Below the pieces are notes generated by a model that saw only the letters and a list, made by a program, of their open reading frames with translations, was not told the DNA's origin and made no database searches. The position numbers and the translations under genes were made by a program. From positions 1 through 30,453 of IMG/VR virus record IMGVR_UViG_2563366799_000004: DNA of 30,453 nt. The stretch is one strand, 5' to 3'. The stretch is from a virus. Taxonomy: Duplodnaviria > Heunggongvirae > Uroviricota > Caudoviricetes. Shown here piece after piece: positions 1-30,453 of this stretch; position 1 is the first letter of the stretch; every line of letters starts with the position of its first letter.

Positions 1-981
1 TCACACCGCCAACCCGCCGCCGAGAGGGTTTAACGTTACTGCGTGTTGCAGGTAATCAGGTGCAAGGTGAGCATAAACCATCGTCTGTTGTATGCTGGCG
101 TGCCCCAGAATTTGCTGTAACGCAATAATGTTCCCCCCGTTCATCATGAACCAGCTTGCAAATGTATGCCGAAGCACATGCGTGGCCTGCCCGCGTGGTA
201 AATCGGGCTTAACCTGTCTGAGCCGTTCGCAGAAGTTTTCATAGTCAACTTTGAACAGTGGCCCGGTGTCGCTGGTCTTGATCTCTTTCTCCAGTTCTTC
301 CGATATGGGAACCGTGCGCTTTTTCCCATTTTTGGTCTTAAGGAACGTCACGCGCCCGTGATTAACCTGCTCACCGCGCAGCGTGCTGCCTTCACCCCAG
401 CGTGCGCCAGTGCTGAGGCATAGCAGTGCTACGCGTCGATCGTCGCCGGTCAGAGTGTCCAGTAATTTGCTGATCTCTGATTTGGCGAGATAGGTCATAG
501 CTGGGGGCGCTTCTTTCAGTGGTTCCAGACCCTTACAGGGGTTATCCTTCCTGAACTCTTCCAGCTTTATCAACGTGCTGAACATCCCGGACAAACGGTA
601 AATATCCCGATTGATCGTTGCTGCACTGATACCGTCTTCCAGCCTTTGGCTTCGGTGCTGTGCAATCATTCGCTTGTTCAGTCGGTTAACGGCTGGATCA
701 CCCAACGCCCTGATCGTTTTATTCAGGTGCCGTTTTTCAATCTCGCCATTTTCCTGAGTCTGTCCATACAGCAGCCACCAGGTATCTAACAACTCGCTTA
801 AGGTGCGGCGGTCAACGCTCGCGCCCAGCCATTCTTTTTTGTCGGCGTTGGCTAGTACATAACGCTCAAAAAGAACTGCCTCTTGTTTCTTCTCAAATCG
901 CCTGCGGATACGTTTTCCGTTACGTCCGCGCGGCCATACGTCCACTTCATATTGACCACCTTCGAGCTTCTTAATCGACAT
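1..981 (-). CDS. int: Phage integrase, tyrosine recombinase (P2 Int-like); complete, stop codon at 1..3
   Basis: 325-aa ORF with C-terminal catalytic region HVLRHTFAS...LGHASIQQTMVYAHL (R-H-R-Y type); SD AGAGGG upstream of ATG at 981; sits downstream of C as in P2. Confidence 0.9.
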   Translation of the reverse strand: MSIKKLEGGQYEVDVWPRGRNGKRIRRRFEKKQEAVLFERYVLANADKKEWLGASVDRRTLSELLDTWWLLYGQTQENGEIEKRHLNKTIRALGDPAVNRLNKRMIAQHRSQRLEDGISAATINRDIYRLSGMFSTLIKLEEFRKDNPCKGLEPLKEAPPAMTYLAKSEISKLLDTLTGDDRRVALLCLSTGARWGEGSTLRGEQVNHGRVTFLKTKNGKKRTVPISEELEKEIKTSDTGPLFKVDYENFCERLRQVKPDLPRGQATHVLRHTFASWFMMNGGNIIALQQILGHASIQQTMVYAHLAPDYLQHAVTLNPLGGGLAV

Positions 982-1050
982 AAGAAAGCCCTCTGGCGTT
1001 TATTTCTCCATCCTGATAACAGATAGTGAAAATGTAATGTTTATAAACGG

Positions 1051-1371
1051 TTAACCAGTTTGTTTCTCGGAGCGGTCTGATCCAGTTGACTCTGGCCCAA
1101 TGTGTGCGAGGGCCGGTGCGATTTGACCAGCTTGAGGGGCGGTCTTATCTGTCATGAGCCAGAGCGTGTATTTTGCAAAGCGGGGATGTTGTGTGATCTT
1201 TAACAAGATTTCACTACCAACGCCTTCTCTTCTCCCCATCTCGTAATGCTTTTGAGTGCCTGCCGGAATACCTGTCAATTCAAAGAATTGAGTTCTGGAT
1301 AGCCCTTCTGCATCCCTTATAGCTCGAATTTTTTCCCCAATCCCGCTTGACTGGGTCTCATTTGATACCAT
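1051..1371 (-). CDS. C: Immunity repressor, P2 C-like
   Basis: Motif KYTLWLMTD...GQIAPALAH matches the P2 C repressor C-terminus; start moved to ATG 1371 (SD AGGAG) instead of the track's TTG at 1395. Confidence 0.8.
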   Translation of the reverse strand: MVSNETQSSGIGEKIRAIRDAEGLSRTQFFELTGIPAGTQKHYEMGRREGVGSEILLKITQHPRFAKYTLWLMTDKTAPQAGQIAPALAHIGPESTGSDRSEKQTG

Positions 1372-1405
1372 ATCCTTCTCCTTGTTGGGTCTCAATTGAT
1401 ACCAT
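1352..1405. promoter_or_regulatory. Putative operator: two 19-bp direct repeats GGGTCTCA(T/A)TTGATACCAT at 1352..1370 and 1387..1405, in the C/cox switch region
   Basis: Direct repeat with one mismatch, 35 bp start-to-start, overlapping the C start codon and C-cox intergenic region; P2-type repressors are known to bind direct repeats. Confidence 0.5.
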
Positions 1406-1482
1406 TAAGATGAAATGGCAACCGCCAATATAAGCAGTTACAAGACGAAATAAGCGCCTAGCGCCAATGGGGATTATGACAC

Positions 1483-1764
1483 ATGACTGAGAAAGATTTA
1501 GAGGGGTTCATTGAAGTGCGTCACGCCGTTGACGCAGTTCCATACCCAAAATTCGCCGAGTTAATCGGTAAGAAGCCCGCCACGGTTAAGAGCATGATTG
1601 AAGACGGTAAGTTGCCGATCATCCCGTGGAAGAACCCGGACAGCCTGGGCGCCCGTGCTGAGAACTGGATCTATATTCCTGAGTTCAACCGCGCAATGCG
1701 TGACGCCTACTACAACCGTCCGAGAGAGCAGCGCGACGCTTGGTTGCTGTGGATCGGTCTTTGA
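1483..1764 (+). CDS. cox: Cox-like excisionase / early transcriptional regulator
   Basis: 93 aa; AVPYPKFAELIGKKPATVKSMIEDGKLPII...NWIYIPEFN...RDAWLLWIGL resembles P2 Cox; divergent from C. Confidence 0.8.
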   Translation: MTEKDLEGFIEVRHAVDAVPYPKFAELIGKKPATVKSMIEDGKLPIIPWKNPDSLGARAENWIYIPEFNRAMRDAYYNRPREQRDAWLLWIGL

Positions 1765-1774
1765 GGTTATCGCG

Positions 1775-1978
1775 ATGAGCCAGAAAACAGCCAACCACGA
1801 AAACCGGGTGCGTGAATGCAACGACATTCTGGACACCCATTTAAAAGATATGCAAACGGGCTTCATGATTCGCACCAATAGCGGCGAGTTTATGATCAGG
1901 GATAAAAAGCTGATTAAGAAAATAACCAAAGACGTGGCCCGCCATGTTGATGGTGAATTGCTTAAATTGGGAATGTGA
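1775..1978 (+). CDS. Hypothetical early protein (67 aa)
   Basis: ATG at 1775 just after the cox stop; the track ORF 1598..1978 extends upstream in a frame overlapping cox, so the internal ATG is preferred. Confidence 0.45.
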   Translation: MSQKTANHENRVRECNDILDTHLKDMQTGFMIRTNSGEFMIRDKKLIKKITKDVARHVDGELLKLGM

Positions 1979-1988
1979 GGGGGCTTTT

Positions 1989-2195
1989 GTGGCTGTGCAA
2001 TTAATACAGTTAAGTCGTCATTCATATTTATATCGTGGCTTCACTATTCAGAAATGCCCGCGTAATCCTTTTACGTTTAAGCACTCTTATCGTATTTCCA
2101 GCAATGGCGATTATTATGGGCGTGACTTTGCTTTAGCGGAAGCCATGCGCACGGTTGATCAGATGTATAAGCAAGGGGGCAGTAATGCACGATGA
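1989..2195 (+). CDS. Hypothetical small protein (GTG start; weak call)
   Basis: GTG at 1989 preceded by GAGGGGG SD; AT-rich region; no recognisable family. Confidence 0.25.
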   Translation: MAVQLIQLSRHSYLYRGFTIQKCPRNPFTFKHSYRISSNGDYYGRDFALAEAMRTVDQMYKQGGSNAR

Positions 2196-2415
2196 AGGCC
2201 CATCACTGGCAAGCCTGCTTAAGCACGGGTGCCAGGTTACACACTTCAAAAACTCACGCGGCTGGCTGGAAACACCAGACGGAAGATTTTTTAAGCCCGA
2301 ACCGGCGAAGGTTCAGTTTATCAAAGGTAAAAATAAACCATTTATTTATACCCAAAGAATAAATAAAGGCTTCCTGCTTACACTGGCTGAATTATTTAAA
2401 AAGCTAATTAAGTAA
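2185..2415 (+). CDS. Hypothetical small protein (76 aa)
   Basis: ATG 2185 preceded by AAGGGGG; lysine-rich AT-rich ORF. Confidence 0.4.
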   Translation: MHDEGPSLASLLKHGCQVTHFKNSRGWLETPDGRFFKPEPAKVQFIKGKNKPFIYTQRINKGFLLTLAELFKKLIK

Positions 2416-2501
2416 TTCGGTTTTAAAAAATCAACTCTGTTTTCTCCGCCTCTTTATCAAGTGGCGGCGGTTCAACTCATTCTTTTTTTGAGGAAGAGAT
2501 T

Positions 2502-2714
2502 ATGACCAGACGTGATCAATATAGCTTCATTTTGCATGTTCTTTTACCTGCTATCGAAAATGAAGGCTTAACCATTAAAACCCGCCGTGATGGTGAGTTA
2601 ACCCTTTCTGCCACTGGATCAGTAACCACAAATTTTATCAGCACCCTGCGCCAGCACTGCATTGAAGAATTGCAGCGCCCTTCTATTCCAGCTTCCCATT
2701 ACGGAGTCCTGTAA
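2502..2714 (+). CDS. Hypothetical small protein (70 aa)
   Basis: ATG with SD GAGGAAGAG; its stop overlaps the dam start (TAAAATG), suggesting translational coupling. Confidence 0.45.
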   Translation: MTRRDQYSFILHVLLPAIENEGLTIKTRRDGELTLSATGSVTTNFISTLRQHCIEELQRPSIPASHYGVL

Positions 2715-2715
2715 A

Positions 2716-3687
2716 ATGATCCGCCCGTTCATCAAATGGGCAGGGGGTAAAACCCGTGTCCTCCCTGACCTGCTGCCGCATCTTCCTAAAGCCGACTGCC
2801 TGATCGAACCGTTCGTAGGCGGCGCATCGGTATTTCTGGCGACTGAATACCGCCGCTATGTGCTGGCTGATATCAACCCGGATCTTATTAACCTGTATCG
2901 GGAAGTCACCCGTTACCCGGACTTAGTGATCGATGCGGCCCGCGAACTGTTCAACAGCAAGAATAGCCCGCAGGGGTACAACGAAGTCCGAGCCGCGTTC
3001 AATAAGCAGGTATGTACGGTAAAAAGCGGTGGGTTGCGTTATGGCGTCGAAATGGCGCGCATCATGCGTGCTGCTCAATTCCTGTATCTGAACCGCCACG
3101 GTTATAACGGCTTATGCCGTTACAGCCGTAAGACCGGCTTTAACGTGCCGTTTGGCAAGTATAAGAGCGTCTACTTTCCTGAAAATGAAATCCGCCTGTT
3201 TGCCGAAAAGGCCAACGATACAAAGGCAATATTTCTTTGCGCGCCGTTCCAGCGTTCTCTACAGGTCGTCACGGGTGGCGATGTTCTCGTTTACTGCGAT
3301 CCGCCTTACCTGCCTGAAAGCAAAACAGCCGATTTTACCCAATACCACACCGAACCATTCACGGAAGACAACCACCGCCAGTTAGTCCAGGCACTGCTGG
3401 AAGTTAACCGTAAGCATGGCGTGAAGGTTGTCATTTCCAACAGCGACACCGAAGCCACCCGCGCGATTTATCAGCCTTTCAAGATGCACGAAATCAGCGT
3501 GCAACGTTCCGTCAGCACTGACAAAGACAACCACCAGAAGGCCAAAGAAGTGATCGGCGTGCTGCCTGTCTGCGACTGCTGCGGGCGTTACGGCGGCGGT
3601 TGCCCTGATTGTGGCGCCGTGATGGGTGATGCGACTTACAACGCGATGGTTGCGGCAGGCACGTTTGACGATCTGGAGGAGTTTTAA
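2716..3687 (+). CDS. dam: DNA adenine methyltransferase (Dam family) with a Cys-rich C-terminal extension
   Basis: N-terminal SAM motif FIKWAGGK, catalytic DPPY motif, plus an extra C-terminal CDCCGRYGGGCPDCG tail. Confidence 0.85.
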   Translation: MIRPFIKWAGGKTRVLPDLLPHLPKADCLIEPFVGGASVFLATEYRRYVLADINPDLINLYREVTRYPDLVIDAARELFNSKNSPQGYNEVRAAFNKQVCTVKSGGLRYGVEMARIMRAAQFLYLNRHGYNGLCRYSRKTGFNVPFGKYKSVYFPENEIRLFAEKANDTKAIFLCAPFQRSLQVVTGGDVLVYCDPPYLPESKTADFTQYHTEPFTEDNHRQLVQALLEVNRKHGVKVVISNSDTEATRAIYQPFKMHEISVQRSVSTDKDNHQKAKEVIGVLPVCDCCGRYGGGCPDCGAVMGDATYNAMVAAGTFDDLEEF

Positions 3688-3866
3688 TGAATCTTGTAGA
3701 CGCCTGGATCGTTGAAATCATAAGCGTGAGTCGTGGCGAGATTGTGCCGTATTGGTTGGTTGAGGCGAAAGTAACAGCTTATGGAAGGGAGTCAATAACC
3801 ACAATTCTGAAGAAATCAGAAGAGGAAGCCAAAGCCGTTAAAGTAGGGGATGTAGTTCAAATATGA
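3687..3866 (+). CDS. Hypothetical small protein (59 aa), translationally coupled between dam and A
   Basis: ATG overlaps the dam stop (TAATG) and its TGA overlaps the A start (ATATGA); not in the ORF track because it is under 60 aa. Confidence 0.35.
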   Translation: MNLVDAWIVEIISVSRGEIVPYWLVEAKVTAYGRESITTILKKSEEEAKAVKVGDVVQI

Positions 3867-6220
3867 CCACGGCAACCCGTGGCCGTCGCGCCCCTTCTCC
3901 ACCTCCACCGTATCCGGGTAGCACTGACAATGCTATCCCTTACGCTTATGGCGGGAACAAACCATACCAGCCGATTGGCGTTGATGTAGCGCCGGGGCTG
4001 GATGGTTTCGACTATCTCACGCCGGACGGCACGCGTAAGCATATTGCGTTCAGTGAACTGGTAGCGGAGGACGAAAAGCCGGAACGCAGTAAGCTGCTGC
4101 GTCGCCGTCTGGCTTCTCTTCCGCAATATGTCCGCCGCCACTTTGCAGCGAAGCTTGATGCGCTGGATGTGAAAGACCGCAAAGCGGCAGATCACTGGCT
4201 GCTTAACACCTTTGAGCGCCACGTATTAACGCGTATTGATAGCGTGAACAGTGTTTACCAGCCTGATACTGTGATGCCCGGCATTCTGCTGCCAATTCGC
4301 GATCAGCTTTTCCGTATGCTCTGGGCAGGGAAAAAAGAGTTAAAAAGACTGGCTTATACGCTTGCCGATATCTTTACGAGCGAGTTTATACGCGAGTCCG
4401 ATCACCAGTTGGTGCGCACCGGCGATCCTGAGTTCGCGGCGCTTTCTGGCTATGGCCGTATTGCATCGCTGGCAGTGCATCTGAAAACGCCGATCCCCGG
4501 TTGGACAGCTTATTGCAATGAAGAACTTGAAGCGGAGGACGCGTTACGCGCAGTTCTCCGTCTTGAGTCACCGCAGTGGTGGTTAAACCGCCTGCGCCGT
4601 ATCCATGCCCGGTGGCGTGAGCATTTGATGATCGCAGCGGGATACGTCCAGAAAAAATCCTCCCCATACAGTAGCGCCCCGTGCCTTACGGAATGGCTGG
4701 CCCAGAAAAAAGCTAACCGTGAATACCTCAAGGCTATGGAACTGGAAGACCAGGACACGGGCGAGCGCATTTCGCTGATCGATAAAGTCGCCGGCAGTGT
4801 TGCCAATCCGGCCAACCGTCGCCGCGAACTCATGACGAGAATGCGCGGATTTGAAGATCTGGCGAAGCTGGAAGGGCTGGCCGGTGACTTCTACACGCTG
4901 ACAGCGCCTTCCCGCTATCACGCTATGCAGCATAACGGGCGCCGTAATAACAAATACTGTGGCGCGTCGCCGCGTGAGACACAGCAATATCTTTGCAAAG
5001 TCTGGGCGAGAACCCGCGCCGCATGGAAGAGAAAAGGGATCCGCGTCTTTGGTTTTCGCGTGGTCGAACCGCACCACGATGCAACGCCACACTGGCATTT
5101 ACTTCTTTTTATGCGCCCGGAATGCGTCGAGCAGGCGCGCGAAATCTTCCGTAAATATGCCCTGAAAGAAGACGGCAACGAACCGGGAGCGCAGGAAAAC
5201 CGCTTTCAGGTTGTGCCGATCGACGATGCCCACGGCAGCGCAACCGGCTACATAGCGAAATACATTTCGAAGAATATCGACGGCTTCGCGCTGGATGGTG
5301 AGAAAGACGACGAAACCGGGGAAGACCTGAAAGAAATGTCACTCCGCGTTAGCGCGTGGGCATCGCGCTGGGCTATTCGTCAGTTTCAGCAGATCGGCGG
5401 TGCGCCGGTCACGGTATATCGCGAACTTCGCCGCCTGGGCGATCGCGAACTGGTGTTACACCCTGAACTGGAAACCGCCCGGCAGGCCGCTAACGGTGGC
5501 GAATGGGATAACTACGTATTAGCCCAGGGTGGCCCATTGGTTGAGCGCGATAAGCTGCGCATCCGTCTGAATTATGAAACCACTGAAAACGGCAACGCCT
5601 ACGGCGATAACGTCCAGCGAATCACAGGTATTTACTGCCCTATTACGGGCAATGACTCTTTGATCTTCACCCGTACCACTCAATACAAAATCGTGCCGAA
5701 GCGCCAGAGCGCTGACGGTGTGGCCGTTGACGTTGGTTTTTCAGGCGGCAGCGCCGCCCCTCGGAGTTCTGTCAATAACTGTACGCGGGATCCCGCGGCA
5801 GGTGCTGACGGTGTTGAACATGCCGATCACGAAGTGGGCGAGACGGTGAATTTTGATGCGCTTTCACGGCAGGAAAAGCGAGAACTGGCACAGAGGCTAA
5901 GTGACGATGTGCGAAGTAAGCGGAAAAAACGGCCACCGGAACGGGAAGACGGGGCCGGGATATCCGTGAAAGAGCAGCAGATCAGTGAACTGCTGGCGCT
6001 GCGTGGGATTGATGCCAGCGTCGGAATGGTCAGATCGATGATGGCCGGTGCGTCAGTGGCGTGCGGCGATCTTGTTATGACAGTGCAGGATGGGCGGCTG
6101 GTATCGCGCAACCGCGCCGCGTCGGGGCTGGATAAGCTGCCGTCGCAGGTGATGGCGGCGAAGCAACAGACAAATAGTCTTATTAACCGAATGAAAAAAG
6201 CCTTTAACGGTGCGTCATAA
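3863..6220 (+). CDS. A: Replication initiation endonuclease, P2 gpA-like (rolling-circle)
   Basis: 785 aa; contains the conserved active-site tyrosine region GYIAKYISKNIDGF typical of P2 A. Confidence 0.9.
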   Translation: MTTATRGRRAPSPPPPYPGSTDNAIPYAYGGNKPYQPIGVDVAPGLDGFDYLTPDGTRKHIAFSELVAEDEKPERSKLLRRRLASLPQYVRRHFAAKLDALDVKDRKAADHWLLNTFERHVLTRIDSVNSVYQPDTVMPGILLPIRDQLFRMLWAGKKELKRLAYTLADIFTSEFIRESDHQLVRTGDPEFAALSGYGRIASLAVHLKTPIPGWTAYCNEELEAEDALRAVLRLESPQWWLNRLRRIHARWREHLMIAAGYVQKKSSPYSSAPCLTEWLAQKKANREYLKAMELEDQDTGERISLIDKVAGSVANPANRRRELMTRMRGFEDLAKLEGLAGDFYTLTAPSRYHAMQHNGRRNNKYCGASPRETQQYLCKVWARTRAAWKRKGIRVFGFRVVEPHHDATPHWHLLLFMRPECVEQAREIFRKYALKEDGNEPGAQENRFQVVPIDDAHGSATGYIAKYISKNIDGFALDGEKDDETGEDLKEMSLRVSAWASRWAIRQFQQIGGAPVTVYRELRRLGDRELVLHPELETARQAANGGEWDNYVLAQGGPLVERDKLRIRLNYETTENGNAYGDNVQRITGIYCPITGNDSLIFTRTTQYKIVPKRQSADGVAVDVGFSGGSAAPRSSVNNCTRDPAAGADGVEHADHEVGETVNFDALSRQEKRELAQRLSDDVRSKRKKRPPEREDGAGISVKEQQISELLALRGIDASVGMVRSMMAGASVACGDLVMTVQDGRLVSRNRAASGLDKLPSQVMAAKQQTNSLINRMKKAFNGAS

Positions 6221-6272
6221 CAGCGTGCCGGGGCTTCGCTTATTCATTTTCAGAAGAAACAGGAGTGACAGC

Positions 6273-6989
6273 ATGAGCAAAATTACCAGAGAACGCGCAG
6301 CAAAAATTGCAGCAGGCGGCGGATATAACTTTGATGAGGTGGAGGAGCTGGCGCGTATCGCGCTGGCATCGCTCGAAGCGGAGGAGTCAGGGCGAAATCC
6401 CGTGCTGGCCTATGCAGACAGTTACCGCGATATGGCTAAGCAGGGTGTTGAATCTATTCCTGTATGGAGCGTAATTACCGATCTGGAAAGAAATATCGCC
6501 CCGCTATACTCCGCCTCGCCAGCGCCGGTAGTTCCGGCAGAGCTTCATCCTGATACGCTGAAACTGGTGACCGACTTCAGCTCTGCCCTGGCTGAGAAGT
6601 TGTACAAGGCTCAATTAAAATATGGCTATGACGCGGACTGGAAACAAGATGGTTGGCCAAGCCAATGCCAGGCAGACTTTCAACAGCATATAGCTAAGGG
6701 AGACCCCCGGGATATTGCCGCTTACTGTGCATTTATGTGGTATCACGGCTGGAAAACTGAGCCAGCGCCGGTATCGCTGCCTGACGAGCAACATAGCGAA
6801 CGCTTCAACTGGACACTTGGGCAGTGGGCTGAACATGTTGGGGGTCATTACCAGGGAAATGATCCGGCAAACTATTACGAGTTCGGCTCATTCATGGCGG
6901 TCGCTGCAATGCTGTGCCAATTCGGCACCGTTCAGCAAAAAATTGGATGGAACGCCTGCCGCGCCGCCATGGTTAACGCAGGCCAGTGA
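6273..6989 (+). CDS. Cargo protein in the A-to-cos variable locus; C-terminal half loosely resembles DUF550-type prophage proteins (function unknown)
   Basis: 238 aa from ATG 6273 (SD AGGAGTGA); occupies the position of tin/old in P2; motifs KYGYDADW and KGDPRDIAAYCAFMWYHG; family assignment is from memory only. Confidence 0.6.
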   Translation: MSKITRERAAKIAAGGGYNFDEVEELARIALASLEAEESGRNPVLAYADSYRDMAKQGVESIPVWSVITDLERNIAPLYSASPAPVVPAELHPDTLKLVTDFSSALAEKLYKAQLKYGYDADWKQDGWPSQCQADFQQHIAKGDPRDIAAYCAFMWYHGWKTEPAPVSLPDEQHSERFNWTLGQWAEHVGGHYQGNDPANYYEFGSFMAVAAMLCQFGTVQQKIGWNACRAAMVNAGQ

Positions 6990-7138
6990 ATGGCTTTGCG
7001 GGAGTGCTGAAAATCAGTGCAAAATTTCGCGCAAAACCGCACAAATTTTATGATGGTGATTTTTCAGGAGCAGACCAGACGGGGCGGGCCTTCCGCTGGT
7101 CTGCACATTTGCACAAAAAAGCGGGGTTTCTGCGTGCG

Positions 7139-7157
7139 GGCGAGGCGGGGGAATGAG
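7139..7157. other. Putative cos (cohesive end) site
   Basis: GGCGAGGCGGGGGAATGAG closely resembles the P2 19-nt cohesive end GGCGAGGCGGGGAAAGCAC; lies between the A-side locus and portal gene as in P2. Confidence 0.5.
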
Positions 7158-7251
7158 CGCGCGCTGAGGGGTGGGATAGGGTCGGTATTATCTGCGCCGA
7201 TTTTCGCGCCGCTGCGCCTCGCTGCTGCGTCGTTTTCGGTTCGCCGTGGTG

Positions 7252-7297
7252 GGTTGAGGAAAAAGAAAAGCCCCTGCCAGCAGGCTGCTGAGGGGCT
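7252..7297 (-). terminator. Rho-independent terminator downstream of portal gene Q
   Basis: Hairpin AAGCCCCT...AGGGGCTT with inner CAGCAG/CTGCTG pairing, followed on the minus strand by TTTTCTTTTTCC. Confidence 0.6.
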
Positions 7298-7367
7298 TAC
7301 GTGCGGTGTGGTCAGTTATGGCCGTGTAGGACTTTGCGCGGTGGTGGTGGGTGTGTCCGGGCTGGCG

Positions 7368-8417
7368 TCAGATTGCTGCCTGCAACAGTGCGTAAGGGTT
7401 GAAGCGCACCACGTCGATCCCCAGCCAGTCGTTTAACTCTTTCAGGCTTTCTTGTATCGGGGCCAGTTCGTTGATGGAAAACACCTTCGCCGCTTTCTCT
7501 ACGTCGCCGAAGCCACCGGAGTTATTCGGCATTACCCCCATCAGAACGGGCGGCACGCGGTGCGCGGCTAACAGGTCGTCGCGGGTGGCGTCTTTGATGC
7601 CGGTAAACTCATCCTTCGCCGCCACCTGGCTGAACGGCATAATTTGCAGGCCGTCTTTTTTCCCGCCCGCCGCGTAGACAAACAGGTTTTTAAAAGCACC
7701 GTTGCCGCGTGCATCTTTCAGCGACTTCTTAAGCTTTTCCACATCGTTATTATTCGCCACCGGGTCAGTGAGGTAGACGATCACACCCGCATGACTGCCG
7801 TTAATGTAGTAGTTGCGGCGGAACACCGTTGCTTCACCGTTCAGCATGGCGCTTTGTAGCGCGGCCAGATATTCCGGCGCACCGTAGATCTCCTGGTGCG
7901 GGCTGGGGTTCTTGATCTGGCAGACGCTGCCCGGTTCGAACGCGTGATCGTCAACGTAGCGCGGAACAAACCAGAATTGCGCCGGGTCTATGCCGCGCCG
8001 CGTATATTTTGCCTGGCTGTGCCGCAGCTCGATCGGCTGGCCGAGTCGGTTGCGGCGGCATTCCATGTAACAGTTACCGAAAATTAAATAATCCTGCACC
8101 CAGGCGGTGAACTCCTGCCGGGTCAACAGCGGGTGCGGTATGTAGCAACTGGCGATAACATTGCGTTTAAATATCAGCGGTGACTGGTGATAGGCGGCAA
8201 CGTCGAACATGCGCGCCAGCCCGTAGGGGCTGATCGGTGGTTCATACCAGCGGCCATTGTTATGGCATTCGAGGCACTCCATAAGAGACGCGCGATCGTT
8301 GACTGCGATCGGGTCGCCAAAGCTGAAAGATTCCACGCTTTCCAGCGGGGTGGCTGCGTTGCTGGCCGTGCTGGCTGGCGCAGCAGTTGGCGCCCTGAAT
8401 TTTTTTTTGCCGCTCAA
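7368..8417 (-). CDS. Q: Portal protein, P2 gpQ-like
   Basis: 349 aa; position and family resemblance to P2 Q; directly abuts P. Confidence 0.85.
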   Translation of the reverse strand: MSGKKKFRAPTAAPASTASNAATPLESVESFSFGDPIAVNDRASLMECLECHNNGRWYEPPISPYGLARMFDVAAYHQSPLIFKRNVIASCYIPHPLLTRQEFTAWVQDYLIFGNCYMECRRNRLGQPIELRHSQAKYTRRGIDPAQFWFVPRYVDDHAFEPGSVCQIKNPSPHQEIYGAPEYLAALQSAMLNGEATVFRRNYYINGSHAGVIVYLTDPVANNNDVEKLKKSLKDARGNGAFKNLFVYAAGGKKDGLQIMPFSQVAAKDEFTGIKDATRDDLLAAHRVPPVLMGVMPNNSGGFGDVEKAAKVFSINELAPIQESLKELNDWLGIDVVRFNPYALLQAAI

Positions 8418-10130
8418 TTAAAACTCCTCCACAAAACTGCCGTTATCGCCGGTCACTTCCGCGCCGATCGGTTCGTTGTAAATGCCCTGCATAGTTGCCC
8501 ATGCCAGATCGCCGTGATTGCTGCCACGGGCCCGATCGGACTGGTAGGTAATAACGCCGCCTGCGGTGACTTTACGCACGGTCATAAACGACTGTGCGAG
8601 ATCCATCATTCCGGCGTCGAACTCAAAGCGCCCGGCACGAATGACCATCAACATTTTGAGCACCATCGACCGCTTAAGAACCGGTGAATAGTTGTATTTA
8701 ACCGCCTGCGGGAAGAACTTGATCACCAGTTGATAAACCGCATCGCCGATCCCTGTGCCGTCGATAGCAATGTGCTGCACGTTGTAGCGGGTGGTGATCT
8801 CTTTAATAAATTTGGCCTGCTCTTCGTACTCCATGCCGCGTAACTGGTGGCGTTCTACCGCGCGGAACTTGCCACCCGGCACGGCTGGCGGGGCCAGCAC
8901 AACCAGCCCGGCGCTGTCGCCTTTGCCGCTGCTGCCGTTGGGGTCATAGCTAACCCAGACAGGGCGATTACCCAGCGGGCGAGGTGCAAACGGGTTCCAG
9001 TCCGGCCACGCGTCCGGCATGTAGCCATCAACGCCGCAGCCCAAAATTGTGTTGTAGTCGAAGGCGCGTTCCCCTGCTTTAACGAAGGTACATCCGTACA
9101 GGTTGGCGTATTCGTCAAGGGAGTTTTCGCTACGGATTTCATCAATATCAACCAGATCGAAACCGAGCTTCATGGCGTCTTCCAGCGTGACTATCTGGCG
9201 CCAGATGTTATCCCCGCATAGCTTGCCGTTTTTCAGTGCCTTATAACTGGTGTCGATATCCACCCGATCGGATCGGCGGCGGCTTTCATTGAACTGATCG
9301 CCAGTCCAGAAGGGATAGGCTTCATGTTCTTCACTGGAAGGCGTCGAAAAGTAGGTGCGGCGCAGTCCTTTTTGTGTCGCCATGCCTGCGGCCACCGAGC
9401 GCAGTTTGATGAAATTACTGATCCAGAAGGCTTCATCAAGGTACAGATCGCCGGTGTAGCTCTGGGCCGTCGCGGCGGAGGTGCCGAGAAAATACAGGAT
9501 CGCACCGTTGCTTAACTCAATGGCATCACCGCCCTTAAGTTCTACTCCTATTTCCCTTGCCAGCTTCTGAATGAACCGCTTGAACTGGAACGCTTGGGCG
9601 CGGCTGGCTGACAGGAATATCTGATTATTTCCGGTTTCCAGCGCACGCAACAGCGCTTCGCGGGCAAAGTACCAGGTGGCACCAATCTGGCGCGATTTGA
9701 GGATAAAGCGGTTACGCCGGTTCCACTGTTTGAACCAGCGTTTTTGATGCTCGTATAGCGAATCAAAGATCAGGGCGCGAAGCTGAGTTATCTGTTCTTC
9801 GGTGAAATGGTTTTTCGGGGTCTTCGCCTTCTTCTCTTTCTCCTGGTCGCGTCGCTCATGCCGTTCAAAGCGGTCAAGCTGGCGCGCCAGCAGGTCAATT
9901 TCTTTAAAGTCCTTCGGGGTTTTGTCGTCCTTTTCCACTAGGCGCAGGTAACGAACGTGCGTGCGATCCTGCACCCGCTGCATGGGGGTAGCTTTATCCC
10001 ATTCATAGCGGCGGCGCCAACTGTAGATCGTGTTAATGCTCACCCCGATTTCCTTAGAAATCTGAGTGATGCTAAACGCCTGCCAGTAGAGGCTTTTGGC
10101 TTTTGTGCTGAGGTCTTCGGCTGTATTCAT
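8418..10130 (-). CDS. P: Terminase ATPase (large) subunit, P2 gpP-like
   Basis: 570 aa; region ILKSRQIGATWYFAREALL (Walker A-like) and strong similarity to P2 P throughout. Confidence 0.9.
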   Translation of the reverse strand: MNTAEDLSTKAKSLYWQAFSITQISKEIGVSINTIYSWRRRYEWDKATPMQRVQDRTHVRYLRLVEKDDKTPKDFKEIDLLARQLDRFERHERRDQEKEKKAKTPKNHFTEEQITQLRALIFDSLYEHQKRWFKQWNRRNRFILKSRQIGATWYFAREALLRALETGNNQIFLSASRAQAFQFKRFIQKLAREIGVELKGGDAIELSNGAILYFLGTSAATAQSYTGDLYLDEAFWISNFIKLRSVAAGMATQKGLRRTYFSTPSSEEHEAYPFWTGDQFNESRRRSDRVDIDTSYKALKNGKLCGDNIWRQIVTLEDAMKLGFDLVDIDEIRSENSLDEYANLYGCTFVKAGERAFDYNTILGCGVDGYMPDAWPDWNPFAPRPLGNRPVWVSYDPNGSSGKGDSAGLVVLAPPAVPGGKFRAVERHQLRGMEYEEQAKFIKEITTRYNVQHIAIDGTGIGDAVYQLVIKFFPQAVKYNYSPVLKRSMVLKMLMVIRAGRFEFDAGMMDLAQSFMTVRKVTAGGVITYQSDRARGSNHGDLAWATMQGIYNEPIGAEVTGDNGSFVEEF

Positions 10131-10143
10131 GGCAACAGGCTAT

Positions 10144-10231
10144 CGCGCTCGCGCGCGCAACAATATCGCCGCTGGTTGTCGCCTGAGTCCGACAAAGTGA
10201 AGGCTTTGCGCCTTCCGGCCGCAAAGGGAAT
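10144..10231. promoter_or_regulatory. Late promoter region between P and O: TTGT-N12-ACAA dyad (10176..10195), (GC)n tract (10150..10158), second dyad CTTTGCG-N9-CGCAAAG (10204..10226)
   Basis: The TGT-N12-ACA dyad is the known Ogr/Delta-dependent late promoter element of P2-like phages; it sits between divergent P and O. Confidence 0.55.
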
Positions 10232-10283
10232 GATTGGGGCACTGGTTAATATCAATCGCTTACCAACCCGGAGCTTTGTCACC

Positions 10284-11129
10284 ATGCCAATGACAAATTT
10301 TTTCCGCGCCGCAGTAGAGGGCGCAACCTGTGACGGTCGAGTACTGGAACGTCAGCACATCACCGAAATGGCCGAACAGTACGATCCCCAGGTATATGGC
10401 GCCCGCGTCAATCTGGAGCACATTTTAGGCTGGTCGCCGACAAGCGATTTCCGCGCGTATGGTGACGTGGTTGAAGCCAAAGCAGAAGAGATTGCCGAGG
10501 GCCCGCTAAAGGGCAAACTGGCGCTTCTGGTGAAGGTGGACGCCACGGACGAACTGGTAGAACTGAAAGGCAAACGCCAGAAAATCTACCATAGCATTGA
10601 GGTGCATCCGTCCTTTGCCGACACCGGAAAAGCCTACCTTATGGGGCTGGCCTGTACCGATAACCCGGCGAGCCTGGGCACCGAAATGATGAAGTTTTGC
10701 ACCCAGAACGCCAGCGCCAACCCACTGGCTGCGCGTCACTACGCACCTGAATGCTTCTTCACTGAAACCCTGGAATCATCCCTCGAATTTGCGCAGGAAG
10801 AGCCGCCAGCGTCCGACACCGGGAAGAATTTCTTTTCCCGTATCAAGGAAATGCTGACCGGAACCCGCCAGCACTTCGATCGTGAAAATGGCGATATCCG
10901 CCAGGCGGTTGAACTGGTAGCGGAAAGTCAGGGTGAATTGCTGGACAAGATGGAAAAACTGAGCGCAGGGCAGCTTAAGAACAAGCAGACCGCCGAAGCG
11001 GTGGATAAGTTGCGCTCTGAGTTCGACGAGATGAAAGCGCAGCTTTCTACCCAGGACGCCAGTAAATACCGCCGCCCGGAAGCGACCGGCGCAACTGAAA
11101 AATCTAACGCCCAGCTTGCTGACTGCTGA
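10284..11129 (+). CDS. O: Capsid scaffolding protein, P2 gpO-like
   Basis: Start set at ATG 10284 (GGAG 10 nt upstream); MPMTNFFRAAVEGATCDGRV matches the P2 O N-terminus; the track start at 9957 would overlap P. Confidence 0.85.
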   Translation: MPMTNFFRAAVEGATCDGRVLERQHITEMAEQYDPQVYGARVNLEHILGWSPTSDFRAYGDVVEAKAEEIAEGPLKGKLALLVKVDATDELVELKGKRQKIYHSIEVHPSFADTGKAYLMGLACTDNPASLGTEMMKFCTQNASANPLAARHYAPECFFTETLESSLEFAQEEPPASDTGKNFFSRIKEMLTGTRQHFDRENGDIRQAVELVAESQGELLDKMEKLSAGQLKNKQTAEAVDKLRSEFDEMKAQLSTQDASKYRRPEATGATEKSNAQLADC

Positions 11130-11169
11130 TCGCCGCCAGTAACGAAGGAACAGTACAGGAAATATAACT

Positions 11170-12216
11170 ATGCGTAATTCTACCCGTGAATTGTTTGATG
11201 CGTATCTTGAGCGACAAGCTGAACTGAATCACATCAATAAGTCCCACGTAACAAAGGCGTTCAGCATTGATCCGAGCGTTGAGCAGACGCTTGAAGACAA
11301 GGTGCAGCAGTCTTCCGAAATGTTGAAGAAGATTAATATCTACGGCGTTAACGATCAGTCCGGTGAAAAAATCGGTCTGGGTGTGAGCGGCCCGATCTCC
11401 AGCACCAACAATTCCACCACCGATCGCCGCCAGCCTGTTTCCGTCACGGCGCTGGATTCAAACAAGTACACCTGTAATAAGGTGAACGCGGATACTTTCG
11501 CCTCTTATGCGCAGCTTGATGCCTGGGCTAAATTCCCCGATTTCCAGCAGCGTCTGAGCAATCAGATCATCCAGCGTATCGCGCTTGATCGCATCATGAT
11601 CGGCTTTAACGGAACCAGCTACGCGGATAAGTCAGACCGCAACGCCAACCCGCTTTTGCAGGATTGTGGCATCGGCTGGCTGCAACAGTACCGCGCAAAC
11701 GCGCCGCAACGTGTAATGAAAGATATCACCGTGACCAGCCGCGACGATTCCAACCAGGTGATCGCTAAAGGTGATTACGGTAACTACGACTCGCTGGTTT
11801 ATGACGCGGTTAACTCACTGATGGACGAGTGGTACAAAGATTCGCCCAATCTGGTGGTGATCACCGGTCGTAACCTGACGGTTAGCCGTTCGTTCCCGAT
11901 CATCAACGCTGTCAGCACCAATAACCCGAACTCCGAAGCGCTGGCCGGTCAGTTGATCGCATCGCGTAAGACGATCGGCAACCTGCCTTCGTTCATCGCG
12001 CCTTTCTTCCCTGATGGCAGCATGTTTATCACTTCGTGGGAAAACCTGTCGATTTACTGGCAGGAAGGTGCGCACCGTCGCCGCATTGTGGAAGAGCCGG
12101 AATATAACCGCGTCTCTACTTACAGTTCGTCAAATGATGCCTATGTTGTTGAAGATTACGGCTTCGGCTGTCTGATCGAAGGCATTACCGCCGCCGAACC
12201 AGCACCGGCACCATAA
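11170..12216 (+). CDS. N: Major capsid protein, P2 gpN-like
   Basis: 348 aa; motifs ENLSIYW and VEDYGFGCL as in P2 N. Confidence 0.9.
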   Translation: MRNSTRELFDAYLERQAELNHINKSHVTKAFSIDPSVEQTLEDKVQQSSEMLKKINIYGVNDQSGEKIGLGVSGPISSTNNSTTDRRQPVSVTALDSNKYTCNKVNADTFASYAQLDAWAKFPDFQQRLSNQIIQRIALDRIMIGFNGTSYADKSDRNANPLLQDCGIGWLQQYRANAPQRVMKDITVTSRDDSNQVIAKGDYGNYDSLVYDAVNSLMDEWYKDSPNLVVITGRNLTVSRSFPIINAVSTNNPNSEALAGQLIASRKTIGNLPSFIAPFFPDGSMFITSWENLSIYWQEGAHRRRIVEEPEYNRVSTYSSSNDAYVVEDYGFGCLIEGITAAEPAPAP

Positions 12217-12258
12217 ATCAGCGCAGGCCAGCTAACTGCTGGCCGCTTTGGGGGCATC

Positions 12259-13107
12259 ATGTTGACACCTGCTCAACAACATTTTAACCGCGTGATGGCT
12301 GAACGCCGCCACGCCAGCCGTGAGCCGTCGCAGCTTGAAATGACGGCCTACGAAACCATGCTTCACCGCCTGCGACTGGATAAAGCCCGTTTAAGCCGTG
12401 TCCAGTCCCAGAAGGCTAAAGCGGATTTAAAACGCGAACTGCTGCCGGACTACCAGCCGTGGATCGAAGGCGTACTTACGGCAGATTCCGGCCAGTCTGA
12501 CGACGTGTTAACCACCGTCATGATCTGGTGCTGTGACTGCGGAAACATCGCTGAAGCCCTGCGCATTGGTCAGTATGTCTTGCGCCATAAGTTGCCGATG
12601 CCGGATCAGTATCGCCGCACCACTGCCACCGTACTGGTGGAAGAAATTTGCGATCCCGTCATGGCTGCATTCAAAGCTAACCCGGCTGTTGCGCCGGTCG
12701 CCGCTGACCTGCTGGAAGCGTTACGGGGCTTAACCCTGAACGAAGATATGCCGGATGAGGTGCGCTCAAAGCTGCTTAAGGCGCTGGGGTATACGCTGCG
12801 CCTGACTGACAACGTTGAATCGCTTACCGCTGCGGTTGAATACCTGCGCCAGGCGGCAGTGTTGAACCCGAAAAAAGCAGGCGTAACCCGTGATATTGAG
12901 CTTCTGCAACGTGCGCTTAAGAAGTCCGGGCAACCTGCTGACGGTGAGGGCGCAGACGGCAAGCCAGAAGCAAACAACACCGAAACCCAGACGGCAACGC
13001 CGCCAGCCCAGCCAAAAGCGAAGCGGGAAACCAAAAAGCCCGCCGCTAAAAGCAAGCCGGCAGCGAAGAAAAGAACCACGACAGCCCGCCAGAAGGCGGC
13101 GTCATAA
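12259..13107 (+). CDS. M: Terminase small (endonuclease) subunit, P2 gpM-like, with a basic Ala/Lys/Pro-rich C-terminal tail
   Basis: 282 aa; gene order after N; C-terminal ~60 aa is low-complexity (KPAAKSKPAAKKRTTTARQKAAS). Confidence 0.8.
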   Translation: MLTPAQQHFNRVMAERRHASREPSQLEMTAYETMLHRLRLDKARLSRVQSQKAKADLKRELLPDYQPWIEGVLTADSGQSDDVLTTVMIWCCDCGNIAEALRIGQYVLRHKLPMPDQYRRTTATVLVEEICDPVMAAFKANPAVAPVAADLLEALRGLTLNEDMPDEVRSKLLKALGYTLRLTDNVESLTAAVEYLRQAAVLNPKKAGVTRDIELLQRALKKSGQPADGEGADGKPEANNTETQTATPPAQPKAKRETKKPAAKSKPAAKKRTTTARQKAAS

Positions 13108-13209
13108 CCGAACGTGCCCCCGCGCACCCAGGCGGCACGGCAGGCGAAAACAGGCAACGCCGCGTCTTCGTCCTGCCGTCCACCGCCTGACTTATACGGA
13201 GTAGAGATC

Positions 13210-13698
13210 ATGAGTCTGGTAGCCACTGAGCCAGTACGGCCACCATCCGATCCAGTGCCTGATGATGGCGGCGCGAAGGTTGAAAGCCTGCCATTCTGGC
13301 CGGTCATTTCGCTGGCTGAACTACGCCGCGCGATGCGTCTTGATGGGCAGGTGACAACCGATCGCCTGATGTCGCGAACGGTGGAAGCGGTGGCCCATGT
13401 TAATGATCAGCTTTTCCTGTGGCGCCAGGTGCAGATTGATGCGGGCTATGAGTCATTGGCAGAAATTCCGGCCAGTCCGGTGAATGGCACTTCCGTGAAG
13501 GTATGGCGCTATAAAAACGCCGTGTATTCACTCACTAAGGCGCTGTTGATTGAAGGCTACCGCGATATTGACACCACCAGTAAAGGCGAAGACCACGCGG
13601 CGGCATTGAGCACGCAGATCGATACGCTGTGGCGGGATGTGCGCTGGTCAATCCGTGATATCCAGGACGAAAGCCGGGGCCTGGCGGAGTTGGTGTAA
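13210..13698 (+). CDS. L: Head completion/stabilisation protein, P2 gpL-like
   Basis: Start at ATG 13210 (SD GGAGTAGAG); the track start 13114 adds an implausible basic extension. Confidence 0.8.
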   Translation: MSLVATEPVRPPSDPVPDDGGAKVESLPFWPVISLAELRRAMRLDGQVTTDRLMSRTVEAVAHVNDQLFLWRQVQIDAGYESLAEIPASPVNGTSVKVWRYKNAVYSLTKALLIEGYRDIDTTSKGEDHAAALSTQIDTLWRDVRWSIRDIQDESRGLAELV

Positions 13699-13898
13699 TG
13701 AACGTTCAGGCGCAGCAAAACGACACGATCGACCTGCTTTGCTGGCGCTATTACGGCAGAACAGCAGGCGTTACCGAGGCGGTGATCGATGCCAATAAGG
13801 GCATTTCCGCCGCCACTGAGTTGCAGGCCGGGCAGATTGTCTACCTGCCAGAGATCCAGCCGCCAGCCCAGCGGGAAACCGTGCAGCTATGGGATTAA
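13698..13898 (+). CDS. X: Tail protein X (LysM-like), P2 gpX-like
   Basis: 66 aa; ATG overlaps the L stop; conserved position before the lysis genes. Confidence 0.8.
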   Translation: MNVQAQQNDTIDLLCWRYYGRTAGVTEAVIDANKGISAATELQAGQIVYLPEIQPPAQRETVQLWD

Positions 13899-13908
13899 GG
13901 GGGAGGGT

Positions 13909-14238
13909 ATGCACGACACACCACCGGGATTACTCGAACAAACAATGAAATGGATCGCTACTTATCTGCCGACACTGTTTGCGGCTGGTGCGGCGCTGAG
14001 TATTTCGGCGCTAATGAGCCTTTACGATGGGCAGTCTTTGCTTAAAACCGCCACCGGATCGCTGGTATGTGGGATTGTCACGCTTGCTGTGTCCGGTTCG
14101 CTGGAATATCTGGGGCTTCCGTCCAACGCAGTAACGTTCGTGGGCGCCTCCATCGGATTTATGGGAGCGGATAAAGTCCGCAACAAAGTTACTGGGTTTA
14201 TCGAAAACCGTATCGGCGGAATGAAGGGCGGGGAATAA
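13909..14238 (+). CDS. Putative holin (three predicted TM helices)
   Basis: ATG 13909 with SD AAGGGGGAGGG; 109 aa with three hydrophobic segments; first gene of the lysis cassette. Confidence 0.65.
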   Translation: MHDTPPGLLEQTMKWIATYLPTLFAAGAALSISALMSLYDGQSLLKTATGSLVCGIVTLAVSGSLEYLGLPSNAVTFVGASIGFMGADKVRNKVTGFIENRIGGMKGGE

Positions 14239-14302
14239 ATCCCATCACCTGAAATGATTTGCTGGTTGGCGGTTTTATTCACTGTCAAAGAGGAATGCAG
14301 CC

Positions 14303-14782
14303 ATGAAAGAACCATCATGGATTGTTGAAGGTCGTAAATATATTGGTGAAAAGGAAATTAAAGGGCCAGAGCATAACCCGCTAATTTTACAGTTCTGGAA
14401 GGATATAAAACGAGGCGGTATTAAGGACGACGAAACGCCGTGGTGTGCGGCTTACGTTGGGGGAGTGCTGGAACGTTCAGGTATCACATCAAGCCGCTTT
14501 GAATCAGCCGCATCTTATCTTAATTGGGGGGTGAAGCTGGATAAACCTGCATATGGTTGTGTGGTGGTATTCAGCCGTGACGGCGGCGGTCATGTTGGCT
14601 TTGTTGTTGGTCAGCAGGCAAATGGCGATTTGATGGTACTGGGTGGAAATCAGAGTGATGCGGTGAATATCCGTGCGTTTTCTACATCGCGGGTATCTGG
14701 ATATCGCTGGCCGAAAGATATTCCTGTCGATGTTCAACCATTGCCGCAGCTATCCGGTACGCGCTCCGTTTCTGAGTCGTGA
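14303..14782 (+). CDS. Endolysin-like peptidoglycan hydrolase (CHAP/NlpC-P60-like Cys-His fold)
   Basis: 159 aa; candidate catalytic Cys (ETPWCAAYVG) and His (GGGHVGFVVG); sits between holin and spanins. Confidence 0.65.
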   Translation: MKEPSWIVEGRKYIGEKEIKGPEHNPLILQFWKDIKRGGIKDDETPWCAAYVGGVLERSGITSSRFESAASYLNWGVKLDKPAYGCVVVFSRDGGGHVGFVVGQQANGDLMVLGGNQSDAVNIRAFSTSRVSGYRWPKDIPVDVQPLPQLSGTRSVSES

Positions 14783-14790
14783 TCATGTCT

Positions 14791-14862
14791 AACCGTGCTG
14801 GCCGTGCGTATCGAGCGCGGTCATTTTTGACAGTGCTCCAGCACGTACGGTAATGACAGTGC
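14791..14862 (+). repeat. ~70-bp repeat element, copy A (partner at 21314..21385)
   Basis: About 80% identity to copy B over ~70 bp in the same orientation; nested inverted repeat ACCGTGCTGG...CCAGCACGTACGGT. Confidence 0.7.
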
Positions 14863-14883
14863 GAGCTGGCGAGAGGTTTAGAT

Positions 14884-15414
14884 ATGGGGTTGTCACGCTG
14901 GAAAGTGATCGTTTGTCTTGTGCTGGCCGCTGCTGCTGTATGGGGTTTTAGCCACTGGCGTTACAGCGCCGGTTACGGTGATGCAGATCAGCACTGGCGT
15001 GAAAAGTGGGCGCAACGTGATGCACGCGACGCCACCGCGCTGGCGCAAAGGCAGGCTGAGGCCAGGACAGAAGAACAACGCCGACAAGGTGAAATTGATG
15101 CGATCAGAAAACAAACCAGTCAGCAGCTTGCTGGCGTGCAGGCTGCTGCCGATCGTGCCAGTGCTGTTTCTCGTGGGCTGCACGCCAAAGCCGACGAACT
15201 CGCCAGAAGACTGGCAGACCGTGAACGTGCCTGCGGTGCCGGAACTCCCGGCAGAAGCGAGGCAAAAGCCAGCGGTGCCGCATTGCTTGCCGACCTGTTT
15301 AAGCGGGCTGACGAGCGAGCGGGGGAACTGGCAAGAGAAGCTGATGAAGCAAGAGCCAGAGGATTAGCCTGTGAGGCTGCGTATGATGCGGTTAAGTCCG
15401 GGGGGAATAAGTAA
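14884..15414 (+). CDS. lysB: Inner-membrane spanin (Rz / LysB-like)
   Basis: N-terminal TM segment, Arg/Ala/Glu-rich coiled-coil region; embedded +1-frame lipoprotein gene. Confidence 0.8.
   Translation: MGLSRWKVIVCLVLAAAAVWGFSHWRYSAGYGDADQHWREKWAQRDARDATALAQRQAEARTEEQRRQGEIDAIRKQTSQQLAGVQAAADRASAVSRGLHAKADELARRLADRERACGAGTPGRSEAKASGAALLADLFKRADERAGELAREADEARARGLACEAAYDAVKSGGNK
15098..15367 (+). CDS. lysC: Outer-membrane lipoprotein spanin (Rz1 / LysC-like), embedded in lysB
   Basis: ATG 15098 in the +1 frame of lysB; signal peptide with lipobox LVGC; proline-rich mature part. Confidence 0.75.
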   Translation: MRSENKPVSSLLACRLLPIVPVLFLVGCTPKPTNSPEDWQTVNVPAVPELPAEARQKPAVPHCLPTCLSGLTSERGNWQEKLMKQEPED

Positions 15415-15908
15415 TGCTTAAACCCGATTTACTGCGCCAGATGATAAGCCAGCATGTGCCCTGGCTGCGCGAAAATCCCGATAATATGGCGGTTTATCTG
15501 CGAAAAGGTCGTATGGTCAGCACCGGCCAGCGTGCTGCTGCGTTTGAGTATCGCTATACGCTGGAAGTGCTGGTGATGGATTACCCTGAATCTCTGGATA
15601 CTATCAGCGTGCCGGTGCTGGCATGGGCGCGCTTATATCAGCCTGATCTGTTGTTTAACCCGGACAGACAGCAGAACGGCATAACATTCGAAGCCGATAT
15701 TCTGAGTAACAGCACGATGGACGTACTGATCCAGATTCAGGCTGATGAAGCGGTAATCGTCACCCGTGAAGATGGCGAGATCGTCACCAGTCACCGTGCT
15801 GACCCTGCACCGGGGCCGGAAATTGGCGCGTGGTCACTGGTATTTGTTGATGAGGTCAGCGGCGAAACATGGCAGGACAACAAACCGATCCCCTCTTCCA
15901 GCAGTTAG
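15414..15908 (+). CDS. R: Tail completion protein R (P2 gpR-like)
   Basis: 164 aa; ATG overlaps the lysB stop (TAATG); position as in P2. Confidence 0.8.
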   Translation: MLKPDLLRQMISQHVPWLRENPDNMAVYLRKGRMVSTGQRAAAFEYRYTLEVLVMDYPESLDTISVPVLAWARLYQPDLLFNPDRQQNGITFEADILSNSTMDVLIQIQADEAVIVTREDGEIVTSHRADPAPGPEIGAWSLVFVDEVSGETWQDNKPIPSSSS

Positions 15909-16513
15909 ACGACTGGTTAGCCAGCGTTGCCGCGCAGCTTTCGCCCGGACACCGTCGCAAGCTGACGCGCGACGTTGCGATCGGGCTGCGTAAGCGCCAG
16001 CAAAAGCGTATCGCCAGCCAGAAGAACCCCAGCGGTGAAAGCTATCAGGCCCGCCGCCGCAAAATTCTGCGCACCCAGGGCGGGATAAAATTCGTATGGA
16101 ATGATGAGGCCAGGGAGTTACGCAACTGGCGAACCACGGGCAGGGGTGAGCACCGCGCAATCACCGGCTATGACGTTGATCGCGGTGCCCTGCGCACGTT
16201 CTATAAGCGCGATATCCAGCGCTATATTGAAATCAATCTCAACCAGTCAAAGCAAAACCGCACCAGAAAGGATCCGATGTTCCGCAAGCTGCGCACCGCA
16301 CGCTTTCTTAAGGCTTACGGTACGGGCGGCATGGCAGTGGTTGGCTTTCAGGGGCATACCGCCGAAATTGCCAGCGTTCACCAGTACGGTGAAGTCGATA
16401 ACGTGGTGCCGGGTGCCCGTGCACGCTACCCGGTGCGTGAACTCCTGGGCATGACCGAGGGGGATTTAGACTGGCTGGTCGATACTGTTGTCGCCTTCAT
16501 GCAAGAGATTTGA
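15869..16513 (+). CDS. S: Tail completion / virion morphogenesis protein S (P2 gpS-like)
   Basis: 214 aa; overlaps the R 3' end as R/S do in P2. Confidence 0.7.
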   Translation: MAGQQTDPLFQQLDDWLASVAAQLSPGHRRKLTRDVAIGLRKRQQKRIASQKNPSGESYQARRRKILRTQGGIKFVWNDEARELRNWRTTGRGEHRAITGYDVDRGALRTFYKRDIQRYIEINLNQSKQNRTRKDPMFRKLRTARFLKAYGTGGMAVVGFQGHTAEIASVHQYGEVDNVVPGARARYPVRELLGMTEGDLDWLVDTVVAFMQEI

Positions 16514-16560
16514 TTGTCACCAACCCGCCACAAGGGCGCCGCGTTGTTTGCGCGCGCGCG
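16514..16560 (+). promoter_or_regulatory. Late promoter element upstream of V: TTGT-N12-ACAA followed by GCGTTGTTTG(CG)5
   Basis: Perfect TTGT-N12-ACAA dyad (16514..16533) and alternating CG tract (16551..16560), ~110 bp upstream of V. Confidence 0.6.
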
Positions 16561-16670
16561 ACTCCTGATACTGACTGCATAACCCAAAAGCCGAAACGGT
16601 CGTAAAGCCTGCTACCGGGTGGAAACGACGCCGGACAGCGTAACCGGCACCACGGGAAACAGTCAGCACT

Positions 16671-17300
16671 ATGAATTTAAACGAACTCTATCGCCTTATC
16701 TGCAATCTCGCCCGCATTGGCACCGTGCTGGAAGTGGATACGGAAAAGTATCTTGCACGCGTCGAAACCGGCGAGAACAAAACCGACTGGATCCGCTGGG
16801 CAGTGCCGCGCGCCGGTGAAGCCGTGACGTGGTGGGCGCCGACAGTGGGCGAACAGGTTTATATTTTGTGCCCCTGCGGTGAGATGGAGACGGCATTCAT
16901 TGCCGGAAGCCTTTACAGCGAAGACGCACCGCCGCCAGATGCTGGCGCTACCACCTGCGTGATCCTGCACCCGGATGGCGCCCGTATTTCATATGACCCG
17001 GAGGCCAGCGCGCTGGTTGTCAGCGGGGTAAAAACGGCAAGCGTCACCGCGTCGGAATCCATTACCGCCACCGTGCCGGTGGTAACGGTCAAGGCAGATA
17101 CGCGCGTTACCCTGGACACGCCGGAAGTGGTCTGCACCAACAAGCTGATCACCGCCACGCTGGAAGTGCAAAAGGGCGGGGAAATGAAGGGCAATATTAC
17201 CCATTCAGGCGGATCGCTTTCGTCTAATGGTGTCGTTGTCCATTCTCACAAACATAGCGGCGTCCAGTACGGTGGTAGTAATACAGGTGGCCCGGTATGA
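16671..17300 (+). CDS. V: Baseplate assembly / spike protein V
   Basis: 209 aa; gpV-like N-terminal domain; first gene of the V-W-J-I-H-G block. Confidence 0.85.
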   Translation: MNLNELYRLICNLARIGTVLEVDTEKYLARVETGENKTDWIRWAVPRAGEAVTWWAPTVGEQVYILCPCGEMETAFIAGSLYSEDAPPPDAGATTCVILHPDGARISYDPEASALVVSGVKTASVTASESITATVPVVTVKADTRVTLDTPEVVCTNKLITATLEVQKGGEMKGNITHSGGSLSSNGVVVHSHKHSGVQYGGSNTGGPV

Positions 17301-17659
17301 GTACAGTCCGTTACAGCGGCATGAATGCCAGTTCAGGCCATGCCATCACCGACAACGAGCATATAGCGCAGTCTATCGGCGATATTCTGTTAACGCCGAT
17401 CGGTTCCCGTGTAATGCGCCGCGCTTACGGTTCGCAGCTTTTCAACCTGATAGATCAGCCGGTCGATAACGCCATAACGAAGCTGCGCGTTATGTCTGCC
17501 ATCTACAGCGCCCTGTATTTATGGGAACCGCGGATCTCTCTGACCAGTATCACCCTGAGCGCGCCGGGTGCCGGTCGGCTGGTTGCCACTATCCAGGCCA
17601 ATCGCACCGACAATCAGACGCCATTTAACGCTGATATTACATTGAGGGGCCAGGCATGA
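17297..17659 (+). CDS. W: Baseplate wedge protein W (GPW/gp25 family)
   Basis: 120 aa; overlaps V stop; conserved position. Confidence 0.85.
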   Translation: MSTVRYSGMNASSGHAITDNEHIAQSIGDILLTPIGSRVMRRAYGSQLFNLIDQPVDNAITKLRVMSAIYSALYLWEPRISLTSITLSAPGAGRLVATIQANRTDNQTPFNADITLRGQA

Positions 17660-18567
17660 GCGGCACGATCGATTTATCGCAGCTACCGCCGCCCGTGGTG
17701 GTTGAACCGCTGGACTTCGAAACGCTTTTCGCGCAGCGCAAGGCGGCATTTATTGCGATGTACCCGGAAGACGAGCAGGAAGAGATCGCCCGCACGCTTG
17801 AGCTTGAATCGGAGCCGATCACCATGCTGCTGGAAGAGAATTGCTATCGCGAATTGCTGTTGCGCCAGCGGGTGAATGAAGCAGCCCGCGCGGTGATGCT
17901 GGCTTATTCCACGGATAGCGATCTGGATAATCTGGCGGTCAATTTCAACGTTGAACGTCTGACCATTCAGGAAGAAGACGACAGCGTTACACCGCCAATT
18001 GAAGCCGTGATGGAGTCAGACCCAGATTTACGCACGCGTACCCAGCAGGCTTTTGAAGGTCTGAGCGTGGCCGGGCCAACTGCGGCGTATGAATTTTGGG
18101 GGCGTTCAGCAGACGGGCGCGTAGCTGATATTTCGGCGGTGAGTCCTACGCCTGCCTGCGTCACCATTTCGGTGCTGTCGCGCGAAGGTGACGGAACGGC
18201 CAGCGATGATCTGCTTTCCGTGGTCGCTGCTGCCCTGAACGATGAAGAAGTGCGCCCGGTGGCCGACAGGGTAACGGTGCAGTCTGCGGAGATCGTGCCG
18301 TATCAGATTGATGCAACGCTTTACATCTATCCGGGGCCGGAAGCTGAACCCGTCCGGCAGGCATCGGAACAGCAGTTACAGGCGTATATTGCCGCGCAGA
18401 ATCGCTTAGGGCGCGATATCCGTCTTTCAGCTATCTACGCCGCCCTGCACGTCGAAGGCGTCCAGCGCGTGGAACTGGCGCAGCCTGTTGCGGATATTGT
18501 GCTGAGTGACTACCAGGCATCGCACTGCACCGAATACACCATAACGGTGGGTGGTTACGATGAGTAA
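17656..18567 (+). CDS. J: Baseplate protein J
   Basis: 303 aa; overlaps W stop; gpJ-like. Confidence 0.85.
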   Translation: MSGTIDLSQLPPPVVVEPLDFETLFAQRKAAFIAMYPEDEQEEIARTLELESEPITMLLEENCYRELLLRQRVNEAARAVMLAYSTDSDLDNLAVNFNVERLTIQEEDDSVTPPIEAVMESDPDLRTRTQQAFEGLSVAGPTAAYEFWGRSADGRVADISAVSPTPACVTISVLSREGDGTASDDLLSVVAAALNDEEVRPVADRVTVQSAEIVPYQIDATLYIYPGPEAEPVRQASEQQLQAYIAAQNRLGRDIRLSAIYAALHVEGVQRVELAQPVADIVLSDYQASHCTEYTITVGGYDE

Positions 18568-19174
18568 TGACCTGTTACCACCCAGCGCCAGCCGAATGGA
18601 GCGCGTCGCCGCGCGCGTCTGTGCGTCGTTGGGTGAAGTGCCCGTGCCGCTGCGCCAGTTGTGGAACCCGTGGACGTGTCGGGCTGATCTGTTGCCCTAT
18701 CTGGCGTGGGCCTTCTCCGTTGATCGCTGGGATGAGGCCTGGCCGATAAACACAAAACGAAAGGCGGTGGCCGATGCGTTTTACCTGCATAAGTACAAGG
18801 GTACAACGGGCGCCATGCGCCGGGTTGTGGAGCCGTTCGGCTTCTTCATCCGGGTTAACGAGTGGTGGAACATCGACACCGCACCGGGCACCTTCACGCT
18901 GGATATTGGCGTGGAAGACCAGGGCATTAGTGAAGAAACCTATCAGGAACTTGAACGCCTGATCGCCGATGTGAAGCCGTGCAGCCGTCATATGCTGGGA
19001 ATGTCTCTTCACCTGCAAACAACCGGCGATCTGTATATCGGCGCGGGCAGTTATTCCGGCGATACGCTAACCGTGTACCCGTATTTTCCTGAAACCATAG
19101 CCGTGGGCGGTGATGATTACACCGGGGCGGCAATCCATTTAATTGACACCGTGGAGATCGCAAGTGGCGACTAA
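18560..19174 (+). CDS. I: Baseplate/tail protein I
   Basis: ATG 18560 overlapping J stop (track start 18551 is GTG); gpI-like. Confidence 0.8.
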   Translation: MSNDLLPPSASRMERVAARVCASLGEVPVPLRQLWNPWTCRADLLPYLAWAFSVDRWDEAWPINTKRKAVADAFYLHKYKGTTGAMRRVVEPFGFFIRVNEWWNIDTAPGTFTLDIGVEDQGISEETYQELERLIADVKPCSRHMLGMSLHLQTTGDLYIGAGSYSGDTLTVYPYFPETIAVGGDDYTGAAIHLIDTVEIASGD

Positions 19175-20456
19175 ATATTATGCCGTGCTAACCAATGTGG
19201 GCGCGGCGAAACTGGCAAATGCCACGGCATTGGGTGCGCAGGTTGAAATCACCCAGATGGCTGTAGGCGATGGTAACGGCGTGTTGCCGACGCCGAACCC
19301 GGCACAAACGGCGCTGGTTCATGAGCTGCGCCGCAAGCCGCTTAATAGTCTGAGCATTGACCCGAATAACGCCAACCAGATTATTGCCGAGCAGGTGATA
19401 CCTGAAGACGAGGGCGGGTGGTGGATCCGTGAAATCGGTTTATTCGATAAAGACGGCGATATGATTGCCGTAGCCAACTGTGCGGAAACGTATAAGCCGC
19501 AGTTACAGGAGGGAAGCGGGCGCGTACAGGTTGTACGCATGATCCTGATTGTCAGCAGCACCGCTGCCGTAACGCTGAAAATTGACCCTTCGGTAGTTCT
19601 GGCAACCCGACAGTATGTTGATGATCAGATCATCCAGGTGAAAAGCTATGTTGATCAGAAAATGGCAGCGCATGTAGCTGCGGCTGATCCGCATAAACAA
19701 TACGCACCAAAAGAAAGTCCCGCTCTTACTGGCAGGCCGACTGCGCCAACGGCGGAAGGCAAAGATAGTTCTACTCAAATTGCAAATACAGCTTTCGTTC
19801 AGGCTGCTATTGCTGCTTTGGTTGGCTCTTCGCCTGAAGCGCTGGATACGCTGAATGAACTTGCTGCGGCTTTGGGTAATGATCCTAACTTTGCTACCAC
19901 CGTAACAAATTCACTCGCTGGAAAGATGGATAAATCGGCAAATGGTTCAGACATAGAAAACGTTTCTGTTTTTCTACAAAACCTTCGTTTGGGAGCAGGC
20001 GCACCAGCTATCGGTATTCCGTTCTTCTGGCCGTCCTCGGCGATGCCCAATACGGTAATGACTGAATGGGCTGATATGGTGTTTCTGAAGTTCAACGGAG
20101 CCACATTCTCAGCGTCGAATTATCCAAAACTCGCTCTGGTGTTTCCTGCATTAACACTGCCTGAATCACGGGGTGAATTTCTTCGTATCTGGGATGACGG
20201 GCGCGGAGTTGATGCAGGCCGCGGCCTGTTAAGCGCTCAGGGTTATGCCTATCAAAGCCACTCGCACCGATTGCTCATGAGCGCAGGTAGCGCAGGGAGC
20301 GGCAATGTTATTGGTATTGATGGTAGTTTAAATGGAACGCTCACTTACAACATTAACCAACCAGGCGGCGGGCAAATTCAGGCGATTGAAAATGCAGGCG
20401 GCACCGAAACACGCCCACGTAACATTGCATTCAACTTTTTAGTAAGGGCTAAATAA
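19164..20456 (+). CDS. H: Tail fibre protein H (short variant, ~430 aa)
   Basis: N-terminus (KYYAVLTNVGAAKLANA...MAVGDGNG) matches the conserved P2 H baseplate-attachment region; start set at GTG 19164 with GGAG SD; C-terminal half divergent. Confidence 0.8.
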   Translation: MATKYYAVLTNVGAAKLANATALGAQVEITQMAVGDGNGVLPTPNPAQTALVHELRRKPLNSLSIDPNNANQIIAEQVIPEDEGGWWIREIGLFDKDGDMIAVANCAETYKPQLQEGSGRVQVVRMILIVSSTAAVTLKIDPSVVLATRQYVDDQIIQVKSYVDQKMAAHVAAADPHKQYAPKESPALTGRPTAPTAEGKDSSTQIANTAFVQAAIAALVGSSPEALDTLNELAAALGNDPNFATTVTNSLAGKMDKSANGSDIENVSVFLQNLRLGAGAPAIGIPFFWPSSAMPNTVMTEWADMVFLKFNGATFSASNYPKLALVFPALTLPESRGEFLRIWDDGRGVDAGRGLLSAQGYAYQSHSHRLLMSAGSAGSGNVIGIDGSLNGTLTYNINQPGGGQIQAIENAGGTETRPRNIAFNFLVRAK

Positions 20457-21049
20457 TGAAACCTGTTTTCGATGAAAATGGACTGGCAACAGAACCGGGT
20501 GAAATCCGGTGCTATTACTACGACGCGGTGACGTTTGAATACATGGGATGGTCTGACGAATATATTAATACTGGCGTAAGTATGCCCGCCTGTTCCACTG
20601 GTATTGATCCTGGCGAAAACATTCCGGGAAGAGTGGCAGTATTTACAGGTAAGGGATGGAGCCATGAAGAAGACCATCGCAATGAGACTGTTTACTCAAT
20701 CGAAAATGGCGCAGCTGTTACAGTGGATTATATCGGTGCCATCAAAGACGGTTATGTCACGATTTCACCGTTAACGCCATACGATAAATGGGATGGTGAG
20801 AAATGGGTGACAGACACTGAGGCACAACACAGTGCCGCAGTAGACGCGGCAGAAGCACAGCGCCAGTCACTGATTGATGCAGCAATGGCTTCCATTAGTC
20901 TGATTCAGCTGAAATTACAGGCCGGGCGGAAACTGACGCAGGCAGAAACAACCCGACTTAACATTGTGCTGGATTACATTGACGCGGTGACGGCAACAGA
21001 TACCAGCACCGCGCCTGATGTCATCTGGCCTGAACTGCCGGAGGCGTAG
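20456..21049 (+). CDS. G: Tail fibre assembly chaperone G (Tfa family)
   Basis: 197 aa; ATG overlaps H stop (TAATG); C-terminus ...DTSTAPDVIWPELPEA is the Tfa signature. Confidence 0.85.
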   Translation: MKPVFDENGLATEPGEIRCYYYDAVTFEYMGWSDEYINTGVSMPACSTGIDPGENIPGRVAVFTGKGWSHEEDHRNETVYSIENGAAVTVDYIGAIKDGYVTISPLTPYDKWDGEKWVTDTEAQHSAAVDAAEAQRQSLIDAAMASISLIQLKLQAGRKLTQAETTRLNIVLDYIDAVTATDTSTAPDVIWPELPEA

Positions 21050-21260
21050 GCCATTCAATATCGGGTGCTGTTGACGTATCAACACGCATCAGCAGCACAC
21101 GGTATTTCTTCCATTGGGTGAGAGTTGAAGTTTCTTCATCAGTTGCGATACCAGCATCAACAGCATCCTGTCGCCAGGATATTTCAGCATCTGCTTTTGC
21201 ACGAAGGGTGGCTTTCATGTTTGCAGCGTCGGATTTTTGTTGTTCTGGCGTTCGCGGTGG
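21021..21260 (-). pseudogene. Truncated tail fibre assembly (Tfa) C-terminal fragment, convergent with G
   Basis: Minus-strand frame ends ...YRVLLMRVDTSTAPDIEWPTPP, the Tfa C-terminal signature; N-terminal half absent; the first ~30 codons of track ORF 21021..21347 read through the repeat element and are not Tfa-like. Confidence 0.65.
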
Positions 21261-21313
21261 TTCATCAACCCCAGCGACCAGAGATAAGAATTCCGGCACG
21301 CATGGCCGGTTAT

Positions 21314-21385
21314 AACCGTGCTGGCCGTGTGTATCGAGTACGATCACTTTTAACGGTGCTGTAGCACGGTCAGTTATGGTGGTGT
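21314..21385 (+). repeat. ~70-bp repeat element, copy B (partner at 14791..14862)
   Basis: AACCGTGCTGGCCGTG(T/C)GTATCGAG... shared with copy A; nested stem ACCGTGCT/AGCACGGT. Confidence 0.7.
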
Positions 21386-21400
21386 ATTACGGAAGACGAA

Positions 21401-21423
21401 GCGGGCAATGGCCCGCTTTTCTT
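21401..21423 (+). terminator. Rho-independent terminator between G and U
   Basis: GCGGGC-caat-GGCCCGC hairpin followed by TTTTCTT on the plus strand; abuts the U stop codon. Confidence 0.6.
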
Positions 21424-21871
21424 ATATCGAAAGGTTGGTTTTCACCAGAGAGAAGAGATCGTCGGTGGTGGTTTCAGCCAGCTTTTCCCGTATGTCCTCG
21501 CTTACCCGTTTCAGGTTGAGCGTGAAATCAATTTTCTTTGCCTTCCCGTCCTTAAAAAACTCCGTCCGGTTTTGCGTGATCTGCTCAATTACATACATGC
21601 CGTAGATCCTGCCCGTGCCTTCTATCAGGGGCCACGGGCGCCCGGAAAAAGCCATAGTTTCCAGCATGACAAGCGACACATCACCGCCGCTTATTTCGGG
21701 GTACAGCGTGCCGCTGAGTACGAACGGTTCTTCATCTGCGCCGATGAACTGATAGCGCGGGGATTTCCCCACGCGATCGTTTTTGACGTGCCGCCAGGAG
21801 TTGGTTTTATTCGCACTCTGGTAAGGTGTGGTTTGCAGTGAAAAGGGGAACATCCCCAGAATCATCATCAT
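21422..21871 (-). CDS. U: Tail protein U
   Basis: 149 aa; immediately downstream of T on the minus strand, as U follows T in P2. Confidence 0.8.
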   Translation of the reverse strand: MMMILGMFPFSLQTTPYQSANKTNSWRHVKNDRVGKSPRYQFIGADEEPFVLSGTLYPEISGGDVSLVMLETMAFSGRPWPLIEGTGRIYGMYVIEQITQNRTEFFKDGKAKKIDFTLNLKRVSEDIREKLAETTTDDLFSLVKTNLSI

Positions 21872-21880
21872 GATATTGCC

Positions 21881-24826
21881 TTAGACGTGATCGGTCAGTT
21901 GGGAGCGCTTGCGCCGGTCGGCCTGTTGCTTCGCTAACGCAAGTTCTTCGCGCACGCGCCTGATAATGGTTTCTTCATCCAGTTTCTGGCCGCTAAAGTC
22001 GAAGTTAAGGTTATATACATCGCCACCCGGAGCAGGCATCAGCGCAGCGACGGAAGCCGCAGACGGAGACGCCGAAACAGGCATCCGTGCGGCGGGCTTC
22101 TCAACCTGCCAAGGCGTAACGGAAGCGATCAGCGATCCGGCCTGCTGCGTCACCCAATCGGTAAGGGATGGTAGCTGGCGCTGCGCCTGCTTAAGCGGTT
22201 CCGAATATCCGCCACGGATCGGGATATAGGGCTGCTTATTCTTGAAGACAATTTCGCCGGGGCCGTCTTTCTTCTCCGTGGTATTGGTGGCGATCTTGTC
22301 CAGGCTGTTGCTCATCTTCGGCACGATGTTGGCCGGGCCTTTGAGCGAGTTAATTAAGCTTTCCTGCTTTTTCTGCTGGTCAATGGCCTGCTGTTGCTTC
22401 TGGTTGGTTTTCTTCTGCTGATCGTCTTTCGGCGACCAGTTCCAACCCTTTTTAACCATTTTCTTTTGCTGCGGATCCCACTCCCAGACAACAGGGTCTT
22501 TGTGCATACTTTCCGCAGCTTGCTGCGCTGCTTTTGTTGCGTCGGGGATGGCGCCGAGTTTCTCAAGTATCCATCCAATCCCGTTAGCGACGGCTTGAAT
22601 AGGTAGCGTCAGCGCGCTAATTGCGGCCCCTACAACCTTGCCGAACGTTTCCCCGGCACTGGTGCAGGATGCCAGCGCTTCACTGGAAAACTGGATCGGT
22701 TCCAGCAGTTTGGTAAACCATTCCCAGACCCCACTGATCGCGTTGCCGATACTGTCAAAAATCGGGGCCAGTGGTGCAAATACGGCGTTAAATGCCTGCG
22801 TGATTGGTTGAAGGCCAGTCATCAGGCCGGTAAAGAAGCCGCTGAAAAACGCCTGTATGGGTTGCCAGAATTTAATGACGGCCACTGCTGCCGCAGCAAA
22901 GAGCGCAATCAGCCCCCAGACGGGCGCAGAAATACCAGCCAGTAGAGTAATAAGCGGGCCGAATACCATGCGACCGGCGCTTAATAATGCCTGCATAGGC
23001 GAGCCAGCAAGCCACTGGAACGCACCACCAAGGCGCATTACTCCGCCAGTCAGCCGCGCTATTCCTCCTTCCCCGGCCAGCGTGGTGAAGCTGAGGCGAA
23101 CAAGTGCCATCGGGCCCAGCACTGCGCCGATGGACAGCATCAGGCCACCCACGACAACCAGCAACGCGCCTATGGCTGCGGTGACTTTCATGATTGAACC
23201 AACCAGCGCCGGGTTTGCCTCAACCCAACGCCGGACGCTGCCAACCACCTTACTGACGGTAAGCATGATATCCATCAGCGGTTCGCGGAGCGTTTCCCCT
23301 GCTGAACTGAATGCGTTAACCGCGCCGGTTTTGGTCAGTTGCCACTGAGCAGAAAGGGAGTCTTTATTGATATCGGATTCCCGATTCATGGAACCTTTAG
23401 CGGCAGCACCCTGCGTCAGTTCGATCTGGCGCCGAAGTTCGGGCAGGTTGTTCGCAAGTTTCTGTGCATCATCCCCGAACTCTTTACCGAAAATCTGGGT
23501 AAGGTTGGCTACCTGCTTATCTGGTGCAAGTTTTTTGGACGCTTCCAGCACTGAAATGATCGTGCCCATCGCGTCCACTGACATGCTTTTCTGGACTTTC
23601 TCAGCATTGACGCCGATCTCATCCAGAGCACCCAAAAATTTATCGCTTTGTACTGTGGCGATCGACAGTTCACGCACCATTGCATTGGTGGCGCTGGCTG
23701 CAACTTCGGCAGGTGATCCAAGCGTCAGAAAGGTGGAGCCCAGCGCGGCGGCTTGCTTGTAATCCAGTTGGCTGGCAAGCCCGCCAACGCGCTGGAGCAC
23801 GTCGATAATATCGGAGCCTTTCGACTTCGCGTTATCGTCCAGGTAGTTTATGGCGTCGCCCAACTGTTCAATATTCTGGGTAGGGATTTTATACAGCCCG
23901 GCAATCTTACCGAGACTTTCAGAAAGCTGATCGGCGGGCAGTTCAAAGGCTACCGAAGCCTTTGCCGCCATGCTGGCAAAAGCCAGCAGATCGGCTTTTT
24001 GCTTTTGCCACGGATCATTGCTGTTTGCGACGCCCATACGCGCGCCACCTTCGACCAGTGCGGCATAGTCAACAGCACCGTTTGCCATTGGCAGCTTTTC
24101 GCTGGCATCCATGATCGCCCGCTGCATTTCTTCATATTGCGGGGTGCGGTTGCCGCTGTCGTCACGCAAGCCGTTTACCTGTTTGGCTACGCCCTTCATT
24201 GCGTCTTCAAGGCTGCTGTAGGATTTAACCGCAGCGGCGACAGGTGCTAGGGTTGCCGCCCCTACTGCGGCGGTTTTCATCCCCCCGCTCATCATCTTTT
24301 CGCCGGTTTCTTTGGCGCGGCTGTAACGGGCCTGCGCCTGGTTAACAGCGTCAAGCCGTCGCTGCTGTTCGGCAAGCTGGCGGTTGTATTGCGCGGTGCG
24401 CTGGTTGATCTGTTCCGTCGCCCGGCTGGCGCTGCTGATCGCAATGCCTTCGCTGTAGAAGCTGGCCCGCAACTGGTTAAGCTGTGTCTGCTCGCCTTTC
24501 TGCTGCTGGGTTAACTGGCGAATGGCTGCACGTTGCTGATTGAGGGCGGCAACCTGTTCGGCGCTGCGCTGGCGTAACGGGCCATAGGCCGCCGCCATTT
24601 GCCGGGCCTGTTCTTTCGCCTGGGCCAGTTGTTCGGTGGTTTTTTTATTGGCTGCGGTGAGGCGGTCAAAGCTGGTTGCCTGACGCTCAAGCCCTTTAAT
24701 GCTGGTTTTAGTCTGGTTGATTTGAGACGCCAACGCGGCGGCACTCTGGCGCGCCGCGTTGACAGGGCGGGACATATTATTCAGGGCGCTGAATGCCACC
24801 CTGATATTTAAATTGCGGTCTGCCAT
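21881..24826 (-). CDS. T: Tail tape measure protein T
   Basis: 981 aa; Ala/Gln-rich coiled-coil N-terminal part, Gly/Ala-rich hydrophobic central segments; follows E/E'. Confidence 0.9.
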   Translation of the reverse strand: MADRNLNIRVAFSALNNMSRPVNAARQSAAALASQINQTKTSIKGLERQATSFDRLTAANKKTTEQLAQAKEQARQMAAAYGPLRQRSAEQVAALNQQRAAIRQLTQQQKGEQTQLNQLRASFYSEGIAISSASRATEQINQRTAQYNRQLAEQQRRLDAVNQAQARYSRAKETGEKMMSGGMKTAAVGAATLAPVAAAVKSYSSLEDAMKGVAKQVNGLRDDSGNRTPQYEEMQRAIMDASEKLPMANGAVDYAALVEGGARMGVANSNDPWQKQKADLLAFASMAAKASVAFELPADQLSESLGKIAGLYKIPTQNIEQLGDAINYLDDNAKSKGSDIIDVLQRVGGLASQLDYKQAAALGSTFLTLGSPAEVAASATNAMVRELSIATVQSDKFLGALDEIGVNAEKVQKSMSVDAMGTIISVLEASKKLAPDKQVANLTQIFGKEFGDDAQKLANNLPELRRQIELTQGAAAKGSMNRESDINKDSLSAQWQLTKTGAVNAFSSAGETLREPLMDIMLTVSKVVGSVRRWVEANPALVGSIMKVTAAIGALLVVVGGLMLSIGAVLGPMALVRLSFTTLAGEGGIARLTGGVMRLGGAFQWLAGSPMQALLSAGRMVFGPLITLLAGISAPVWGLIALFAAAAVAVIKFWQPIQAFFSGFFTGLMTGLQPITQAFNAVFAPLAPIFDSIGNAISGVWEWFTKLLEPIQFSSEALASCTSAGETFGKVVGAAISALTLPIQAVANGIGWILEKLGAIPDATKAAQQAAESMHKDPVVWEWDPQQKKMVKKGWNWSPKDDQQKKTNQKQQQAIDQQKKQESLINSLKGPANIVPKMSNSLDKIATNTTEKKDGPGEIVFKNKQPYIPIRGGYSEPLKQAQRQLPSLTDWVTQQAGSLIASVTPWQVEKPAARMPVSASPSAASVAALMPAPGGDVYNLNFDFSGQKLDEETIIRRVREELALAKQQADRRKRSQLTDHV

Positions 24827-25287
24827 TTAGTGATCTCCACCACTGCGCGCAGCCGCCTGATCACGCCATAACAGTATTTCCTGTACCGTCATGGCGTCCA
24901 TCTCTACCGGCCGCCAGTGGAATATGACGGCGATATCTGCCATCAGGTCTTCTATGCGTTCGCAGGGGCATCGGATGATTCGTTGCCCGTATCCGTCGCG
25001 GTCAGATCCGAAGAGGGTTGCAAAAAATCAACCACCGCGTTGGCTAGCTGGCAAAAATCCCAGGTATCCATACGGGCAATCTCATCGGCGGTTAGTGCCG
25101 GAGCGGTAACGCGGGGCAGCAGAATAACCAGCGCGTCATAGTTGGAAGTCAGCACGTCATAGGCTTTTAAGCCGCGCAGTGATCCAGCCTGTTTAAGCAC
25201 GGAAGTGATCGCCACTTCGGTGATTTTGGTCTTACCGCGCGTAATAGGGGCGGTAAGAATAACGGTGTTTTCTTTGGTCTTGCTCAT
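24827..25287 (-). CDS. E: Tail assembly chaperone E and its -1 frameshift product E+E' (slippery site T TTT TTG at plus coords 25021..25027)
   Basis: Zero-frame E = 24952..25287 (111 aa). Minus strand reads GAT TTT TTG at 25029..25021; hand translation of the -1 frame after it gives an open extension (...IAVIFHWRPVEMDAMTVQEILLWRDQAAARSGGDH) ending at a TAA that abuts the T start (TAAATG). Confidence 0.75.
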
Positions 25288-25301
25288 GGTGCCGGGTTTC
25301 C

Positions 25302-25817
25302 TTATAGGCCGATGTTAGCGCGGTGTTTTTCCAGCACATCCACACCGGCAACTTTGTAGATCATGTTGAGCACATCAACTTCGATAATCTCTTCGCCGTT
25401 GATGGTCAGCTTGTAATAGGTGTTTTTCAGGGTGTACTTATGCGAAGTGTCATCCCCGACTTTTGCCGAACCGGGATCCAGTTCAGTGAAGCGGCCACGC
25501 GTCTGGATTTCGCACGGTACAGCGTCGCCGGTTGCGTCGTCCTGATAGGAGCCAGCAAAACGTGTTTGCATCCCGTCCGCAGTGGTAACGCCCCATTTTT
25601 TCAGCAATCCGGCATCCAGACCGCCAAGCGTGATATCCATATCCAGGGCGCCAGCGTCGAAGCCAAGATCCACCGCAACCGAACCCGGCATACCACCCGC
25701 CTGGTAGTCTTCGGTTTTTTTTGTGAGTTTGGCGGGGGTGATTTCCGGCACCATGCCGAAGTAGTTATCCCCGTCAAAGAACATATTGAAATATTTGAGT
25801 TTCTTAGGCAGTGCCAT
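25302..25817 (-). CDS. FII: Tail tube protein FII
   Basis: 171 aa; follows the sheath gene; P2 FII-like. Confidence 0.85.
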   Translation of the reverse strand: MALPKKLKYFNMFFDGDNYFGMVPEITPAKLTKKTEDYQAGGMPGSVAVDLGFDAGALDMDITLGGLDAGLLKKWGVTTADGMQTRFAGSYQDDATGDAVPCEIQTRGRFTELDPGSAKVGDDTSHKYTLKNTYYKLTINGEEIIEVDVLNMIYKVAGVDVLEKHRANIGL

Positions 25818-25829
25818 AAGCGCCCCCGG

Positions 25830-27023
25830 TTAGTTATTCACTGCGCTGGAAAACGTAGCGAAATATTCGTCGGTGAACTCCTGTACCAGGCTGAGATTTT
25901 CCAGCGGTGGAACAGGGGTGTAGTTGTACTTAATGGTCAGTTGACCATTGCGCAGGGTTTCCGAGGTATTCGGTTCCGGGTCATACCAGCAGTGGGCGCC
26001 CAGCAGCTTGCCAGCCGTCACATATGAGGTCAGCTTCTTATTGATGCCGTCCACAATGTCCTTAACCAGCGACGGGGTAAGCGGTTTATCAACATAGGCG
26101 AAATGGGCTTCGGCGACGGTATCCGCAACGATCTGCGCGGTTCGGGTATAGCTTTCGAAGATATACGTTTCCGCGTCGCAGGTACGCGATCCCCAGATGC
26201 GGTAGCCGTCCTGCTTGATCAGCGTGGTAACGCCTGCTGCGTTCAGTTCGTCGGCGTCGGTATCGGTGCCCTGCAACGTGAAATAGATATCCCGATCCAT
26301 CCCCAGCACGTTATTAACGGGCACGTTGGAAATGGTTTTATGCCAGCCCTGCGTTGCGTCGATTTTGGCTCGCATCCCAACAGCATGGGCACCCACGGGC
26401 ACGGTGGCATTAGCCCCGGCGTTGGTGTCGTAGCAGATGAAATTAGGCCAGATAACCATCATTTCACGCTGGGAGAATTGCTCGCGGTATTCCTTCACTT
26501 CGGCGATTGTGTTGCAACCGTTCGCTGCCACGTAAGCAAACGCGCGCAGCTTTTCGGCAATGACGCCGAGTTGTGCGGCTACCGCTTCCGTATCAAGCCC
26601 TGGAACAGCCAGTACACGCGGGCGCACACCTACGCGCATTTCGGCAGACAGCAGCGCGTACATGCCGGTAAAGCGCCCGTTTGCATCGGTGCCGCCAATA
26701 ACCAGTTGATCCTGGGTCTGTGCGGTGCCGCCTTCTGGCGGTTCGATATTTGCAGCATCAGCAACGCGGATCACAATGGTTTGCGGGCTGGTCTGGTCTG
26801 AAATCGCTTTCAGGGTGGTAAACAGGGTGCCGGTTTTACCTGCCTTGCCCAGCATGTTAGCCACGCGGGTAATCAGTACAGGGGTATCCAGCGGGAACGC
26901 TGTTTCGTCCGCATCATCAGCGGTGCAGACAACGCCGATCACCGCCGAATCAATGTCGGTGATCATCGTGCTAAGGTCGGTGGTTTCCGTGACGGTTACA
27001 CCGTGATGGTAGTTAGTGGCCAT
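25830..27023 (-). CDS. FI: Contractile tail sheath protein FI
   Basis: 397 aa; motifs LRAFAYVAANGC and YTPVPPLENL match P2 FI; SD GAGG before the ATG at 27023. Confidence 0.9.
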   Translation of the reverse strand: MATNYHHGVTVTETTDLSTMITDIDSAVIGVVCTADDADETAFPLDTPVLITRVANMLGKAGKTGTLFTTLKAISDQTSPQTIVIRVADAANIEPPEGGTAQTQDQLVIGGTDANGRFTGMYALLSAEMRVGVRPRVLAVPGLDTEAVAAQLGVIAEKLRAFAYVAANGCNTIAEVKEYREQFSQREMMVIWPNFICYDTNAGANATVPVGAHAVGMRAKIDATQGWHKTISNVPVNNVLGMDRDIYFTLQGTDTDADELNAAGVTTLIKQDGYRIWGSRTCDAETYIFESYTRTAQIVADTVAEAHFAYVDKPLTPSLVKDIVDGINKKLTSYVTAGKLLGAHCWYDPEPNTSETLRNGQLTIKYNYTPVPPLENLSLVQEFTDEYFATFSSAVNN

Positions 27024-27094
27024 GTATTTGCCTCGCCAGTTTAATGACTGCGAATATCATTGCGGCAATGGCGGGCCGATGCGATGGATAAGGG

Positions 27095-27143
27095 TTGTCA
27101 GCAACCTGCAACAATGACGGGGCGTTGTTCATGCGCGCGCGCG
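27095..27143. promoter_or_regulatory. Late promoter element centred between divergent FI and D: TTGT-N12-ACAA followed by GCGTTGTTCAT(GC)5
   Basis: Perfect dyad 27095..27114 centred at 27104.5; intergenic midpoint 27102; alternating GC tract 27133..27143 on the D-proximal side. Confidence 0.6.
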
Positions 27144-27180
27144 TGGCGACGATGTACCCCATCATGATGAAGGGGTTGAT

Positions 27181-28299
27181 ATGGACACGACAGAAAACCG
27201 ATATTCGCCGCGCCCGGCGTTCAGTATTGAGATTGAAGGTAAGCAGCTTACGGCGCTGGATAACCGGCTGATCTCCCTTTCCCTGACAGATAACCGGGGC
27301 TTTGAAGCGGACACGCTGGATCTGACTCTGGATGATGCAGACGGGCAGGTAGCCTTACCATCACGCGGCGCAAAGATATCGGTGGCGCTGGGCTGGGATA
27401 ATGATCCATTGGTTTTTAAGGGAGTGTATACGGTTGACGAGATCGGACACTCTGGCCCGCCTGACCAGCTAACGATCAGTGCCAGAAGCGCAGATTTCCG
27501 CGATACCTTTAACGTGAAGAGGGAATATAGCTGGCACGATATTACCGTGGGGGATGTGGTTGCCAGCATTGCCAGCCGTTACGATCTGCGTGCGGGCGTC
27601 AGCGAAGAACTGGCGAAGATTGAGATAGATCACGCCGATCAGACGAGTGAATCAGATATCAGCTTCTTAACGCGCATGGCCGAAATGCTGGGCGCGGTGG
27701 CAACCATTAAAAACGGTATGCTTCTGTTTATCACGCCGGGCAAGGGAGTAACGCAGAGCGGCAAGCCGCTGCCGGTGATCGAGATAGTCCGGTCAAGCGG
27801 TGATAAACATCGGTTTAACGTAGCTGACCGCGACGCGTACACGGGCGTAACTGCATACTGGCTTGATCTCAACTTTGGCAAGAAACCATCCACTACCGTG
27901 AAGAAAACCACCCGCAGGCGACGAACCAGCCAGGCCAAAAAGAAAGAACCCGCATCAAGCAAAAAAGAAGGGGATTATCTGGCCGGGGCCGAAGGCAACG
28001 TTTTTGTTATCCGTAAAACCTTCAAGACGGAAAAGGCGGCGAAGCGGGCCGCTGCGGCTAAGTGGCGGGAGTTGCAGCGTGGAGCGGCGACGTTCAGCAT
28101 CACCCTGGCGCGTGGCCGCGCGGATTTGTACCCGGAACAGCCCGCCAGCGTCTACGGCTTTAAGTCCACGATCGACAGTGGGAACTGGACGATAACGCGG
28201 TGCGTTCACGATATTGGCGGGGGAGGGTTTACCACATCGCTGGAACTGGAAGTAAAAATCGACGACTGGACAGCGGAGAGTGACGATTCAACGTCTTAA
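27181..28299 (+). CDS. D: Tail protein D (late control gene D family)
   Basis: 372 aa; P2 gpD-like N- and C-terminal regions with a basic low-complexity insert (KKTTRRRRTSQAKKKEP); SD AAGGGG. Confidence 0.85.
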   Translation: MDTTENRYSPRPAFSIEIEGKQLTALDNRLISLSLTDNRGFEADTLDLTLDDADGQVALPSRGAKISVALGWDNDPLVFKGVYTVDEIGHSGPPDQLTISARSADFRDTFNVKREYSWHDITVGDVVASIASRYDLRAGVSEELAKIEIDHADQTSESDISFLTRMAEMLGAVATIKNGMLLFITPGKGVTQSGKPLPVIEIVRSSGDKHRFNVADRDAYTGVTAYWLDLNFGKKPSTTVKKTTRRRRTSQAKKKEPASSKKEGDYLAGAEGNVFVIRKTFKTEKAAKRAAAAKWRELQRGAATFSITLARGRADLYPEQPASVYGFKSTIDSGNWTITRCVHDIGGGGFTTSLELEVKIDDWTAESDDSTS

Positions 28300-28347
28300 G
28301 CGTTATACTTGCGTTGATATTAACCAGTCCTGAAAGGAGGCCCGCGT

Positions 28348-28590
28348 ATGGCAATGCGCTGTCCTCGCTGCCGTGCAATAGCAAAAACCAGAACCAGCGT
28401 TGAGCTGAGTTTGCTTGTACGGCGCAGCTATCACCAGTGTCAAAATATGTTGTGCGGGTACTGTTTCACCAGCATGACGGAAATAGACGGTTCACTAAAT
28501 CAGACCCAGCCAGCGCCCGGCGCGATGGTGCCACAAGAAGCTTTTCCACGAAGTCACCACGGCGAAGATCAGTTATCGCTGGCATTATAA
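28348..28590 (+). CDS. ogr: Late gene transcriptional activator, Ogr/Delta zinc-finger family
   Basis: 80 aa; CPRC...HQCQNMLCGYC zinc-finger pattern as in P2 Ogr; located after D. Confidence 0.8.
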   Translation: MAMRCPRCRAIAKTRTSVELSLLVRRSYHQCQNMLCGYCFTSMTEIDGSLNQTQPAPGAMVPQEAFPRSHHGEDQLSLAL

Positions 28591-28592
28591 AA

Positions 28593-28625
28593 GCGGCCCC
28601 TAAATGGGGCCGTTATTTATTTCAT
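28593..28625. terminator. Bidirectional rho-independent terminator shared by ogr (+) and the convergent gene 28617..29264 (-)
   Basis: GCGGCCCC-taaat-GGGGCCGT hairpin; T-rich on the plus side (TATTTATTT) and on the minus side (TTTTATAAT). Confidence 0.6.
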
Positions 28626-29264
28626 GTTTATGGCTACAAACCTTGATCGTGTAAGGTTTTCACTTAAATATTGATCGCCACTATCCCCGGCCTTTTTGCC
28701 CCAGATATCACACGAAGATTCACCGCCCTGAAAAACGTAGCCTTTGGTTAAAATGTCGTTAGTCACATAAATATGATCGAATAAACCAGCCTTCCAAGCC
28801 CTGTTAGATTCCCCGTGATTGAAATAGCTGATGCATACGGACTGAACGGCACTTTTCGCCTGTAGTTCTTCTATGCTGTCAAAATTGAATGCAACTACTA
28901 AGGCTTTGTTGTAAATGACTGGTTTAACTGTGAGATTCAGATCTCCGAGCGCCTTGGATAAGGCAAGGGGAAGTTGATTAGTCGCTTCTGAAAAGTCGAT
29001 AGTGGTTGTTAATTGTTCTTTGGGTTTAGCCGCGGGTTGTGTTTGTTCTGTGTTTGTCACTGCTGGCTGGGGTTTATTTTCAGCAACAGCTTTCGGCGCG
29101 ACTGGTGCAACCATTGAACCTATGATTGCTGCCAAGAGGCACACCCCGAAGTAGATAGCAGATGAGCGCTTTCGATTTGGCATAAAAACCCATTTGGGAT
29201 TGATTAGCCCAACCCAAAAAGCGATCCCAGCAACAGCGGCGATAACGGTGATGATTGTTTCCAT
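28617..29264 (-). CDS. Hypothetical membrane-anchored protein (two N-terminal TM helices, Pro/Thr/Gln-rich linker, ~130-aa C-terminal domain); AT-rich cargo gene
   Basis: 215-aa ORF; visibly lower GC than both the prophage and fieF; not recognisable as CpxP or any phage structural protein. Confidence 0.6.
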   Translation of the reverse strand: METIITVIAAVAGIAFWVGLINPKWVFMPNRKRSSAIYFGVCLLAAIIGSMVAPVAPKAVAENKPQPAVTNTEQTQPAAKPKEQLTTTIDFSEATNQLPLALSKALGDLNLTVKPVIYNKALVVAFNFDSIEELQAKSAVQSVCISYFNHGESNRAWKAGLFDHIYVTNDILTKGYVFQGGESSCDIWGKKAGDSGDQYLSENLTRSRFVAINMK

Positions 29265-29442
29265 TGAGTACCCTCCGTATTAAGGCGGGTATTATTGTCG
29301 ATGGTGCTCAAAAACGGAACAGCCAAGCGCGGTGCGCCTGGCTGCTTCTTTGTCGAAGTGTAGTCAAAATGTAGACGAAGTTTAGAATAAATCCTTTTAT
29401 TCCATTATGTTACTGGCTGGATTTCTTCACCATCCCTGTCTT

Positions 29443-29469
29443 CCCCCACATGATGTGGGGGTTTTTTTT
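29443..29469 (+). terminator. Orphan rho-independent terminator with no upstream same-strand gene
   Basis: CCCCCACA-tga-TGTGGGGG hairpin followed by TTTTTTTT; the nearest upstream plus-strand gene ends at 28590. Confidence 0.6.
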
Positions 29470-29550
29470 ATCCTCAATTTGCCTGCTGCTTAATGCATTG
29501 CAGATGATTTGCTTCCGTTATACTAGCGTCAGTTGATAGCGGGAGTATTT

Positions 29551-30453
29551 ATGAATCAATCTTATGGACGGCTGGTCAGTCGGGCGGCGATGGCTGCGAC
29601 GGCGATGGCTTCGTTGCTATTGCTGATTAAAATTTTTGCATGGTGGTATACCGGGTCGGTGAGTATTCTCGCCGCGCTGGTGGATTCGCTGGTGGATATC
29701 GGCGCGTCGTTGACGAATTTACTGGTGGTGCGATATTCCCTGCAACCTGCCGACGATAATCACTCGTTTGGTCACGGTAAAGCTGAGTCCCTCGCGGCGC
29801 TGGCGCAAAGTATGTTTATCTCCGGTTCGGCACTATTCCTGTTTTTGACGGGTATTCAACATCTGGTATCTCCAACACCGATGACAGATCCAGGCGTCGG
29901 GGTTATCGTGACAATTGTGGCGCTAATTTGTACGATTATCCTTGTCTCGTTTCAGCGGTGGGTGGTGCGCCGGACGCAAAGCCAGGCGGTGCGGGCTGAT
30001 ATGCTACATTACCAGTCTGATGTTATGATGAACGGCGCAATTCTGCTGGCGCTGGGGTTGTCCTGGTACGGCTGGCATCGCGCCGATGCTCTGTTTGCAT
30101 TGGGAATCGGCATCTATATTTTATATAGCGCGTTACGCATGGGATATGAGGCGGTACAGTCATTACTGGATCGCGCATTGCCTGATGAGGAACGGCAAGA
30201 AATTATTGATATCGTGACTTCCTGGCCGGGTGTTAGCGGCGCTCACGATCTTCGCACGCGGCAGTCAGGGCCGACCCGCTTTATTCAGATTCATTTGGAA
30301 ATGGAAGACTCTCTGCCTTTGGTTCAGGCACATATGGTGGCGGATCAGGTAGAGCAGGCTATTTTACGGCGTTTTCCGGGATCGGATGTAATTATCCATC
30401 AGGACCCCTGTTCCGTCGTACCCAGGGAGGGTAAACGGTCTATGCTTTCATAA
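29551..30453 (+). CDS. fieF: Cation-diffusion-facilitator family Fe(II)/Zn(II) efflux transporter FieF (YiiP); host gene
   Basis: Starts [13 protein letters not shown]..., TM-rich N-terminal domain with HSFGHGKAE and cytoplasmic C-terminal domain; ATG 29551 with GGGAG SD (track start 29533 is TTG). Confidence 0.9.

Follow-up and report, generated by a model that had tools for sequence, protein, structure and literature searches.

A single symmetric site in the gap between two divergent late genes of a P2-like prophage probably serves promoters on both of its sides. The window, which is the whole stretch of 30,453 nucleotides that was analysed, carries the tail sheath gene FI and the baseplate hub gene D back to back, with one perfect inverted repeat between them. 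The reading that we favor, and hold to be likely on the strength of sequence comparison, is that this one dyad is an Ogr-family activator site located about 55.5 bp upstream of each of two back-to-back late promoters, of which one would transcribe FI-FII-E-T-U leftward and the other D, probably together with ogr, rightward, and that the D promoter became fixed after an inversion of the tail genes.

Judged from sequence identity, the window belongs with the P2-like prophages of SEN4/SEN5 type (Peduoviridae, Senquatrovirus), as it is 97% identical to SEN4/SEN5 over an 801-bp query (26700-27500) and its terminase is 98% identical at the protein level. SEN4 and SEN5 share the gene order of the window, with the sheath gene divergent from D and the same inverted FI-U block; the publication on SEN4/SEN5 makes no mention of promoters, inversion or orientation. 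Relative to P2, the FI-FII-E-T-U block is inverted, and D and ogr keep the orientation of the other late genes. Late morphogenetic genes are found on both sides of the gap, those for sheath, tube, chaperone, tape measure and gpU reading one way and that for gpD the other way. The original prediction had named the two flanking genes FI and D, and Pfam matches bear this out, with the genes of the sheath operon on the minus strand and D and an Ogr_Delta gene on the plus strand:

21422-27023, minus strand: inverted tail operon FI-FII-E-T-U (Pfam matches)
25830-27023, minus strand: FI, tail sheath, 397 aa (Pfam Phage_sheath_1)
25302-25817, minus strand: FII, tube (Pfam Phage_tube)
24952-25287, minus strand: E, chaperone (Pfam Phage_TAC_7)
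21881-24826, minus strand: T, tape measure (Pfam PhageMin_Tail)
21422-21871, minus strand: U (Pfam Phage_P2_GpU)
21398-21419, no strand: hairpin and T-run where genes G and U converge; likely terminator of the inverted operon at its far end
27181-28299, plus strand: D, baseplate hub, 372 aa (Pfam Phage_GPD)
28348-28590, plus strand: ogr-like activator gene, 80 aa, zinc finger CX2CX22CX4C (Pfam Ogr_Delta, E 1.5e-13)
28592-28614, plus strand: terminator-like hairpin that would close the D-ogr unit (terminator scan)

The ogr-like gene begins 48 bp past the end of D, and because its product is only 30% identical to P2 Ogr, we infer its site preference. Several neighboring features can be recorded here. 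About 350 bp (21050-21400) separate the end of G from the hairpin beside the U stop codon, and an open reading frame of 108 aa (21021-21347, minus strand) lies in this G/U interval, where P2 carries the cargo gene fun(Z). At the other end, the ogr terminator is followed by an open reading frame of 215 aa (28617-29264, minus strand), which has no Pfam or NCBIfam match and is probably cargo of the prophage end; beyond it a host-like cation-efflux gene with Cation_efflux and ZT_dimer domains runs from 29533 on. The SEN5 RefSeq record (NC_028701.2) annotates a hypothetical CDS of 50 aa, SEN5_27 (8313-8465), over the FI/D promoter region; the 50-aa frame that crosses the gap in the window (27013-27165, minus strand) has no family match and overlies the promoter elements, and is taken as spurious. 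The same record places the note 'late control protein ogr' on an opposite-strand CDS of 39 aa (9766-9885), and at the matching place the window has the clean 80-aa Ogr_Delta frame on the plus strand (28348-28590).

The elements in the FI/D gap, and the two other dyads of the same form in the window, are as follows:

27095-27114, no strand: activator dyad, perfect TTGT-N12-ACAA, sequence TTGTCAGCAACCTGCAACAA, centre 27104.5
27079-27084, minus strand: hexamer at the -35 position of the FI side, TCGCAT, 2/6 match to TTGACA
27056-27061, minus strand: AATGAT, -10-like hexamer on the FI side; its start is 43.5 bp from the dyad centre
27049, minus strand: predicted start of the FI-FII-E-T-U transcript, 55.5 bp from the dyad centre, placed from the hexamer position
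27125-27130, plus strand: -35-like hexamer TTGTTC of the D-side promoter, 10 nt past the dyad, 3/6 match to TTGACA
27133-27143, plus strand: (GC)5 tract GCGCGCGCGCG in the -35/-10 spacer of the D-side promoter
27148-27153, plus strand: GACGAT, -10-like hexamer on the D side; its start is 43.5 bp from the dyad centre
27160, plus strand: predicted start of the D-ogr transcript, from the geometry
10176-10195, no strand: P/O dyad, single and perfect, centre 10185.5
16514-16533, plus strand: dyad of the one-directional V promoter, with TTGTTT, a (GC)5 tract and GATACT downstream

The gap is 157 bp long, from the FI start at 27023 (minus strand) to the D start at 27181 (plus strand); from the centre of the dyad it is 81.5 bp to the FI ATG and 76.5 bp to that of D. 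Coordinates and gene starts thus agree with the earlier claim of a perfect dyad centred at 27104.5, about 81 and 76 bp from the two ATGs and close to the intergenic midpoint, which lies at 27102. No second dyad with at most one mismatch was found in the 157-bp gap, and an Rfam scan of 26000-30453 (E ≤1) gave no match in it. Across the window the bare TGT-N12-ACA motif is not enriched (5 found, 5.98 expected). The extended TTGT-N12-ACAA form occurs three times against an expectation of 0.44, a count reached in none of 100 shuffles, and all three copies precede late operons, at P/O (10176), V (16514) and FI/D (27095), which are the kinds of position at which late promoters are expected in a P2-like phage. 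From this we infer that the dyad at 27095-27114 is the single binding site for the Ogr-family activator of the prophage, common to both promoters.

When the five late promoters of the window are aligned without gaps, with the dyad centre as the reference, a hexamer of the form nAnnnT starts 43.5 bp from that centre in all five; the -10-like sequences are GACGAT for D, AATGAT for FI, GATACT for V, AATGAT for O and TAGCCT for P. It is the centring of the dyad between two -10-like hexamers, at 43.5 bp each, that matters more than its centring between the ATGs. Between the start of the FI hexamer (27061) and that of the D hexamer (27148) there are 87 bp, and the positions of the two lead to predicted starts at about 27049 (minus strand) and 27160 (plus strand), which are 111 bp apart with the dyad centre at -55.5 for both. 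Each predicted leader carries a Shine-Dalgarno-like sequence, GAGG at 27031-27034 in the 26-nt leader of FI and AAGGGG at 27170-27175 in the 21-nt leader of D. GACGAT matches TATAAT at A2, A5 and T6 only and is thus a poor -10, which counts against the shared-site reading; the 2/6 match of TCGCAT is what an activator-dependent promoter would be expected to show.

The P/O region has the same mirror arrangement, with TAGCCT (10142 down to 10137) on the P side and AATGAT (10229-10234) on the O side, 87 bp apart. On the P side the start is predicted at about 10130, on the very A of the P ATG (10130; P/O gap 10128-10285); either the P mRNA is leaderless or the true P start lies further downstream. 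Leaderless late mRNAs have precedent, since the P2 record sets the V start site on the V ATG (NC_001895).

One symmetric Ogr site for two divergent late promoters is an established design. The P2 record lists a single 'activator binding site; pO, pP promoters' at 3057-3087, with mapped starts for pP and pO at 3016 (minus strand) and 3127 (plus strand), 111 bp apart (NC_001895), and in Smp131 one dyad has been assigned to both PP' and PO' (PMC3931495). In the P2 sequence, the pP/pO dyad is TGT-N12-cCA with its centre at 3071.5, at -55.5 relative to either start, and the hexamers at -12 to -7, TAGCCT for pP and GAAACT for pO, start at 3028 and 3115, 87 bp apart. The FI/D region of the window resembles this arrangement in having one dyad between divergent late operons and hexamers 87 bp apart, and the P/O region of the window resembles it further in its 87-bp spacing and in the TAGCCT hexamer on the P side. 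There are also differences: the FI/D pair is a different locus, joining the FI operon and D-ogr, and exists only in the clade with the inverted FI-U block; its dyad is perfect (ACA), whereas P2 has cCA; and one of its flanks has an alternating CG tract, which P2 lacks. The original prediction did not mention the established pP/pO design, which lowers its novelty. A search of the literature on TGT-N12-ACA gave, besides the Smp131 paper, just unrelated papers on PpsR/CrtJ; a paper on Xenorhabdus prophage expression holds nothing relevant to these promoters, and a paper on Serratia PP4 names relatives and no more.

Outside the phages, a single CRP site can activate divergent promoters in E. coli, where the activator binds as a symmetric dimer and contacts RNA polymerase on either side. 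CRP belongs to an unrelated activator family, and the case is a mechanistic analogy only.

On the FI side, the promoter is, as judged from its layout, the orthologue of P2 PF. The mapped start of PF, which transcribes the F operon (FI FII E E' T U D), lies 24-26 nt before the FI ATG (NC_001895), as compared with the predicted 26 nt in the window; the dyad centre lies 81-82 bp from the FI ATG in P2 and 81 bp in the window, and the -10 form nAnnAT is common to both. Among 17 clusters of canonical P2-type PF promoters, GAAAAT or GACAAT stands on the FI side at column 45, and nearly all have 80-82 bp between dyad and ATG; the FI side of the window is identified with PF because its 81 bp match this distance. 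No other dyad or intergenic space was found upstream of FI. PF of P2 is one-directional, with D and ogr at the end of the same operon, whereas in the window these two genes stand apart from that operon and are transcribed the other way. D would need a promoter of its own, since no upstream gene is transcribed in the same direction.

Evidence for such a promoter comes from relatives of D, which were collected from 80 loci in IMG/VR and 80 loci in GTDB species genomes. These gave 99 distinct FI/D gaps, in which about 30 species of Enterobacterales were represented besides the IMG/VR records, and the gaps were reduced to 19 clusters below 75% identity. A dyad with at most one mismatch is present at the same place in 96 of the 99 gaps, and nearly all relatives have one dyad per gap. 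Counted from the dyad centre, nAnnAT starts at column 44 on the FI side of 19/19 clusters; the D side has it there in 15/19, with three more at column 45, one bp further out. Most other offsets between 25 and 55 score 0-2 clusters. The sequence between dyad and hexamer varies freely among clusters, and its length is constant. That the D-side pattern is off the exact offset in 4/19 clusters is a point against the shared-site reading. For comparison, the unused side of one-directional dyads was searched. The unused upstream side of the V dyads has nAnnAT in 0/5 clusters, a small control, as the perfect V dyad is present in only 23 of 81 loci; this control was weak and was replaced by the 17 clusters of canonical P2-type PF, in which nAnnAT is found at column 44 or 45 on the unused far side in 0/17.

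Two of the three relatives without such a dyad come from Providencia huashanensis and P. vermicola (L095 and L097) and have TCT-N12-AGA at the dyad position, inside GGTTCTC-N10-GAGAACC, with the flanking hexamers still at column 44. Such a symmetric TCT/AGA change, affecting both half-sites, would be expected if a symmetric protein reads the site. Other half-site variants are TCT-N12-ACA (L111-L113 and L115) and TGT-N12-AGA (L079). Such half-site variants may reflect co-evolution with the DNA specificity of the Ogr homologue.

The first alternative to be weighed is that the dyad activates the FI operon only, as an ordinary PF, and that D and ogr are transcribed from an adjoining weak, Ogr-independent sigma-70 promoter. 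The FI side is clearly orthologous to P2 PF, the D-side TTGTTC has the TTG of a sigma-70 -35 element and might work unaided, and P2 ogr is known to have its own early promoter (NC_001895). However, the D-side hexamer holds its 43.5-bp phase, with the exceptions given above that are shifted by 1 bp, despite diverged intervening sequence, and a D promoter independent of the activator would have no reason to keep a conserved phase to the dyad. The 0/17 result on the unused side of one-directional PF dyads argues in the same direction, as does the D-side layout, which copies that of the V late promoter: a dyad, 10 nt, TTGTTy (TTGTTT in V being placed as TTGTTC is at D), a CG tract and the -10 hexamer. 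A generic sigma-70 scan of 20900-29600 also gave no signal above chance (7 found, 6.5 expected), a level at which it is uninformative on these promoters, and its terminator hits alone were used. Overall we regard this alternative as unlikely. The mirror hexamers, their conservation over 19 clusters, their absence from the unused side of one-directional dyads and the P2 pP/pO design together favor the earlier suggestion that one symmetric site could serve both divergent units, which would explain how D stayed under late control after leaving the F operon.

The resemblance to V was considered as a sign that the D-side promoter arose by duplication of that of V. Outside the dyad the two share 26/46 identities, as compared with 11-21 for other promoter pairs, which is suggestive, but common functional motifs confound the likeness, and the idea was set aside.

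The gene order itself divides the relatives. In the searches of IMG/VR and GTDB, FI lies divergently upstream in every D homologue of at least about 60% identity, and nearly all D homologues of 58% identity or less have the canonical order, U then D; because the order splits by D identity in this way, the inversion is an old and stable trait of one clade. Hosts of the inverted type include Salmonella, Citrobacter, Hafnia, Enterobacter, Pectobacterium, Photorhabdus and Yersinia, and further Xenorhabdus, Providencia, Morganella, Serratia, Kosakonia, Klebsiella and Edwardsiella. In the history that we propose, an ancestral inversion of a segment with PF and FI-U would have set the PF activator site beside D, and a core promoter would then have become fixed at the mirror position on the D side. 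The Ogr-family zinc-finger activator would bind the single dyad at 27095-27114, the PF orthologue would drive FI-FII-E-T-U leftward, and the clade-specific promoter would drive D rightward, probably reading through into ogr, so that D, and with it late ogr expression, would have stayed Ogr-dependent through the mirror promoter.

Read-through is probable from the arrangement of the D-ogr unit. The terminator scan of 20900-29600 predicted no terminator between D and ogr. In P2, one annotated terminator past ogr ends the ogr transcript as well as the F operon (NC_001895), so late PF transcripts by implication extend into ogr. Once inverted, the FI-U operon is transcribed away from ogr, and the D-side promoter would restore late D expression and the late positive feedback on ogr. 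The hairpin at 28592-28614 is terminator-like in both directions. A sigma-70-like match, GTGACG-18 nt-TATACT, lies at the end of D (28280-28309, plus strand), just upstream of ogr; it is a consensus match only, placed like P2's own ogr promoter in the D-ogr gap. In a Yersinia-type subclade (L060, L064, L066-L078 and L092), the D ATG lies 55-56 bp from the dyad centre, which is the predicted +1, so the D mRNA would be leaderless there; leaders in the other subclades, such as the one of about 21 nt in the window, are long enough for a Shine-Dalgarno sequence.

The two sides of the dyad differ in their alternating CG tract. It had been claimed that the (GC)5 tract lies on the D side only, in a placement that matches V, and the tract is indeed found past both the D and the V dyads. 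At D it is part of a 16-nt alternating pyrimidine/purine run (27130-27145); the same tract follows the V dyad at 16550-16560, within an alternating run at 16549-16560, and the spacer of the P promoter has an alternating CG tract at 10148-10157. Such a tract thus takes up the -35/-10 spacer in three promoters, D, V and P, and is absent from those of FI and O, and three of the four (CG)4 loci in the window fall in these three spacers. Among the relatives, 15/19 clusters have a (CG)3 or longer run on the D side, as against 3/19 on the FI side; three of the four clusters that are exceptions on the D side have near-variants such as ACGCGCACGCG or ACGCACGCACATGCG. A few lineages have the tract on the FI side as well as or instead of the D side. 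P2 PV and PF have no comparable alternating CG run, and the spacer of P2 pP is GC-rich.

Candidate roles for the tract are Z-DNA formation or supercoiling sensitivity, and damping of basal promoter activity. One might go further and suppose that the tract is a supercoiling-responsive element, possibly Z-DNA, and not a mere GC-rich spacer, which senses the negative supercoiling generated by the divergent partner and thereby couples or biases the two promoters. The tract does sit in one promoter of each divergent pair (D at FI/D and P at P/O), and also in V. We hold this idea on its role to be speculative and rather improbable.

Another alternative is that both promoters use the site but never simultaneously, so that RNA polymerase is partitioned between the tail genes and D-ogr, with the CG tract biasing the choice. 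Two polymerases would abut at one small site, with predicted starts just 111 bp apart, and the two sides are asymmetric in their CG tract, as the cluster counts above indicate. Against this, P2 pP/pO has the same spacing, and both of its operons are expressed late; moreover, sequence alone cannot tell simultaneous from alternating use. We consider strict alternation quite unlikely. What the conservation of both flanks proves is constraint and not simultaneous activation; with one activator bound, the two promoters might fire in alternation or with unequal output.

It is less likely still that the dyad activates D-ogr only and that FI is driven from elsewhere. The D side does have the better -35-like element and the CG tract that it has in common with the V promoter; but the FI-side nAnnAT stands at the exact offset in every cluster, the dyad lies as far from the FI ATG as it does at P2 PF, a promoter whose start has been mapped, and upstream of FI there is neither another dyad nor intergenic space for one. 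Finally, that the palindrome is a chance feature or the site of an unrelated protein is extremely improbable, for although the minimal motif is not enriched in the window, the extended dyad exceeds its expectation severalfold and only before late operons, its position is conserved across about 30 species, and the gap has no Rfam family match.

Taken as a shared Ogr-family site with a late promoter on either side, the FI/D region is a new instance of a principle that P2 pP/pO had already set, and the conceptual advance is therefore small. For annotators of SEN4-like prophages, which occur in Salmonella, Citrobacter, Enterobacter, Serratia, Yersinia, Photorhabdus, Xenorhabdus and other genera, it provides a promoter model with predicted starts at 27049 on the minus strand and 27160 on the plus strand. 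The 157-bp fragment is also a compact natural system in which to ask how one small symmetric activator serves two polymerases. In the evolution of this clade, the old PF activator site would have been reused in the opposite direction and not duplicated, and this reuse would have left the baseplate hub gene D Ogr-controlled and probably maintained the late positive feedback on ogr as well, making the locus a case of a coordinated late-gene programme that was kept through a large inversion.
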